64,000 nucleotides of DNA, taken from the NCBI GenBank assembly GCA_041697335.1, contig JBGUGD010000039.1, forward strand, positions 160,001-224,000, in the 5' to 3' direction. This DNA comes from Vampirovibrionaceae bacterium NZW_1234 (GTDB lineage Bacteria > Cyanobacteriota > Vampirovibrionia > Vampirovibrionales > JAGQHJ01). A program made the position numbers and the translations under genes. A model generated the notes under the pieces. It saw only the letters and a program-made list of their open reading frames with translations, did not search any database and had not been told where the DNA came from. Below, piece after piece: positions 1 to 64,000 of the stretch (the stretch's first letter is position 1; the number at the start of each line of letters is the position of its first letter).

Positions 1-97
1 AAGGCACCCGATGCTTTCCGATTTCAAACTCAACGTAATCATCGGTGGAAACATCCTGGGTATGACCTTGGGTCGGGTTGGCGTGTTCTTCACTCAT
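1..97 (-). CDS. 5' part of a gene in the cbb3 oxidase operon (possibly CcoP-like N-terminus), truncated by the window edge
   Basis: Hand translation MSEEHANPTQGHTQDVSTDDYVEFEIGKHRVP..., preceded by a GAGG RBS; follows ccoS on the same strand. Confidence 0.5.
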   Translation of the reverse strand, partial: MSEEHANPTQGHTQDVSTDDYVEFEIGKHRVP

Positions 98-127
98 GGT
101 CTCGTTACCTCAAGCCTCTTTCGCTTC

Positions 128-298
128 TTAATCATCTAACATGCGGTATTTCGTATCTTCCAGCGCTTCCAGCCGCCCACTGCGTGAGGCAATAAACATG
201 GCCCCCACAGCACCGACGAAGAAGAGGGCACAGATCAGCAGGGCAATGATGTAGCCGGGAGACAATGCTGACAGTGCCGGAAAACAGTTGGGACACAT
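128..298 (-). CDS. ccoS: cbb3-type oxidase maturation protein, CcoS-like (56 aa, not in the ORF track)
   Basis: Hand translation MCPNCFPALSALSPGYIIALLICALFFVGAVGAMFIASRSGRLEALEDTKYRMLDD: one TM helix plus an SG..E...RML.DD tail; starts right after the ccoO stop. Confidence 0.7.
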   Translation of the reverse strand: MCPNCFPALSALSPGYIIALLICALFFVGAVGAMFIASRSGRLEALEDTKYRMLDD

Positions 299-1252
299 TT
301 ATCGATTCCCCAAGTTACGGCTGGAACCATAGGTATTACCCTCGTCTGTGCCCAGCTTATCCACAGAGCGGTAGTTCTGATCCAGGGCAAAGGGGTTGTC
401 CACCTGCTCGATGCTTTGGATTTCCTCTCCGGCAGCCTGGGCATCCTGCGGCAGGGTTTTCAGGAAGGCCACCAGATACAGCATCTGCTCGCGACCCAAG
501 GAGAGACCCCAGCGAGGCATCCGGGTTCCGGGAACCCCTTCCTTGACCCGGTAGTACCACATGGCATCGGTAAAGTTGTTGTAGAAGGGCCGGGTAAAGT
601 TGGCCGGTTTCTTTTCCATGGTCAAACTCATCGGACCGTTGCCCTTGCCTTGAATGCCGTGGCAGACAGAGCAGTTTTGCATGTAAATGCCTCGACCGGC
701 GTTGGCGGCCGCAGGCGAATTCACGTTGACGTGGGTTTTCACATGATCGTATTCGTCCCGCATTTCCTGAGGCGGCATCACCCAATGCTCCACCTTCCGG
801 TTGGCCCCGAGGGTCTGGAGGTAAGCCACCAGCTGATCCATTTCCTCATCGGTCAGATAGGAGTAGCTGGGCATAATCGAACCCGGTTTCACCTTACGCG
901 GGTACATATGGTGGGTGCGGTGCCATTGACTGGGGTACTTGCCCCCGATGTTGGACAGATCCGGACCGGTCCGCTCGGTTCCCAAGACGTGGGGGGTTTC
1001 AAACATGTAATCGCCGGCAGCCACCATCTCGCCGCCGCCACGGTCTTGGTAGCGGTTAAACTGGGTATGGCAGTAGAAACAGCCTTCCCGACGATAGATG
1101 TTCCGACCGGCCAATTCTTTGGGCGTGTACTGATGCGCCGCAGCGGTCGGAGTCGGACGAAAGGTACTGGCCGGCAGAACCGTGGTAACAAAGATAATGA
1201 CTAAGAAGATGAGAACCACAAAGCTTCCAGCAACCAGATAATTTATTCTCAT
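299..1252 (-). CDS. ccoO: cbb3-type cytochrome c oxidase subunit II fused to a second cytochrome c domain
   Basis: GRNIYRREGCFYCHTQ, GTERTGPDLSNIG and PGSIMPSY CcoO motifs; second CXXCH (CSVCH) with PGTRMP. Confidence 0.9.
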   Translation of the reverse strand: MRINYLVAGSFVVLIFLVIIFVTTVLPASTFRPTPTAAAHQYTPKELAGRNIYRREGCFYCHTQFNRYQDRGGGEMVAAGDYMFETPHVLGTERTGPDLSNIGGKYPSQWHRTHHMYPRKVKPGSIMPSYSYLTDEEMDQLVAYLQTLGANRKVEHWVMPPQEMRDEYDHVKTHVNVNSPAAANAGRGIYMQNCSVCHGIQGKGNGPMSLTMEKKPANFTRPFYNNFTDAMWYYRVKEGVPGTRMPRWGLSLGREQMLYLVAFLKTLPQDAQAAGEEIQSIEQVDNPFALDQNYRSVDKLGTDEGNTYGSSRNLGNR

Positions 1253-1309
1253 AACCGAAGGTCCTTTTTCTATCCTATTCTTCTGCCGATTCTACTGCTC
1301 GGGCCGATA

Positions 1310-2740
1310 CTAAACGTAGACAATGCCCGTGGGGGAATGCGGGAGCGCCTCGCATTGCTCACGGCTGAAGACGGTTTTGTACACATTAAACATAAAGAGA
1401 ATTTGACCCAGAACAATCATCACGCCCGACAGGGAGCGGATCCACCAGTAGGGTACCAGCTCGATAACCCACTGATCCAGGGGAATCCCGTGGTGCCAGC
1501 CTGCCGACTGAACCAGACCGGCAATGGTCAAATCGATCATCATCAAAATCCAGCCATACAGGGACAACCAGAAGTGCCACACAGCCAGGCGCTTGCTGTA
1601 CATCTTGCGCCCCGTAATCCGGGGGATGATGTAATAGGTGGCGGCAAAGACAAAGAAGGAGAAGGTTGCCAGCAAGGCCATGTGGGCGTGGGCCACAACC
1701 CAGTTGGTAAAGTGAAGATACCAGTTAACCCATCGGGTCGCCTGAAAGGGCCCTTGAATACAGGTTAAGAGATACGCAATCCCGCCGGCCATGGCAAAGC
1801 GAAGCGGAATGTGTTCAGCCGCCGTATGCCATTTGCCTTTCAAGGTCATAAAGAAGTTGGTCAATACCGTCAATACCGGCACCAACAAAAAGACACTGGA
1901 GATAACGGCCACCGATTTCAGCCACTCGGGAACCGGGGACTGCAAAATGTGGTGCGTCCCGGTGGGGGCATAGAACATCCCGATGGTCCAGAACCCGATC
2001 ATGGATAAGGTGTGGCTATAAAGCGGGTTGCCGGTAAACTTGGGAATCAGGTAGTACATAATCCCAACCCCACCGACGGTAAACCACATCCCTAAGATAT
2101 TGTGTCCGTAGAACCAACCGGTAATGGCATCGTTCAAACCTTCCAGCTGAACAAAGGCCCGGTTGCCGATAATGTAAACGATGGGAAACCAGAAGAGCGC
2201 CCCAAGGAAGTACCAGATGGAGACGTACCATTTTTTCTCCGTCCCGGTCATCACGGTCATCCAGCAATTGACGCCCAACATCAACAAGGCCAGCAAAACG
2301 GCCCAATCCAAAACCTGAATGGCGGCGCCACCAATATAGATGGTCCCAGCCAGTTCCGCATATTCACGGGCTTCCGTGTCCCCGTTCAAAATGCCCCAGA
2401 TCCCCCAGAACATCACCAGGTTCCAGGCAAACATGGTCACGTTACCCAGACGCTCGCTCCACAAGCCACGACGTCCCGAAAGGACGGGAATAATGTAGAA
2501 CATACAAGCGGCATAACCCATCGAGAGCCAGCCGACCAAGACAGCGTTGGTGTGAACCGGGCGCAAACGACCAAAGGACAGCTGGGCGACACCGGCCAGG
2601 GCATCCGGCACATCAAACTGCATGGAAGCCAACAAACCGATAGACGTCCCAAACACCAGCCAAAAGATGGCCGTGATCATGAAATTCCGACTCGCACTGT
2701 ACGGTTCTCGACTAAAAATGGCAGATAAAACGCGTTCCAT
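1310..2740 (-). CDS. ccoN: cbb3-type cytochrome c oxidase subunit I
   Basis: FGRLRPVHTN, REYAE, WFYGHN, GTHH and VAHAH heme-copper ligands; multi-TM. Confidence 0.95.
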   Translation of the reverse strand: MERVLSAIFSREPYSASRNFMITAIFWLVFGTSIGLLASMQFDVPDALAGVAQLSFGRLRPVHTNAVLVGWLSMGYAACMFYIIPVLSGRRGLWSERLGNVTMFAWNLVMFWGIWGILNGDTEAREYAELAGTIYIGGAAIQVLDWAVLLALLMLGVNCWMTVMTGTEKKWYVSIWYFLGALFWFPIVYIIGNRAFVQLEGLNDAITGWFYGHNILGMWFTVGGVGIMYYLIPKFTGNPLYSHTLSMIGFWTIGMFYAPTGTHHILQSPVPEWLKSVAVISSVFLLVPVLTVLTNFFMTLKGKWHTAAEHIPLRFAMAGGIAYLLTCIQGPFQATRWVNWYLHFTNWVVAHAHMALLATFSFFVFAATYYIIPRITGRKMYSKRLAVWHFWLSLYGWILMMIDLTIAGLVQSAGWHHGIPLDQWVIELVPYWWIRSLSGVMIVLGQILFMFNVYKTVFSREQCEALPHSPTGIVYV

Positions 2741-2925
2741 AAACTATAGGGACTCCTCTACTGTGGGGGCTTTACCCAGCATCCTTCGGGCATACTTTGA
2801 GCCACGATATAGCATAGTATCCCAAGAGCTGTGTTTGCAGAATATGATATTTCGCAAATGGCCCCGATCGCCTTGACGCCAAGCCTCCTCGCTCTGGGGT
2901 CAGAATCGGGTATAATACCTGTGTT

Positions 2926-3909
2926 ATGACACACACCGACTCAGCGTTAATTTCCATTCACGATCTGACCGTCGCCTTTCCCACGGAGGACGGGCCCGCT
3001 TATGCAGTCAACGAGCTGAATATCAGCGTGGCCTCCCAAAGCGTGCTCGGTCTGGTGGGCGAATCCGGGTGCGGCAAAAGTATGACCAGCCTGGCCATCC
3101 TGGGCCTCATCCCCAAGCCCGGCTACATTGCCCATGGCCACATCCACTTTAACGGCCGGGACCTGACCACGCTCTCCCAGGAACAACTTCGCCACATCCG
3201 GGGCAAGGAAATCGCGTTAATCCCCCAGGACCCGCTCACCTCCTTGAATCCGGTCTACACCATTGGCGACCAGCTCTCGGAAGTGCTGATGCTCCATCAG
3301 GGCCTGTCAAAAAAAGACGCCCTGGCCCGTGCCGTGGAGCTCTTAGACCAGGTTCGCCTGCCGAACGCCAAAAATCGCCTGAACGATTACCCCCACCAGT
3401 TCTCCGGCGGCATGCGCCAGCGCGTCATGATTGCCATGGCCTTGTCCTGCCACCCCAAGCTGCTGATTGCCGATGAGCCGACCACGGCCCTGGATGTGAC
3501 GGTCCAGGCCCAGATCCTGGCCCTGATGAAAGAAATACAACAGGACATGAAGACGGCCATTATCCTGATTACCCATGACCTGGGGGTGGTGGCCGAAATG
3601 TGCGATGATGTCGCCGTCATGTACGCAGGCCGGGTGGTGGAACATGCCCCGGTCAAGGCCTTGTTTGCCTCGCCCTGGCACCCCTACACCCAAGGGCTCT
3701 TGAACTCCTTGCCCAAAGCCGACCGAAGCCGCCTGGAACCCATCGAGGGCCAGCCTCCGGCCTTAACCAAAATCCCGGTCGGATGCAGCTTTGAACCTCG
3801 CTGCCCCAAGCGCATGGACGTCTGCACCACGGCTTTTCCCCCCATTACGGCCAAAAGCAGCGATCATGACGTCCGCTGCTATGCCGTCATGAACACTCCC
3901 AGCGCCTAG
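2926..3909 (+). CDS. oligopeptide/dipeptide ABC transporter ATP-binding protein (OppD/DppD family)
   Basis: [30 protein letters not shown]-terminal GCSFEPRC...C...C. Confidence 0.95.
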
Positions 3910-4098
3910 ATTTTGACAACGGTCTTGCCCTTTCCCGAAAGGTCGTCCTGAGACGGGTTCGGGCTGAACGTCACATCACGAGGTATTGAAACGGTTTTGT
4001 TACATTTGGCCTGCCCCAAGCATGCCGGAGGCTTCAGCCCCGTTCTCTCCCTTAGATAACAATTCCCCCCACGTACAGCGCTATAAAGGAAATCCTCC

Positions 4099-4575
4099 AT
4101 GACTCCGTTTGATCTTCGCTTTGGCCGTTCCCACGTCGTTCGCCTCCATGATTACCAGCCCAAAAACCCGACCCCGAATTCGGTTGCCGAAGACGAGGCC
4201 CGCCAGGAGATCCTTCAGGGCTTAGGGCTCAAAGGCCTGGGCCACGGCCAGGTGGATGGCCAGGATGTCTTTGTCGGCATCATTCCCCAGCATGGCAACT
4301 GTTACCCGGAACTGATCATCAATACCGGCCGGGGCAACGATACCCCCGTGGATCGCAAAATTATCGAGGTCATCCAACAGGCTCTGGCCACCATGCTGAA
4401 AAAACAGGACATGCCTGAAGGCAACCTGAAGTACCTTTACGACCCGAAACAGGACTGTGGCGGCTTTTTTGAACAAGAAGGCACCCAAACCAAAGCCATG
4501 GTCGGCCTGGGGATGTATCACTTCGGCCCCACCCATGAGGATGGCCGCCGAACCTCAGGGGCTCTCGTTCTCTAG
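4099..4575 (+). CDS. hypothetical protein with N-terminal LRFG motif
   Basis: 158-aa ORF with AAGGA RBS filling the gap between two genes. Confidence 0.7.
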   Translation: MTPFDLRFGRSHVVRLHDYQPKNPTPNSVAEDEARQEILQGLGLKGLGHGQVDGQDVFVGIIPQHGNCYPELIINTGRGNDTPVDRKIIEVIQQALATMLKKQDMPEGNLKYLYDPKQDCGGFFEQEGTQTKAMVGLGMYHFGPTHEDGRRTSGALVL

Positions 4576-4593
4576 CAACCTCAATTCAAGACT

Positions 4594-5892
4594 TTAGGAC
4601 GCCTTGGCCAACAGCTGTTTCTTGAGATAGGCCACCGCCGCATCCTTTTGCGGGTCCCGGTTGTTCATCAGGTCGGCCGTGGTGATCGGCACCTCAATGT
4701 CCGGGTGAATGCCCTTCTTGTCAATGTCCTGGCCGGAAGGGGTATAGTACTTGGAGACCGTCAGGTTCAATTCAGAGCCATCTTGCAGGTAATTGATCTT
4801 CTGAACCAGCCCCTTGCCAAAGGTCTTGGCCCCAAGAAGCGTAGCCCGGCCGTTGTCTTTCAAGGCGCCGCCCAGAATTTCACTGGCGCTGGCACTGCCT
4901 TCATCAATGAGCAGGACCACGGGCTTGAGATAAATCGGAGAACGCTTGGCTTGAAAAGGCCGCCGCTTGCCATCGCGATCCACAATCGACACGATTTCGC
5001 CCTGAGCCAGCAGCATGCTGGAAATTTCCAGGGCATTGGGCAAAAGCCCCCCGTTATTACCCCGTACATCAATGATCATGGCCTTCGTATCGCGCTGTTC
5101 CATCAGTTTCTGGCGCATTTCCTGGGCCGTGTCCTGGCTGATAAAGCTTGCCAGACGAATATAGCCGATGTCCTTGGAAACCGGCTCGCCAAACACGGTT
5201 TTCAACACAATTTCTTCCCGGACCAGCTTGAACTGAAGCACCTGGGCCTTGCGCTGAACCTGCAAGGTCACGCTCGTTCCCTTGGGGCCCCGAATGCGCT
5301 CGACCGCATCATCAATGGACATATTGGCCGTGGGCTCGCCGTTGATCTTGATGATCTTGTCCAGGGGCATCATCCCGGCCTTTTTGGCCGGCGAGCCTTC
5401 CAGGGGGGCAACCACGATAATCTGGTTGTCCTTGGGGGCGATCTGAATCCCCACGCCCGACAGGCGCGAGTCAATCTGCATGTTCTGATCCTGGGCCCGT
5501 TTGGGGTTTAAAAACCGGCTGTAGTTGTCGTTCAAACTGGCCAACATGGTGCTGATGGCCGCATAGGCATCATCCCGGGTCTGGATGTGTTCGTTATAGC
5601 GATCTTTCCATTTATACCAATTCTGGCCATTAAACGACGCATCGACGTATTCTTCAAACACCGTCTGCCAGGCTTCGTGGTAGAGGGCCAAGGCCTGCTG
5701 GCGCTCGGACATCTCCACCCCCGAGGTCCCGGGCACTCCCGGCACCAGCCCGTGGCGGGCGAAATCGCACCCGGTCAGCGATGCCAAGGATCCCAAGACC
5801 AGCGTCAGCAATACCAGGACAACGACACCTTGCTTGGAGCGGGCATCGGCCCAGGCAACAGTGGCATGAAGCAAACGAATCAGCGGGCCCAT
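4594..5892 (-). CDS. ctpA: C-terminal processing peptidase S41 (CtpA family), PDZ domain
   Basis: SGVGIQI PDZ start, IDVRGNNGG, GSASASEI, TFGKGLVQ. Confidence 0.93.
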   Translation of the reverse strand: MGPLIRLLHATVAWADARSKQGVVVLVLLTLVLGSLASLTGCDFARHGLVPGVPGTSGVEMSERQQALALYHEAWQTVFEEYVDASFNGQNWYKWKDRYNEHIQTRDDAYAAISTMLASLNDNYSRFLNPKRAQDQNMQIDSRLSGVGIQIAPKDNQIIVVAPLEGSPAKKAGMMPLDKIIKINGEPTANMSIDDAVERIRGPKGTSVTLQVQRKAQVLQFKLVREEIVLKTVFGEPVSKDIGYIRLASFISQDTAQEMRQKLMEQRDTKAMIIDVRGNNGGLLPNALEISSMLLAQGEIVSIVDRDGKRRPFQAKRSPIYLKPVVLLIDEGSASASEILGGALKDNGRATLLGAKTFGKGLVQKINYLQDGSELNLTVSKYYTPSGQDIDKKGIHPDIEVPITTADLMNNRDPQKDAAVAYLKKQLLAKAS

Positions 5893-5932
5893 GGGATCAC
5901 AACATCACAGAAGAACAAGCACACGAAGGCGA

Positions 5933-6460
5933 CTAGTAGCCGCTGTTGTACTCGGTCCGGTCCATTTGCGGCATATTGGGCGACGCGTTGGACAGAATAA
6001 AGAGGTCGATGATTTCCGACAGTTCGTTGGCTTTGCTCTGGTGGAAGCGAATTTCGGATTCCAGCTTACGAATGACGGTTTTGTACTCTTCAATCTTTTT
6101 AATGTTGGAGCGCACCGCGTCCAGGAGCTGGCTTTGAGCGGCCTGAGCATCGGACAGGACGTTTTCCATGGAGATGCCCATGGCTTCCATGGTCAGGCGG
6201 ATGATCTGGGCGCCGGTTTGTTTGGTGACGCCTTCAGGCAAATCCTGCACCAACTGGACCAGGGTTTTCACATTGCCGCTGTATTCGGCGTAATCGAAAT
6301 CTTCGTTCATTTCCGGGTGACTGGTGTACTGACCGCTGGTCATCGAGCTCATTTTTAAATACTCCGTTTCCACTGCATAAGAAGGTTGAGACGCAGAATC
6401 TTGATTGCCCACCGTTTCCGGGGGTTTAGTTAAATCCTTGTAATCGGTTAAATCGACCAT
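5933..6460 (-). CDS. hypothetical coiled-coil protein
   Basis: Start re-set to MVDLTD with GGAGG RBS; helical heptad C-terminal half. Confidence 0.75.
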   Translation of the reverse strand: MVDLTDYKDLTKPPETVGNQDSASQPSYAVETEYLKMSSMTSGQYTSHPEMNEDFDYAEYSGNVKTLVQLVQDLPEGVTKQTGAQIIRLTMEAMGISMENVLSDAQAAQSQLLDAVRSNIKKIEEYKTVIRKLESEIRFHQSKANELSEIIDLFILSNASPNMPQMDRTEYNSGY

Positions 6461-6812
6461 AGCTCCTCCATTACCTTTGGGACGTGCGCCCCGCACATCG
6501 GGATGATTACAGATATGATACGACAAATGATCCAATTCGGACACACACGGCCCGAAAGGGGGCTTGTGCCGAGGACTCACTGGACATGGACCGCTGAGGA
6601 GAATCACCCCCCGTGAGCGCGAAAGCAAACGATCCTACTTGATTTTACCGTGTTCGGTCCGTCTTGAAAAGGGGCCCCATGGCCCAAATCAAGCCCACCT
6701 ACCGGGCTAGGCCATGAGGGGACTCATCCAGGGCATTGCCCGGATGGGGCGTTTTTAACCCCACTTTCGGGCCCAACCTCCGCCTTGGATAAGAAGCTGG
6801 TATAATCGGGGT

Positions 6813-8039
6813 ATGATTCCTCACTACGACACACCATGGCTGATGATTACCGGGGGCGATATCGTCCTTCCCGGCGGCGGTGTGTTGGCCCGAGGCACCC
6901 TGCTCATCAACCAGGGCAAGATTCAAGAGGTTACCGATGCCACCCCGGCCTCGCTGGTGCTGGGGCAAAACGAGGTGACCATTATTGATGCCACCGATTG
7001 CTGGGTGACCCCGGGGTTGATTGACCAGCATCTGCACGGGGCCTTTGGTGTAGACTTCAACCAATCCGGTCTGGATGACATCCATGAACTCTTGACGGTG
7101 CTTCCGCACAAGGGCATTACCACCTTGCTGCCCACGCTGATTACGGCGCCCAAGCTGGATCTGCTGGTGAGCCTGGCCAAGCTGGAGGAAGTGATCCAGA
7201 ACCAGGTGCCGCATCAGGCCCGGATTTTCGGGATTCACCTGGAAGGCCCGTTTTTGAACCCCGAATATCGAGGGGCCCATCCGGCGGAAGATTTACTGAG
7301 GCTCACGGAGAACAACTTGGAAGGGTTGATTTCGCCCAGCCTCAAACGCCTGACCCTGGCACCGGAGCTGGATCCGACCGGAGAGTTTATTCGGGCCTTT
7401 CGGCAGGACAATATTCTGTGTTCCATAGGCCATTCCGGTGCCGATTACGTGACGGCCATGACGGCGTGCAAGGCCGGGGCCACCTGTGCAACCCATCTGT
7501 TTAACGCCATGGGTCGCCTGGATCACCGCAATCCCGGGATTCTGGTGGCGTCTCTGGTGAATGACGAGATGTATGTCGAACTCATTGCCGATGGCCATCA
7601 CCTCTCCCCGCCGGTGGTGGAGATGACCCTCAAGACCAAGCCCTTTGAAAAAACCATTCTCATCAGCGACTGCAACGCCTTAACCGGCATGCCTTCAGGC
7701 TCCTCGTTTCGATTCGGCAAGCAAAGCATTACTATGAAAGCGCATGGGGCCGTGAACGAGGAAGGTCGCCTGGCGGGCAGCACGGCGTTTATCACCGACT
7801 GTGTCAGAAACATAGCACAGTGGGGGCTGTTGTCCTTCCCGGACGCCGTGCAGCTGGCCACCTATCATCCGGCCCAGCATCTGGGGGCAACGCCCAAGCT
7901 CGGGCAGATTGTGCCGGGGGCCACGGCCGATCTGATCTTGTGGCACAAAGACGATCTCAGTATCAGTACCGTCTTTTTGGCCGGGCAGGAGTTGCCGGAG
8001 CTTTCCCCGACGGGCAAGCTCAAGATGGCTATGGCTTAA
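6813..8039 (+). CDS. nagA: N-acetylglucosamine-6-phosphate deacetylase
   Basis: PGLIDQHLHG, HLEGPF, TLAPE, THLFNAM, IADGHH, LAGS. Confidence 0.95.
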   Translation: MIPHYDTPWLMITGGDIVLPGGGVLARGTLLINQGKIQEVTDATPASLVLGQNEVTIIDATDCWVTPGLIDQHLHGAFGVDFNQSGLDDIHELLTVLPHKGITTLLPTLITAPKLDLLVSLAKLEEVIQNQVPHQARIFGIHLEGPFLNPEYRGAHPAEDLLRLTENNLEGLISPSLKRLTLAPELDPTGEFIRAFRQDNILCSIGHSGADYVTAMTACKAGATCATHLFNAMGRLDHRNPGILVASLVNDEMYVELIADGHHLSPPVVEMTLKTKPFEKTILISDCNALTGMPSGSSFRFGKQSITMKAHGAVNEEGRLAGSTAFITDCVRNIAQWGLLSFPDAVQLATYHPAQHLGATPKLGQIVPGATADLILWHKDDLSISTVFLAGQELPELSPTGKLKMAMA

Positions 8040-8063
8040 GGCAAACCTCAAGCGTTATCAAGA

Positions 8064-8774
8064 TTAATCGGCAAAGACCATGCGCTTTAAATAGGTGGCA
8101 CCGGATTTGGAGCGATGCAGGGCCTGTTTCAGGCGGAAGCACGAAGGGCATTGGCCGCATTGGACATCGGCATCGGTGTAGCAGCTCCAGATGAGGTGCA
8201 GGGGCACATCCAGCTCGACCGCGGCATCCACAATCTCGGTTTTGTTCAAGTCACCTACCGGGCAGACCACCTCGGGGTGATTGAGGGTCGAGAGTTCAAA
8301 GGCGGCATTGATGCGATCGCGAAACTCGGGGGTGTTGTCCGGGAAGCGCTCGGCCTCTTCGGCATTGGCCCCGAACAGGATAATCGAGGCTTCAAGAGCT
8401 TCGGCGTAGGTGGCGGCGATGTTCAGAAACAGCCCGTTACGGTTGGGAACCCAGACGGGTTTGGCGTCAAAAAAGGCGTCATCGATAGAGCCCTTCATCC
8501 AGTCCATGGGCACCACGGGCTCCTGGCCATTGCGGCGCATAACCAGGTTTTTGGGCAGCAGGGACGACAGCCAGGGCAGGGCAATGATTTCGTGCTTGAC
8601 CCGATAATGCTCGGCCACCAGGCGGGAGGCTTTGACTTCCTTGCCAAAGGCACGCTGGCCATAATTGAAGGTCAGGGCGAGAACCACCTCGTATTCCTGA
8701 ACTGCTTTGGCCAGGGCCACGGTAGAATCCAGGCCGCCGGAGAGTAGAATCACCGCATTTTGTCTATGGAACAT
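8064..8774 (-). CDS. queC: 7-cyano-7-deazaguanine synthase
   Basis: LLSGGLDST, WVPNRN, FPDN, WSCY...CGQCPSC; start re-set to MFHRQ, overlapping the upstream stop. Confidence 0.93.
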   Translation of the reverse strand: MFHRQNAVILLSGGLDSTVALAKAVQEYEVVLALTFNYGQRAFGKEVKASRLVAEHYRVKHEIIALPWLSSLLPKNLVMRRNGQEPVVPMDWMKGSIDDAFFDAKPVWVPNRNGLFLNIAATYAEALEASIILFGANAEEAERFPDNTPEFRDRINAAFELSTLNHPEVVCPVGDLNKTEIVDAAVELDVPLHLIWSCYTDADVQCGQCPSCFRLKQALHRSKSGATYLKRMVFAD

Positions 8775-9744
8775 AGGTTTCAAGCTCCTGTCTGATAAAG
8801 TTCGGTAAATTTTCCTGGGTATCCAGAATCTCGCGGATGAGGGCTTCGCCACCCAGCTGGTAGAGGGTCGAGGCGGCGGCAATGGCCACATCGTCATCGG
8901 AATCAAAGAGGCGTTCGCGAAGGACCCCGATACAGCTTTCATCGCCGATTTCGGCCAGCGACTCGACGGCCGACAGGCGGATGGAGGCGGCGTCATCGTT
9001 CAAGGCTTCCAGCAACGCTTTTTGGGCCTTGTTATGATTGGACCCCAAGCGGCCAATGGCCTCGACAATCTGCTCTTTCAAGAAGTTGAACTTGTTTTTC
9101 AGCCCTTTTTGGGATTCAAACATTTCCAACAGGGGATCCAGGGCCCGGATGTCACCCAGCATCCCCAAGGCCTTAATGGCCGATTCTTTCAAGTACTGAC
9201 TGGACTCTTTGTCATCCTGCACAATATTAATCAACGGATTTAAGGCCTGGGAATCGCCCAATCGGCCCAAACTTTCGGCTGCAGCCAGCCTCAGGCGGTA
9301 ATTTTCCTTCTGGTTTCCGAGCACGCTCATCAGCGGCACCAGCGCCCGGTCGTCGCCCATCCGTCCCAGGGCCTGGATGGCGGTAATGCGAATTCGCATG
9401 CCCACGTCGCTTTGGGCAAAGTCTTTGTGGGATTGTTCAATGGTGGTTTTACCCGAGCACAGCACCAGATCGATCAAGGGCATCACGGCACTGTAGATTT
9501 TCTTGCGGGCCAGGATATTGATGACATGCATCATGACCCGGGGCTCGGCATCGTGATTGATGACACTGAGCAGGGCATGGACAGATTGGGGTTCGGCCCG
9601 ATCGGCGAGTTGGGTGGCCGCTTCGATGCGGACGGTGACCGATTCCTCAGCCGAAAGCACTTGCTGGAGCAAGACCTCAAGGCTCTTCGGTTGGTTTTTG
9701 TCAGGTGGCGCCATAACCACGTTTAATCCGGTTTCCCATTCCAC
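8764..9744 (-). CDS. HEAT-repeat (PBS lyase-like) protein
   Basis: Repeated R..AA.ALG.LGD..A..PL units; GTG start chosen from a GAGGAG RBS (uncertain). Confidence 0.85.
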   Translation of the reverse strand: MEWETGLNVVMAPPDKNQPKSLEVLLQQVLSAEESVTVRIEAATQLADRAEPQSVHALLSVINHDAEPRVMMHVINILARKKIYSAVMPLIDLVLCSGKTTIEQSHKDFAQSDVGMRIRITAIQALGRMGDDRALVPLMSVLGNQKENYRLRLAAAESLGRLGDSQALNPLINIVQDDKESSQYLKESAIKALGMLGDIRALDPLLEMFESQKGLKNKFNFLKEQIVEAIGRLGSNHNKAQKALLEALNDDAASIRLSAVESLAEIGDESCIGVLRERLFDSDDDVAIAAASTLYQLGGEALIREILDTQENLPNFIRQELETYVP

Positions 9745-9959
9745 AGCGCTGGACTCCTCACTGGCGAGGCCCCGTTCACACCGAGGGATTCGCATTGTGA
9801 GTAGTGTAGCAGAGACATGGTAAACGCTCCAGAGGGAACTGCCTACCCCACTCATTGTACTGAAATCTGGCAATCCCGGTAATCCTTCAAATCCGGCAGA
9901 TCCGATCATGGTTCAATTCCCTTGGTCCATTCCCCTTATTCTCCCGATGCGGGTGGGTT

Positions 9960-10904
9960 TTAATACCGGTACTCGTCGGATTCGGGCGGATTCATGCGCC
10001 GGTGTGCCAGCTCAGACACGCGGTGGTATTCTCGTTGGGCGTGGTGGGCCAGGGTTTGAAAGACTTCTTCCACCAGGTACAGGCGCTGGGGGGAATAGAC
10101 CACTTCCCAGTCGATGCCCTGTTTCAGGTACTCGATGATGGCTTTAAATTGTTCCAGGTCGATCTTCAGGGGTGGGGGTGTTTCAAAGGGTCTTTTATAC
10201 CGAGGTTTTTTGGCTTGGAGCAGATAGAACCGCAAGACGGACTCGGGTTCTTGTGCGGCCTGCATGGCTCGCCGCAGCTCTTCCTGGACGATAGGCGGGT
10301 ATTGGAGCAGGCGACAGACGTCGGTTTTTTTGGCGCCAATGGATTTAAGTTCCGGGAAACGTTTGACGCATTCACCCACCTTGATGTCCCGACGAATGGT
10401 GCGAGTACCAGCGCCAAGAGACTTTGCTTTAAGAGATACAAAGGACTTATTCACCGTGTGGCCAAATTGGCCACACGGTGCTCCTCGGTTAGCACCATGC
10501 TTTGTTTCCGGGTAAACGGCTTCGTAAATATCGCGTTCGCGCACTAAGGCTTCGCAGGCCTCCAAGTCGGGGAGGTTTTTGCGTTTGGTATTGGCGTGGA
10601 GTTTGAGGAGGAACTCGGCTTCATCGGAGGCCGGGGTCAGGACCAGGCAGGGAGCCTCTTTAAAGTTACTGGCCTTGAGGGCTTCATAGCGGTGGTGGCC
10701 GCTGAGGATCTGGTAGCGCCCCTGGCCCAGGGGTTTGACCAGCAGCGGGTGCAGGGGGCCGCGGCCCAGAGTTTGGAAGCTTTCCACCAGATCCGCCACG
10801 TGGGCGGCATCAAGTTCCTGGCGTAGCGGGTCCGGATCGGGGACCAGGCAGTCCAGTTTAATGGGTTGAATGCGCAGATGGCTTGTTGCGAGGGTGGGGA
10901 ACAT
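9960..10904 (-). CDS. ParB/Srx N-terminal-domain protein (solo, no ParA adjacent)
   Basis: LHPLLVKP...YQILSGHHRYEA, HANTKRKNL, YPETKHGANR, putative HTH GAGTRTIRRDI. Confidence 0.85.
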   Translation of the reverse strand: MFPTLATSHLRIQPIKLDCLVPDPDPLRQELDAAHVADLVESFQTLGRGPLHPLLVKPLGQGRYQILSGHHRYEALKASNFKEAPCLVLTPASDEAEFLLKLHANTKRKNLPDLEACEALVRERDIYEAVYPETKHGANRGAPCGQFGHTVNKSFVSLKAKSLGAGTRTIRRDIKVGECVKRFPELKSIGAKKTDVCRLLQYPPIVQEELRRAMQAAQEPESVLRFYLLQAKKPRYKRPFETPPPLKIDLEQFKAIIEYLKQGIDWEVVYSPQRLYLVEEVFQTLAHHAQREYHRVSELAHRRMNPPESDEYRY

Positions 10905-11134
10905 GGCATAAATCCTTTTTTTCGAGGGTATGAGGGAAGCTTTATTTTTTGTGAGGGTGTATGGGTTGTGCTGCGGGCATTTTCTTTATTTTATATCCAT
11001 ATTATATATTATGGTTTCAAAACCGGCTTGTTTTTAATAAAAAATTAATATTTTGGCTTGATACAAGAGGGTTTTCGGGTTTTAAACGGGTATTTTTGTC
11101 TGATATTTTTGGTTTTGAGGTTTTTTGGGGTGAG

Positions 11135-11417
11135 TTTTTTGAAGAGTGTTGGTGATGGGGTTTTGTGGTTGATTGGGTCCGAGAGGGGGGTCTCCCTCTC
11201 GGGCTCTCCCCACTGGAACCGGTTTCGCCCGGTTCCAGACCTCCGACGAAGTTTGGATCTTGGGTGCGGTGTTAGGGTTCGGTTTTTGGGTTGTCTGGCT
11301 TTTCGGCAAGTGCGGGGCATGGTTTTTTGAAGGGTGTTGGCGATGGGTTTTAAGTGGTTGATTGGGTCCGAGAGGGAAGCCACCCTCTCGGACCTAATCA
11401 AACACTTAAAACCCATC
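11135..11417. repeat. direct and inverted repeat cluster upstream of the ParB-like gene
   Basis: ~53-bp imperfect direct repeat (11135-11187, 11323-11376); palindrome with 35-bp arms (11342-11376/11383-11417, 2 mismatches); hairpins at 11177-11204 and 11213-11238. Confidence 0.9.
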
Positions 11418-11790
11418 TCCCACAACAAAAACCCCGCAGACAAAAAAATAAACCCTTGTCATCGCAAGACAACAAGGGCTCTATCGAGTAGAGAAGTAGA
11501 AGAAGAGAAGAAGCGAACCAATCTGTAAGCATAAAACCCGTTTTTCACGATTTGATGACCTTTTGTTACTTTTTATGAAGCCTGAAAATTGGCTTCCAGA
11601 GACCCTTTTAACCATTTTTTAATTTTTATAAATAATTAAAACCTGGGAATTATTTAGGTAGGCCCGAAAAGGGCCTTGAGCCAAGGGCTTTGTCCTGGTA
11701 GAATGAGCTTTCCTCCAAACACGCGCCCTACAGACGCGTTGAAGGATGGGAGGTACTGGGAATGATTGGGAACCGTGGGGACTGTATGCC

Positions 11791-13149
11791 ATGAATCATC
11801 GAATCACGTTGGGGACCAACCCCGTTCGCTTTGGTCAGAAAAACTCGTTTCAACCCATTGCCTGGACACCAGGCCAAGGCCTGAAGGTGCCGGATCAGGT
11901 GATTATCCCGTCCGTGGCCGGGGACGGCATTGGGCCGGAAATTATGCCCGAAGCCCAACGCGTGGTCAACGCGGCCGTGAAAAAAGCCTATGGGATGGCC
12001 CGATCCATTCAATGGCTGCCCCTGACCATTGGGGAAAAAGCCCTGGCCGCGGGGAAAAAACTCATCCCCGATGAGGTCCTCGACCAGATCAAACAACACC
12101 ATGTCTTTGTGAAAGGCCCCGTGGGAACCCCCATCGGCAAGGGCTTTCGCAGCGTTAACGTGGAGCTGAGGAAACAACTGGATCTCTACGCCTGTATCCG
12201 CCCGGTCAAGGCCCTGGCAGGCGTGATGACGCCCATGAAAGTGGACCAGACCGACATCGTCCTGTTTCGGGAGAACACGGAGGATGTCTACCAGGGCGTC
12301 GAATTTAAAGCAGGCTCGCGTCCGGCACGGATTTTGGCCTGGACCCTCAACACTGTTTTTCCGTGGGTCAACCGGCTTTTTGGCAACCGCGACGGCAGCG
12401 ACGGTCCCAGCACCATTGCCATTCACCCCGATAGCGCCATCGGCATCAAACCGGCCAGCGAAGAAGCCTCCAAGCGCCTGGTGCGTCGGGCCATTCAGTA
12501 TGCCATCGACCACAAGCGCCCGTCGGTGACCCTGGTGGGCAAGGGCAATATTATGAAATTTACCGAAGGCGAATTTTTGGAATGGGGCAAGCAGGTGGCC
12601 CGGGAGGAGTTTCCGGGACAGACCATCAGCGACGAGGACTTTCGTAAAACCTACGGCGGGGATTACAAAAAAGCCATGGCCGACGGGAAAGTCGTCATCC
12701 AGGAACGCCTGACCGATGCCATGTGCCAGGATATCGTTCTGAACCCGCAGTGGCACAGCGTGATTGCCACCACCAACCTGAACGGCGACTTGATGTCCGA
12801 CATTCTCGCCGCCACCGTCGGGGGCTTGGGCATTGCCCCCGGGGCCAACATCGGCGAAAAATACGCCATGTTCGAGTCCACCCACGGCACGGCCCCCACG
12901 ATTGCCGGGAAAAATATCGCCAATCCCACCGCCCTGATGCTGACCATGGGCATGATGCTGGATCACCTGGGCTGGAAAGAGGCCGCGCAAAAACTCCGCC
13001 ACGGGATCGAAAAAACCCTGGCCCAAGGCAAAATGACCGGCGATCTGGCCGTCAAAGCCGGAAAACCGGCACTGTCAACCACGGATTACACCCAGGCCGT
13101 GATCGAGGCCATTGAGTCTGACGATTCTAAAACAGCCAAGGTCGCGTAG
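11791..13149 (+). CDS. icd: NADP-dependent isocitrate dehydrogenase
   Basis: GDGIGPEI, KGPVGTPIGKGFRSVNV, FRENTED, KGNIMKFTEG, NLNGD, FESTHGTAP. Confidence 0.95.
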   Translation: MNHRITLGTNPVRFGQKNSFQPIAWTPGQGLKVPDQVIIPSVAGDGIGPEIMPEAQRVVNAAVKKAYGMARSIQWLPLTIGEKALAAGKKLIPDEVLDQIKQHHVFVKGPVGTPIGKGFRSVNVELRKQLDLYACIRPVKALAGVMTPMKVDQTDIVLFRENTEDVYQGVEFKAGSRPARILAWTLNTVFPWVNRLFGNRDGSDGPSTIAIHPDSAIGIKPASEEASKRLVRRAIQYAIDHKRPSVTLVGKGNIMKFTEGEFLEWGKQVAREEFPGQTISDEDFRKTYGGDYKKAMADGKVVIQERLTDAMCQDIVLNPQWHSVIATTNLNGDLMSDILAATVGGLGIAPGANIGEKYAMFESTHGTAPTIAGKNIANPTALMLTMGMMLDHLGWKEAAQKLRHGIEKTLAQGKMTGDLAVKAGKPALSTTDYTQAVIEAIESDDSKTAKVA

Positions 13150-13164
13150 AGCAAAGCATACGCC

Positions 13165-13398
13165 TTACGGTTCGGGCGGCTTGGGCAAAACGGGGGGATA
13201 TTTGTCTACCCCGGGAGACGGCGCTGTGGGCAAGGGAGCTGTATTGAAGGAATTCTGCAACGGGAGCGGGATGTCGTTAGGCAGGGTAGACGGAATGAAA
13301 GCCCGATCCTGAAAAATCAAGGGCGGCGGCGTAGGTTTCGCCACTTCTCTGGCTGAAGATAGGAGAGGTAAGGGTTTAGGTGGGATAGGTCCTGCCAT
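13165..13398 (-). CDS. small proline-rich protein (77 aa)
   Basis: GGAGG RBS and its own sigma28-like promoter upstream. Confidence 0.6.
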   Translation of the reverse strand: MAGPIPPKPLPLLSSAREVAKPTPPPLIFQDRAFIPSTLPNDIPLPLQNSFNTAPLPTAPSPGVDKYPPVLPKPPEP

Positions 13399-13485
13399 AA
13401 AAGGATACCTCCGGACTGGCCCCGTATTCTAGAACCGCTGTTGTCAGGGTAGCAAGATACGGGGGTGCGTGACTACCTGATCACC

Positions 13486-13512
13486 ATATCGGCAACCATG
13501 GCCAACCCTTGA
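13486..13512 (-). promoter_or_regulatory. sigma28 (FliA)-like promoter
   Basis: TCAA-N15-GCCGATAT. Confidence 0.7.
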
Positions 13513-13517
13513 ATGGG

Positions 13518-14456
13518 TTAGCGGGTGGTCAGGGCCAGATCGCCGTTGAGGTACATGGGCATCAGGGACCGGATGGTCGCGGTGAGGGTGGTGATGCGGG
13601 TCAGCTCGTCAGCATCCGGCGCCACCAGGGGCAGGCGCAAGAATGGCTCTATCATGCCCAGTTGACTCAGGCAGGTTTTCACCACCGTGGGGTTGGGCAG
13701 GAAGAACAGCTCCTTGAAGACCGGCATCAGTTGAAGGTGTAGGGCCAGCGCGGTTTTGTGATCCTGGGCCCGGAAGGCATCGACCATCTGACGAATGAGG
13801 GTGCCCACCACATGAGAAGCCACGCTGAAGACCCCATCGGCACCCAAGGCCAACATGGGCAGGGTCAGGCTGTCATCGCCACACCACAGGCGGAAGGACG
13901 AGGGCGTTTTCAAACGGATATCACTGACCAGATCCATATCCGGGTTGCTTTGCTTGACGCCAATCAGGTTGTCATGGGCATTGGCGAGAGTCGCCATGGT
14001 CTCGGCCGTCATATTGACCACACTGCGCCCCGGAATGTTGTAGATGATGACCGGGCTGCTGACGGCCTGGGCCACGGCCCCAAAGTGGGCCACCATGCCT
14101 TTTTGAGAGGGCTTGTTGTAATAGGGCACCACTACCAAGAGGGCATCCACCCCGGCTTTTTCGGTTTGCCGGGACAGCTCGATGGTGGACTGGGTGTCGT
14201 TGGTGGCACTCCCGGCAATGAGCTTAACCGGCTGCTGGCCAATGACGCCTTTCACGGTTTTGAGAACCGCGAGCTTTTCCTCGGTCGTCACCGTGGGGTT
14301 TTCGCCCGTGGAGCCGTTGACCAGAATGGCATCGGATCCGGTATCAATAAGATGTTGGGCCAGGCGCTCCAGGGCGCCATGATCCACACTAAAATCCGAC
14401 TTAAACGGCGTAACAATCGCCGTACACAGTGTCATATCCAAGGTATTCTGCCCCAT
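13518..14456 (-). CDS. dapA: 4-hydroxy-tetrahydrodipicolinate synthase
   Basis: TAIVTPF, NGSTGE, VPYYNKPSQ, IYNIPGRS, GVKQS. Confidence 0.96.
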   Translation of the reverse strand: MGQNTLDMTLCTAIVTPFKSDFSVDHGALERLAQHLIDTGSDAILVNGSTGENPTVTTEEKLAVLKTVKGVIGQQPVKLIAGSATNDTQSTIELSRQTEKAGVDALLVVVPYYNKPSQKGMVAHFGAVAQAVSSPVIIYNIPGRSVVNMTAETMATLANAHDNLIGVKQSNPDMDLVSDIRLKTPSSFRLWCGDDSLTLPMLALGADGVFSVASHVVGTLIRQMVDAFRAQDHKTALALHLQLMPVFKELFFLPNPTVVKTCLSQLGMIEPFLRLPLVAPDADELTRITTLTATIRSLMPMYLNGDLALTTR

Positions 14457-14489
14457 ATCCGTGTCTCCTCCTTAAGAAACCCGATAATA

Positions 14490-15539
14490 CTAAACCGCTT
14501 CCACGACGCGGTCGGTGGCTCTGATCAAATTCATCTGGTGCAGTTTTTCGGCAATACGAACGGCATTCAAGGCCGCCCCAATCCGAAGGTTGTCGGCCAC
14601 CACCCACAGGTTGACGCCATAACCCGGATTGGACGAGTCTTCCCGAACCCGACCCACCAGAACCGGGTCGATTCCGGCCGCATCACGCGGGGTGGGAAAT
14701 TCCTCCTGCTTTTCAAAGACCTGCACATCAGGCACCTGCTTGAGGGCCGCAATGACCTGCTTAGGCGTGGTGGGCTTTTCAAAGTCCACGGTGACCGATT
14801 CACTGTGGCTGATAAGCACAGGCACCCGGACGGCGGTACAGGTGATGCGCAAGTCAGGCTTGTGAAGCATCTTGCGGCTTTCGGCAATGACTTTGAATTC
14901 TTCCTTGGTGTAGCCATCGTCCATGAACTTGTCAATCTGGGGAATCAGGTTGAAGGCCAACGGGCGAGAGAAGAGGTGGTGCGTGATCTCCCCTTCAAAG
15001 TTTGTGGTGGCAAAGGCCTTGATGGTCTGGCACAGCTCGTCCATGGCATTCTTTCCGGCGCCACTGGCCGACTGATAAGTGCTGACGACAACCCGTTTCA
15101 AGCCGCCCAAGTCATCCAGGGCTTTCAGGACCGGCATGAGTTGGGCCGTGGAACAGTTGGGGTTGGCCACAATGCCTTTGTGCCAGGTCAAGTCCTCATC
15201 GTTAACACCGGCCACCACCAGAGGAACCTCTTCGTGCAAGCGGAAAAAGCTGGTGTTGTCTACCACGACGGCACCCCGCTTGACGGCTTCGGGGACCAGC
15301 TTTTCGCTGACAGACCCACCGGCGGACGCCAAAACCAAATCCACCCCGTCGAAGGCTTCGGGGCGAGCTTCTTCGATGGTGTAGGACTTGCCCATAAAGG
15401 TCAGGGTACCACCGGCACTCTTGGCACTGGCCAAAGGCTTTAACGTGCCTACCGGAAACTGACGTTCTTCCAGGATTTGCAAAATCCGCTGGCCCACCAA
15501 TCCCGTGGCTCCCAGTACCGCAACCGTATATGTTTTCAT
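14490..15539 (-). CDS. asd: aspartate-semialdehyde dehydrogenase
   Basis: GATGLVG, ANPNCST, STYQSASGAG, DNLRIGAA. Confidence 0.97.
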   Translation of the reverse strand: MKTYTVAVLGATGLVGQRILQILEERQFPVGTLKPLASAKSAGGTLTFMGKSYTIEEARPEAFDGVDLVLASAGGSVSEKLVPEAVKRGAVVVDNTSFFRLHEEVPLVVAGVNDEDLTWHKGIVANPNCSTAQLMPVLKALDDLGGLKRVVVSTYQSASGAGKNAMDELCQTIKAFATTNFEGEITHHLFSRPLAFNLIPQIDKFMDDGYTKEEFKVIAESRKMLHKPDLRITCTAVRVPVLISHSESVTVDFEKPTTPKQVIAALKQVPDVQVFEKQEEFPTPRDAAGIDPVLVGRVREDSSNPGYGVNLWVVADNLRIGAALNAVRIAEKLHQMNLIRATDRVVEAV

Positions 15540-15756
15540 CGCCGCATCGTCCTTACATGGTCTGACACATCCCCCTCAGTGTAGTACAGCCAAGGCCGGG
15601 CGACAATGCCTGGACGATTGTCGAAGTCCGGGGAAAAAAATCCACCGTACAGTTGTTTGTTTTATGTCATGCATTTTGGAATAATGAACTTGCCCCTCAA
15701 AGCATCCATGCTGAGGTACGATTGAGGAAGAGTAACGTCACGACTGAAGTCCCCCT

Positions 15757-16863
15757 ATGAGTGCAACCAAAGCCGTTTTAGACAAACTGTCCACCGCCGC
15801 CCTGGTCTTTGAACAAAAGGAACCGGGACAATGGGTAGTGATCGACTGGAACCCCGCCCTGGAAACCCTGCGAGAAGGCCCAGGGAAAGACCTGAAAGGC
15901 CGGGAAGCCAAGAGCTTTATTGAGGTTGAAGCCAAGGCCAACAACCCCTTGCCCCTGTTTCAAGAGAAAAGCGTCAAGCCCATGACCCCCTTGAACATCC
16001 ATACGGGCTTGTTTGAAACTGCCTCGCAGCAACAGGTGCGGGTCAAAATCAAGTACGACTGGGTGGATGCCGACACCCTGGTAATGTGGATCGAGCTGTT
16101 CTCCGAAGATATGGCCCTGACCCAGGCCCATGCCGACTTTGTCAGCACCGTCAGCCACGAGTTTCGTACCCCGCTGACCAGCATTAAAGGCTTTGCCGAT
16201 ACGCTCTTGCGCTACGGCTCGAACCTGGATCCCGAACAACAAAAACGCTTTATCAACATTATTAAGCACCAGGCCGACCGTTTGACCCGCCTGGTTGAAA
16301 ATATGTTGACCGTCTCCAAGCTGGGTGCCCAGAAAACCCAGTTTATCTATCGGCCTATTCCGCTGAAAAAGACCATCGAGCGGATTGTGCAAAGTGTGGA
16401 AGCCAAAATCCCGGACCCGCGGGAGTTCAAGATCAAGATTTCCGAAGACCTGGTGGAAGTCTGGGCCGACCCGGACAAATTGGAGCAGGTGCTGTTAAAC
16501 CTCATCGACAACGCCGCCAAGTACTCCTATGCCGAATCCACCGTCACCATCCAGGCCGATTTGCTGGAAGACGACAACGACAAGATTGAAATCAACATCA
16601 GTGACCAGGGTGTGGGGATTCCCAAGGAACACTTGCCCAATATCTTCAACAAGTTCTCCCGGATTGATAACCCCTTGACCCGGGAAGTGGAAGGCACAGG
16701 CCTAGGTCTGTACATCACCAAGTCGCTGACCAACGCCATGGGCGGCCAGATTTCCGTGACCAGCGAAGAGAAAAAAGGCACCACTTTTACCGTTATTCTG
16801 CCGGTCGCCACCCCTGAACGACAAGCCGCAGCCCGACTCCAGGGAGAAGAGGAGACGGCCTAA
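15757..16863 (+). CDS. cytoplasmic sensor histidine kinase
   Basis: VSHEFRTPLT, NLIDNAAKY, DQGVGI, GTGLGL; no TM segment. Confidence 0.95.
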   Translation: MSATKAVLDKLSTAALVFEQKEPGQWVVIDWNPALETLREGPGKDLKGREAKSFIEVEAKANNPLPLFQEKSVKPMTPLNIHTGLFETASQQQVRVKIKYDWVDADTLVMWIELFSEDMALTQAHADFVSTVSHEFRTPLTSIKGFADTLLRYGSNLDPEQQKRFINIIKHQADRLTRLVENMLTVSKLGAQKTQFIYRPIPLKKTIERIVQSVEAKIPDPREFKIKISEDLVEVWADPDKLEQVLLNLIDNAAKYSYAESTVTIQADLLEDDNDKIEINISDQGVGIPKEHLPNIFNKFSRIDNPLTREVEGTGLGLYITKSLTNAMGGQISVTSEEKKGTTFTVILPVATPERQAAARLQGEEETA

Positions 16864-18173
16864 TGGCATTTCAACTGGTCCAGCTCATCGGCACCCCCCC
16901 GCCCGAACTGGTCGAGGTGTTACGACAGGAGCTTAACCAGGAATCCCTGGTGCAATCCATTGAAACCCCCACCATTATGGAAGCCCAAAGCATCCTGCCC
17001 AAAGTGCTGCCGGATTTGGTGGTGTTTTTTATTGATTCGCTGGAAGAAAACGTCAGCCAGTTTTGTCAGGAAATCCGGGCCCAGATTACCGAACACCGGC
17101 CTATTATCGTTATCTCCTCATCCCAAGCCAACAAGGACCAACGCATCGAGTTCTTCCTGAGTGGGGCCGACGATTACCTGACCACCGACATTGAACCGGA
17201 AGAATTTGCGGTGCGTCTCTTGGTGCACCTGCGCCGCAACGTGGAGCTTCTCTCCAACAGCCAGACCCGCCTGCCCGGTCTGCCCCTGTTTGCACGCCTC
17301 ATCCAGCGTAAGATCAACCTGGATTTACCGTGGGCCTTGATTCTGATTGAATTGAACAATTTTGGCGTCTACACCGAAGTGTATGGACGTATTCCCAGCG
17401 AACAGATTTTGAAAACCCTGGCTGCATTGCTTAAACAGCTCATTCTTCCTCCCGATATCGTTGGCCAGATTGACACCGAAAACTTCCTGGTACTGACCAC
17501 CCCGGAAAAAGCCGAGCGCATCGCCGAGTTGATGTGCAAGCAGTTTGATGACGTCGTCATCAACTTTTATTCGGAAAAAGACCAGAAACGGGGCTATATT
17601 ATTTCCGTGGTCAACGAGTCCATCAGCCAGCGCGTGCCCTTTGTCTGCCTGAGCATGGGCATTGTGACCAGCGAGAACAAGCTGTTCCGAAACTACATGT
17701 CCGTCTTCAGCAGCTCGGTAGAGATGAAAAACATTGCCAAGGGCAACTACGGCAGCAACTGGGTCAGCGAGCGCCTGAAACTAACGGGCAGCATAACCGC
17801 CGATGCCGACCGTCTGAAGAAGATTTTGATTGTAGAAGAAGATGCCGCCCTGGCCTTTTTGCTGAAAAGCACCCTGGAAATGCAAGGCTACCACGTCGAA
17901 ACCTGCATCAATCACAGCGAAGCCAAATCGTCGCTGGAAAAAGAGCGCGCCGATATGCTGCTCTTCGACCCGGCGATTCCCGGGCTCTTCAAGGGCTGGG
18001 ACCTGTGCCAATGGATTCGCCAGACCGAAGGCCTGAAGCTGATGCACATCATCTGTATGTCCAGTATCCACGACCGGGAGCAGGCGTTGAACGCCGGGGC
18101 CGACCTCTACTTGCCCAAACCCTTTGAGCTGTCCTCCCTGTTTACCTGGGTCGATCGCTTCCTGAAACGTTAA
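16863..18173 (+). CDS. REC-like / degenerate GGDEF / REC response regulator
   Basis: GADDYL REC end; GGDEF-fold segment with GQIDTENF at the active-site position; C-terminal REC (KILIVEED...LLFD...LPKPF). Confidence 0.85.
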   Translation: MAFQLVQLIGTPPPELVEVLRQELNQESLVQSIETPTIMEAQSILPKVLPDLVVFFIDSLEENVSQFCQEIRAQITEHRPIIVISSSQANKDQRIEFFLSGADDYLTTDIEPEEFAVRLLVHLRRNVELLSNSQTRLPGLPLFARLIQRKINLDLPWALILIELNNFGVYTEVYGRIPSEQILKTLAALLKQLILPPDIVGQIDTENFLVLTTPEKAERIAELMCKQFDDVVINFYSEKDQKRGYIISVVNESISQRVPFVCLSMGIVTSENKLFRNYMSVFSSSVEMKNIAKGNYGSNWVSERLKLTGSITADADRLKKILIVEEDAALAFLLKSTLEMQGYHVETCINHSEAKSSLEKERADMLLFDPAIPGLFKGWDLCQWIRQTEGLKLMHIICMSSIHDREQALNAGADLYLPKPFELSSLFTWVDRFLKR

Positions 18174-18256
18174 TGGGGCTGACTCCTCCGGAAACCGTGC
18201 GACCAATGCACCTGCGAAAGACTCTCAACCAAATAGGGGAGATTTTTGCCCATCTC

Positions 18257-18283
18257 TTTAGTCATCCAGGTGGTGGCCGATAC
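18257..18283 (+). promoter_or_regulatory. sigma28-like promoter
   Basis: TTTA-N15-GCCGATAC upstream of the HDOD gene. Confidence 0.6.
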
Positions 18284-18364
18284 CGTGGGTGGCCCGCGAG
18301 GTCTGATTTTTTGCATGCACGTATTGACCGCGCCCATTCCTGAAGGAATAAACCGGATGCCTCC

Positions 18365-19258
18365 ATGGAACCTATGAATGTGAACAAAGGCTATGAGATT
18401 AGCCTGAAACGTGTGTTGGATTTACCCTCGCTGCCTGACGTCGTCAACAGTATTATTGAGATTGTCGGCGATGACGCTACACCGGCATCGGAAATTGCCA
18501 AGCTCATCAGCTATGACCCCGGCTTGACCTCCAAATGCCTTCGCATGGTTAATTCTGCGGCCTACGGCTTTCAGCGGCAAATCAGCTCGGTGCAGCATGC
18601 CATTATGATCCTGGGCTTCAATACCGTGCGGGGGGTGGTTCTGAGCGCCAGCATCTACAAAATGTTCTCGGATAAAAAAGGGCAAAAAGGCATCGATCCC
18701 ATCCAGTTCTGGCGCCATTCCTTCGGTACCGCCATTGCCAGCCGGGTGCTGGCCAATAAATTCCGCATCCGTTATGCCGAAGACGCCTTCAGTGCGGGCA
18801 TGCTTCACGACATCGGCAAGATGATCCTGGACTATTACTTTGCCATGGAGTATCAGGACGTGCTGACCACGGCCCGGTCCAACCGAATCCCCTTCAGCGG
18901 ACGCCTTTTCGTGGCCCTGGAACACAAGATTCTTAAAACCGATCACACGCATCTGGGCTACCAGATTGCCCAGCGCTGGAAACTGCCGGTGACCTTCAAC
19001 GAAGTCATTCGCTGGCATCATCATCCTGAGCGGGCAACCGATGCGCCGGAGCTGGTGTATGTGGTGGCCCTGGCCAATGCCTTTAGCCATATTCTTCAGC
19101 ACAACCACGGGGTTTTCTCTGATGCCTACCTGACCCCGGCTCTGAGAGAGTATTTTCAATACGACCCTGAAGACCCGGAGCCCTTTATTGCACTGTTTAA
19201 AGAAGTGGCCGCCGAAATGGAATCCCTGGACGATCTGTTGATCTCCCTCAAGCACTAA
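18365..19258 (+). CDS. HDOD domain protein
   Basis: LPSLP, DPGLT..LRMVNSA.YG, FWRHS, AGMLHDIGK, RWKLP, HHHP. Confidence 0.93.
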   Translation: MEPMNVNKGYEISLKRVLDLPSLPDVVNSIIEIVGDDATPASEIAKLISYDPGLTSKCLRMVNSAAYGFQRQISSVQHAIMILGFNTVRGVVLSASIYKMFSDKKGQKGIDPIQFWRHSFGTAIASRVLANKFRIRYAEDAFSAGMLHDIGKMILDYYFAMEYQDVLTTARSNRIPFSGRLFVALEHKILKTDHTHLGYQIAQRWKLPVTFNEVIRWHHHPERATDAPELVYVVALANAFSHILQHNHGVFSDAYLTPALREYFQYDPEDPEPFIALFKEVAAEMESLDDLLISLKH

Positions 19259-19469
19259 CCCCCCTTTTCCCTCGATTTTCCAAACCAGACGTCACATGCA
19301 CATGCCCCTCCTGTCCGGCTTGACTTGATGGGAGCGCCAAAGGACATCCACTATGAACAACTATGAACGCGAGGTCCGAGGCTTAAATGCTTTCAGGATA
19401 AGGGATTAATATTTTCTTTCTTTTTGTCCGGGCAATTCTAAAGATTTTTCCGTTTTTTTAATAATACAG

Positions 19470-19915
19470 GCGAGCGTTAAACAAAACGCCCTTGGGAGAG
19501 AGAAAATCGCATAGTAAAAGGAGAAATCAATCCCTTAAACGGTATTGTGCACTGTTTGTTGGTAATAAGGAGGATCAGAGAGCAACAATTCTTTTGATGT
19601 GTTTTAGGAACGAGTCAACGTTAAAGGATTCAAAGGAGGTTACTAGCCGTTTAAATCAAGCTTTTTGTACAAACAAGATGTTTTATTCAAATGGTTAAGT
19701 AGAAAAACAAGGAGGTCTTCATCGGGAGAAAACCAATACCGTGTTTATGATGAACTTTTAGGACGTACACTTTAGGATAAGTAAGGAGGCAAAGCCTAGA
19801 TCAGATAGCGTTATTAGTTTCGTGAATTGATCTTGAATTTTAGACGATTGCCACGATGGCAAACGCAATATGCGTCAATGACACCCGACTTCAACTGGAG
19901 TCGGGTGTTCGTCAT
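19470..19915 (+). ncRNA. candidate CsrB/RsmZ-like GGA-rich small RNA
   Basis: 12 GGA vs 1 TCC in 19495-19787; four AAGGAGG without start codons; ends in a hairpin; boundaries inferred. Confidence 0.55.
19881..19908. terminator. hairpin between the GGA-rich RNA and the end of fliI (probably bidirectional)
   Basis: ACACCCGACT...AGTCGGGTGT stem flanked by AATGAC/GTCATT. Confidence 0.75.
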
Positions 19916-19935
19916 TAAAGGAATAACCCTGCTTT

Positions 19936-21261
19936 TTAACCAGGCACCTGCTGCGCCAGTTGCGCCAAGCCCTTGACCGTCTCATCAAAGCCCACCGCTT
20001 CATCAACCTGCTGCTTCAAAAAGGCGTCAATTTTGTCTTTAAGCTGAATGGACAGATCGATCTTCGGGTTGGTGCCCCGGACATAGGCACCAATATTGAT
20101 AATGTCCTCGGATTTCCGGTAGGTGGCCATCAGATCTCGGATTTTTCCGGCCGCAGCACGGTGCTCAGGAGCCGTAATGCCAATCATTAATCGGCTGATA
20201 GATCCGAGGACATCCACCGCCGGGAAATGGTTTTGATGGGCCAAATCCCGGGACAGAATGACGTGGCCATCCAAAATCCCGCGAACCGTATCGGAAATGG
20301 GTTCGTTGAAGTCGTCCCCTTCAACCAAGACCGTATATAAGCCCGTAATTGAGCCTTCATCGCTGGTCCCGGCCCGCTCAAGAAGTTTCGGCATAAAGGC
20401 AAAAACACTGGGAGTGTAGCCTCGGCTGGTCGGCGGTTCGCCCACGGACAAACCCACTTCCCGTAAGGCCATCGCCACCCGAGTGAGCGAATCGAGCATC
20501 AGAATGACATTTTTACCTTGGGCCCGGTAGTATTCGGCAATCGTTGTGGCCGTCAAGGCGGCCTTAATTTTCATCAGGGCGGGTTGTTCAGACGTAGAGA
20601 CAACCACCACGGCACGCTTCATCCCTTCGGTTCCCAGGGCCTCTTCAATAAACTCCTTGACCTCCCGGCCCCGCTCACCAACCAGGGCAATGACGGTCAG
20701 ATCCGCCTCGGTATTGCGGGTAATCATCCCAAGCAACGTCGATTTTCCGACCCCGGAGCCTGCAAATATCCCAACCCGCTGGCCCTTTCCGACTGTTGTA
20801 AACCCGTCCAGACTCCGGACCCCCAAGGGCAAGGGCTCGGATATTGAGCGACGGTGCAGAGGCGATGGCGCTTCGGTGGCCACCGGCAAGGCATCATCAC
20901 AGCACAGCTCTCCTCGGTTGTCGATGGGACGCCCCAGGCCATCCAGAACACGCCCCAAGAGGTTTTGACCCACCGGCACTTCCAGGGCCCGATTGGTGTT
21001 CACCACCCGATTACCGGGAGCCAGGGCAATCATCTCGCCCAAGGGCATCATCATCAGCCGGCCGGCTTTGAATCCCACCACCTCGGCTGCCAAGGGAGGC
21101 ACGCCCGGCTGGTCGGAATGAATGTAGCACAGATCGCCCATCTTGGCCCGAGGGCCTTTGGTTTCGATGACCAAGCCCACAATCTGCTCGACATAACCCA
21201 CTTCCGGGTAGGGGGATTGCTGCTTAATCGCCTGCTCAAATGTCGATAAATCCAGCGTCAC
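19936..21261 (-). CDS. fliI: flagellar export ATPase
   Basis: FAGSGVGKS, GERGREV, DSLTRVA; operon position. Confidence 0.96.
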   Translation of the reverse strand: MTLDLSTFEQAIKQQSPYPEVGYVEQIVGLVIETKGPRAKMGDLCYIHSDQPGVPPLAAEVVGFKAGRLMMMPLGEMIALAPGNRVVNTNRALEVPVGQNLLGRVLDGLGRPIDNRGELCCDDALPVATEAPSPLHRRSISEPLPLGVRSLDGFTTVGKGQRVGIFAGSGVGKSTLLGMITRNTEADLTVIALVGERGREVKEFIEEALGTEGMKRAVVVVSTSEQPALMKIKAALTATTIAEYYRAQGKNVILMLDSLTRVAMALREVGLSVGEPPTSRGYTPSVFAFMPKLLERAGTSDEGSITGLYTVLVEGDDFNEPISDTVRGILDGHVILSRDLAHQNHFPAVDVLGSISRLMIGITAPEHRAAAGKIRDLMATYRKSEDIINIGAYVRGTNPKIDLSIQLKDKIDAFLKQQVDEAVGFDETVKGLAQLAQQVPG

Positions 21262-22151
21262 GAAAGGGCCTCGTCACTCTCCTGAACCATCAGGGGCTCT
21301 TGTTCTGAGATCTCTTCTGCAGGCCCGTTTTGAATAAAGCTCACCATGGCCTCCCGATCGGCGTCGGCCTCGGCTTTAAGCACGGCCTCCACCGACGCCA
21401 TATAGGCTTCGGCTTGGCTTTCCGGAGAAATGGCATACATCGCCTCGGTTCCGAACAAGTACATATCATACCCCGTACACGTGGGGTCCGGTTGAATGAT
21501 AACCCTTCGATTGGCCGAAAGCTGGGCTATCGCCTCGGCACAGTGTTCTTGTAAAAGTTGAAACACATCATAGCTGACGGCAATCTTGGCTTCCCCAGTT
21601 ACCTGAAGCTGACGCACCGCCCGTTCCAGGAGATTAAGCACCTGGTCAGGCGTGGTTTTTAGCTCTTCCCCCAAAATGGTCTGAACCAGATACCGAATGA
21701 GATTTGCCAGTTGAAAGCGATGTTTGAAGATAACGGATTGCTGGGCTTCCAGCGCCCGCTCAAAAACCTGCTCGGCCACATACACGTGGGCTGCCATTTC
21801 CTCACGCATCTGGGCAATCCCTTGGGACAACCCGGCACGAAAACCTTCTTCCTGAGCTTGCTGTAAGATGGCATCACGCTGTTGCTGCCCTTCTTCCACA
21901 ACAATACGTTGCGCCCGCTCTTCGGCCGCAGCTAAGATCTGTTGGGCCTGTTGCTGAGCTTCTTCAATCATTTGTTGCGCCTGGGCTTGGGCCTGAGTCA
22001 GGAGCTGCTTGGCCTGAATTTCCTGCTGCAAGGGCTTATGGTGAGCCACCAGATAATCATGGTCCAGGACAACCTCGTTGCCCACATCAACTTGTTTATA
22101 CGTATTGGAGCGAAGCACTTTACTCAATGAAGTCTTCCTCTTCCGTGCCAC
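21258..22151 (-). CDS. fliH: flagellar assembly protein FliH
   Basis: AQ-rich helix, AQEEGFRAG GxxxG repeat; between fliG and fliI; start uncertain. Confidence 0.85.
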   Translation of the reverse strand: MARKRKTSLSKVLRSNTYKQVDVGNEVVLDHDYLVAHHKPLQQEIQAKQLLTQAQAQAQQMIEEAQQQAQQILAAAEERAQRIVVEEGQQQRDAILQQAQEEGFRAGLSQGIAQMREEMAAHVYVAEQVFERALEAQQSVIFKHRFQLANLIRYLVQTILGEELKTTPDQVLNLLERAVRQLQVTGEAKIAVSYDVFQLLQEHCAEAIAQLSANRRVIIQPDPTCTGYDMYLFGTEAMYAISPESQAEAYMASVEAVLKAEADADREAMVSFIQNGPAEEISEQEPLMVQESDEALS

Positions 22152-23142
22152 GTGCCACCATAATTTCACCCGCAGCCTCCAGAGCCCGGATGACGCCTAC
22201 AATGTAGGTCTGTTTTTCCTGAACATCGCGAGAGCGAACCGGTCCCATGTAATCCATGTCCTCTTGCAGCATGGCAGCCGCCCGCTCGGACATATTGCGG
22301 AAAATCTTGTCTTTGACGGCTTCAATGGAGCCTTTGAGGGCCAAGGCCAGATCCTTGGTTTCCACTTCACGAAGCACCCGCTGAATGGCCCGATCGTCGA
22401 GGTGAATAATGTCCTCAAAGACGAACATCAGCTCACGGACCCGCAGTGCGCTATCCGGATCGCGCATTTCCATTTCGTCCAGAATGTGTTTTTCCGTGGT
22501 GCGGTCGCTGCGGTTCAGAATCTCGGCCAGCGCTTCCACCCCACCGGATTTGGTAAAGTCCGTGCTCACCACCGAGGAGAACTTGTTTTCCAAAATCCGC
22601 TCCACTTCGCGCAAGACTTCCGGGTTGGTGCGATCCATGGTGGCAATGCGTCCGGCCACTTCAATCTGCATTTCCGGTGCCAGGCCACTCAAAATCGCAG
22701 CCGCATTTTCAGGCCGCAAGTATGCCAAAACCAGGGCAACCATCTGCGGGTTTTCATTCTGAAACGATGCGGACAACTGGGCGGGATCGGCGTTGTTGAA
22801 AAAGTCAAACGGATTGGTTTTCAGCGAGGACACCAGACGATCCAAAATCCCATCGGCCCGACTGGAACCATAGGCACTTTCCAACAAGGTCCGGGCATAG
22901 GCCACCCCACCACTGGCCAGGTAATCGCTGGCCTGGAACACGGTGTAAAATTCTTCCAAAATCTGAACCAACAAGTCCTGATCCAATTTGCGCATGGTGG
23001 CAATTTCCAGGGCAATGTGTTCCACCTCGCCCTCGTCCTTGATGTTCTTTAATACCTCGGTGGCCGTATCCGGCCCGAGGGCAATCAAGAGCGCAGCGAC
23101 TTTTTGCGCATTGGTCATATTGTGAATGCTAACAGCAGGCAT
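22120..23142 (-). CDS. fliG: flagellar motor switch protein
   Basis: KVAALLIALG, ENPQ, GGVEALAEILN, MFVFED. Confidence 0.97.
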   Translation of the reverse strand: MPAVSIHNMTNAQKVAALLIALGPDTATEVLKNIKDEGEVEHIALEIATMRKLDQDLLVQILEEFYTVFQASDYLASGGVAYARTLLESAYGSSRADGILDRLVSSLKTNPFDFFNNADPAQLSASFQNENPQMVALVLAYLRPENAAAILSGLAPEMQIEVAGRIATMDRTNPEVLREVERILENKFSSVVSTDFTKSGGVEALAEILNRSDRTTEKHILDEMEMRDPDSALRVRELMFVFEDIIHLDDRAIQRVLREVETKDLALALKGSIEAVKDKIFRNMSERAAAMLQEDMDYMGPVRSRDVQEKQTYIVGVIRALEAAGEIMVARGTEEEDFIE

Positions 23143-23213
23143 CGTTGACTCTCTCCAACAAACAGGTTAATCGCTCAATTCAGTAGTGTGTGTATCGACC
23201 GGATTGGGAATTT

Positions 23214-24809
23214 CTACATATCTTTCATGTACGCCACCAGGACACGAGCCGCTTCTGAGGGGTCTTTGGTGACCAGGTTGTGAAGCGATTCGCGCATCAC
23301 CTCAATCTCCGGATCAAGCTTGGCTTCCAGGGCCGGCAGCTGGACCGAAGACAAGAGGGGTTGGGACTCTTCCGGCAAGACCGCATAATCCACCTCTTCC
23401 ACCAATTCGCCTTCCACCGGGCGCTGGATCAGCTTGTAGAGGATAAACAGGGCCAGAATGCCGAGCACAAAGATACCGGCCATCTGTACCAGACTCAGAA
23501 TCAGATCCTGCTGGCTGGTTTGCTTCAAGATATCCAGAGACTGTTTTTGCTGCTCCTGGTTTTCCGGCGAGAACTGCAAACCACTGACGGTGATGGTATC
23601 CCCGCGACCCAGATCGGCGCCACTGGCAGAGGCCACCAACTGGGTCAATTCTTTGGTCTGACTTTCCGTCAGCACTTTATTCACAACCACGGCAATGGTC
23701 ATCCGCTCCACGGTCCCCGGGGCATGAACAATGGTTTTTTCTTCACTGGAAATTTCGTAGTTCGTGGTAGTGTTGATATTTTCGTAATTGGAATTTTTAC
23801 CCTCTGCACCGGTGTTTTGGGCGGCATAGGTGGGGACATTGGATGCCGTTCCGGGCTGTCCGGAATCAGATTTTGGCCCTTGGCCGTCTTTACCCTGGCC
23901 GGTGTAAGCTTCACTATTGCGCTGCACACTTACCGGAATGCCGGTGGGATTTTCAGGCGTACCCCCCGAGGGGATAAAGCGTTTAATGCGAGACTGGGTT
24001 TGATCAAAATTCATCACCGCACTGACCTTGACAACCGCATTGTGAGGCCCGACCACTGCGGTCAGCATTTCCAAGATGTCTTTGGATTTCTGCTTTTCAA
24101 GACGAGTCCGGGCATTGTCGCCATTTTCATCGGTATCACTCTGGGCCATCGCCATGTGATCGTTCAACTCATTGCCCATGGAGTCGGACAAGGCAACATT
24201 TTCCGGTTTTAATCCCGGAACCGAATGGGCCACCAGGTTTCGAATGGTCCCCACCTGCTCCGGTTTCAGCCGAAAACCCGGCTCCACAATCAACATCACA
24301 GAGGCTTTTGGATCCACTTTTTCAGTGGCAAACAGCGAATCCTGGGCTTGAGCCAGAATGACACGGGCCTTTTTGATCCCACGTATTTTTTCCAGGGTAC
24401 TGACCACTTCGTCGCTAATGATTTTTTGATCGTATTTTTGTTGTTGCCAGTCCGTCATCCCAAAGGGCAGGGATTTTAGCGCCCCATAGCCCACGGTGCG
24501 ATCACTTTTAACCAAATCTTCTTTAAACACGTTTAAGCGCATTTCTTCTTTACGGCTGCGAGGCACCAGAATGGTGGTTCCATTTTCAGCCAAGCGATAG
24601 GCTACGCCCTGTTGTTTAAGGTTATGCACAATGGCGGCGGCATCGGCTTCATCCAAACCGGACAGCATGACATCAAAATCTTCCTGCGAATGGTTATAGA
24701 AAAAGGTGACCATCAATATGGCCGCAACCGTCAAGGTTCCCAGCAAAATTTTCTGGTTAAAGCTGAGATTCCCAAACACCGCCAAAAACTTTTTAAGTTG
24801 TTCCATCAT
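23214..24809 (-). CDS. fliF: flagellar MS-ring protein
   Basis: Two TM segments, FGMTD, KASVML, AHSVPGL..ENV, DPSEAARVL. Confidence 0.95.
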   Translation of the reverse strand: MMEQLKKFLAVFGNLSFNQKILLGTLTVAAILMVTFFYNHSQEDFDVMLSGLDEADAAAIVHNLKQQGVAYRLAENGTTILVPRSRKEEMRLNVFKEDLVKSDRTVGYGALKSLPFGMTDWQQQKYDQKIISDEVVSTLEKIRGIKKARVILAQAQDSLFATEKVDPKASVMLIVEPGFRLKPEQVGTIRNLVAHSVPGLKPENVALSDSMGNELNDHMAMAQSDTDENGDNARTRLEKQKSKDILEMLTAVVGPHNAVVKVSAVMNFDQTQSRIKRFIPSGGTPENPTGIPVSVQRNSEAYTGQGKDGQGPKSDSGQPGTASNVPTYAAQNTGAEGKNSNYENINTTTNYEISSEEKTIVHAPGTVERMTIAVVVNKVLTESQTKELTQLVASASGADLGRGDTITVSGLQFSPENQEQQKQSLDILKQTSQQDLILSLVQMAGIFVLGILALFILYKLIQRPVEGELVEEVDYAVLPEESQPLLSSVQLPALEAKLDPEIEVMRESLHNLVTKDPSEAARVLVAYMKDM

Positions 24810-24869
24810 GCGCTCAATTCCATGTCGTTGTTAAAACCTTCTCGATAACCCATTCACGAATCATCCCCG

Positions 24870-25199
24870 CTAAATCGCCATGTGACTGATTTCCTGGTAC
24901 GCGGTCAGCAATTTGTTGCGAATCTGCATGGTCATTTCCATAGACAGCTCGGCACGTTCCGTGGCAATCATTACATGGTGCAGCTGGACATCGCCTCCGG
25001 TAGCATAGCTTTGTTTTAATTGCTCGGCGCTGTTTTGTAACTGGTTGACGCTGCCCAGACTGTCTTTCAACAATTGGCCAAAATCCGCCAGCGATTCTCC
25101 CGGAGTCTGGCCATCGGATTTAGAAGCAGTCGAAGATTGCATCAGTTGATGCTGAATTTGTAATCCACCGACTTTGGTAATATCAGCTGAATGCACCAC
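24870..25199 (-). CDS. fliE: flagellar hook-basal body protein
   Basis: LHHVMIA..RAEL.....QIRNKL..AYQEI. Confidence 0.95.
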   Translation of the reverse strand: MVHSADITKVGGLQIQHQLMQSSTASKSDGQTPGESLADFGQLLKDSLGSVNQLQNSAEQLKQSYATGGDVQLHHVMIATERAELSMEMTMQIRNKLLTAYQEISHMAI

Positions 25200-25217
25200 T
25201 CACTCTCCTTCTCATCG

Positions 25218-25748
25218 TTAAATTTCCATGGCCGCTTTGCCCATTGAGCGAGCCGCTTGAATGGAATTGACGTTAGCTTCATAGGCCCGTGTGGCTGAGA
25301 TCATATCGACCATCTCGGTCACGGGGTTGATATTGGGAAACTCGACATAGCCGTCTTTATTGGCATCCGGGTGTGAAGGATCGTAGACAAGACGCATGGG
25401 GGTCTTCTCATCTTCCACGATCTGGGTCACCTGAACCCCTGAAAATCCGGGCATATCCGTCCGAGTCAAGGAGGCCTTCAAGACCGGTGACCCGTTTTCC
25501 ATACTCATTTGTCGCGCCCCATCCACCGTCATTAAACTGGATTGACGCAGTGGCAACGAACTTGCAGTACTTGCACCCTGCATCCGATTATCCAGAATGG
25601 GAGCGAAAACCACATTATGTTTCCGATAAGCACCCAAGGAGCCATCGGCTTTGCGCGTGGTATTCATATTGGCCAGGTTACTGGCAATGGTATCCAGCCG
25701 CAGTCGATGGGCCGTCAAGGCTGATGCACTGATATCATAGGCGTCCAT
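25218..25748 (-). CDS. flgC: flagellar basal-body rod protein
   Basis: ASNLAN, YDPSHPDA..GYV, EMVDMISATRAYEAN. Confidence 0.97.
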   Translation of the reverse strand: MDAYDISASALTAHRLRLDTIASNLANMNTTRKADGSLGAYRKHNVVFAPILDNRMQGASTASSLPLRQSSLMTVDGARQMSMENGSPVLKASLTRTDMPGFSGVQVTQIVEDEKTPMRLVYDPSHPDANKDGYVEFPNINPVTEMVDMISATRAYEANVNSIQAARSMGKAAMEI

Positions 25749-25751
25749 GGA

Positions 25752-26195
25752 TTACTGACCTCCCTTGATGATGCCACGCAACGCGGCAAATTCCTTGCTT
25801 TCCAAGCGGGCCAAAACCTGGTATTTTCCACTGTTTCGGGTCAGCTTGGCCATTTGCGATTCGACATCCACCCCGTTGTTATCCATGCGAAACTGAAACT
25901 GACTGCGCTCCACCTGAGCCCGGGCCTCATCCAGATTCCCCGGGATGGGGTTGGGATTGTAATGCTTTTGACTGGTCACTTTTAACGACCCAGGCGGCAA
26001 AAACCGACTTGCTTGCTGCCCGTGATTTTCGGCCTGAATAGCCTGCTTGAGGTTCTCCTCAAACAGAACCTCACGGGCTTGATATCCGGGCGTTTCCGCA
26101 TTGGCCAGATTACTGGCAATGGCTGTATGACGAGCATACAACCCATCCATGGCCTTGGCTAAAACACGCGATGTTTGTGATGTGAGAAAATCCAT
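25752..26195 (-). CDS. flgB: flagellar basal-body rod protein
   Basis: IASNLANAETPGY, RMDNNGVDVE. Confidence 0.96.
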   Translation of the reverse strand: MDFLTSQTSRVLAKAMDGLYARHTAIASNLANAETPGYQAREVLFEENLKQAIQAENHGQQASRFLPPGSLKVTSQKHYNPNPIPGNLDEARAQVERSQFQFRMDNNGVDVESQMAKLTRNSGKYQVLARLESKEFAALRGIIKGGQ

Positions 26196-26454
26196 AATTA
26201 TCCACTTTACCCACGAAGACTCTCTCTCTATATTTCACTTTACGTGACAGCCCGTCGGCTTACCTCATCTGAGAACAGGAACTTAAAGACATCCCCTCCA
26301 CCATTCAGAGGAGTACTGCCATGGCAAATCGCCAAGGGCATTGAAAAAAAAGCTTATTGGGCTTCAGTGGAGATTTTTAATATCAAATAAGCGAATTTGG
26401 GGCCCTCGCGATGTCGGCCAGTCCTGCAAGAAAAACCCCCAATATCCTTGGGGC

Positions 26455-27030
26455 TTAGGATCTCGACCCGTGTGAGCCTCCATGACCTGCGGAGGTAGGT
26501 TGGGTTTGATTATTTGATGGCCTGTTTTGAAGCATTCGTCGATATTGGGCTTCTAAAGGCCCAATAGGAAGAATTGGATGAGAGAATGGTTGACGAACCA
26601 TTGTTTCATCGGTTAAGTCAGCACTTAAAAAACCTGATTCGGCTAAAAACGGGTTCTGGCCGTTTGGCCCTAAACGTGCGTCTGGACGAATAATTGCAAA
26701 TGGCCGCATGTAATCTACATGGCGCTCCTGTTGCTCCTGAGGTGGATGGTATGGCTGCCCGGTCAACTTACACCAGGCCGCTTTGGGCAATTCAATAAAA
26801 ACATCGCGAAGCACCGTCTTAACGGATTTAAAAAATCCAGAAATGCCGTTGGACACCCAATCCACAAACTTTTGGCCCAAATTGCGATTATCCGGTGCGG
26901 GCGGTCTTGGGTTTAAAGCTTCAAAACTGTCTTCCGGTGTGTCAAAGAGATACGGGTGCAACATCGTGTTGCCACGTGACTCCGAATGTGAGCCGTTAAC
27001 ACCATGTCCTGCTGAAACGGGTTGAACCAT
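26455..27030 (-). CDS. hypothetical protein with a repeated SAGHG motif at both termini
   Basis: 191-aa ORF with GAGGGG RBS, immediately upstream of flgB. Confidence 0.65.
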   Translation of the reverse strand: MVQPVSAGHGVNGSHSESRGNTMLHPYLFDTPEDSFEALNPRPPAPDNRNLGQKFVDWVSNGISGFFKSVKTVLRDVFIELPKAAWCKLTGQPYHPPQEQQERHVDYMRPFAIIRPDARLGPNGQNPFLAESGFLSADLTDETMVRQPFSHPILPIGPLEAQYRRMLQNRPSNNQTQPTSAGHGGSHGSRS

Positions 27031-27169
27031 TTGCGCCCCTCTGCACCCCTTTAAAACACTAATCCCCTATGGGTATAAAAACCAACCGGACGAGAGTTGT
27101 GTCGGATTATTTCGAATGTTTCTAGAGTTGTTTTATAAATATAACCAGCATTTAAGTCGATTTTACAAA

Positions 27170-27736
27170 CTATGATTTTGATTTTTGCTTCTTCGTGGAC
27201 TTACTGACTTCTTTGGCAAGGGCATTGACCAGGTCTTTTTGCTTTTTGCTCTTAAATTTGGTCTTGGGCAGCTTGTTGGGCAACTCCGAGACATTTTGAT
27301 TCTTAAATACCCAGTAATCCAATCCATAGCAACGGCCCGAATCCGCCAGGACCAAGACCCCGAAAATGGTGGTTAGCAGAAACCACAGATTGTGATGAAA
27401 CGGGCTCAGATGTCCGCACAAAAACCATAATCCCACGGCCACCATCAGACCCAAACCAGCAGCTTGCCGCGTAAAAAACCCCAAACCAATAGCCCCAGCA
27501 AGCAACAGCTGGCCTACGGAAAAAATAGTGCCAATCTGCTCGGCATAAGGATACACCACCTGATGCAAAACCCAGCGTACTGGGCCATAGGGATTTGCCT
27601 GAGCAAACACATCCAGGGTCGCCGGCAATTGTTCGATAAAACTGCGATCCAAATTGGGTAAAGCAGACCAAAGCAACCAGCCACCCACCACCACTCGGAG
27701 CAAGGCAACCGACTTTGTTACAGTGGGCTCGCTCAT
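27170..27736 (-). CDS. DoxX-family membrane protein
   Basis: ALLRVVVG, LGFFTRQAA, GRCYGLD; four TM; start re-set to MSEPT. Confidence 0.8.
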   Translation of the reverse strand: MSEPTVTKSVALLRVVVGGWLLWSALPNLDRSFIEQLPATLDVFAQANPYGPVRWVLHQVVYPYAEQIGTIFSVGQLLLAGAIGLGFFTRQAAGLGLMVAVGLWFLCGHLSPFHHNLWFLLTTIFGVLVLADSGRCYGLDYWVFKNQNVSELPNKLPKTKFKSKKQKDLVNALAKEVSKSTKKQKSKS

Positions 27737-27823
27737 CGAAAAAGAACTCTCCCCATTTTGTCTAAAGGCTGTACAATCTGTGTTTAGAAGCTTACCATTA
27801 TCTCTAGGAAAGAGGAAGGCAGT

Positions 27824-29284
27824 ATGCCAAACCCACAATGTCTTATTATTCCAATTGACTCTCGACCAGTCTGTTATGACCAGGTTTTGGACCTTGCAGC
27901 GATTGGAAACGTAGAAGCTCTCTTGCCTCCTCGTAGCCTTCTTAGCTATATGAAAGAAGCCGCACCGATCCCACAACTTTGGGAGTGGTGGCAAAAGGCA
28001 CTCAATCAATATAAAGAAGCCCCTATCATTATGGCCTTGGACATGATTTCCCATGGCGGTCTGATCCCGAGCCGGTTGACACAAGATCCGCTGGAGGATT
28101 TAAAGGCTCGCGTCCAAGTTTTCTTTGATGAGCTTAAGAAAACACACCGTCCCCGCTACGGCTTTACATCCATTCTCAGACTCCCTAATTACAATAATGC
28201 CGAAGAAGAACCTCACTACTGGGAAGGCTTTGGAACTTTGCTGCATGAGTTCAGTGTCATTACTCATCAGCGCGGCAGTATGCCGGAACATATTTTGAAC
28301 CAGGTACCAGGTCCTTATATGCAGGATTTTCTGGAACGTCGGCAACGCAACTTTCAGTTGAATCAATCTCACATAAGCTTGTTGGAAAAAGGCTTATTGG
28401 ACTTCCTGATTTACTGTCAGGATGACACAGGGCCAGTTGGTCTTCCGGTACAGGAGGCTGACTTTTTCAAAAATGAACTTCGTAAGCGCCGACTCCATAT
28501 GAAAGGCGTGGTTCAGACGGGCGCAGATGAAGTTGCACTCCTTCTTTTAGCCAAGTCACTTTGGGCAAAAGAAGTACAAACCTTAAAAGTTTATCCATGG
28601 TTCTTTCCTGACCACGGACGAAAAATTATGGCGTTATTCGACGGCGTTCCTGTTGGCAACGTCGTACAACGCCATTTACAATCTGTTGGTGCAACACCAT
28701 GCCTGGCACCCAAAGATGCGGATTTTATTTTGATGATAAACGCGCCTCACACTAAAATGGGTGATCACTGTGTCAACGAATCTCACATTGACAATAAATC
28801 CTACATTCCTGAAGCTGTTGAAGCCCTTAAAACCTGGCTGCCTTCGAAAAACATTGTTTTGGCTGATGTTGCCTTTGCAAATGGGGGCGACCCAGCTCTA
28901 ATGAATGCATGCCTGGATGCAGGTGTACCCTTAGACAAGTTATCCGGCTACTCAGGCTGGAACACACCTGGAAATGCCATTGGGACAGCCATAGCTATTG
29001 GAGCAATGACTACCTGGGCTCAACGCCATAATTGTTACAACCCAGAAGCCAAGCAGCGCCTCCTATTTAAACGACTCCTGGATGATTGGCATTATCAAGG
29101 CGAGGTCCGGATGCAGTTACGGCAAAAATCACAAAAAGACAGCCTGATTAGCATTGATGAATTACAACAGGTTTTACAGCCACGAATCGATAACTTGAAA
29201 GGGCTTTTAGGGTTGCCAACACTTCAAGCAGATGTGAGTTTTCCTTGCTTCCGCTTATTTGAGATCGACGTCAAACTAACCTAG
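27824..29284 (+). CDS. DUF4127-family protein
   Basis: IPIDSRP, HGGLIPSR, QDD, GADE, ADVAFANGGD, YSGWNTPGNAIG. Confidence 0.85.
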   Translation: MPNPQCLIIPIDSRPVCYDQVLDLAAIGNVEALLPPRSLLSYMKEAAPIPQLWEWWQKALNQYKEAPIIMALDMISHGGLIPSRLTQDPLEDLKARVQVFFDELKKTHRPRYGFTSILRLPNYNNAEEEPHYWEGFGTLLHEFSVITHQRGSMPEHILNQVPGPYMQDFLERRQRNFQLNQSHISLLEKGLLDFLIYCQDDTGPVGLPVQEADFFKNELRKRRLHMKGVVQTGADEVALLLLAKSLWAKEVQTLKVYPWFFPDHGRKIMALFDGVPVGNVVQRHLQSVGATPCLAPKDADFILMINAPHTKMGDHCVNESHIDNKSYIPEAVEALKTWLPSKNIVLADVAFANGGDPALMNACLDAGVPLDKLSGYSGWNTPGNAIGTAIAIGAMTTWAQRHNCYNPEAKQRLLFKRLLDDWHYQGEVRMQLRQKSQKDSLISIDELQQVLQPRIDNLKGLLGLPTLQADVSFPCFRLFEIDVKLT

Positions 29285-29289
29285 TCTTC

Positions 29290-30072
29290 ATGAATTGCCT
29301 GTCCAGTCTTCAGAATCCTAAAGTCAAAGCAGTGGTGCGGCTTCATCAGCGAAAGCATCGGGATGCCGAAAATCGTATCCTTGTGGAAGGTCAGCATCCG
29401 GTGGCAGAAGCCTTGGCCTTAGGGGTGGTTTTGGAGGATCTGTTTGTCACGGATCCCACCTTCATTCCACCGGGCTATCCCGATTCATTCACGGTTGTTT
29501 CCCCGGACGTTATGGCAAAAATGAGCACCACCGACTCGCCCGCACCTATCTTGGCTGTTGCCCAAAAACCCGCTCAACCGGAGCGCTCCTTTCTAAAAAA
29601 ACCCCAAGTGAAGCTCCTGGCATTACTGGATCTACAAGATCCCGGCAATGTGGGAACCCTGATTCGAGCCGCCTGTGCCTTTGGCTTGCAGGGTCTCATC
29701 ATGGTGGGGCAGGCTGTCGATCCCTTTCATCCCAAGATCATCCGGTCGTCGGCAGGCATGATTTTTAAACTGCCGGTGTTATCCGAGCCCAATGTATCTT
29801 CCTTATTCTCGACCCTGGACACCTATGGTCCGTTTCAGATTTGGGCAGCCGATGCCCATCAGGGCCAATCCTATAAGCACACAAACTTTGGCACGAAATG
29901 GGTGTTATTAATGGGCAGCGAAGCCCATGGCATTCCACAAGACGCATGGGATAAAGCACAGGCCATTCATATTCCTTCGGAGCCCCAGGTGGAATCGCTC
30001 AATGTGGCTGTGGCAGGGGCTATCTTAATGGCTGAAGCCTACCAGCAAGAACGCCCGTTATCACCACGATAA
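29290..30072 (+). CDS. TrmH/SpoU-family RNA methyltransferase
   Basis: QDPGNVGTLIR, GSEAHG, VESLNVAVA. Confidence 0.93.
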   Translation: MNCLSSLQNPKVKAVVRLHQRKHRDAENRILVEGQHPVAEALALGVVLEDLFVTDPTFIPPGYPDSFTVVSPDVMAKMSTTDSPAPILAVAQKPAQPERSFLKKPQVKLLALLDLQDPGNVGTLIRAACAFGLQGLIMVGQAVDPFHPKIIRSSAGMIFKLPVLSEPNVSSLFSTLDTYGPFQIWAADAHQGQSYKHTNFGTKWVLLMGSEAHGIPQDAWDKAQAIHIPSEPQVESLNVAVAGAILMAEAYQQERPLSPR

Positions 30073-30229
30073 TTCATGAGTAAATTTTAAAAAACAATTT
30101 TTCAAAATCCGCTAAAAAACCAGCGTGGTGTTTTCTAGCGGATAGGAATCTCATGAAAAAACTTCATAAATTGAAATAAAATATAAATTTTTTCATCACA
30201 AAAGGTTTAATTCATGTAGATGTTCGTGT

Positions 30230-30664
30230 CACTGATTTAGAAGATAAACATGGGAGAACTGAGGATATAGGTTACGCACGGATCTAGGAACACGATTGAC
30301 AAAAAAAATCGGAACGTTGGCTTTCACAAATTAACAGACCACTTTGTCGTTTGCACGATTCAGGACCGTTTGGCCTGAACCGGACGACGTGTGGGTAAGA
30401 AGAAAGTTTTGTTTTGATCATACCAGGACTGTTCACGCGACATGCTGCGGATGGACATTCTTAGACGACGATGGACCCCATCGTTTCTGGGAAGAAACCA
30501 TGGCATTCAAACATGTCCAACCCGATGTTTCCGTGATGAGCCTTGGGTAATGATACTCGTTTTAACTGATCACATTAGCCAGTGTGTTGCCGCTCCAATA
30601 AACTGACCATACGGTTAGTCTAACTCGGAGAACCCTTCTTCCACCCGGAAGAAGGATTTTTTTT
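30230..30664 (+). ncRNA. candidate CsrB/RsmZ-like GGA-rich small RNA
   Basis: 12 GGA vs 0 TCC in 30253-30492; GGA-loop hairpins; intrinsic terminator; AT-rich promoter region upstream. Confidence 0.6.
30634..30664 (+). terminator. intrinsic terminator
   Basis: CCTTCTTCC-ACCC-GGAAGAAGG followed by A and T8. Confidence 0.85.
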
Positions 30665-30675
30665 GCAAAGGGTTG

Positions 30676-31296
30676 CTAGGGCTTGTTTAACGCCACTCTG
30701 GGATCCTGAGAGACTTTGGGCATTTGTGATAAAAAGTTGGCCACATTGCGAGAATCCTCAGCCGGTGTATCCCCGATAGCCACGAAGAGCATCTGACTTT
30801 TTTCCAGATTTAAAATCCCCGCTTGAGAAATTTTACCCTGAGAATCGGTATATTTAATGGCATTGACCGTTTGCTTGCCGAGCTTGAAGGTACTGACTTT
30901 TCCCTGCTCAATGCCCTTGAGTGTTTCCTTGATTTCCGGGCGTACCTGAAAGGACGAAATGGCTTTCTGGACATCGGGCTCAGAAAAGGGACGTTGTGTC
31001 TGCTCTTGATTTTCAGACGCCTGCGCGGCTTTGGGTTCCACCAACACCATGGCCAACTGATTTTGCGAATCTGCAAAGATGGCCAGGCGATTGTCCTCCA
31101 AGTCAAAGCCAATCAAGGACATCACATGGCTGGGCGTCGGGCCGCCATACACTTCTTGTGCCACCACACGCATCTGCTGCATAACCTGCCCGCCAAAATA
31201 AAAGAGCGCTCCAAGGGCAAGGACACACAGCCCAATAACAACAGAAACAATGGTTAGCGCAATTTTCCACTTTTTACTTAACGCCATTGTGATCAA
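30676..31296 (-). CDS. hypothetical membrane-anchored protein
   Basis: KKWK plus an N-terminal TM helix; own sigma28-like promoter. Confidence 0.75.
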   Translation of the reverse strand: MITMALSKKWKIALTIVSVVIGLCVLALGALFYFGGQVMQQMRVVAQEVYGGPTPSHVMSLIGFDLEDNRLAIFADSQNQLAMVLVEPKAAQASENQEQTQRPFSEPDVQKAISSFQVRPEIKETLKGIEQGKVSTFKLGKQTVNAIKYTDSQGKISQAGILNLEKSQMLFVAIGDTPAEDSRNVANFLSQMPKVSQDPRVALNKP

Positions 31297-31324
31297 ACCT
31301 TCACCAATACCAACGCTAGGTTTT

Positions 31325-31351
31325 GTATCGGCCCATCCTCCTAAAACTTGA
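31325..31351 (-). promoter_or_regulatory. sigma28-like promoter
   Basis: TCAAGTTT-N11-GCCGATAC. Confidence 0.75.
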
Positions 31352-31374
31352 AGAGAAAAGCAGCAGACCGGCCA

Positions 31375-32190
31375 TTAAAGGATGGTTTCTAAACCATAAT
31401 AAAAACCTTGAAGCGTCACCATTTTTCTGACGGCCAAGGCCACACCCGGCATAAAGGAGGTCCGATCCAGACTGTCATGGCGAAGGGTCAGCGTCTGGCC
31501 AACGCCACCAAAAATGACCTCCTGATGCGCGACGAGCCCCGGCAGGCGGACACTGTGAATCCGAATACCAGCGTCCGTTTTTCCACCCCGTGACCCGGCC
31601 AGAATTTCCTTTTCCTGAGCTTCCGGGATATTGGTGCTGGCAAACCGGGACTGGGCTTCTTCCATTAATAACGCTGTCTTCAAGGCCGTTCCGCTGGGAG
31701 CGTCCACTTTCTGGTTGTGATGGAATTCGATGATTTCCGCATGATCAAAATATTGACTGGCCTGCTGGGCAAATTTCATCAACAACACAGCCCCAATGGC
31801 AAAGTTGGGGACCACAATGGCCGACGTTTTCTTGTCCTCAACCATCGCCCGAATCTGCGCCATCCCCTCATCCGAAAGCCCTGTCGTCCCAATGACACAG
31901 CGCCCTCCATGGCGAAGGATTTCGAGCGAATTGTTTAAGACAAAGGCAGGGGCCGTAAAGTCAACCACAACCTGGGGTTGATACTTGGCCATAGCCTCAC
32001 TCAAATCTGACTCGAGCAACACGCCGCATGGCTCAGCCACCCCGGCCACCAACGCGGCATCCTCACCGGCTCGCCCCGGATCGACAACTGTCACCAACGT
32101 CATATCCGGCTGGGCTAAGACGGTTTTGACGACCTCTTTACCCATCTTGCCTGCGCCACCACACACACCCACACGAATTTTATCCGCCAT
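31375..32190 (-). CDS. dapB: 4-hydroxy-tetrahydrodipicolinate reductase
   Basis: GGAGKMG, VIGTTG, EFHHNQKVDAPSGTA; start re-set to MADK. Confidence 0.96.
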   Translation of the reverse strand: MADKIRVGVCGGAGKMGKEVVKTVLAQPDMTLVTVVDPGRAGEDAALVAGVAEPCGVLLESDLSEAMAKYQPQVVVDFTAPAFVLNNSLEILRHGGRCVIGTTGLSDEGMAQIRAMVEDKKTSAIVVPNFAIGAVLLMKFAQQASQYFDHAEIIEFHHNQKVDAPSGTALKTALLMEEAQSRFASTNIPEAQEKEILAGSRGGKTDAGIRIHSVRLPGLVAHQEVIFGGVGQTLTLRHDSLDRTSFMPGVALAVRKMVTLQGFYYGLETIL

Positions 32191-32275
32191 CGTCTGCCTC
32201 TCCTGGTCTCTCTCGTTACAATCTGGTTGTAACAAAAAGCCAGGGAACAATCAAACGCTGTAATAATGGAATGAC

Positions 32276-32722
32276 TTATAGATTAGCGTCTAAGCGCTGA
32301 CGAATTTGGGCTTCTGCCTGAGCCGACTGACCAAAATGGTAACTGGCACCGTTAAACAGCAAGACGGTTTTGCCGTTATTAAACAGGTAGACCTGGGGCA
32401 CATTGCCACCGGAGATCGTAACCCCATAGCGGCTGGCTTCCCCGGGGGCATCGCCATGATCCACATCGAGCTTGACCACCTGAAGGTTTGAGGATGAAGC
32501 AATGCGATCCACCACCGGATTAATCTCGCGACAGGTGGCACACCAGCTGGCATTCAACACAACCAGGACCGGGCCACGAGGCTCACTGCGAGCCGCTTCG
32601 GAAGCTAATTGAGTGAGGGTAAAAACACTTGCCAAGAGCGCCAGCACCAGGGTTGCTGCCCATTGTCCAGTTCGCTTTCGAAGGAATGTCATAACCTGCT
32701 CCAATTCGGTTCGTACTCTCAT
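32276..32722 (-). CDS. exported thioredoxin-like protein
   Basis: Hydrophobic leader; ASWCATC; VPQ cis-Pro loop; start uncertain. Confidence 0.8.
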   Translation of the reverse strand: MRVRTELEQVMTFLRKRTGQWAATLVLALLASVFTLTQLASEAARSEPRGPVLVVLNASWCATCREINPVVDRIASSSNLQVVKLDVDHGDAPGEASRYGVTISGGNVPQVYLFNNGKTVLLFNGASYHFGQSAQAEAQIRQRLDANL

Positions 32723-32745
32723 GGTAGTGTGTTCAGCTCGGGAAA

Positions 32746-33744
32746 TCAACCCGATTGCTCTCGGCCTTCGTTCCAAAAGGCAAGACGATAGACTTCAGGA
32801 AAAGTTCTATCTCCCAATTTGGAAAATGTTCCAACGGGTAGTATTTTTAAGGGGAAATTGCTGACCTGCTGCTGGCTCTCGGTATCCAACTGATGCTTTG
32901 CCTCTGTACTCATAAAAATCTGGTTATGGGGAACACAGTGCAGCATGGCATTTAAAAAGGGTTCTTCTTCCAGAATATGCTCCTTGATACTCAGGCAGTG
33001 GAAGGCGACTCGATAGGCGGGCTGACGTTCAATATCGACACGGGTCATCATTTTGACCTGGCTAAAGTGAAAGGCAAAGTCCTGAACATAGTCTGTTGCC
33101 TGCATCATGGAATCAAACTTAATAAGGACATAGTTCTTCTGGTCATAGACGCGTTGAATGGCCGGGACTTCATTGATTTTTCGCTGTGCCTCAACCTCCA
33201 GCATCGGATACTCATCGACGTAAACAAAGCCGATGGCCACTAAAACGACGGGAGACCCGGACACGGGCGGTTTCTTCTTTTTGGGATTTTTTGCGGCAAA
33301 TTCCGAATGAGAGGCATCGGTGTAAACCCTGGGTTGGGCTGACGAGACGGGCGAAAGAGACACACCGGATTTGGCCTGGGTGCGAGCTAAAAACAGGTGA
33401 TGAAACAAGTCCTGAACCCAAAGTTTCAGTTTGTAATCCATGCGATGGAAGTAACTTGAGGCAAGGGCAAAAGCCGCAAACGTCAATAAACTGACAACGA
33501 GTAAAACACCATAGGTGGATTCGAACCAATGGTATTTGGTAATTTTGTAGCGAAAATAGCTGACTTCAAACGTGGCTCGAAGCCCTGCAACAAAGGGCTC
33601 GGTTAAATGCATCATGCCATCTCGGAAAACCAGCGGCATCGGAACTTCCAAGCCCCAACAGAAGAGGAAGATACCGTAAAGAACGCTGAACACAAGGCTC
33701 AGCACCATAAAAATGTCGCAGATAATCCCTAGAATTCGTAGCAT
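32746..33744 (-). CDS. membrane protein with a possible degenerate class III nucleotide-cyclase-like C-terminal domain
   Basis: N-terminal TM hairpin (LTEPF); C-terminal IFMS...GTF...EVYRL pattern; domain call tentative. Confidence 0.55.
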   Translation of the reverse strand: MLRILGIICDIFMVLSLVFSVLYGIFLFCWGLEVPMPLVFRDGMMHLTEPFVAGLRATFEVSYFRYKITKYHWFESTYGVLLVVSLLTFAAFALASSYFHRMDYKLKLWVQDLFHHLFLARTQAKSGVSLSPVSSAQPRVYTDASHSEFAAKNPKKKKPPVSGSPVVLVAIGFVYVDEYPMLEVEAQRKINEVPAIQRVYDQKNYVLIKFDSMMQATDYVQDFAFHFSQVKMMTRVDIERQPAYRVAFHCLSIKEHILEEEPFLNAMLHCVPHNQIFMSTEAKHQLDTESQQQVSNFPLKILPVGTFSKLGDRTFPEVYRLAFWNEGREQSG

Positions 33745-33947
33745 GAGACATTCCGTTCCTCGTTTCCCATTTTAGTATAGGCCGCCTCCTTCCGTGGCAA
33801 TGCGACCCAAAAACCATCAAATCAGTGGACATCAAACGCAGGAGATCCACTGATATCCCCTCACACCGTTGCCGACATGCTCGGGTCTCTAGACGATTTA
33901 CCTGGACAGCCTATAATACCAATAGTGTGTTGAATCGTGGACCCTAT

Positions 33948-34889
33948 ATGCCTGAGAAAGCCTACCTCCCTTACAGTGAGGTCTTAAAAGCCAAGTTTGG
34001 CTGCAAAGTCTACAAGGTCACCCTGGATGCCGGCTTTACCTGCCCCAACCGAGACGGTTCCAAAGGCGTGGGCGGGTGTACGTTTTGTGATGAAACCGGC
34101 TCCAGCTCCCGGGCCCAAAACAAGAAAGACTCCATTACGGTTCAAATTGAGAAGAACGTGGCCCGCATGCGAGCGCGCTTTCATGCCGAGAAGTTTATTG
34201 CCTATTTTCAGTCCTATACCAATACCTACAGCCGCCCTGAGCGTTTAAAACGCCTGTATGACGAAGCCATGGCGTCGCACCCGGATATTATCGGCATGGC
34301 CATTTCCACCCGGCCCGATTGCGTGAATGAGGAAAAACTGGATCTGATTGCCAGCTACAAACGTCCAGACGGCTATCTGTGTGTCGAGTACGGGATGCAG
34401 ACCATTCATGATCACACCCTGGCGCTGTTGAACCGCTGTGAGACCCATGACGATTTCTTGAAGGCTTTTGCCATGACCCGGGAGCGGGAGATCCCGATGT
34501 GTGTTCACGTCATTTTGGGCTTGCCCGGGGAATCGCATGACGACATTATGGCCACCGCTCGTAAACTGTCGGAGCTAAAGCCAGAAGGCGTCAAGATCCA
34601 CTTGCTTTGCGCCATGAAGCACACTCCCCTGGAGCAGCAATACCTCCGGGGCGAATGGACCCCCCTGACCCAGGACGCCTATGTGGAACTGGTCTGCGAT
34701 TTCATTGAACATCTCGACCCCGCCATTGCCATTCACCGCATTACCGGCAATGGCCACCGGGAAGGCCTGGTAGCGCCTCGCTGGCTCCAGAAAAAGCATG
34801 AAGTCCTGACCCAGGTTGATCAGACCTTTGCACGTCGTGGCACCCGACAGGGTTCTGCCCTGATGATCCCGGCGTTACAGCACCAGTAA
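33948..34889 (+). CDS. TIGR01212/YhcC-family radical SAM protein
   Basis: CPNRDG...GGCTFC, YFQSYTNTY, STRPDC, HVILGLPGE, GVKIH. Confidence 0.92.
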   Translation: MPEKAYLPYSEVLKAKFGCKVYKVTLDAGFTCPNRDGSKGVGGCTFCDETGSSSRAQNKKDSITVQIEKNVARMRARFHAEKFIAYFQSYTNTYSRPERLKRLYDEAMASHPDIIGMAISTRPDCVNEEKLDLIASYKRPDGYLCVEYGMQTIHDHTLALLNRCETHDDFLKAFAMTREREIPMCVHVILGLPGESHDDIMATARKLSELKPEGVKIHLLCAMKHTPLEQQYLRGEWTPLTQDAYVELVCDFIEHLDPAIAIHRITGNGHREGLVAPRWLQKKHEVLTQVDQTFARRGTRQGSALMIPALQHQ

Positions 34890-34993
34890 AGCGAGAAACA
34901 CCCCTTTTGCACAACATCCGACCGAAAAGCGCAATTTTGGCTGCCGTGGTGTCTTTATTGAGGCATCGATAGGAACAGAGAGACCCCGCCATA

Positions 34994-36235
34994 ATGACTG
35001 TATCCGGTATTGGGCTGACGGTTGGCCTGCGCTTTTCAGCGCGACCAGTCCCATCCGAAGCCACCCAAAAGACCCGGCGTTTTTTAACCGAGCTCAAGGC
35101 CCGGCTCATCCAGGATGGCACGTTTGAGACCTATCTGCTGATTCCGGCAGATGTCCTGAAGCAACCGGAGACCGGGGACTTAAACCCGAAAGAGCTGCGC
35201 TCGTATGGCCAAAAGCTCGGGTTCAACATTATCTCGGGAGCCGAAGCCAGAAAGCGGGCTCTTCAGGATCCGGAGGTTCAGGAGAGACGTACCGCCGGAG
35301 TCCGGCAGTCACATCAACGGCCCGAAGTTAAAGCCCTTCTGTCCCGCAAGGCCAAGGAGTATCTGGCCACACCGGAGGCCCGGGAAAAGCGGTGTCAGCA
35401 ATCCCAGCAATTGGCCCAAGACCCCGAGTGGCGTCAAAAGGTATCCGATGGAGTCAAAGAGGCCCTGGCCTCGCCAGAGGTGCGACGCCGGATGTCGGAA
35501 ACCTCGATTCGGGTGATGAGCGATCCGGACGTCCGAAGAAAGCTCTCGGAAAGGCTCAAAGCCATCTTCAACACACCCGAAGAGCAGGCCCGTCGACGTG
35601 AGACAACCCAGCGTGCGTGGGCGGACCCGGAAAAGCGAGGCCGAATGCTGGCAGGGCTACACCGGGTCCTGGAGGACGAGTCGTTTCGTCAACGGCGTGC
35701 CGAGGCCTCCCGCTTGGCATTGCAAGACCCTGAAGTGCGTGACCGAATCTCCCAAGGCATCCGAAAGGCCTTGGATACCCCGGAAGCTCGGGCCCGGTTG
35801 TCCCGGCAAATGAAACGGGCCTGGCAGGATCCGGTGATGCGGCAAAAGCTTCTGGAGGGTCGTAGAGACTGGCAAGCCCAGCAACCACGGCGGCCCAAGA
35901 CCCAAGGCACAGTCAACAACGCGACCGGCGAGACCATTGATATTCATGACACCTTAGCCTCCACAGCGCTGGAAACCCTGATTGACGAGGAAGAAGCCGC
36001 CATCAAGCAGGCTCACAGCCTGTTGCTTCAGGATGCCCTTGAGGTGCTCCAGGACGAGCACCCCATGGCGTATTTCATTGTTTGCCAGCGCTACGGGCTC
36101 GATGTCGCCCAGGAGAGCTTGAGCATGGAGGATCTGACGTTGGAGGACCCGAGTAAGGCAGATGATTTGTACCAGTTTGGCGTCTCCTTCATCCGGGAAT
36201 ACATGGATGCAGAGCTGGAGTCTTCCGAGACGTAA
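34994..36235 (+). CDS. 17-aa basic repeat (NUMOD3-like) protein with a sigma70 region-4-like C-terminus
   Basis: 12 tandem P-E-x-R repeats (35270-35881); C-terminal LQDALEVL...IVCQRYGLD...LSMEDL. Confidence 0.75.
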   Translation: MTVSGIGLTVGLRFSARPVPSEATQKTRRFLTELKARLIQDGTFETYLLIPADVLKQPETGDLNPKELRSYGQKLGFNIISGAEARKRALQDPEVQERRTAGVRQSHQRPEVKALLSRKAKEYLATPEAREKRCQQSQQLAQDPEWRQKVSDGVKEALASPEVRRRMSETSIRVMSDPDVRRKLSERLKAIFNTPEEQARRRETTQRAWADPEKRGRMLAGLHRVLEDESFRQRRAEASRLALQDPEVRDRISQGIRKALDTPEARARLSRQMKRAWQDPVMRQKLLEGRRDWQAQQPRRPKTQGTVNNATGETIDIHDTLASTALETLIDEEEAAIKQAHSLLLQDALEVLQDEHPMAYFIVCQRYGLDVAQESLSMEDLTLEDPSKADDLYQFGVSFIREYMDAELESSET

Positions 36236-36250
36236 GCTTGAAGGGCAGCT

Positions 36251-36356
36251 ACGCGTGATTTACGCGTGAAAATTGGACAAACACGCGCGATTCACGCGCA
36301 AATCACGCGGCATTCACGCGTAAATCACGCCCGGGACGCGTGATTTACGCGTGAAA
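36251..36356. repeat. 11-bp-phased ACGCG array (iteron-like)
   Basis: ACGCG at 36251, 36262, 36283, 36294, 36305, 36316, (ACGCC 36327), 36336, 36347. Confidence 0.9.
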
Positions 36357-36925
36357 TTTCCAGTCGACACCCATCACCAGCCGCAGCCGGGTCAGCAGAA
36401 CAAAAGAGGGCAACATGCCGAAAAGCCTTGACTTGAGAGGCTTTTCGGCTACAACACATCATCCAATTGAGACCTTTAAACAACATGACATTCTACACAT
36501 GGCAGGGTATTTTTTTATTTTGGGGTGTTTTTACGCGAATTTACGCGTTTTTCCGTTTTTTAGAGGCGTCTGTATGAATGCTTTATTTATATCTTTATTA
36601 TATCATAGACACCTGTCATGCCGCCATTTTTAAGGATATCTTAAGAATCCAGGCCCCTTTTTTCTTATGCACCAAGGCTTTTGGCAGGAAAATACCCTAG
36701 AAAAAATCAGTGTATAGAGTTTTTCGGCTTATCGTCCGGGTAAAGTCCCTGATCATGAGATTTTTTTGGATCGACTCACGACGTTTGCCGGAATGCATCA
36801 TTGGCGTGTGGTGGTCCGAGGCGAGATCGGGCCGTGTGTCTCAGTCCAGGGGTTTTCAGAAAGACGATTTCTCGGGACAATTTTGCTCCGGCTTCGGGTT
36901 TACTTGTACCATAGCAATCTCCCTG

Positions 36926-39232
36926 ATGAGTGCCCCCCCCCGAATGCTATCGTCCTTGCCCCTCAGCCCATCGGTTGCGCCGGTTGCCTACGGTAAACCC
37001 GCATCCTCAATAAGAACAATACGAACACCCCTCTCCGATCCAGCATCAAAGCGTCTCAATGTTGGTTCACCCGGTTTCCGCTTTGGCATGGACTCTAACC
37101 CGACGGGTGAGCCTCCCGAGTCAGACCCTCGCTTGTTTTTATGGCAGATGATCGAGGCCTTTGGTGGCCGTGATGCTGCCTGCCGGGTCATCGCTCAAAC
37201 GTCGGACGCGCTGCAGCAAGTCATCCGCCAGTTTCCCGACAGCCCGACAACCGGCTCCCCGCCTTCGGATCCCGACGATCCCAATCGCGTTCACCCGCAA
37301 TCGGTTGTGGGCAAAGCGTTAAATTCGGTGCATTGGACCCTGACCCACCCCATCGGCACCGTTGGAAAACTGGGAGGCTTGCTTGAAGCCGGAGGCCAAT
37401 GGTTAAAAGCCACATGCGGTGATGCATCAGCGACGCCAAGCTCTCCCCCCAGCTCAGCAAACCCGGCCTCACCCGTGTCCGCGTCACCAACCGACGATCC
37501 CGAAGGGGATTGGCAAGGAATGGGGTTTCTGGCAGAAATTGTCTCGAAAACAGCCAATCACTATCAGGACTTCCAGCGTGGCATCGGTATCTTAAGACAA
37601 CTGGCCCGCCAGGAGTTAAACCCCTATCTGAGAGAAGCCATTAAGTTGTATTTTAAGAACGCGCTGGGCGTGGTTCCCTATGCCGCCACCGACAGCCCCA
37701 TCGGGTTGGCCCATCGCTTCATCGGGCAGAGCACCTCCATGGGGAAACTGGCCCAGTTGGCCCGCAACAACCCGCAATTTCCCCTGTGGCTTCAACATTT
37801 TCTGGGGCCGTTGATTCACCAGGGACGACCCACCCGCACATTGACGGAAACCCAGGCGGCCATCGACACCATTTTCGGGGCGAACCGCTACAAGGTGGAG
37901 AAGCGCATGGGTGTGGGCACGGTCTGTGAAGCCTACATGGTGGTCAATCAGCAAACCCAAACCGTCCAGGGCAGCCATGGGAAACCGGTCAACTTGAACC
38001 CCGGGGATCGGTTGGTCATTAAACTGCTGAAAGAGGGCATTAATGCGCAAAAATTAGATATTGAACGACGGGCCTTACTGGAAATCATTCAGGCCGTGTA
38101 CAGCAACCCGGATGAGCGGCATTACCATGTGACGTTTTTAAACAGCTTGTATGAGGGTTGGAATCGTGAACTGGACCTGTTCCATGAAGCCGAAGGGGCC
38201 AAGGCCCTGGCCGACGGGGCCGAGCGCTTTAGCGTGGTGAATATCTATGAGGTCGGCCGCCTGTCACCGGAACACCCGGTCAAAGGCCTGCCCTTTGATC
38301 CGCAAAACCCGGCACGCGGAGTGGCCCTGGTACAGGAATTTATTCAGGGGGTGGAGCTGGAGCGCTTGACGGACATGCTCCGACTGCACCGCAGCGATCC
38401 GGCAGAATACCAAAGCCGCCTAACCCAAGGCAAAGCCCCCTTTCGGCCCAACGATCACCAATCGTATCCATGGCTGGGGGATCCGAGCCCGTGGGCCAAG
38501 GCCGTACCCAAGACCTTCTTACGAGCACAAACCGAACAGATTCTACTCATCAACCCCAAAACCAAAACCAGGGCCGTCCATGGGGATCCCAGCGGCGGCA
38601 ATGTGCTCTTTAATCTGGATGCCGATCAGCGTCTGAAGCTTACCTACATTGACACCGGGCTGACGATTATGCGAAGCCCGGCCCATGTGTTGGACAGTGT
38701 GGCATCTCTAACCGATCTGATGCTGGGCAACAGCCACAGCATGGCAGCCAAACTGGTGAACTCCGCCATCGCCTTGCCGGGTGGAGTCAGCCCCAATGAC
38801 ACCTCGCCTCTTGCCCAGCAACAGCGCACCAAGATCATTCGCAAAGTCGCCCGGATTTTGGATGCCGAACTCTTTCGATCGGCCAATGACTGTACAAACC
38901 CCCAGGTCGTCCATCGCATCATGACCAAGGCCATGAAAGAAACCGGTGTTGTCCAGGCGACAGGGGACACGGCCTTTGTCAAATCCCAATTGCAAACCCT
39001 GTTGGTTTACAACGAGTTGTCCCATGTCACAGGCCAAAGGCCGGATACCATCTCTCGAGAGACATTATCCGACCTGGCACGAGGTTTTTACCGATTGTAT
39101 CCCGTGAGCGGACGCCTTGCCTTGAGGCGCCTGGCGGGTTCTCTGGGCCATGTCCTCAGACACCCGATTCTGGCCACAAAAACGTTTTATAAATTCATGC
39201 GTCGCCGTCCGGAAGAACCCGAAACCCGGTAA
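36926..39232 (+). CDS. ABC1/UbiB (AarF)-family atypical kinase with a Ser/Pro-rich N-terminal extension
   Basis: KLAQ, GVGTVCEAY, VIKL, ELDLFHEA, QEFIQG, HGDPSGGNV, IDTGL; start uncertain. Confidence 0.8.
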   Translation: MSAPPRMLSSLPLSPSVAPVAYGKPASSIRTIRTPLSDPASKRLNVGSPGFRFGMDSNPTGEPPESDPRLFLWQMIEAFGGRDAACRVIAQTSDALQQVIRQFPDSPTTGSPPSDPDDPNRVHPQSVVGKALNSVHWTLTHPIGTVGKLGGLLEAGGQWLKATCGDASATPSSPPSSANPASPVSASPTDDPEGDWQGMGFLAEIVSKTANHYQDFQRGIGILRQLARQELNPYLREAIKLYFKNALGVVPYAATDSPIGLAHRFIGQSTSMGKLAQLARNNPQFPLWLQHFLGPLIHQGRPTRTLTETQAAIDTIFGANRYKVEKRMGVGTVCEAYMVVNQQTQTVQGSHGKPVNLNPGDRLVIKLLKEGINAQKLDIERRALLEIIQAVYSNPDERHYHVTFLNSLYEGWNRELDLFHEAEGAKALADGAERFSVVNIYEVGRLSPEHPVKGLPFDPQNPARGVALVQEFIQGVELERLTDMLRLHRSDPAEYQSRLTQGKAPFRPNDHQSYPWLGDPSPWAKAVPKTFLRAQTEQILLINPKTKTRAVHGDPSGGNVLFNLDADQRLKLTYIDTGLTIMRSPAHVLDSVASLTDLMLGNSHSMAAKLVNSAIALPGGVSPNDTSPLAQQQRTKIIRKVARILDAELFRSANDCTNPQVVHRIMTKAMKETGVVQATGDTAFVKSQLQTLLVYNELSHVTGQRPDTISRETLSDLARGFYRLYPVSGRLALRRLAGSLGHVLRHPILATKTFYKFMRRRPEEPETR

Positions 39233-39237
39233 GCTGG

Positions 39238-40026
39238 TTATTCTCCGTACATATAGGGGCGATCCTCTTCTTTGAGATCCCCGCTGGGACGAAACCCTTT
39301 GGACGGGTCCGTGGGATCCAGCAAGGCCGCGGCCCCCAGTTCCGAATAGGGGTAGACCTTGGGGATCAGATCAATCTGCCCATCGCCGTTTCGATCCAGG
39401 TGCCGATCCTTGGTGCGCAAGGCTTCCACAATATTGTGGAAGAAGGCTTTGATGTCGCGGTTGGGAATGATGCGGGCGGCCAGGCGAGCCTCTTGCAAGG
39501 ACAATTTGCCATCCCCGTTTTGATCAAACAAACAGGCCACCATCCGTAAGAATTCCAGATGCATCGGGGCATGATAGCGATAATTGGGCCGTGAACCCGG
39601 AGCACCCGGCCGGTCTCCATCACGACGAGCCGGTACGATATCGGTGCCGGGTCGAATCCGAGACGGTAGCCTTACAGGACCCGCACCAGCGCGCATCCGG
39701 GAAATCAATCTCGCCCGATGCCGGGCCCGAATCCGACGGCCACGGCGTCCGATGCCGGGCATCAGATCCCCGGGCCGGGGCATCTGATCCATAATAGCGG
39801 ACGGACTCCGGGATATCAGATCCATCAACTCCGGCCGGATGGGAAACGGGGAAGGGGTGACTCCGGATGTAGGACCCGATGTCGGAAAAGGAAGCAAGCG
39901 ATGGCGATCCATCCCAACCCCGACCGCATGAGAATGATGCCCCCGGTCAAGTACAGAAGCCCCCTGTCCACGACGCCAATACTCAGCCTGGTGTGCTACA
40001 AGGCGCGCCAAAAAAGCATTCAACAT
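39238..40026 (-). CDS. EF-hand-like protein with an Arg/Pro-rich N-terminal half
   Basis: DQNGDGKLSLQE and DRNGDGQID loops; GGGAGG RBS. Confidence 0.7.
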   Translation of the reverse strand: MLNAFLARLVAHQAEYWRRGQGASVLDRGHHSHAVGVGMDRHRLLPFPTSGPTSGVTPSPFPIRPELMDLISRSPSAIMDQMPRPGDLMPGIGRRGRRIRARHRARLISRMRAGAGPVRLPSRIRPGTDIVPARRDGDRPGAPGSRPNYRYHAPMHLEFLRMVACLFDQNGDGKLSLQEARLAARIIPNRDIKAFFHNIVEALRTKDRHLDRNGDGQIDLIPKVYPYSELGAAALLDPTDPSKGFRPSGDLKEEDRPYMYGE

Positions 40027-40220
40027 ATAAAAGCCCTCCCATAAGCTCTATCCAATGTCCGATTACGATACACGAGAATGTGACAACAGCATAAAAACAG
40101 CGGTTGCGGCATTCGTGCATTAACTTTTTATGATCATGGGGGGAACGTGCCGTTTGAAGACCTTGAGGACCTTTGGGATAAAGCTGCCGGAATGTCATAC
40201 CCGGCAAAACACATCAGAAA

Positions 40221-41204
40221 TCAGGGTAAAACACCTTCCTGGCGCAAGCGTCGGCCGGTGAGCTCGATTAAATGCTGGGCATCTTGCTCCAATCGCTCTC
40301 GCATCAATGGGCGTCCGCGCTGCACCTCGTTTTGAAACGCCGTGGCAAAGGCCCCCGATTGGATCCGAGCCAGCACCTGTTGCATGGAGGCTTTGACATG
40401 CCCGTCAATTAAAGAGGGCCCCTGGGATAGATCGCCGTACAGGGCTGTAGAGCTTATTTTTTGACGCATATAGGTTAACCCGCCTTCCTGAATCAGGTCG
40501 GCAATGAGTTTCACTTCGTAGAGGCATTCGAAATACGCAATTTCCGGGGACATGCCGCCTTCAACCAGCACGTCGAACGCGGTTTTGATCAACTGGGTGA
40601 GGCCGCCACACAGCACCGCCTGTTCACTGAAGAGGTCGGAGATGGTTTCCTGGGCAAAGGTTGTCTTTAAAATTCCGGCCCGGGAACACCCAATGGCCTG
40701 ACCATAAGCCAGCGCCACCTCAAGGGTATCGCCAGAGGGGTCCTGATGCACGGCCACCAGCCCCGGGACGCCCGAGCCTTCCACATAGCGATTGCGAACC
40801 CCGCGCCCTTGGGCCTTGGGTGCGAGCAAAAACACATTGAGGGTGTCTGCCGGTGCGATCCACCCGGCATGGATGGCCATGCCATGGCTGAACCCGAGAT
40901 ACGTTCCAGCGTGCATGGCCGGAGCAATATGGGCGTCATATACGGCCCCCATCACTTCGTCCGGCACCATCAGCATCACGACCTGAGACTGGGAGACGGC
41001 ATCCGAGATGCTGAGAACCTTAAAACCTGCCTGTTCAATATCTTGATGTTTTCGCGAAGCCTTTCGCACACCCACGACCACGGAAATACCCGAATCTCTT
41101 AAATTCAGGGCCTGGGGTTTTCCCTGATTTCCAAAACCAATGATGGCCACGGTTTTCCCGGCAAGCGGGGCCATCGAGATGTGAGGGTCCTTAAAAACGT
41201 CCAT
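40221..41204 (-). CDS. ilvC: ketol-acid reductoisomerase
   Basis: IGFGNQG, NLRDSG, DLFSEQAVLCGG, AYFEC. Confidence 0.96.
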   Translation of the reverse strand: MDVFKDPHISMAPLAGKTVAIIGFGNQGKPQALNLRDSGISVVVGVRKASRKHQDIEQAGFKVLSISDAVSQSQVVMLMVPDEVMGAVYDAHIAPAMHAGTYLGFSHGMAIHAGWIAPADTLNVFLLAPKAQGRGVRNRYVEGSGVPGLVAVHQDPSGDTLEVALAYGQAIGCSRAGILKTTFAQETISDLFSEQAVLCGGLTQLIKTAFDVLVEGGMSPEIAYFECLYEVKLIADLIQEGGLTYMRQKISSTALYGDLSQGPSLIDGHVKASMQQVLARIQSGAFATAFQNEVQRGRPLMRERLEQDAQHLIELTGRRLRQEGVLP

Positions 41205-41286
41205 GATCGTCACGTCCTGTTTTAGACAAATGCCAACGGCCTCATTATAATAAGGAATCAACGCCAGAGAAAAAGGAACCATTGTC

Positions 41287-42807
41287 GTGGAAGAGGTCAT
41301 TGCAACGAACCAGCCCGTTACAGACACGGAAGAAGGCCAGGCATCCTCCCGTATTCGGGAAACCCGAGTGGAAAAAATGAACGCCCTCCGAGACAGGGGC
41401 ATAAATCCCTACCCCTACAAGTTTGAAAAATCCCACAGCAACGAGGCGTTACAAACCCACTACAAAGACCTGCCCGCAGGCGAAGAAACGGCCGATGCGG
41501 TTCACGTGGCCGGACGCGTGATGGCGCTAAGAAACAGTGGCATGTTTATTGATCTGCAAGACAGTTCCGGCAAGATTCAGGTTTTCTGCCACAAGGAAAA
41601 CCTCTCGCAGGAGGCCCAACAGCTTCTGAAACTGGTAGACATCGGGGATATGATTGGCGCCACTGGCACCATTCGACGCACCCCTCGCGGGGAATTGTCC
41701 GTAAAGGCCACTGGCATTGAGGTCCTGAGCAAAGCCTTGCTACCCTTGCCCGAAAAATTCCACGGCCTGACCGACAAGGAAACGCGCTATCGCCAACGTT
41801 ATCTCGATCTGATTATGAATGAGGACACCCGGGACACGCTGCGCAAGCGGAGCCTGATTATCTCGGCCATTCGTCACTTCTTTTTAAGCCGCGGCTTTTT
41901 GGAAGTGGAAACCCCCATGCTTCAGACCCTGGCCGGGGGCGCGGCGGCACGGCCCTTTATTACCCATCACAATGCCTTGGACCTGACGATGTATATGCGC
42001 ATTGCCCCGGAGTTATACCTGAAGCGCCTGATTGTCGGCGGCTTGTCGGAAAAAGTGTTTGAGCTGAACCGGAATTTTCGAAACGAAGGCCTGTCCCCCA
42101 AACACAATCCGGAATTTACGATGTTGGAAGCCTACCAGGCCTATGCCGACTACCATGACATGATGGATCTGACCGAGGCCCTGGTGAGTACCGTGGCTCA
42201 GGAAGTCTTAGGAACCCAGGTCATCGAGTACCAGGGCCAACAGATTAATCTGGCTGCCCCCTGGGCCCGCAAGTCCATGATTGATGCGGTGAAAGAAGAA
42301 ACCGGCCTGGACTTTAACGCCATTACCTTGGCCCAGGAAGCCCACCAGGCCGCTCGGGATATTGGCCTTGAACCTGAAGACACCTGGACGTGGGGCAAAA
42401 CCCTGGAGTACGTGTTTGAAGAACGCGTGGAGCCCAAGCTCATCCAGCCCACCCATATTATTGATTACCCGAAAGAGACCTCGCCCCTGGCCAAGGTTCA
42501 CCGCAGTGATTCTCGCCTGGTTGAGCGCTTTGAAACCCGCATCAACGGCTGGGAAGTGGCTAATGCCTTTTCGGAACTGAGTGACCCCATCGACCAGCGG
42601 GCCCGCTTCGAATCGCAGCTGGAGGCCAGAGCTGCCGGGGATGACGAAGCGCATCATCTGGATGAGGACTACATTACGGCCCTGGAGTTTGGCATGCCGC
42701 CGACCGGGGGCCTGGGCATCGGCATTGATCGGTTGATTATGCTGTTGACCGATTCGCCCAGCATCCGCGATGTTATCGCCTTCCCCACCATGCGCCCGAA
42801 ACACTGA
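41287..42807 (+). CDS. lysS: lysine--tRNA ligase (class II)
   Basis: RYRQRYLD, FRNEG...HNPEFT, GMPPTGGLGIGIDRL. Confidence 0.98.
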   Translation: MEEVIATNQPVTDTEEGQASSRIRETRVEKMNALRDRGINPYPYKFEKSHSNEALQTHYKDLPAGEETADAVHVAGRVMALRNSGMFIDLQDSSGKIQVFCHKENLSQEAQQLLKLVDIGDMIGATGTIRRTPRGELSVKATGIEVLSKALLPLPEKFHGLTDKETRYRQRYLDLIMNEDTRDTLRKRSLIISAIRHFFLSRGFLEVETPMLQTLAGGAAARPFITHHNALDLTMYMRIAPELYLKRLIVGGLSEKVFELNRNFRNEGLSPKHNPEFTMLEAYQAYADYHDMMDLTEALVSTVAQEVLGTQVIEYQGQQINLAAPWARKSMIDAVKEETGLDFNAITLAQEAHQAARDIGLEPEDTWTWGKTLEYVFEERVEPKLIQPTHIIDYPKETSPLAKVHRSDSRLVERFETRINGWEVANAFSELSDPIDQRARFESQLEARAAGDDEAHHLDEDYITALEFGMPPTGGLGIGIDRLIMLLTDSPSIRDVIAFPTMRPKH

Positions 42808-42851
42808 TTCTGGCCTCGCCAAGATCGGTGGTGCCCAGGGAAGCACGGATG

Positions 42852-43200
42852 AATACGTGACGGAGCAAGCACCGCAGCAACGACGCAGATTCGCCCCTCA
42901 ACACAGGCGTATTTTCAGCTGTCGTTGACCACGCCTGTGTTGAGAGGATGCAGATGCAAGGCGCGAGGCGCGCAGGGAAGGAGCGTATCAAAATACGTGA
43001 CTGGGCGAGCACCGCAGCAACGACGCAGATGCGCCCCGCAGCACAGGCGTATTTTCAGCTGTCGTTGTGCCCGCCTGGTGTGTGGGGATGCAGTTGCAAG
43101 GCGCGAGGCGCGCAGGGAAGGAGTGTATCAAAATACGTGACGGAGCGAGCACCGCAGCAACGACGCAGATGCGCCCCTCAGCACAGGCGTGGTCAACGAC
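42852..43200. mobile_element. tandem 140-bp MITE/REP-like palindromic repeat (~2.5 copies)
   Basis: AATACGTGA recurs at 42852, 42992 and 43132; 27-bp inverted ends at 42921-42947 and 43174-43200. Confidence 0.8.
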
Positions 43201-43811
43201 TAGAATCCGGGAGAGTGCTCCGGCAACCCCTTGTAGGCGACGTTGTTGCGGATTTGCCAGGTCAGCTTGTTTTGCTGGACCAGCACCGATACCGCCGTAA
43301 GACGATCGACCAGGGCGTTGGATTTGAGCGGAATGCTTTTCAAGTGGGGATAGCGCTCCAACATGTCCTGCCACGTCCTGGCCTCTTCCGACCAGGCCAC
43401 CACCTCTTCATGAACCGAATTTTCCGTGTCATTGTGCATGGCTTCATGGCGAATGAGTGCCGCCAGGGCCGGGGGTGGGGCTGATGCATGCTTGCTGTTG
43501 ATATAGATGACATGACGCCCATCGTTAACAATAACGCTCAGGGCATCGTGGTTCATATAGGCTTTGCCAAACTCGCGCATGTCTTTAAATAAGATCTTCG
43601 TATCGCGTGCAAACAGGTCCTCTACCACGGACTTGTTGTCGGTTTCGGCCAAAATCGCCAGGGCCTGGATCAGAACCGGTTCCCGGGTGCAGCGAAAGTA
43701 CTTGATGCCGCCTTCGGCAAGAACAGGCGCAACCAAAGACGCTACAATAAAAGCAAGCATCCCCAAGGAACTCAGCACTCGGATATGTCGACACGGTTTT
43801 TGAGACATCAC
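43200..43811 (-). CDS. exported protein with an HEXXH motif
   Basis: Signal peptide ending APVLA; IYIN...LIRHEAMH...EE. Confidence 0.7.
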   Translation of the reverse strand: MMSQKPCRHIRVLSSLGMLAFIVASLVAPVLAEGGIKYFRCTREPVLIQALAILAETDNKSVVEDLFARDTKILFKDMREFGKAYMNHDALSVIVNDGRHVIYINSKHASAPPPALAALIRHEAMHNDTENSVHEEVVAWSEEARTWQDMLERYPHLKSIPLKSNALVDRLTAVSVLVQQNKLTWQIRNNVAYKGLPEHSPGF

Positions 43812-43907
43812 ATGGCCTCCAAGGTGGAAATTCTGCCGGAAGTATCGGCACGATTTCTGCGTTCTACAGCCTTCTGGAGTAAACGTAATCCGATTACAGG
43901 AAAAGTC

Positions 43908-44714
43908 ATGCTTCTGGGGCTCGTTTTGATGGGCCTCCTGGGGCTGCCGCTGAGTATGGCCATTGATGACGGGAGCTTTGTGACAGACTACGGCATTGGC
44001 CTTTTAGGACTGTACCAGCCTGGCTCGGGGTCGCCCAAAAGTCATGTCGAAGGCATCCCTGAGGCGAAGCCGTTTCTGCCAGTCCAGCTTCAAGGGGCAC
44101 TGCAAGGCATTGCGCTGAAACAGAAACCGCACTCCCAGAGCAAAACCGTGGCGACCCTGGATTACACGCCGGAAGGCCTTCTGGCGTGGCGTCATCAAGA
44201 CACCCTATACACCTTGCGAGAAAGCGGCATCATCCTTCAGCCGAAACAAGCCGCCTTTATCGTGGTTTCCCAGGGCGGTCCCTGGCTGGAGGTGCTCATC
44301 AACCAGGCTCCCCGGCTCACAGGGTGGCTGGATATGCGAAAACACCATCGAGTCCTTCGCTTTTGGTTATGGTATTACTACATCCGAGAATCTGTCCAAA
44401 AGAATCTCCCCCTGGTCTTCATCTACGCCAAAGACGCCGAATTTCGGTCCGGCCCGTCCATCAATAGCATTGCCTTGCCTCGAGGCATCTTTGATCCCGA
44501 ATCTGCCGTCCTGGATCCGCTGATGCTCCAGGATGGCTATCTTTTGGTCCGCCAACGGCCTCCCCAATCTTGCGATCCGCTGTTTGCCCAAGGTGCCCTG
44601 GTGCACAGTCAGCCCCAGGATACGAAAGCCGCTGAAGAAGGGTGGGTGCGCTGGATTAACAACCAGGGGCGCCCCACCATGATGCGCGCCATTCCACCGG
44701 CCTGTTCAAACTAG
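43908..44714 (+). CDS. hypothetical exported protein (possible SH3-like segments)
   Basis: Hydrophobic N-terminus; FRSGPS, GWL and GWV motifs; start re-set using an AGGA RBS. Confidence 0.6.
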   Translation: MLLGLVLMGLLGLPLSMAIDDGSFVTDYGIGLLGLYQPGSGSPKSHVEGIPEAKPFLPVQLQGALQGIALKQKPHSQSKTVATLDYTPEGLLAWRHQDTLYTLRESGIILQPKQAAFIVVSQGGPWLEVLINQAPRLTGWLDMRKHHRVLRFWLWYYYIRESVQKNLPLVFIYAKDAEFRSGPSINSIALPRGIFDPESAVLDPLMLQDGYLLVRQRPPQSCDPLFAQGALVHSQPQDTKAAEEGWVRWINNQGRPTMMRAIPPACSN

Positions 44715-44754
44715 GCCCCGTATCCGGGGGGATGTATCGATTTGTTAACACCAC

Positions 44755-44781
44755 TGAAGTCGGGACCCCGGGTGACGATAT
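44755..44781 (+). promoter_or_regulatory. sigma28-like promoter
   Basis: TGAAGT..., N15 spacing, GACGATAT. Confidence 0.55.
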
Positions 44782-44818
44782 CTGAACTCAGAAGAGAAGA
44801 GTCGAGGATTATGCTTCC

Positions 44819-45484
44819 ATGGGAAAATTTAGCGAGAAACTGCCCAAGTTAAACCTGAATCAGCTATTACACAGAGACAAGAAAGCGTCGACAACGCCAT
44901 CGGCCTCGGATTTTCAGGTTGTTTCCGGGTTTGATAACAACCCAATGCCTGAAACGCTTCAAACAAGCTACATACCTTTGGGCACGTTCCGAAAAGATAC
45001 ACCTCCCCCGACCTTTACAGGACGAAGAGGTCCCTTCAACACCCTAAGCCATCGCATGCTGGCCGCCAACGATCCGGACTTCGACGATGAAGAAACAACC
45101 GGGCTCCAGGATGATGAAACAACCACCACAGAAGACGTTTCCACCCCAAGCAATTATAGTATCCAAATTGCCGTAAACGGCGAAATGGTAGATTTTTCAC
45201 CTACTGATACGGCCACGCCCCAAGAACCTGAGCAAGAAGTGGCTGAAGCCTCGCTTGAGGCGAATGAACCGGTGGTGGACCCCAAGCTGATTCAGCAGTT
45301 CAGCCAGATTATGGAAGAGCAAAACGCATCGCTAAACCAGTACAGTGACTTAGATGCGCTGGACAATGAAGATGCTCCGGAGTTCATTGTTTCAACCACC
45401 ACACAACTTCCCGGTGAATTCGATGACACCCCGACATCGACGTATACCCCGGCATCCTTTACGCCAAAACGCTACGGGAAATAA
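44819..45484 (+). CDS. acidic, likely disordered hypothetical protein
   Basis: GAGGA RBS; D/E/T/P-rich; basic N-terminus. Confidence 0.7.
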   Translation: MGKFSEKLPKLNLNQLLHRDKKASTTPSASDFQVVSGFDNNPMPETLQTSYIPLGTFRKDTPPPTFTGRRGPFNTLSHRMLAANDPDFDDEETTGLQDDETTTTEDVSTPSNYSIQIAVNGEMVDFSPTDTATPQEPEQEVAEASLEANEPVVDPKLIQQFSQIMEEQNASLNQYSDLDALDNEDAPEFIVSTTTQLPGEFDDTPTSTYTPASFTPKRYGK

Positions 45485-45753
45485 CCCATTTCTTCCCCAT
45501 CAACGGCGTCAACTATCACTATCATCTGCCAATGGCCTGCCCCGGCTTTGCCCAAAGACAGGCCATTTGGCCATGATTGTCTTTTATTGAGAAACGTAAC
45601 AATAAGACCAGCTCCCTCAGAAAAAGGAATACAAATCTAGCAGCACCCTTTATAATCTTGAGTAGGGTAATTTAATTTCTGAATATTATTGTGGTAGTAA
45701 ACATACACTAGGTTGTCGCGAGAGAGGAACCAGAACATTAGAGGGTGTGTCCA

Positions 45754-45990
45754 ATGAAATTCATTGAGGAGTCCATTTTGGTTCGACCGGAAATCCGGTT
45801 GTTGAATCGCTATGCCCAAAAGGCAAAACAAGTGGCCATTACCTCCATTAATCCGGTATTTTCGGCCTCCGAAGCCGAAAGTCATCGCCGGGATTTACAG
45901 GCCCTTCGGATTCAAGTGGAAGGCCCCCCAAAGCATTTGAGCTACTTCAATAGCTTGATTGAGGGTGCCAACCTGAAATTCAAAGCCTAA
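45754..45990 (+). CDS. small hypothetical protein (78 aa)
   Basis: GAGGG RBS; fills the gap before the convergent nitroreductase. Confidence 0.55.
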   Translation: MKFIEESILVRPEIRLLNRYAQKAKQVAITSINPVFSASEAESHRRDLQALRIQVEGPPKHLSYFNSLIEGANLKFKA

Positions 45991-45996
45991 ACGAGA

Positions 45997-46602
45997 CTAC
46001 GAGAAACAGTACGGATAACCGACGCCCCACTGATCGGAGTAAATCAGCTCTTGAAGGGGGCGTCGTTCTCGTGGGGCCAGTTCCCGTTCACGAAGCGGAT
46101 CGGCCAACACTTCGGGCGGGCCGGGATACCCGATGGCCACCAGGGCCATGGGCTGAAAGCCCTCGGGGATGAGCAACTCTGAAACAGCCTTATCGGCATA
46201 AAAGCCCGCCATGGCGTGAGTTACCAGACCCATATCCACAGCCTGAAGCATGATATTTTCCAGAGCCATCCCCACATCATGGGCGCCATGACGATTGGGG
46301 GCATCGTTGTAGGTAAATGTGAGCTTGGTCACGGTGAGCAGCAACACCGGCGCCTTGGCAGCCCAATCGTTGCCGGACATAAGCAACGACGCCAGCTTTT
46401 CATGGGTCCGGGGGTTGACATTGGAAGCGCCTATAAAAAAGCGCCAGGGTTGCTCGTTAAAACAAGAGGGTGCCCAACGGGCCGCCTCCAGAAGCGAGCA
46501 AATCTTGTAGGGCTCGACCTCCTGATCAGAAAATGCTCTGGGGCTCCAGCGCTGCTGAATCAGGGGATGTACCGGGTATGCGGTGGGAGCGGGCTTGTCC
46601 AT
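45997..46602 (-). CDS. nitroreductase family protein
   Basis: RWSPRAF, AARWAPSCFNEQPW, AIGYPG. Confidence 0.93.
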   Translation of the reverse strand: MDKPAPTAYPVHPLIQQRWSPRAFSDQEVEPYKICSLLEAARWAPSCFNEQPWRFFIGASNVNPRTHEKLASLLMSGNDWAAKAPVLLLTVTKLTFTYNDAPNRHGAHDVGMALENIMLQAVDMGLVTHAMAGFYADKAVSELLIPEGFQPMALVAIGYPGPPEVLADPLRERELAPRERRPLQELIYSDQWGVGYPYCFS

Positions 46603-46808
46603 GAACCAATCGGCCTCTCATTGATTGAACACGTTATTGCCTTACCATACCCGAAACATACGGTCCATTAGACAGGTGAATTCTATCCGACACCGGGGGG
46701 ATTTGTGAAAAAACTCATAGTCATGCCGCTTAAATTTGAGGACAATGTCAAATGAGGTAAAGTCAAATTTATATGGAACGTCAAGCAGACTGTGTATAGG
46801 AGGTCATC

Positions 46809-47048
46809 ATGCCTTACGTCATTACCGAGCCCTGCGTCAACGTAAAAGACAAAGCATGCGTTGATGTGTGTCCCGTCGACTGTATCTATGAATTGGATGG
46901 CGAAGCCCAATTGTTCATTAACCCGGACGAGTGCATTGAATGCGGTGCTTGCGAACCCGCTTGCCCTGTCAACGCTATCTACATGGATTCCGAAGTGCCG
47001 GACAACCAAAAACAATACATCGAACTCAACGCTTCCAAATTCAAATAG
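46809..47048 (+). CDS. dicluster ferredoxin (FdxA-type)
   Basis: EPC...CVDVCPVDCI...ECIECGACEPACPV; AGGAGG RBS. Confidence 0.93.
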   Translation: MPYVITEPCVNVKDKACVDVCPVDCIYELDGEAQLFINPDECIECGACEPACPVNAIYMDSEVPDNQKQYIELNASKFK

Positions 47049-47091
47049 GAAGCCTCCGTACCCCTGTTGAAGGGTTATACGCTCAGCATTC

Positions 47092-47120
47092 AAGTCCCAC
47101 TGACCCCAGTGGGACTTTTG
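47092..47120 (+). terminator. terminator after the ferredoxin gene
   Basis: AAGTCCCACTG-ACCC-CAGTGGGACTT followed by TT. Confidence 0.75.
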
Positions 47121-47222
47121 CATGGTATTCAGCGATAAAAAGCGGCTTTCGGCCGAAATCTTCGGGGGATTCAAACCCGGCTAGCAACAAATCTCAATTG
47201 CTTGTTTTTATATAATTACTTC

Positions 47223-47422
47223 TTGTATCGTGTGTGTCGTGATGAACGGGTTTGCACTCGGCTTCATCTGATTTTTCCACTCGTCCGGTCTTTTACCCCA
47301 AGATCCGGGCATCGTCAGGAGGGTTGGCCCCCTGCCGAAGGATGCCAGCGCATCCGAGTGGCTTAGTAGGAATATCTGCGTAATACAACGATGTATCGGA
47401 AACGGTACATCGTTCTTTTTTT
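47223..47422 (+). ncRNA. structured orphan ncRNA candidate
   Basis: TATAAT at 47211; nested stems; AACGATGTATCG-GAAA-CGGTACATCGTT terminator plus T-run. Confidence 0.55.
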
Positions 47423-47608
47423 GCCCATAACAACGGCCTGCTTAGACCGGTCATCGGTGACGCCCATATCGGTCACATAGAACCTGGATAACACAGTCTT
47501 AAAGCTTCCTTAAAAAGCCGCTATATTCTGTAACATGCGTTCCAAGACACCTATTTTTTGTTTTTATACCTGTAGGACGTGGGTCAAGTAAGGAGGATAA
47601 CTCATTTT

Positions 47609-47639
47609 AGAAGGGCGTGTCAGGATGACACGCCCTTCT
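47609..47639. terminator. perfect 14-bp hairpin with a GGA loop
   Basis: AGAAGGGCGTGTCA-GGA-TGACACGCCCTTCT. Confidence 0.7.
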
Positions 47640-47731
47640 GCCCTATTAAGACCACCAAAAACAGGCCAAAGAAAAACCCGCTCTCAAGCGGGTACAGGTG
47701 TGTCCAGTGGAGATAAATCGAAATGCTATGG

Positions 47732-48328
47732 CTAGGAAGACACCGAGGTCTTCACCACATGCAATGCTTGTTGTCGAGCACGATCTCGAGTGCCCTGGCG
47801 CCGTTGGCAGAACTGATCGAGCAACGTCTTATAGCTGGAAAGCAAATAAGCCATTTCATCCTCATCCAGGTAATGAGCCGCCTTCTCCAGCGTGTGCTGC
47901 GCCTCGCGAAAACGCTTGAGCGAAATCAGCAGCGAAATTTCCTGGTCAAACAAACTGGGAAACAAATACTTTTTCTTTTGGTCAATGCAAAGCAGGGCTT
48001 GACGGCAGCACTGAAGCGCCTCGCGGTAGCGCCCTAACACTTCAAGCACACCGGCTTTGGAGATATAGGCTTCAGCCAGGTGAGGGTTTAGCTTGATGGC
48101 GTTGTTCAAAGCGCCCAAGGCCTCTCTGTCCCGGTTCAGACAGAAGAGAATATCGCCATAAAGCACTAACGCACGTGTATCATCAGGCTCATGATCCAAT
48201 GCTTTTTCCACCAACCCCAGGGCACCGGAGTAGTCGCTGTGATAGATAAACAGATCTCCAGCGGTTTTTAAGTAGCGTTGGGCCGAGAAGTTGAGGACTT
48301 TTTTGAATAACTGCATCGTCGTAACCAC
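47732..48328 (-). CDS. TPR-repeat protein
   Basis: TPR helices (ALDHEPDD..A...GDIL; AIKLNP..AEAY..KA). Confidence 0.85.
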   Translation of the reverse strand: MVTTMQLFKKVLNFSAQRYLKTAGDLFIYHSDYSGALGLVEKALDHEPDDTRALVLYGDILFCLNRDREALGALNNAIKLNPHLAEAYISKAGVLEVLGRYREALQCCRQALLCIDQKKKYLFPSLFDQEISLLISLKRFREAQHTLEKAAHYLDEDEMAYLLSSYKTLLDQFCQRRQGTRDRARQQALHVVKTSVSS

Positions 48329-48710
48329 TCCCCTGTTTTTAATGAAGTTGAGTTGGTGTCATTTCCATTCTTGAAACAAGTGTATCAGAGGGTGAGAAAC
48401 GCATGTCGCGCTGTGGTTTTTCCCGTCTGCCGCTTCACTGGAGAAGCGAGCCATCCCTCTTTCGAGATCCGTTGAATCATTGATCTGTTTACTAAACAAA
48501 CAATATGACTATGGTAAAGCGAGAAGAACCGCCCCTCTGCGCCTTGTTAACATTTCTTTACAAAACACGACATGACATCTCTTCGCCATCCATGCTTGAC
48601 CCCGATACAGATATCGGATCGATACCACAAGAGATGACAAAGTGAAGTAAACTAGAGCATTATCGGGGATGTCAGACCCTAGAACAAAATTGGTAGCTTG
48701 AAAACTCGGA

Positions 48711-49481
48711 TTAAGCGTCGCCAGACTCTGCGTCACCACCGGCATTGGCTAGGATACGGCGGTTTGATTCCGCGATTTCCTGTTCCAATTTTTGTTGTGC
48801 TTCGGCATCGGCCTGACTGGGCTTGATGGCATCCTGGAAAATGGCGCGCATTCTGCGCACAAGGCCTTCCTTAACCTGAGCCCGCATTTTTAACGCCAGT
48901 CGAGTGGCAAACGGCAAGTCCGGGTTAACGGAGTATTGATATAAGTCTCGAGACGTCAAACCACTGCCGGATCCTGTGACACGCTTAAGATACGCGTATT
49001 CGGGCGAGTTCTGAATCTGTTGAACAAAGGGATCAAACAATGCATCCGCAGCCGATCCGCTTTTGCCTTTGTTCTGAGCCACAAACTGGGCCAAACCTTG
49101 GGGGTTGGTCCGCAATTGTTCTTGCAACACAGCGAACGCACCGTTCTGCTGGTTAAATAATTCGTTGATCTCTCGACCTGATAAGTTTCTAACCAAAGGG
49201 GCAATCCGGCCTGATGCGGTCCGTACAAAATCCAGGTTTCTTAAGCCACTCAATTGCTTGACTCGCGGTGAAATGGCTTCTAATAACTGTTGTTGCATCG
49301 AGGGTTGCTGTTGTTGCGCCGCTTGGAAACCAGCCGTCGAAAAGAACCCATCAACCCCTCCAGGAGCCATTGGCGGGGGAGCACCAAAAGGCATAGGACC
49401 ACCGGGAAGCATAGGCGGCGGAGCGCCAAAGGGAATCGGTCCACCGGCGGGAATATTCGGTTGTGGGAAACCAAATGCCAT
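48711..49481 (-). CDS. hypothetical protein with a Pro/Gly-rich PFG-repeat N-terminus
   Basis: MAFG...GGPIPFGAPPPM, GGPMPFGAPPPM, then a Gln-rich helical region. Confidence 0.7.
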   Translation of the reverse strand: MAFGFPQPNIPAGGPIPFGAPPPMLPGGPMPFGAPPPMAPGGVDGFFSTAGFQAAQQQQPSMQQQLLEAISPRVKQLSGLRNLDFVRTASGRIAPLVRNLSGREINELFNQQNGAFAVLQEQLRTNPQGLAQFVAQNKGKSGSAADALFDPFVQQIQNSPEYAYLKRVTGSGSGLTSRDLYQYSVNPDLPFATRLALKMRAQVKEGLVRRMRAIFQDAIKPSQADAEAQQKLEQEIAESNRRILANAGGDAESGDA

Positions 49482-49571
49482 GACGCAACTACACTTTCTT
49501 TTCCTAATTAAACTAATAAAAACAGGCAAAACAGGAGAATTGCCTTGCGTCAGGCGGCATTTTACAGTTTG

Positions 49572-50294
49572 TTACAATACAGAGGCGACAGGACGTGGCC
49601 ATGAATAAGATTTGGGTAACGGCCACGGAAGGGTCAAGGCCTCCATCAGTCCAGGCAGATCTGTTGACTGAAACGGCTGTGATGCTTCAGGACTTGTCCA
49701 AATCGGTATGGTCTCCGGCACAAATGGCCGCAATGTCGGGATTATCGTACGAACGGCCTCATCAGCAGAAGCCAAATCGGCCGGATAAAAGTTGAGCACA
49801 ATACCGATAACAGGAATGTTTCGCTTCTGAAGGGCTTCTAACGAAAGAAGGGTTTGGTTAATGGATCCAAGACGACAATGACTGACCAGAATCACCGGGG
49901 CCTCTAGCATCCGGATCACATCGATCATCAGGGTCGATGGGGTGACAGGGACCATCAGCCCTCCCGCCCCTTCAATTAAAACCAAATCGGATTGGGCTTC
50001 GTACTGGGCGACATCCTCTCGAATCCGATCCAGCTGAATGATGCCAGTGGGATCAGCAACCAATGGCGCCACCGGCGGCTCAAAACAGTAGCGACATTCG
50101 GTAACAAGCTTGGGGTTCTGCAACACGCAAGCCACAAAGCTTGGATCCTCGGGAGGCTGCCCCGCGGGTGTCCCTGTCTGAACAGGTTTATAGTAAATCA
50201 CCGACTGGCCTGCCGAAAGGGCACGCTGAGCCAGCAACATACTGACCCAGGTTTTGCCAATCCCCGTATCGGTTCCTGTAACAAAGACTTTCAT
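49572..50294 (-). CDS. bioD: dethiobiotin synthase
   Basis: VTGTDTGIGKT, YKPVQTG, IEGAGGL, LGSINQT. Confidence 0.95.
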   Translation of the reverse strand: MKVFVTGTDTGIGKTWVSMLLAQRALSAGQSVIYYKPVQTGTPAGQPPEDPSFVACVLQNPKLVTECRYCFEPPVAPLVADPTGIIQLDRIREDVAQYEAQSDLVLIEGAGGLMVPVTPSTLMIDVIRMLEAPVILVSHCRLGSINQTLLSLEALQKRNIPVIGIVLNFYPADLASADEAVRTIIPTLRPFVPETIPIWTSPEASQPFQSTDLPGLMEALTLPWPLPKSYSWPRPVASVL

Positions 50295-50298
50295 GGGG

Positions 50299-51351
50299 CT
50301 AAACGGCTGCCGGTTCCTTGACCGTGAGCGGCCCCCGAGGCATCAGATCGGCTGAGGTAATAACCCCATACTGAGCACGGCTAAACCAGCGATACCCTTG
50401 GCGCAAGAAGCCCAGGGCCGGTCCGCACACGTTGTCGACCATGGTGGTTTCATCGGCCAACGTCATCACATGGGAGGCTTGTTGTCCGGACACTGTGGTT
50501 CCGGTAATGGTGACCTGGGTACTGACAGGTTTCTTGGCATTGCGTGTATCAACCACACCACCAACGGTCACCTGATCCCGGCGACAGATGCCTGCCAGTT
50601 CAAGAATAATATCGTCGGCATGTTCCATATTCACGAGTTCAAGAATGCCATTGCGTTTGTCGAGTTCCGCTTCAATCTCAGCATCGGTCATGGCCGCCAC
50701 TTTGTCGGCATCAAAACCAGGCAAATGCAGGAAATCCTCGCGAATCGTAGCGCGATACGCACTCCAGTTGGAAATCCCTACACCAAAACGAATATCCACA
50801 TGGTTGACCGTCACAAAAGATTGAGCTGCCACGGCGGCAATCGTGCTTAAAAAGCCAGGTGTAGCACCTGCGCCGGTAATATACAAGATCTGCTTATCCC
50901 GGCAGAGGCTATCCAGAGGCATCATGGCCTCAACCGCCGAAGTCCGCTTGAGTGCATCCACCATAACCCCACGAAAGCGGGTCTGGGTTGCAATCATTCT
51001 CAAGGTGTCGGCAAAAAAGTTCACGGGCAGGTTGGGCAACGCCACAAAGATGACATCGATTTCATCGCCATGGGTCGCTAACAAATCATAAATGGCATTT
51101 ATTGAGGGCACACTCTCGGTATGATCCCGCAGCCTGGCTAAGGATTGAACATTCTTATAGGAAATCCCGGCGATATCAAACAAATAGGCTTCTCTATCGA
51201 CAATAGCCACTGTTTTAAAGTCCTGATCCAACTCAGCACGTTGAACCATCCCTTTACCCAAACCACCAGCACCTAACACAGCAAGTCTCAAGGGTTGAAC
51301 CATGGCAAGACGCTCCTCATCACTCAATTGTTGCTTAATACGATAGCTCAC
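50299..51351 (-). CDS. bioU: BioU, single-turnover amine donor replacing BioA
   Basis: GAGGLG Rossmann fold, ALPNLP, VDALKRTSA, GATPG, FGVGI.NW..YRATIRED, MEHADD; adjacent to bioD. Confidence 0.85.
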   Translation of the reverse strand: MSYRIKQQLSDEERLAMVQPLRLAVLGAGGLGKGMVQRAELDQDFKTVAIVDREAYLFDIAGISYKNVQSLARLRDHTESVPSINAIYDLLATHGDEIDVIFVALPNLPVNFFADTLRMIATQTRFRGVMVDALKRTSAVEAMMPLDSLCRDKQILYITGAGATPGFLSTIAAVAAQSFVTVNHVDIRFGVGISNWSAYRATIREDFLHLPGFDADKVAAMTDAEIEAELDKRNGILELVNMEHADDIILELAGICRRDQVTVGGVVDTRNAKKPVSTQVTITGTTVSGQQASHVMTLADETTMVDNVCGPALGFLRQGYRWFSRAQYGVITSADLMPRGPLTVKEPAAV

Positions 51352-51414
51352 GACATCCTGGCAAGCCGGGAAATGTTAGCGGAGTCCTTATGGTAGCCAA
51401 AACCCAATCAAGAT

Positions 51415-51912
51415 TCAACGAGGGGATAAAAGACTAATGGCTCCCTGCTCAAATGCACATGACAGCGCCAAGGCAAGACCATCGGCAGCATCATCGGGCC
51501 GTGGCAATTCGTCCATCTCCAGGAGCTGTTGGACCATCTGCTGTATTTCCTGCTTGGTCGCCTTACCATACCCGGTCATATTCAGCTTGACCTGCATCGG
51601 GGTATATTCCACGTAGCGCATACCCGCATCATGCAGGGCCATCAAGATAACCCCCCTGGCCTGTGTGACTGGGATAATGGTCTTGGCGTTGCGACAATAA
51701 AATATTTGCTCAATAGAAACCACATCGGGCTTTGCATCTTCCAGCAAACTGGTCAGTGCTTTATAAATACCACTTAAACGCTTGGCATCGGAATCGGCCT
51801 TGGAGGTTTGAATGACACCCCAGTCCAAGGCATGATAACGTTTATGGGTATTGTGCGTGATAAGCCCAAACCCAATCCGCTCTAAGCCAGGATCAATGCC
51901 AAGAATCTTCAT
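51415..51912 (-). CDS. ruvC: Holliday junction resolvase
   Basis: ILGIDPG, EYTPMQVK..TGYGKA.K, PDDAADGLA. Confidence 0.95.
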   Translation of the reverse strand: MKILGIDPGLERIGFGLITHNTHKRYHALDWGVIQTSKADSDAKRLSGIYKALTSLLEDAKPDVVSIEQIFYCRNAKTIIPVTQARGVILMALHDAGMRYVEYTPMQVKLNMTGYGKATKQEIQQMVQQLLEMDELPRPDDAADGLALALSCAFEQGAISLLSPR

Positions 51913-51940
51913 ACCCTCTATTAAACAGCGGCTCGTTGAA

Positions 51941-53362
51941 ATGGGCAATTGGCGTGTCTTGCTCAGCAGCCTGTTACTTGGCCTCAGCTTGCCAGGGATT
52001 GGATTTTGGCCCTTGGCATGGTTGGGAATGGTTCCGGCGTTACTTGCCCTGAGCCACTGCCAATCTTCCTGGAAAGCCTGGCAACAAGGCTTCGTATGGG
52101 GTAGCCTCTACCATGCCATTGTGTTTGGGTGGTTTTGGAGCTTACATCCTTTAACCTGGATGCACATGGCCCCATGGGCCAGTCTCGCCATTACGGCTCT
52201 GGGATGGCTCATCTGTTTTACCCTTCAGGGCCTTATTGTCAGTGTCATTTGGGTAAGTCTCTATCATCTGATCAGGCGTTTTCCGCACTGGAATCTGCCA
52301 TTCACCCTTCCTGTACTATGGAGCCTGGGCTTATGGTTTCTAAACCAACACCCTATTGGGCTGCCTTGGGGATTTTTGGCGTATTCCCAGGTAGATATCC
52401 CTCTCATCCGAAAAAGCACCTATAGCCTTACGTTTTTTGGACTGGAAGGCTTAATTTTGGCCTGCAATGGGCTAATCTGGCTCTGGATTCAGCGTCGAGA
52501 CGTCAGGCCCCTGGCGCTTGCAATGGGCTGTTTGGGACTCAGCCTTGTCTGTGGCTGGCGCTACCCGTCTCCCTTAAGCAACACGCTCAACCAGACACCT
52601 GCCCTTGCCATTCAGGGAAATATTCCACTGGAAATTGAACGCCAAGAAATGACCCCGGAACAACGAGAGGCCCACTATGGCTCGCTTATAAAAACAGCAT
52701 TGTATCAATTCCCAACGTCACCCCACGTCGTCATCCTACCGGAAGGAATTATTGCTTTGCACCCCGAACAATGGACACTCCCTCGCAGATTTCCTCAAAA
52801 TATCCCGATTTTGAGTGGGGGTACTTTTTATGATCACGCAGAAAGCCAGCCTGCAGCCTTTAATGGGGCTCTTCTCTTCCAACCCGGGGAAATGACCCAG
52901 AGATTTTCGAAGCGGTACTTAGTGCCTTTTGGGGAAACGACGGCATTTCTCCCGAAACTCATTACTGAAGAATGGCTACCCAAGGCAGGCCTAAACCTCG
53001 GCCTTAGCTTTTCCCCAGGCCAGGGAAGTCAACCGCTGTTTTTCCTGGGCAACAAAAAAATAGGGCCCTTGATTTGTTTTGAAGCCCTCTATCCCAACTT
53101 AGCCTGGCGTTATCGCAACCAAAAAGCGGACATGCTGGTAACGTTCAGCAACCTCAGCTGGTATCACCAGAACCCTCTGCTCGAAAAGCAATTCTTAGCC
53201 TTTAATCAGTTTCGAGCTTCCGAAGCAGGTATTCCCCTTATCTTAGCCACAAACACCGGCATATCTGCCTTCATTTCGGAAAGAGGCTATATTCTAACGC
53301 AGTCACATTCTGGGAAAACAGAAGCGTTAACGGCAGAAACAGTGTTGAATCTCGAAGAGTAA
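51941..53362 (+). CDS. lnt: apolipoprotein N-acyltransferase
   Basis: TM N-terminus, IQGNI, LPEG, KRYLVPFGE, ICFEA, RASE, TNTGIS; start uncertain. Confidence 0.93.
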   Translation: MGNWRVLLSSLLLGLSLPGIGFWPLAWLGMVPALLALSHCQSSWKAWQQGFVWGSLYHAIVFGWFWSLHPLTWMHMAPWASLAITALGWLICFTLQGLIVSVIWVSLYHLIRRFPHWNLPFTLPVLWSLGLWFLNQHPIGLPWGFLAYSQVDIPLIRKSTYSLTFFGLEGLILACNGLIWLWIQRRDVRPLALAMGCLGLSLVCGWRYPSPLSNTLNQTPALAIQGNIPLEIERQEMTPEQREAHYGSLIKTALYQFPTSPHVVILPEGIIALHPEQWTLPRRFPQNIPILSGGTFYDHAESQPAAFNGALLFQPGEMTQRFSKRYLVPFGETTAFLPKLITEEWLPKAGLNLGLSFSPGQGSQPLFFLGNKKIGPLICFEALYPNLAWRYRNQKADMLVTFSNLSWYHQNPLLEKQFLAFNQFRASEAGIPLILATNTGISAFISERGYILTQSHSGKTEALTAETVLNLEE

Positions 53363-53434
53363 GTTTTCCATTGCTCCCAGAATATAGAGCTTACACTAAG
53401 ACGCTGACCCCAAAAATCCAAAACACGGCAAGAT

Positions 53435-53461
53435 TAAACTTTTGCCGGAAATGGTCGATAT
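53435..53461 (+). promoter_or_regulatory. sigma28-like promoter
   Basis: TAAACTTT-N11-GTCGATAT. Confidence 0.75.
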
Positions 53462-53490
53462 GAAGGTAAGAGAATAAAAATGGCCCCCGG

Positions 53491-54738
53491 ATGGTTCTAA
53501 AACAGGCTATGATACCAGCGCACGAATCGTACAAGCTCTTAGGGTTATCGTTCTATAAGCAGGCCACCAATCCCGCGTTCAATGAATTTGAACAGCTGTT
53601 TATGTATAGCCTGAATCAAGTCTTGCAGTGGCGCACGGATATTCAATTCGTAGACCAAAGTCATGTCCCCAACCTGATGATTCTGGATGATGGCATACCT
53701 GTTGAGAGTCAGATCCGAACCTTACACGACCTGAGCCATCGATTCGATTGCAATTATGTTCTCTACGGCAGTATGGATCTCGATGTCGGCCCTGCCAATT
53801 ACCTGGATAATGTTATCCTGGATATTCGCCTTTACAATTGCACCACACAAAGGCATCTCTTCCAACTGCGGTACGAGTTTAACCATTTTGAGACAAAACC
53901 AGCCAAGGCCCTTAACTTTGGCCCCTCCCTCGACGGGTTGAATGAACTGGTCCAGTGGCTGTCATTTCATTTGGTAGGAGCCCTTCAACCACAACGCGCC
54001 CTATACTTGTGGGACAGCCTCAAACAGACCGAACTGGTCCAATCTTTATCACACCTGCAGCATCTGACCCAAATCCATTACTACAACGGACCTGATGCAC
54101 TATCTCATCGTTTCTCCACCTTAATGAACCTGATTCATCAGGAACCTTCACTCTTCCTGGCGCATCATGACATAGGTCTTATCCAGAAAAAAATGAAAAA
54201 CTATGCTCAGGCAACCAAGTCACTGGAAACCGCGTATCAATTGCTTCCGCCCGAAACACCGCATCACCAAAAAGCCCTGCTTGCTACCGAAATAGGAATC
54301 TGTAGTGCTCTAGCCATGGAGATAGACACGGCAAAGTTGTGGTGGAAAAAAGCCATTGAAAATGATTCCGGTTTTATTAACCCGTATATGAACCTTGCTC
54401 ACTGCTATGAAGAAGAAGGTTCCATGCCGGAAGCAGAATACTATTTTATTCAGGCCGGAAAAGTAGCTCCGGATGATTTTCGGATCTGTTTTAACCTGGC
54501 CCGGCTTTACTCAAAACAGGAGCAATGGGATAAAGCCATTCAGCAGTATGAAGCACAACTTCTCTATGAACCCGATAACGCTTGGGTTTACAGCAATTTA
54601 GCGAACTGCTACTTGCAGCAAGGCAGTATTTCTGACGCAAAACAGTATCTGGAAAAGACGTTGGAGCTAGACCCCAACGGTGAAGCAGGCCGATGTGCCA
54701 ATCTCATCCTGTCCAGTTTACAAGCGGCTGAAGTATAA
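53491..54738 (+). CDS. TPR-repeat protein
   Basis: Multiple C-terminal TPRs (YMNLA..Y, FNLA.LY, YSNLA..Y, LELDPN). Confidence 0.88.
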   Translation: MVLKQAMIPAHESYKLLGLSFYKQATNPAFNEFEQLFMYSLNQVLQWRTDIQFVDQSHVPNLMILDDGIPVESQIRTLHDLSHRFDCNYVLYGSMDLDVGPANYLDNVILDIRLYNCTTQRHLFQLRYEFNHFETKPAKALNFGPSLDGLNELVQWLSFHLVGALQPQRALYLWDSLKQTELVQSLSHLQHLTQIHYYNGPDALSHRFSTLMNLIHQEPSLFLAHHDIGLIQKKMKNYAQATKSLETAYQLLPPETPHHQKALLATEIGICSALAMEIDTAKLWWKKAIENDSGFINPYMNLAHCYEEEGSMPEAEYYFIQAGKVAPDDFRICFNLARLYSKQEQWDKAIQQYEAQLLYEPDNAWVYSNLANCYLQQGSISDAKQYLEKTLELDPNGEAGRCANLILSSLQAAEV

Positions 54739-55033
54739 ACCGTATTCCTGACGAACATTGCCAACATCTGAATAGGCATCAGCCTGTTTCATCACGGATT
54801 GTTAATGAAGAATCAACAAAAAACATGACAGCCGTAGCCGGTTTGGTTTTACATGAAGGTGCATTCTCATGGCCTGACGCTGTTTCATGGAGGGAAAAGG
54901 CACTCAGGCGATTGAATTCCCTGTATGTTACGAATTGTGACAATTTAACACACAGGTAGCACAATCAAAACTTGAGGGAGCTTAATTAATCAGTAAAACA
55001 CCATCATCCTACAACACTTGGGAGAATCGCATT

Positions 55034-55819
55034 ATGTCTGCACCTGTCAGTCCTAAATTCGGCTACGGCTATAGCTCCGGCTATACCTCCAGCTACCCAT
55101 CGACGGGGTATGGGTATCCACAACAGTCGTACGACCCTTACGCCGGTCAATATGCTTACTACGCTCAGCAGCAAGCCGACCCATATGCCGCTTGGCGCCA
55201 GTATTACCAGCAAGCGGCAATGCCTGCCAACACCATGTACCCCAGCGGTGACATGACTTCGTTCCAGGCACCACCTGCACCACAACCAGAACCTCCGACC
55301 AGCAAACAGCCTAGCCTGCAGGACTTACTGGGACCCAATGGCTTAGCAGAACTGCAAGCCGCTTCCCAGCGTCCTGAAATGTCTCCGCCAGCCCCAGCAG
55401 AAGCGCCGGCGAAAAAATCCGGCGGCATCTTCGGTTGGATTAAAACCATTGGTGCAATCGGCCTCGGCGTTCTGGGTCTCTGGAAGCTGAAAGACTGGAT
55501 TTTCAAAAACAATGAAGAAACCCAGCAAGATTTAAAAACCTCCGGTCGCAAAACAAAAGACGGGCAATCCGACACCATTGCACTGTATAATAGTGCCGAT
55601 GACAAGGAACCGGTTAAATACGCTGTTGTTGGCGACGCGAAAGAAGACGGGTACGTTATGATCAACCCCGAAGATACCATCGAAGCTTCTGAAGAAGAGG
55701 CTGATGGTGCTGAGGAAACCGAAGGCGACGGCGAAGTCGAAAATGAGACCGAAAACGCTGAAGGTTCGGATAAAGCCTCTGGCAAACGCACCAGCAAACG
55801 TCCCAGTAGCGAGGAATAA
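55034..55819 (+). CDS. hypothetical protein: PKFG leader, Tyr/Gln/Pro-rich region, one TM, acidic tail
   Basis: GGAG RBS; GAIGLGVLGLW hydrophobic segment. Confidence 0.75.
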   Translation: MSAPVSPKFGYGYSSGYTSSYPSTGYGYPQQSYDPYAGQYAYYAQQQADPYAAWRQYYQQAAMPANTMYPSGDMTSFQAPPAPQPEPPTSKQPSLQDLLGPNGLAELQAASQRPEMSPPAPAEAPAKKSGGIFGWIKTIGAIGLGVLGLWKLKDWIFKNNEETQQDLKTSGRKTKDGQSDTIALYNSADDKEPVKYAVVGDAKEDGYVMINPEDTIEASEEEADGAEETEGDGEVENETENAEGSDKASGKRTSKRPSSEE

Positions 55820-55830
55820 ACGCTCTCCAA

Positions 55831-56799
55831 ATGACACTGATGTCAGAAAAACAAAATAATGCGATTCATCCCCAGGCCCTCCAGCCTGGGGATACCCTTG
55901 CGATTATCTCACCGGCAGGCCCCAGCGATGCCGATGCCATAGAGAAAGGGATTGCCTACATTGAAACCGTGGGCCTTCGCCCCAAGCTTATGCCCCATGG
56001 TACCAAGCGTCGTTTTTATTTAGCCGGCAGTGACCAGGAACGCCTGGAGGATTTTCATGCTGCCTTTGAAGACCCAGAAGTGAAAGGCATTTTGGCCGCC
56101 CGAGGCGGGTATGGATGTATGCGCTTCTTACCTCAAATCGATTGGCAACGCGTCCAGGCCAACCCGAAAATATTTGTCGGCTTTAGTGATCTAACCAGCA
56201 TTCTTTTACCCATGTATCAACGCGCAGGGCTTATCTGCTTTCATGGCCCCATGCTCACCTCCAACCTCATTGAAGGCGACGGCTATAGCCAGACTGAGCT
56301 TTGGAAACAAGTCATGGGCCAGGTAAATTACCCCTATACAATTCCGAACCGCTCAACTTATCAGTGTCTTAAACCCGGACAGGCAGAAGGCATTCTTTTG
56401 GGCGGAAACTTAAGCTTACTAACGGCACTGTGCGGCACACCCTACCAGCCAGATACCCGAGGCGCCATTCTTTTTATTGAGGATTGGCACGAAAAGTTTT
56501 ATACCATCGACCGCAAACTCACCCAACTCAAGCTTGCAGGGATGTTTGATAACATTGCCGGACTTCTGTTTGGGGACTTCGATGCCATGGAAGACCAGTG
56601 GGAAAACTATGCTATTGAGGCGCTTTTACAGGAGCTGATGGCTCCGTTTGAGATTCCGATTGGGTTTGGCTTTTCACTAGGTCACGGAGATCAGACAGCG
56701 ACCCTTCCCATAGGGGCTTTTGCGAGGTTCGAAGCAGCATCCGGCCGTCTTGAAATTGTATCCTCACCCCTCGGCTCGGGCGCTCATTCTCAGGAATAA
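55831..56799 (+). CDS. LD-carboxypeptidase (peptidase S66)
   Basis: RGGYG, GFSDLT, HGPM, GGNLS, FIED, GH. Confidence 0.93.
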   Translation: MTLMSEKQNNAIHPQALQPGDTLAIISPAGPSDADAIEKGIAYIETVGLRPKLMPHGTKRRFYLAGSDQERLEDFHAAFEDPEVKGILAARGGYGCMRFLPQIDWQRVQANPKIFVGFSDLTSILLPMYQRAGLICFHGPMLTSNLIEGDGYSQTELWKQVMGQVNYPYTIPNRSTYQCLKPGQAEGILLGGNLSLLTALCGTPYQPDTRGAILFIEDWHEKFYTIDRKLTQLKLAGMFDNIAGLLFGDFDAMEDQWENYAIEALLQELMAPFEIPIGFGFSLGHGDQTATLPIGAFARFEAASGRLEIVSSPLGSGAHSQE

Positions 56800-58318
56800 G
56801 CCAGACCAGTTGACCATGTGCTGGGAAATCTGTCTTTTGAGTTCCCACCCACTCCGCGCGATTTAAATTCACAACCTGAATGCCAGCGGGCGCTTCGGAT
56901 AAAACATACGCCACGTGATCCCGGGTATCGACAACTAAGTGGCTGGGTTTTGAGCCCCTCTGTAAAGGAATGGAAGGTCCCCACTGATAGGTCTTCAAGT
57001 CCAGTCGACGCAATAATGCCGAAGGTTCATCCAGTAAATAAAGCCACTCGTAGTCAGCATCCATGGCCTTAGGAGAAGAGGGCAGGTCAATGGGGGAAGT
57101 ATATTCCTGCCAACGCAAGTCAAACCCAATTAACTTTGATTGGGTGGCACTGACCAGCCACAACACCTTCTCATCTTGAACAAACATCAAGGACACATCG
57201 GGCATGGCCGGAATCTGCTGCTCCATGGTCCTGGAGTTCAGATTCACCAACTGAATCGTAGGACGATAAATCACCTTGCTTTTGAGGTCAGGGTTTCGAA
57301 CACGCAGAAACGACGATTTTGGAGGCGCTTTAGTCTCACTTTCAGCTTGTCTGTCCTCGTCTGTTCTGACAGACGTGGCATAGAGCTGATGGCGAAAATT
57401 GGAAATCGCCAGAACTGAAGCCGGGCGAGCCAATTCTACGGGATCTTCAAGACGTTGGGAAGAATAGTTAAATACGGAAAGACGATTTACGGTCGAATGA
57501 CTCAGAAATACTCGGTGATTGGCTTCATCAACAGCCATATCCGACACGGATTGAGGTAATGTCAATCGCAACGGTTCACTGGCAGGAGCCTGGCGGTCAA
57601 ATACATAAAGCGTCGGTTCATTTTGACATCCTGCAAACAGCCATCGAGCATCATGAGAGGTTTTTAAGCGGGCCCGATCGCACGCAATGGCTTTGGCATC
57701 AACATACTGATTCTTGGCCGTATCCCAGGCCACCCAGCGCGCCGCCTTGTCCTGGCCTTGTGAGGCAGATGGCGCTATAAAGGCGAGGGGAAATGATTTT
57801 TTGGCTTTCGCTTCATCGTCAGAAGAAACTAACAGATCTCCGGTTAAAGACTTCCACATGGTGGGAAGCAGAAACCCGGGAGGAAAGTTAAACCCTTGAG
57901 GCAGCAATCCGGAGCGAAGGTGCAGAGGTAAATCCGAAACCACCGGGAAGGATTGACGCCCATTGGGCAATGTAACAAGCTTCAATAAGAAATGGCCATC
58001 ACTGAATTCGATAATATCGGGAACAGCCGCGCCTTGAGGATATTGACGCAACACTCGAACCGGGCCATCCTCATCCGGCTCCAGAGGATTCACAATCACA
58101 TAGTCTGCCCCGTTTGAAAAAGTGACCAGTGCATCTTCTCGAAACCGATAGCCTTTATCCAAAGAGGCAAAGACGGGCCTTAACGATTCGAAGGATACAT
58201 TCGAAGCCGAGTGATCAGCCCTTGCAGGGCGTTCAGCTACAGGAAACATCAAAGCCAGCAATAGCATCCAGGGTAAGAGTCTTGTCAGCCTCTGACCATA
58301 GCACCTCGTATGTTTCAC
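56612..58318 (-). CDS. exported beta-propeller (YncE-like) protein
   Basis: Signal peptide ending PARA; repeated blade-like units. Confidence 0.7.
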   Translation of the reverse strand: MKHTRCYGQRLTRLLPWMLLLALMFPVAERPARADHSASNVSFESLRPVFASLDKGYRFREDALVTFSNGADYVIVNPLEPDEDGPVRVLRQYPQGAAVPDIIEFSDGHFLLKLVTLPNGRQSFPVVSDLPLHLRSGLLPQGFNFPPGFLLPTMWKSLTGDLLVSSDDEAKAKKSFPLAFIAPSASQGQDKAARWVAWDTAKNQYVDAKAIACDRARLKTSHDARWLFAGCQNEPTLYVFDRQAPASEPLRLTLPQSVSDMAVDEANHRVFLSHSTVNRLSVFNYSSQRLEDPVELARPASVLAISNFRHQLYATSVRTDEDRQAESETKAPPKSSFLRVRNPDLKSKVIYRPTIQLVNLNSRTMEQQIPAMPDVSLMFVQDEKVLWLVSATQSKLIGFDLRWQEYTSPIDLPSSPKAMDADYEWLYLLDEPSALLRRLDLKTYQWGPSIPLQRGSKPSHLVVDTRDHVAYVLSEAPAGIQVVNLNRAEWVGTQKTDFPAHGQLVWLIPENERPSRGVRIQFQDGRMLLRTSQKPLWEGSLSDLRDLVKSQTQSESQTEPSAPVKAPQ

Positions 58319-58359
58319 AATTCTGGCTCCTTACTTTCTCGTTGCGTTTGGCAAAGGGA

Positions 58360-59226
58360 CTAATGGACCATGGCACCGGACGTTGCCAGCGGGAAAACAC
58401 CCGCAAATACATAGGTGGCAGCCCCGGTCATTTTAATATGATCTTTCCCGTTCCATTGAATGAGCAATTCACCCCCTGGAAGTTGGACGGTTACCTCGTG
58501 ATCCGTCAGGCCTTTTAAAATTGAAGCCACCACGACAGCACAAGCACCTGTTCCACACGCTAATGTTGGCCCAGCCCCACGCTCCCATACTTCCACTGAT
58601 ACGGTAGAGCGATCCAGGACGGTCACAAATTCAACATTGGTCTTGGCCGGAAAAAGCTCGTGAGTCTCGATTAAAGGTCCCCAGACCTTGAAATCCAGGG
58701 GTTTTGGAGCTTCATGCTGAAAAATAATACAATGAGGATTTCCCATACCAATGGTGGCAATGGGAACCGTCAGTTCGGAAGAAACCACCAATGGAAAATT
58801 CAAGACAGGCATATCTGAAGAGCCCGTAAAAGGAACCTTCGTCGGGCTCAACACCGGATGTCCCATATCCACTGTGACCGTTGCATCTGGATTAAGATGT
58901 GGCAAAACCGGCCCGGCCAATGTTTCTACACGAAAGTCATGGCGTTTAATCAAGCCTTGATCTCGAACATAACGTGCAAAGCAGCGAATCCCATTGCCAC
59001 ACATTTCAGCCAGAGAACCGTCTCCGTTGTAAAACTTGAACTGAATGTCACAACCCGGATCATCGGGGGGCGCCACAATAATCAAACCATCGGCTCCAAT
59101 ACCAAAGTGTCGATCACACAAGGTCTTTGCCAAATCGGCATAGTCCATATCCGGAGCCAATTGGTCTTCTTCAACGAGCACAAAGTCGTTGCCCAAGCCG
59201 TGCATTTTTGTAAATGGAATGTCCAT
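58360..59226 (-). CDS. dapF: diaminopimelate epimerase
   Basis: KMHGLGNDF, EMCGNGIRC, GNPH, ERGAGPTLACGTG. Confidence 0.97.
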   Translation of the reverse strand: MDIPFTKMHGLGNDFVLVEEDQLAPDMDYADLAKTLCDRHFGIGADGLIIVAPPDDPGCDIQFKFYNGDGSLAEMCGNGIRCFARYVRDQGLIKRHDFRVETLAGPVLPHLNPDATVTVDMGHPVLSPTKVPFTGSSDMPVLNFPLVVSSELTVPIATIGMGNPHCIIFQHEAPKPLDFKVWGPLIETHELFPAKTNVEFVTVLDRSTVSVEVWERGAGPTLACGTGACAVVVASILKGLTDHEVTVQLPGGELLIQWNGKDHIKMTGAATYVFAGVFPLATSGAMVH

Positions 59227-59260
59227 AGGTTTATAATATAGCAGACAAATTTATCCTTCA

Positions 59261-60931
59261 ATGTCGAACACCCCTTTTTTGGAAACAATGAAAGCGAAAC
59301 ACGACGTCCTATTTCTGCTATTAGTGGCAGGCCTTATTTTCGTCCTCAATATTTGGGCATACCCCTTGTTTGACGTGGATGAACCTCGCTATGCCGAAAC
59401 CGCGCGCGAAATGATTTTACACGGTGGCGATTGGATTACTCCCCACTTTAACTGGCATATTCGCTTTGACAAACCACCGATGTTTTACTGGCTGATTGCC
59501 AGCTCCTACCTAATTTTTGGTGTTTCGGCATTTTCTGCCCGCTTAATCAGCGCCCTGGCTTCCTTTGGCATTATGCTGATGCTTTATTTCATCTGCCGAA
59601 AAACGTGGGATAGAAAAATGGGCCTTCTGGCAGCCCTGATTTTCGCCACGATGTTAGAGATTTTTTTCCTGGGCCGAACTTCAATAACCGATATGACACT
59701 GGCCTGCTTTATGACAGGTGCATGGCTTAGTCTTTATGCGGCTCAAGCATACTCTCCGAAATGGTTTTTGGCAGCTGGGGCTTTTGCAGGATTGGGTTTG
59801 CTGACCAAAGGTCCTGTAGCCTTAGTTCTTCCAGGGGCGACATTAATGGTATTTCTCGCCATCAGCCATCGCCATCAATGGCGTTTACTTATATCACCAT
59901 GGCTTTTTTGGGGTCTTGCACTTATGTTTGCCATCGCGTTGCCCTGGTATGTCGCTGTAACATTGGCGAACCCTGATACCTTTATCCAGAGCTTCTTTTT
60001 CCTGCATAACCTTCAGCGGTTTGGCGGAGTTGTCTCAGGTCATCAAGGCCCCTGGTATTATTACATTCCTACGCTACTCTTAGGCGCCTTCCCCTGGACA
60101 CTCCTTCTACCCTACTTGGTTCAACGCATTGTAAACGAACGCAGAACGCTGCCAAACCTTGTAATTTACAGCCTGGCTTGGTTTATCCTGGTTTTTCTCT
60201 TCTTCAGCCTTGCAAAAACAAAATTGATCACCTATATCCTTCCCGGATTCGTCCCGCTTGCCATCCTGATGGCTTGGTTCTGGAAACCGGCACTGGAGTC
60301 CCAAGCAGGTGAAAAGCCGCCGAACTTTGAAACATTACGCGGTCTTTCCATAGCTTTAACTGCTTTGGCCCTATCAGGTGTGGTATTTGTCTTTGGCTTT
60401 GCAGCTCGACTGATTCCTGATAACTTGCAATCCCTCTATCATCATCAACCAGCCCAATTGGTTATCCTCTTGTTAAGCAGTTCATTTGGTATTGCGGCCT
60501 ATTTTGCCTGGCACAACAAAGCGCTTCGAGTCTTTCAAACACTGTTAACGGGTGTTGTCTTGGCCTATATCACTACAAACCTTTTGGTATTCCCAATGGT
60601 TGGCCACATGCTGCAAGCCGATATCCTACCTTACGCCTTGAAAGCCAAACAAGATGACATAAAAATGGGAACCTATAATTTAACCAAGCCAAGCTTGGTT
60701 TTTTATCAGCAAAAACAAGTCGTCTACACGCCAAAGCTTCATGAAGAAGACCAACTGACAGAATTCCTCAATACAAACCCACCCTTCGAGCGCCTCATGT
60801 ATCTCGTGGTGCGAAAAAGCGAAGTTGAGGAATTAAATAGAATTTATCCTTTGGAGTTGGTAAACTCAGGGTACGTTTATTCCTTGGTTCGCGTCCGCAA
60901 CTTTCCCATTGATAAGGATTCCAATCAATAA
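59261..60931 (+). CDS. ArnT/GT83-family membrane glycosyltransferase
   Basis: DEPRYAETAREM, FDKPP, LTKGP, KLITYILP. Confidence 0.9.
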   Translation: MSNTPFLETMKAKHDVLFLLLVAGLIFVLNIWAYPLFDVDEPRYAETAREMILHGGDWITPHFNWHIRFDKPPMFYWLIASSYLIFGVSAFSARLISALASFGIMLMLYFICRKTWDRKMGLLAALIFATMLEIFFLGRTSITDMTLACFMTGAWLSLYAAQAYSPKWFLAAGAFAGLGLLTKGPVALVLPGATLMVFLAISHRHQWRLLISPWLFWGLALMFAIALPWYVAVTLANPDTFIQSFFFLHNLQRFGGVVSGHQGPWYYYIPTLLLGAFPWTLLLPYLVQRIVNERRTLPNLVIYSLAWFILVFLFFSLAKTKLITYILPGFVPLAILMAWFWKPALESQAGEKPPNFETLRGLSIALTALALSGVVFVFGFAARLIPDNLQSLYHHQPAQLVILLLSSSFGIAAYFAWHNKALRVFQTLLTGVVLAYITTNLLVFPMVGHMLQADILPYALKAKQDDIKMGTYNLTKPSLVFYQQKQVVYTPKLHEEDQLTEFLNTNPPFERLMYLVVRKSEVEELNRIYPLELVNSGYVYSLVRVRNFPIDKDSNQ

Positions 60932-61923
60932 TGAAACAGCTGTATCCGATCCAGGCCCAATCCAAAAAAACGGCAAACCCGCTTATCTCGCTAATTGTTC
61001 CTGTTTACAATGAAGAGGAGAGTATCCTGCCACTGTTGCGAGAGCTTTTGGCCGTTGGGGAAAGCTTACAGGTCCCCTTTGAAATTGTGTTTGTCGATGA
61101 CGGCTCGACAGATAATACGGTTGCGACCGTCAAACCCTTCATCGAAGAATTTGCCGGCATTCTCCGGATAATAGAGCTTCGCCGAAACTACGGCCAAACA
61201 GCGGCCATGGCTGCCGGATTTGCGCATGCGGTAGGAGAAATTTTTGTAACCCTGGATGGAGATTTGCAAAACGATCCGCAGGACATCCCGTTGCTATTGC
61301 AACGCCTGATGGAAACCCATTGCGACATGGTGGTGGGATGGCGTCAGAACCGTCAGGATGCGGTTTTATCTCGAAAAATCCCGTCCTACATTGCTAACCG
61401 TATTATTGGTGCCATGACGGGCATTAAATTTCGGGATTATGGGTGCTCGTTAAAGGCATATCGTCGTGAGTTGGCTCAAGAAATGCCACTCTACGGCGAA
61501 TTGCATCGCTTTATTCCGGTATTAGCATCCATGGAAGGTGCCCGTATTGAACAAGTGCCGGTTCATCACCGGGCACGCCAATTTGGTAAAAGTAAATACA
61601 ACCTGTCTCGCACCTTTAAAGTCATCTTGGATTTAGGAATGCTGCTTTTCCTGAAGCGATTTTTCACCCGCCCCTTACATATGTTCGGGCGCCTTGGCCT
61701 TGGCTCACTTCTAAGTGGGCTCCTTATTCTTGGCACATTAACCTACGAAAAACTTGTTCACCAAGTAGATTTAGGCGATCGCCCATTATTACTTCTGGGA
61801 GTTCTTCTCGTGTTAACAGGGATTCAGCTGATCAGCACAGGCCTGTTGGCAGAACTGCAAATCCGGACTTATTTTGAGTCCCAGCAAAAAGCCCCCTACA
61901 AGGTCCGAACGATTCACGCCTAA
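60931..61923 (+). CDS. GT2 polyprenol-phosphate glycosyltransferase (ArnC-like)
   Basis: PVYNEE, VDDGSTD, DGDLQNDP, HRFIP, two C-terminal TM. Confidence 0.92.
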   Translation: MKQLYPIQAQSKKTANPLISLIVPVYNEEESILPLLRELLAVGESLQVPFEIVFVDDGSTDNTVATVKPFIEEFAGILRIIELRRNYGQTAAMAAGFAHAVGEIFVTLDGDLQNDPQDIPLLLQRLMETHCDMVVGWRQNRQDAVLSRKIPSYIANRIIGAMTGIKFRDYGCSLKAYRRELAQEMPLYGELHRFIPVLASMEGARIEQVPVHHRARQFGKSKYNLSRTFKVILDLGMLLFLKRFFTRPLHMFGRLGLGSLLSGLLILGTLTYEKLVHQVDLGDRPLLLLGVLLVLTGIQLISTGLLAELQIRTYFESQQKAPYKVRTIHA

Positions 61924-62879
61924 TGTCAACCAAAGCCCTCCTGAAGACCCTACTGAAAATCCTCATCAGTGGTGGCTTATTGGTAATACTTTTTAGCAGA
62001 ATAAACTCTGAGGATCTGGCCGCAACACTCAGCAGCCTTCAGTGGTGGCAACTGCTTCTCGGGGTGTTCGGTAATTTAGGTTGCCAATTTCTATCCTCCT
62101 ATCGCTGGTTACACGTGGCTCAGGCCATGAAACTCGGAACATCTGTGGGACAATTTTTTCGGTTTTATTTGATTGGGATGTTTTTAAGCCTGTTCCTTCC
62201 CACGGCTGTGGGGGGCGACGTGGGCCGGGCTATGATGTTGTCCAAGGAGAAGCAGTGCCGATGGGTACAGGCCTTTTCCACCATTCTGGCGGAACGTTTT
62301 TGTGGCTTATTTGGCTTGCTGTTCTTTGTCACGCTGAGCCTCTGGGTCAGTCCACCGCCACCATGGCCTGTCTGGGGCACCCTTATCTTAACCGTGACCA
62401 CAGGGGGACTCATGATCTTTATTTATGCCTTTAAAGCCATAGAAGATCACCCTCTAGGTCGTGCCTTTATTGAGCGATTCCTACTCAAGCAAAACCCGAT
62501 TGATCCTGATAAAGTCCCGATTTGGCCTGACACGAAAGGCGCAACAATTGGCATTGTGATTTCCATTGCTTACCATGGTCTCAGTATTACACTGCAATAT
62601 TGGCTCCTTACCCGCTTGGGGGTAAGCTTACCGTGGCCCTTAATGGCGGTTGTCTACGGTTTGTCAGGGCTTGCCTCAATGATTCCATTATCTCTTAGTG
62701 GTATCGGCCTACGCGAAGGTTCCATCACACTGATGCTAACCGCCTGGGGACATATTCCTGACCACACGGCCACAGTTTTCAGTTTAGTCTGGTTAACCGT
62801 GGTCCTGCTGTCTATGGTGCCCGGTGGATGCCTGCTGTTGCAATCTCAGCTATGGATATCTGCGCGCAAAAAAGTTTGA
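61923..62879 (+). CDS. UPF0104 / LPG-synthase-TM flippase-like protein
   Basis: RW, LPTAVGGD, ER, IPLSLSGIGLRE. Confidence 0.85.
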   Translation: MSTKALLKTLLKILISGGLLVILFSRINSEDLAATLSSLQWWQLLLGVFGNLGCQFLSSYRWLHVAQAMKLGTSVGQFFRFYLIGMFLSLFLPTAVGGDVGRAMMLSKEKQCRWVQAFSTILAERFCGLFGLLFFVTLSLWVSPPPPWPVWGTLILTVTTGGLMIFIYAFKAIEDHPLGRAFIERFLLKQNPIDPDKVPIWPDTKGATIGIVISIAYHGLSITLQYWLLTRLGVSLPWPLMAVVYGLSGLASMIPLSLSGIGLREGSITLMLTAWGHIPDHTATVFSLVWLTVVLLSMVPGGCLLLQSQLWISARKKV

Positions 62880-62944
62880 AACCGTTACAATGTCATTGTA
62901 TGCTGACCATACTAAATCAAAGCCATCCGGAAGAAAGGGGCGAC

Positions 62945-64000
62945 ATGAGCCAGTATCGAATCCAGCCGTTTCTCTTAGCAACCCACCTCGCGTTAATTGT
63001 ATCCCTCTCTAGCAGCGTCTTCGCCCAAAGCATTGACATCCGGGAAAACCCCGATGATGCCTCTCTGGAACCCACTCCACTTGAAGAATTAGCTCCCAAT
63101 GGTAGCGCTGAGTCCATCCCAGGAACAGAGCCTTTGTATGATCAAGGCATCACAGTCACTCAAATTGAAATTTCAGGAAATAAGCTGGTTCCGGCAGACA
63201 CGATCCAAAAAGCCATGCTAACCCGCCCGGGAAGCCTGTATAGTAAACGCCGCCTCCAAGCTGATTTAAAACGGATTTACGATTTGGGGTACTTTACTGA
63301 GCATTTGCGAGTGGTTCCTGTGGCTACTCGTGAAGGCGTGCACTTAAAAGTGGAAGTAGAAGAAAATCCGGTCGTAAATGCCTTTAGTTTTGACGGCGTA
63401 AATAGCGTCAAAAAAGAAGAGTTGGAAAAGTTTTTTGCCGAGCAAACCGGCATGCCTCAGAATGTCAATGCGATTAACCAGGGCATCCAGTCCATCGAAC
63501 AGTATTACAAAGATAAGGGCTATGTTTTGGCTCGGGTTGACGATATTCGCGAAGAACCCCCAGGAACCGTTCAGCTGGTCATTAACGAAGGTCAGTTGAA
63601 TAAAATCGGGTTCTCAGGAAACAGCAAAACCAAGGACTATGTCATCCGACGTGCCATGGCTCAGAAAGAAAACACGGTTTATAACGAAAAAACCGTCTCA
63701 GAAGATATGAAGCGCATCTTCTCAACTCAAGCGTTTTCTGATGTTCGCCGTGTGGTTAAAGCTTCAGCCGAAAAACCGGGTGAATATGATCTGACCATTG
63801 AAGTTGATGAAAAGAAAACCGGAGCCATCTCTCTTGGGGGTGGGGTTGATACCGGCACGGGTGTTTTCGGTTCTGTCGGCTATTCCGACCCGAATTTCTT
63901 AGGAAGAGGCCAGGATGTCAGCACGGTCTTCTCTCTGGGAAGCGGTGTGTTAACCTCAACTCGCGATGTCTTAAGACGTCGGGTCTTACAGTCGCAGGTC
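62945..64000 (+). CDS. bamA: BamA/Omp85 outer-membrane assembly protein, 5' part (not in the ORF track, runs off the window)
   Basis: Hand translation MSQYRIQPFLLATHLALIVSLSSSVFAQ..., POTRA motifs (IEISGN, GYF, YYKDKGY, GNSKTKDYVIRR), barrel start NFLGRGQ. Confidence 0.85.
   Translation, partial: MSQYRIQPFLLATHLALIVSLSSSVFAQSIDIRENPDDASLEPTPLEELAPNGSAESIPGTEPLYDQGITVTQIEISGNKLVPADTIQKAMLTRPGSLYSKRRLQADLKRIYDLGYFTEHLRVVPVATREGVHLKVEVEENPVVNAFSFDGVNSVKKEELEKFFAEQTGMPQNVNAINQGIQSIEQYYKDKGYVLARVDDIREEPPGTVQLVINEGQLNKIGFSGNSKTKDYVIRRAMAQKENTVYNEKTVSEDMKRIFSTQAFSDVRRVVKASAEKPGEYDLTIEVDEKKTGAISLGGGVDTGTGVFGSVGYSDPNFLGRGQDVSTVFSLGSGVLTSTRDVLRRRVLQSQV

Follow-up and report, generated by a model that had tools for sequence, protein, structure and literature searches.

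The stretch analysed here, called the window throughout, comprises 64,000 nt of DNA from an uncultured, flagellated, non-photosynthetic cyanobacterial relative (Vampirovibrionales); the closest-matching sequencing runs were hot-spring and mat metagenomes. An intergenic gap of 677 nt (19259-19935) separates a plus-strand gene encoding an HDOD-domain protein from fliI, which converges on it as the last gene of the series flgB-flgC-fliE-fliF-fliG-fliH-fliI. In this series fliI and fliH were named by Pfam, while flgB, flgC, fliE, fliF and fliG were named from their translations. The GC content of the gap was 41%, compared with 50% for the genome. The features to which the text refers are as follows.

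18365-19258, plus strand: upstream gene, HDOD-domain protein of 297 aa
19252-19331, no strand assigned: unconstrained spacer, replaced by 66 different letters in the relative from sequencing run X12
19332-19844, plus strand: constrained block, with 28 substitutions and two 1-nt insertions over 513 nt in the X12 relative
19350-19368, no strand assigned: direct repeat with a 10-bp period, unique in the genome as a pair
19353-19409, plus strand: 18-aa ORF starting with ATG, SD-like AAAGGA 8 nt upstream, codon score like that of intergenic DNA
19399-19537, plus strand: 21-nt inverted repeat (19399-19419 and 19517-19537), 81% matching
19492-19698: 68-aa ORF starting with TTG, codon score below 99.9% of coding fragments
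19495-19789, plus strand: motif core with 12 GGA (10 of them AGGA) and four perfect AAGGAGG
19590-19637, plus strand: predicted imperfect hairpin, GGA 19607 in an internal loop
19597-19698: 33-aa ORF starting with ATG, codon score non-coding, ATG 23 nt from the nearest SD
19640-19702, plus strand: long imperfect hairpin found by folding, with four G-U pairs, between two AAGGAGG
19848-19912, no strand assigned: three end hairpins (19848-19862, 19863-19875 and 19878-19912)
19936-21261, minus strand: convergent fliI

Gene context and coding potential

No terminator was detected 3' of the HDOD gene, so that read-through into the downstream element is possible. Within the gap, neither a sigma-70-like promoter nor a U-tailed terminator was found, and no sigma-28-like site lay directly ahead of the element. 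Such a site does lie ahead of the HDOD gene; it was rejected as a conserved signal, since only 3 of 30 loci gave a loose match. The direct repeat at 19350-19368 could be an activator site. Just upstream of the HDOD gene, 15757-18173 encodes a histidine kinase followed by a receiver-GGDEF-receiver protein, a pair that might regulate the gap element. An identity with 6S RNA was dismissed, the single 6S locus of the genome being situated on contig C20.

The earlier note had drawn on the flagellar neighbourhood of the element and on its place where fliJ usually sits. The gene context was not conserved in relatives, fliJ was found on a different contig and unrelated genes followed fliI in the relatives; the argument from the fliJ position therefore carries no weight.

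The gap had also been described as free of credible ORFs. Reading frames do exist, among them the 68-aa TTG and 18-aa ATG ORFs, and the description holds in that both score as non-coding. The 68-aa ORF matched nothing in Pfam, four genomes of the same family contained no relative of it, and a 1-nt insertion broke it in the X12 relative. No ORF was found downstream before the end hairpins. A locus for a small protein, in which the 18-aa or the 33-aa ORF would be translated and the rest would serve as leader or trailer, possibly of a dual-function RNA, is highly improbable. It would fit the start of the constrained block just before the SD of the 18-aa ORF, as well as the fact that neither of the listed X12 indels falls within the 18-aa or 33-aa ORF. 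However, the codon scores of these ORFs were -0.22 and -0.29, whereas coding DNA scored +0.14, and 98.4% and 99.8% of coding fragments, respectively, scored higher than the two ORFs. The ATG of the 33-aa ORF lies 23 nt from the nearest SD, and translation of either would leave the other AAGGAGG copies unexplained.

Motif excess, constraint and spread

The strand bias reported for GGA proved exact, with 12 GGA and 1 TCC at 19495-19787, and four further GGA were confirmed at 19331, 19342, 19396 and 19403. Four perfect AAGGAGG were likewise present at 19567, 19633, 19709 and 19783 (spacing of 66, 76 and 74 nt), none of them with an ATG, GTG or TTG 3-11 nt downstream. The density of GGA in the core was 3.9 per 100 nt (12 GGA, 10 AGGA and 1 TCC in 306 nt), the spacings included 9, 10, 14, 14 and 19 nt, and G followed GGA in 8 of 13 cases in the element. 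In 2000 dinucleotide shuffles of the gap, the count of plain GGA was only weakly exceptional (18 vs. a mean of 12.8, p = 0.03), whereas no shuffle reached the observed counts of AGGA (13 vs. 4.1 expected) or AAGGAGG (4 vs. 0.09 expected). The enriched word is AGGA/AAGGAGG, not plain GGA.

The genome-wide scan of intergenic DNA proposed earlier was made after crude masking of ORFs (3271 of at least 80 aa), which left 870 gaps of at least 200 nt, or 1740 intergenic strand-gaps. The gap ranked first of these 1740 for raw AGGA, with 10 per 300 nt and 7 for the next. After correction for composition it ranked first for AGGA and second for AGGAG, while for plain GGA, the word originally proposed, it came only eighth. 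The AGGA excess alone (Poisson p of 2.7e-4) fails correction for 1740 tests; four AAGGAGG in 300 nt are significant genome-wide, at about 3e-4 to 5e-3, assuming independent copies. A module of the form TAGGA-N-AGGA-N-AAGGAGG occurs in two copies (19605-19639 and 19759-19789) and nowhere else in the genome and, because it is present twice in the gap, the AAGGAGG copies may not be independent.

Run X12 contained a diverged relative with identical gene order. On its 805-nt contig, the 3' end of the HDOD gene differed at 28 of 215 bases, the next 80 bases were replaced by 66 others, and 19332-19844 differed at 28 of 513 bases, substitutions being counted over the block as a whole; the two 1-nt insertions fell after 19588 and after 19755. 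The block was less diverged than the coding end (Fisher p = 0.001) and than six mostly coding X12 pieces, one of which includes 65 non-coding bases (122/1157; Fisher p = 0.0006). A seventh piece (19898-20243, 57 differences) was excluded because the hairpin and the diverged end of fliI both fall within it. Assuming that 70-90% of coding changes are synonymous, the element changed about 6-9 times less than synonymous sites (0.057 vs. 0.36-0.50). This estimate of constraint derives from a single relative at a depth of about 4, with a coding or mostly coding comparison set and with cover listed up to 19844 and again from 19898. The low divergence, together with the frameshift in the sole long ORF, points to a constrained non-coding element.

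The relatives searched for homologues belonged to other genera, with HDOD proteins at most 63% identical and the organism's own genus not among them, which means that an RNA evolving quickly might have escaped notice. DNA search, synteny and motif patterns revealed no homologue in 48 further genomes of the order, even though csrA is almost universal among them. The sole DNA match in 40 relatives was 35 nt long and lay in an unrelated intergenic region, and the 48 order genomes gave chance matches of 16-37 nt only (E<=1). No AGGAGG cluster followed fliI in 29 relatives' loci from 40 genomes (four had <300 nt) or the HDOD gene in 29 loci from 38 matching relatives (two had about <=300 nt), with some sequences of this synteny check covered in part only. 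HDOD scans of metagenome and genome contigs yielded one and two loci, all distant. On sequence grounds, the gap is a constrained, lineage-restricted non-coding element.

Candidates from the pattern searches were rejected. A triple AAGGAGG occurred in 5 of 300 genomes of the class, three times in coding DNA and twice in tandem leaders; the internal module was matched in 4 of 48 order genomes, compared with 5 control matches, and the sole locus read was coding. Paired AAGGAGG in four same-family genomes was at about the control level (one of four loci read), and 115 viral stretches carrying the module had no similarity to the gap. A 15-nt word in common with 63-nt repeats of another family was present in 8 of 300 genomes, against 4 in the control, and is not a class motif. 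Those repeats (L065:1501-1700 and L066, genomes G070 and G050) are intergenic tandem units, about 63 nt long, in which a small hairpin comes after AAGGAGG. They lie immediately before start codons, at various loci across three genomes that belong to a single genus of that family, and look like a small dispersed repeat.

The window contains a second candidate, a short gene-free element at 47540-47640 (plus strand), with 4 GGA, which has TAGGACGT and AAGTAAGGAGG in common with the last unit of the gap element and ends in a 14-bp hairpin with the CsrB-type word CAGGATG at its loop. Its own gap ranked second in the composition-corrected AGGA scan, exposure of its GGAs exceeded that of the null (0.48 vs. 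0.26, p = 0.035), and among flank matches to unit 19783 the 47.5-kb site scored second best (23 vs. a mean of 12.8, sd 3.4, n = 87). The element was without Rfam match or homologue by pattern, the pattern being matched in 4 of 48 order genomes at coding or gene-edge positions only. At 47290-47423 (plus strand), downstream of a ferredoxin-like gene, is a structured stretch with a strong terminal hairpin and U-tract, possibly another small RNA. Elsewhere in the genome (L186; G000:C30, about 75050-75600, plus strand), an array of five to six units of 94-104 nt, each with AAAGGAGG and an ANGGA-type word, lies between a plus-strand gene and a convergent gene, with a purine tract and then a U-tailed hairpin behind it. 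The GGAs of this C30 array were predicted to be mostly paired, it had no Rfam match, and its resemblance to the gap, the SD word aside, did not exceed background.

Such arrays bear on the view that the gap holds a DNA-level or near-neutral feature, either a decayed tandem triplication of 66-76 nt or a protein-binding array, with no RNA function, a view we consider unlikely. AAGGAGG would then be a shared remnant, and the low divergence would reflect local rate variation or promoter-type constraint. The units have TTTTAGGA and GATG in common beyond the SD word, other AAGGAGG tandem arrays exist (units of about 100 nt in C30 and of 63 nt in two genomes of another family), the element is without homologue, promoter or terminator, and duplication would make the copies non-independent, weakening the chance estimate. 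Yet Tandem Repeats Finder showed no array in the gap, where only purine words survive and the spacers are diverged; divergence over the 513 nt is about half that of coding DNA, next to 80 nt that were replaced, and the whole region also departs from shuffles in its folding (z of -3.07).

Folding and strand

The region 19470-19920 folded better than shuffled sequences on both strands (z of -3.07 on plus and -2.63 on minus), and much of this signal comes from the end hairpins, whose segment had z of -5.2 on plus and -3.7 on minus and was devoid of a U-tract. The last of these hairpins (19878-19912), described earlier as closing the region, is real; a U-tract is absent from both strands, and the terminator search did not call it. 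The end hairpins are likely a 3' end common to the fliI transcript and the element. In the segment of the hairpin at 19640-19702, z was -2.99 on plus and +0.48 on minus, and its four G-U pairs, with significance on the plus strand only, provide a mild argument for a plus-strand RNA. The plus orientation first proposed for the candidate is thus mildly favoured by the G-U hairpin and by the end segment. The inverted repeat (19399-19419 and 19517-19537) can pair only in an RNA that starts upstream of 19399.

The opposite strand offers an alternative that is improbable: a minus-strand RNA, which would either prolong the fliI operon at its 3' end or be a gene of its own, with four CCUCCUU anti-SD words that would pair with mRNA ribosome-binding sites. 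The C-rich sRNAs of Firmicutes of the RNAIII/RsaE/RoxS type pair with ribosome-binding sites of mRNAs. The minus strand continues directly from fliI into an end hairpin without U-tract, the whole-region z on this strand (-2.63) is also low, the sole terminator-like call in the gap (19734-19714; 1 found vs. 1.1 expected) is on this strand, and one anti-SD word was predicted to be open (0.70-0.96). The remaining three, in contrast, were about half paired (0.28-0.65), the G-U pairs of the central hairpin exist on the plus strand only, as its z values indicate, and the end segment favours plus as well.

Folding was also to reveal whether the GGAs sit in loops, as in CsrB, and here the expectation failed: 1 of 12 was in a hairpin loop, compared with 9 of 22 in CsrB. 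Against a null in which the motifs were held fixed and the remaining sequence was shuffled, the unpaired probability of GGA in the element, from single-sequence prediction, was 0.52 vs. 0.46 ± 0.08 (p = 0.21), whereas for the E. coli CsrB control it was 0.81 vs. 0.52 for GG, a value reached by 0 of 100 shuffles. When the same display test was applied to local flagellin leaders, one failed and the other passed. Since a local flagellin leader fails too, the result lowers membership of the CsrB family more than it lowers function. The AAGGAGG sites were predicted to be mostly unpaired in 1-2 of 4 cases.

CsrA, ribosomes and known regulatory RNAs

The search for csrA and fliW, suggested earlier as a check, found both, fliW followed by an adjoining csrA (G000:C5:229831-230073; PF02599, E of 4.6e-24) on contig C5; of 49 genomes in the order, 47 contained csrA and 47 contained fliW. 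CsrA of this genome has residue N55, the FliW contact in B. subtilis (bioRxiv 10.1101/2020.07.02.184341), and N55 with a C-terminal extension occurred in all 13 CsrA proteins read (of 47). The BarA sensor domain PF09984 was not found in this genome, which is 94.75% complete, while the E. coli control was positive. The strand-gaps ranked 2 and 5 for raw AGGA were those upstream of two of three clustered flagellin genes, where CsrA would be expected to act, and 55 flagellin leaders taken from 31 loci had a mean of 3.4 GGA vs. 1.5 TCC per 120 nt, SD included, compared with a mean of 2.1 GGA for all long genes of this genome. The presence of fliW-csrA and of GGA-rich flagellin leaders makes it very likely that CsrA reads GGA words in this organism as elsewhere.

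The three flagellin genes lie in tandem on the minus strand (G000:C26, 158262-162260; loci L073-L075). The first leader has a dense run of CAGGA/AAGGA and the second a hairpin with GGA in its loop, features that are likely CsrA sites. A start-less AAGGAGG 75-90 nt before the real SD was seen in four flagellin leaders of one related genus (L141, L150, L154 and L157), and also in a leader of a same-family genome (L165:1501-1590).

Our best reading is that the element works like CsrB and is no member of the CsrB/Rsm family. From the observed motif excess, non-coding character, constraint in one relative, csrA and fliW, and GGA-rich flagellin leaders, we infer an RNA that would be transcribed from the plus strand, bind CsrA and affect flagellin. 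That it titrates CsrA through SD mimics is a tentative proposal, held at somewhat less than even confidence. The RNA would be non-coding and roughly 450-580 nt long, possibly a 3' extension of the HDOD message, with long hairpins spacing out clusters of AGGA/AAGGAGG that would mimic the ribosome-binding sites normally occupied by CsrA. Inside each cluster, GGA pairs separated by 9-19 nt would be bound by CsrA dimers; the resulting drop in free CsrA would relieve leaders, flagellin ones among them, and so provide a second input in addition to FliW. A fuller version, possible though doubtful, is that of a CsrA-sequestering RNA of independent origin with SD mimics on hairpin spacers, which would form a set with 47540-47640 and the C30 array and act alongside FliW on an N55 CsrA.

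AAGGAGG is also a perfect 7-nt complement of this genome's 16S tail, with which the four copies pair at -11 to -13 kcal/mol; the weaker TAGGA words, also repeated, reach -4 to -5 kcal/mol. Because of this pairing and the SD-like context, ribosome or anti-SD models fit as well. A plus-strand RNA that binds 30S instead of CsrA, as a ribosome decoy or a stabiliser of the STAB-SD type, seems to us quite unlikely. The 7-nt complement is the strongest signal of all, four start-less SD sites are spaced by more than one ribosome footprint, and related flagellin leaders have a start-less AAGGAGG at 75-90 nt before their SD. A precedent is the STAB-SD of cry3A mRNA, a start-less SD that acts by blocking RNase J (PMC4113751). 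The element resembles it in that a perfect SD, able to pair with the 16S tail, is not followed by a start codon. However, the STAB-SD is one 5' leader site needing RNase J, while the element has four sites and no downstream ORF to protect, and RNase J was not found in the genome at 94.75% completeness (PF17770, 0 matches; TIGR00649, a 26-bit partial match vs. a cut-off of 400), although the same family searches detected it in a cyanobacterial genome. The small number of SD sites predicted to be mostly unpaired (1-2 of 4) also argues against 30S binding, and the repeated weak TAGGA words are better explained by a GGA-binding protein.

In the literature, FliW and Csr sRNA systems were reported to be anti-correlated across genomes (PMC4682653), and according to a 2020 review it 'remains to be determined' whether any species combines FliW and sRNAs in the control of CsrA (PMC7652899). 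Among the matches listed, drawn from mostly non-subscription literature without supplements, there was no report of a Csr sRNA in Vampirovibrionia; nor, among the matches listed, was there one of a dedicated sponge sRNA in a species with FliW. One paper mentioned both CsrA and Melainabacteria, its title pointing to another topic, and Vampirovibrio was named in none of the first 30 of 148 and 15 of 1026 matches of two further queries. If CsrA titration is true, a dedicated sponge RNA beside fliW-csrA(N55) would place both control modes in one cell, and would be an RNA decoy in a group thought to control CsrA via protein. It would also suggest that sponge RNAs outside Gammaproteobacteria have been missed because they are unlike CsrB. 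The idea is testable without culturing the organism, with an 80-aa protein, one RNA and a reporter.

The description as CsrB-like is supported by the presence of csrA, the AGGA words on one strand and the non-coding character, and fails for loop display, Rfam match and BarA. Like CsrB/CsrC/RsmB and RsmX/Y/Z of Gammaproteobacteria, the element is intergenic, in the size range of 300-450 nt, with A-GGA words on one strand; it also shares GGA spacings of 10-20 nt, a strong 3' hairpin and csrA in the genome. Unlike in CsrB, its GGAs are not in short hairpin loops, long hairpins serve as spacers, and the words are AAGGAGG/TAGGA instead of CAGGAUG. The density of GGA is lower (3.9 per 100 nt in the core vs. 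6.0 in CsrB), and G follows GGA more often (8 of 13 vs. 4 of 22). There is further no U-tail and no BarA domain, CsrA is of the FliW type, and no Csr/Rsm family of Rfam was matched in the window at gathering score, only SNORA77 by chance (E of 2).

A second comparison is with the flaA leader of C. jejuni, which titrates FliW-controlled CsrA (PMC4894983). Titration of a FliW-controlled CsrA by an RNA in a flagellar context, as proposed here, would resemble it. The flaA RNA, however, is an mRNA that encodes a protein and carries ANGGA in two stem-loops within a leader of 45 nt (PMC4894983), while the element has 12 sites over 300 nt and no downstream ORF. As the flaA leader already titrates a CsrA of the FliW type, what would be new is a dedicated RNA built on a different architecture.

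Follow-up and report, generated by a model that had tools for sequence, protein, structure and literature searches.

An open reading frame with four parts

The window, that is, the whole stretch of 64,000 nucleotides analysed here, encodes a protein (P0001) made of four parts: an RF[GS] leader, a 65-aa helix-turn-helix (HTH)-like unit, an array of twelve 17-aa repeats, and a tail derived from sigma70 region 4 (Table 1). Its gene has a GC content of 59% against a genome median of 51%, which places it at the 97th percentile. Contigs of public hot-spring and mat runs carry segments of the gene without differences (35364-36141, X1; 35102-35512, X9); the matching runs are four, come from at most two samples, and may be the source sample itself. 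No RNA data set was listed as holding the region.

Taken alone, P0001 has no match at E ≤ 1 to the Pfam models NUMOD3 (PF07460) or Sigma70_r4, and its resemblances to both were thus reached only through its relatives. There was no TAL family match in Pfam, no match at E ≤ 10 in a sequence search of the PDB, and no usable match in the ESM Atlas. When the PDB sequences were searched with profiles, A2, A3, and A6 returned nothing significant, and A7 returned FliA (E 0.039) and RpoS (E 0.7). Pfam, NCBIfam, and PHROGs gave no nuclease family for P0001, and specifically neither a GIY-YIG nor an HNH catalytic domain, in agreement with the preliminary description, which had seen no nuclease motif.

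Three other features of the window lie beyond this locus. An ORF for an ABC1-like atypical kinase (36710-39232; PF03109, E 1.2e-4, below the cut-off) has a long S/P-rich N-terminus, and its true start is probably downstream of 36710. On the reverse strand, an EF-hand protein (39238-40026) has an Arg/Pro-rich N-terminal half. A 140-bp tandem repeat (42852-43190; 2.4 copies, 91% match) directly follows a gene that by eye is lysyl-tRNA synthetase-like.

Table 1. Features of the P0001 locus, with positions in the window
Feature	Position	Strand	Remarks
GCAATTT motif	34931..34937	+	63 nt before P0001 start; enriched ahead of leader genes
ORF P0001	34994..36235	+	413 aa; single copy in genome
N-terminal leader ending in RFS	34994..35044	+	RFS at residues 13-15; candidate type III export tag
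65-aa alpha-beta-alpha-alpha-beta unit, HTH/winged-helix-like	35063..35257	+	Residues 24-88; 1-6 copies in relatives
12 x 17-aa basic amphipathic helices	35270..35881	+	Each D/T-P-E capped; NUMOD3-related; 34-aa super-period
Linker with short predicted beta-hairpin	35882..35947	+	Conserved in same-order homologues
Sigma70 region-4-derived tail, shortened HTH, acidic	35948..36211	+	Assigned by profile and fold
ACGCG-core array, 11-bp period	36251..36352	.	16 bp after P0001 stop; one of 15 in genome
Two-unit satellite site of dispersed element	36526..36555	.	Same element as array
AT-rich box and TTAAG pair closing dispersed element	36588..36645	-	Faces array; promoter-like

Distribution and architecture of the family

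With P0001 as the query, 4 of 60 relatives gave matches, each of them from the same order. At the scale of the class, a search with the N-terminal unit as a profile had matches in 10 of 401 genomes, one of them spurious (G291, dropped as a carrier because stops lie inside the match). The profile of the tail matched nine of the 401, two through true sigma70 factors, which were its only matches outside the family. The union of the two profiles gives 10 carriers among the 401 genomes, the source genome included, and none among the four genomes of the same taxonomic family (56-92% complete). Protein collections added further members, so that the family now comprises 21 proteins and two additional ORFs; P0020, an unrelated low-complexity repeat, was dropped as a relative. 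A metagenome scan with P0001 returned two repeat-only proteins, neither of which bears the 65-aa unit or the tail, and P0174 had no relative among annotated phages.

The members share a plan: an optional leader, one to five copies of the 65-aa unit as counted by HMM (six by eye in G163), 0-12 of the 17-aa repeats, and the tail. The tail profile had no match in 3 of the 21 proteins, and the ORF of G008 consists of two 65-aa units only. Since the repeats are optional—they are missing in 8 of the 21—the family core consists of the HTH-like unit and the tail. These two define the family, and the repeats are one exchangeable module. The preliminary description had proposed to follow variation in repeat number among paralogues. 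The 3.70-Mb genome has none (best non-self tblastn match, E 0.18), and the variation, from 0 to 12, was found among the relatives instead. We found no description of the family, of the RF[GS] leader, or of a type III effector route in Vampirovibrionia in the literature, mostly open-access, that we searched. The family is real and undescribed, with known kinds of module in a new arrangement.

Several traits would fit a decaying homing-endonuclease fusion without selected function: the spread across the class is patchy, the genes next to the family differ at each locus, and the GC content of P0001 departs from that of its genome as given above. Against such decay, the ORFs are unbroken in all ten genomes (one ends at a contig edge), the order of modules is retained among members at 25-35% identity, and P0001 has the leader and the upstream motif of a larger cohort of genes, described below. 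Neither integrase nor transposase families were seen in the flanking ORFs that we read; in G012 the family is present as a tandem pair of genes. We consider it very improbable that P0001 is a relic of this sort.

The repeats are of a kind found in homing-type nucleases

The preliminary description had reported twelve 17-aa repeats in register, and we recovered them at the coordinates of Table 1 (residues 93-296), with the first and last units exactly as quoted there. Mean pairwise identity between units is 27.3% in protein and 40.6% in DNA; shuffled arrays reach 8.3 ± 0.8%, and none of 10,000 shuffles attained the observed protein value. The autocorrelation of the array has a peak at lag 17 (0.235) and a higher one at lag 34 (0.312), which means that the units alternate. 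Across the twelve units, Pro stands at position 1 in 11, Glu at position 2 in 9, Arg at position 4 in 9, Arg or Lys at position 6 in 11, and Ser at position 8 in 6, while positions 3, 7, 11, 14, and 15 are mostly hydrophobic and form a stripe along each helix. The array is basic (48 K/R against 32 D/E), and in the AlphaFold2 model of residues 13-143 (pLDDT 96.6) each unit is one helix of about 15 residues. No position visibly behaves as a base code.

Proteins sharing the repeats are numerous: 2,237 cluster representatives matched at E ≤ 0.001, and among the 150 listed nearly all did so through the array. We scanned 87 of these 150 with Pfam. A nuclease domain was present in 33—GIY-YIG, LEM-3, T5orf172, HNH, Vsr/DUF559, or MTES_1575—and the repeats also accompany zinc-finger and ROS/MucR domains. 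NUMOD3 itself matched in 6 of the 87, in two cases inside arrays of the P0001 type. The related arrays of P0017 and P0025 exceed the Pfam NUMOD3 cut-off within the repeats, and in P0011 and L143 canonical NUMOD3 units are interspersed with the 17-aa unit within one protein. A profile of the repeats compared with ten NUMOD3-type units gave a probability of 95%, reached by none of 100 column shuffles; this test is partly circular, because the ten units had been chosen with a known motif out of proteins that P0001 had itself turned up. Two of the proteins found, P0039 and P0098, join a repeat array and an MTES_1575-like nuclease domain to a Mom-family DNA-modification domain. P0025 fuses an array of the 17-aa/NUMOD3 type with a SET domain, both behind an S-rich N-terminus, and may put the repeat to a second effector-like use.

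NUMOD3-type motifs (E.R.K.S) are DNA-binding modules of homing endonucleases, and the preliminary description had likened the repeats to them. The likeness stands in that the same repeats occur in homing-type nucleases, and is qualified in that P0001 itself lacks a Pfam NUMOD3 match. The sequence comparisons support the repeats of P0001 being of the kind found in such nucleases. As in the NUMOD3 homing endonucleases I-TevI, I-BmoI, and I-HmuI, short basic helices with an E-x-R-x-K-h-S core stand in tandem, and many NUMOD3-bearing GIY-YIG/HNH nucleases contain the 17-aa unit. P0001 differs from these endonucleases by having no nuclease domain, twelve units where they have about three, and no match to the Pfam model, and it adds a leader and a sigma-4 tail. 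In the part of PMC3664794 available to us, NUMOD3 is described as a minor-groove-binding helix used together with an HTH module.

The best Pfam match of P0001 is to another family, GerD (PF17898), with 27.9 bits for a cut-off of 29.5; the NCBIfam model of GerD, again the strongest resemblance, scores 24.1 for a cut-off of 100. GerD is also the second structural match of the repeat-containing model (Z 5.0, rmsd 4.0, 50 residues), and its central core (PDB 4o8w) shares with P0001 proline-capped short helices of similar period. These matches and the hydrophobic stripe on each helix would suit a GerD-like helical rope that acts as a spacer or oligomerisation scaffold, leaving the binding of nucleic acids to the HTH-like unit. 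GerD is not a DNA-binding protein. P0001 differs from it in scoring below the cut-offs, in showing no lipoprotein signal, in being basic, and in having repeats that are found with DNA-acting domains. That the repeats accompany nuclease, zinc-finger, and ROS/MucR domains in other proteins, interleave with NUMOD3 units, and are basic argues against the scaffold, which we regard as decidedly doubtful.

The 65-aa unit was overlooked in the preliminary description and is conserved in the family. It lies in the same confidently modelled segment as the first repeats (residues 13-143), and no library that we searched gave a significant match for it. In the fold search all matches were weak (Z ≤ 5.1) and within the range of chance, including one to Spo11 (Z 4.6); the best compact matches were GntR-type winged helices (Z 4.0-4.5, rmsd 2.2-2.6, 50-55 residues). 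Foldseek had no match to the N-terminal model at E ≤ 0.001 in the PDB or among viral structures, where a GIY-YIG homing endonuclease ranked second (E 0.15). The ESM Atlas lead was a winged helix (0.76), and transposase HTH families of Pfam matched weakly in two relatives (E 0.0012 and 0.0092). We class the unit, from its model, as HTH-like and otherwise unclassified.

The tail derives from sigma70 region 4 and is acidic

A C-terminus resembling sigma70 region 4, as claimed in the preliminary description, is supported through the relatives of P0001, although P0001 alone does not match Sigma70_r4. The tail of the homologue in G060 matches that model (PF04545) with E 8.6e-5 and 22.4 bits, below the cut-off of 24.1; TIGR02937 is matched weakly by 4 of 23 family sequences, and family tails score under all curated sigma cut-offs. 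A profile of 19 tails, aligned over 95 columns to the nine sigma factors of the genome, gave a probability of 94% (E 8.7e-8, score 46.7). None of 60 block-shuffled controls reached this score (maximum 18), and the reversed control scored 10. The seven same-order tails by themselves scored 22.1 (probability 8%), with all 60 controls lower (maximum 17.7). The model of the tail (pLDDT 81.8, pTM 0.54) was compared with 48,161 chains, and ranks 1-12 are all chains of sigma factors or transcription complexes; the best has Z 7.0, rmsd 4.2, and 76 residues, and the first unrelated protein Z 5.9. Every fold Z-score for the P0001 models is below 8, and because such scores are middling they count only alongside the sequence evidence. 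Foldseek found nothing in the PDB at E ≤ 0.001 for the tail model. Together, the profiles of the relatives and the predicted fold support an origin of the tail in sigma70 region 4.

The tail has diverged from this origin. The hydrophobic pattern and the fold of region 4 are retained across the family, while in P0001 the HTH has a shorter turn, basic residues are missing from the recognition helix, and the stretch aligned with that helix is acidic. Net charge over the last 60 residues is -12 in P0001, -3 to -12 in leader-bearing members, -6 to +4 in leaderless relatives, and -1 to +10 in the nine sigma factors of the genome. An acidic tail whose recognition helix has been stripped of basic residues is unlikely to read -35 elements. 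No match to Sigma70_r2 came from P0001 or from the 16 proteins and fragments of the family that were scanned, and regions 1-3 as a whole are absent, which further separates P0001 from sigma70 factors. In the tree of tails, the nine sigma factors form a clade (97/93 support) that excludes the family, and the leader-bearing members show no clear grouping. A predicted complex of the tail with the organism's own beta-flap domain scored 0.21 for a mark of 0.32, a result that we counted neither for nor against binding.

The genome also encodes three giant sigma70 derivatives with leader-type N-termini, in ORFs of 723-1095 aa (C2:10943-13102, C8:33261-36494, and C8:170824-173799), one of which has many tandem region-4-like units.

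A cohort of leaders in a genome with two type III gates

The RFS leader that the preliminary description had pointed out has its motif at residues 13-15. It is one of many: RF[GS] occurs 166 times within residues 9-60 of 2,196 ORFs, where 48 occurrences were expected (3.5-fold), and the cohort numbers more than 100 proteins genome-wide (e.g., L105, L107, L109, L121, and L129). Ahead of the motif, S, P, T, and R are frequent, and D and E scarce. Type III substrates have a disordered N-terminus that is S/P/T-rich and D/E-poor, and organelle transit peptides also resemble the leader in composition. Of 213 leader-bearing proteins listed, we took the 80 longest, selected 40 of these by hand, and scanned them with Pfam. 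No match was obtained for 18; among the others, AAA proteases, peptidases, HEAT proteins, and metabolic enzymes predominate, and several have leaderless paralogues. The Clp, FtsH-like, and Lon-like proteases that bear a leader are extra copies, in addition to a housekeeping ClpC/ClpB and FtsH without one; an M16 peptidase bears a leader too.

Leader genes also share an upstream motif, GCAATTT, chosen from a k-mer screen. It is present ahead of 15 of 92 leader genes versus 20 of 1,055 AT-matched others, and its reverse complement is not enriched. The conservation of CAATTT within 250 nt is weak (four of eight same-order homologues, one of three others). Ahead of the leader genes we found no enrichment of the sigma-28 promoter motif or of two sigma-54-like patterns.

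Within the family, a motif of the FSG/FSR type precedes the first 65-aa unit in 11 of the 21 proteins, and one of the FSG/FSR/FG type is found at all eight loci of same-order genomes; in G028, the public annotation (P0172) begins downstream of its motif. The other 10 proteins (those of G060, G095, and G103 among them) have no leader, and in most of these the HTH is complete. Because of these leaderless proteins, export may hold for one branch of the family only.

FlhA and FliF each have two homologues in the genome. In addition to the flagellar genes on contig C2, there is a second flagellum-derived type III cluster (C32:10110-20950; L060, L062), which is compact and by eye comprises FlhA, FliF, and rod, switch, ATPase, and lytic transglycosylase-like genes. 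Two FlhA were found in all five same-order carriers (in G043 one is split over two contigs) and one in each of the four carriers from other orders, which are motif-less. The VirB4 family had no match in the genome (94.75% complete), and a motif scan for flagellin-like genes gave no hits.

A dispersed element beside the gene

Downstream of P0001 lies one copy of a dispersed element of 240-500 bp, made of an ACGCG array, a satellite, and an AT-rich box with a TTAAG pair. There are 15 copies in the genome; the pattern search recovered the satellite in 12 and the AT box with its TTAAG pair in 14. The other copies are at C3:21962, C5:151872, C8:4856, C9:66614, C10:47942, C20:91199, C25:24504, C26:101166, C29:26382, C30:53062, C32:8239, C34:54950, C34:97038, and C39:39205, and the copy at C34:54950 has its array and satellite, as one block, turned round with respect to the AT box. 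Neither the spacers nor any open frame is conserved, and Rfam matches stay far below gathering scores (tsr1, 25 bits against 235). The element occurs in this genome only among 61: the three-unit array pattern is absent from the 60 relatives, and the AT box, present in five of these (eight sites), never has an adjoining array. The sequence of the AT box and the TTAAG pair is suggestive of a promoter. The element could be a family of non-coding RNAs, a protein-binding array, or iteron-like.

The same AT box, mostly with a TTAA pair, also stands ahead of ordinary genes whose ribosome-binding sites are strong (C8:39404, C13:17220, C13:204643, C25:789, and C37:57839); these probably form a regulon, with a TTAAG spacing that recalls OmpR/PmrA-type boxes. 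The array pattern was also found in two viral contigs, once between genes and once inside a phage replication-initiator-like gene, where an 11-bp ACGCG-core repeat (L145:3001-3045) is followed by an A-rich tract. A repeat followed by an A-rich tract recalls iteron origins.

The arrays offer P0001 a possible target inside its own cell. It would then be an intracellular regulator or chromosome organiser that binds the 15 arrays, with a 34-aa pair of repeats spanning one 11-bp unit and the tail acting on the cell's own polymerase at the promoter-like end of the element. The position of one of just 15 arrays directly past the stop of P0001 speaks for this; we estimate the chance of an array adjoining a given gene at ~1% (30 flanks over more than 2,200 ORFs), for what is a single event. 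The restriction of the arrays to this genome is as expected of a fast-evolving pair of reader and target, and leaderless members of the family exist. However, the homologous loci that we fetched have no ACGCG clusters of three or more, and no comparable short-period array was found in the 14 flanking stretches examined. The promoter-like end of the element faces the array and also precedes ordinary genes, and P0001 bears a leader. We consider this intracellular role unlikely.

P0001 as a putative exported DNA-binding effector

By their defining features, the known systems closest to P0001 do not include it: it is not a sigma factor, a homing endonuclease, a TAL effector, or a member of GerD. 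Two of them are instructive about its layout. WhiA (DUF199) is a domesticated LAGLIDADG endonuclease with a sigma-4-like HTH; it is conserved and intracellular, and reads DNA with that HTH. Like P0001, it is nuclease-free and combines parts of homing endonucleases with a sigma-4-like C-terminus, these parts being LAGLIDADG in WhiA and NUMOD3-like helices in P0001. WhiA is also the second entry among the Foldseek matches of the tail, though not a significant one (E 1.5). TAL effectors consist, in this order, of a type III signal, a variable number of DNA-binding repeats, and an acidic C-terminus. This is the order of parts in P0001, whose export is predicted. The repeats themselves are unrelated: those of TAL effectors have 33-35 aa, two helices, and a repeat-variable di-residue code, those of P0001 17 aa and one helix, and the C-terminus of P0001 is, unlike theirs, a folded derivative of region 4. 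By analogy, P0001 may thus work like the DNA-binding chain of a domesticated homing endonuclease while being laid out like a TAL effector.

Our preferred reading, which we hold tentatively and short of calling it probable, is that P0001 is an exported, nuclease-free DNA-binding effector with a sigma-4 tail for protein contact. The leader would direct it to one of the cell's two type III export gates of the flagellum type. In the target cell, the HTH-like unit and the twelve short basic helices would grip a long DNA site, with the helices following the minor groove in the manner of NUMOD3 helices in homing endonucleases. The acidic sigma-4 fold would make a protein contact, most simply with a bacterial-type RNA polymerase or its sigma-4-binding partners, and the outcome would be transcription blocked or redirected in a bacterial-type compartment, either of a prey bacterium or an algal organelle. 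These steps differ in strength. That P0001 binds DNA is likely, that it is exported is more likely than not, and that the tail contacts RNA polymerase is plausible without being probable. Consistent with the effector are the free variation in copy number of both DNA-binding modules across the family, the leader and the upstream GCAATTT that P0001 has in common with the leader cohort, and the leaders with which three giant sigma-derived proteins and extra proteases also begin.

Two further readings bring P0001 closer to TAL effectors. In the first, the second type III system injects the reader and the sigma-4 tail is a decoy that captures the RNA polymerase of a prey bacterium or an algal plastid, the copy number of the homing-endonuclease helices setting the target; taken jointly, these propositions have a low probability. 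In the second, P0001 is exported to activate genes in a eukaryotic nucleus, and its tail has decayed to an acidic activation domain. Besides the shared order of export tag, repeat array, and acidic C-terminus, the acidity of the leader-bearing tails fits such an activator, as does the prey of the Vampirovibrio described in the part of PMC4451040 available to us, the alga Chlorella. Yet the hydrophobic pattern and fold of region 4 have been kept, which an unstructured activation domain would not need, and no repeat code was found. We regard a nuclear activator as quite unlikely.

As an exported effector, P0001 would offer a small, soluble test case of two things, a type III route of attack in Vampirovibrionia and an injected factor acting on bacterial-type transcription. 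One model of the attack invokes, in the part of PMC4451040 available to us, a conjugative type IV system; this genome, without a VirB4-family match, has instead two type III gates and a large tagged cohort. Independently of export, the 65-aa unit and the 17-aa helix are two unclassified tandem modules of free copy number, and thus candidates for extendable DNA readers. If the decoy version with its TAL-like targeting were true, P0001 would be one of more than 100 tagged proteins, including giant derivatives of sigma factors and extra Clp, Lon-like, and FtsH-like proteases.
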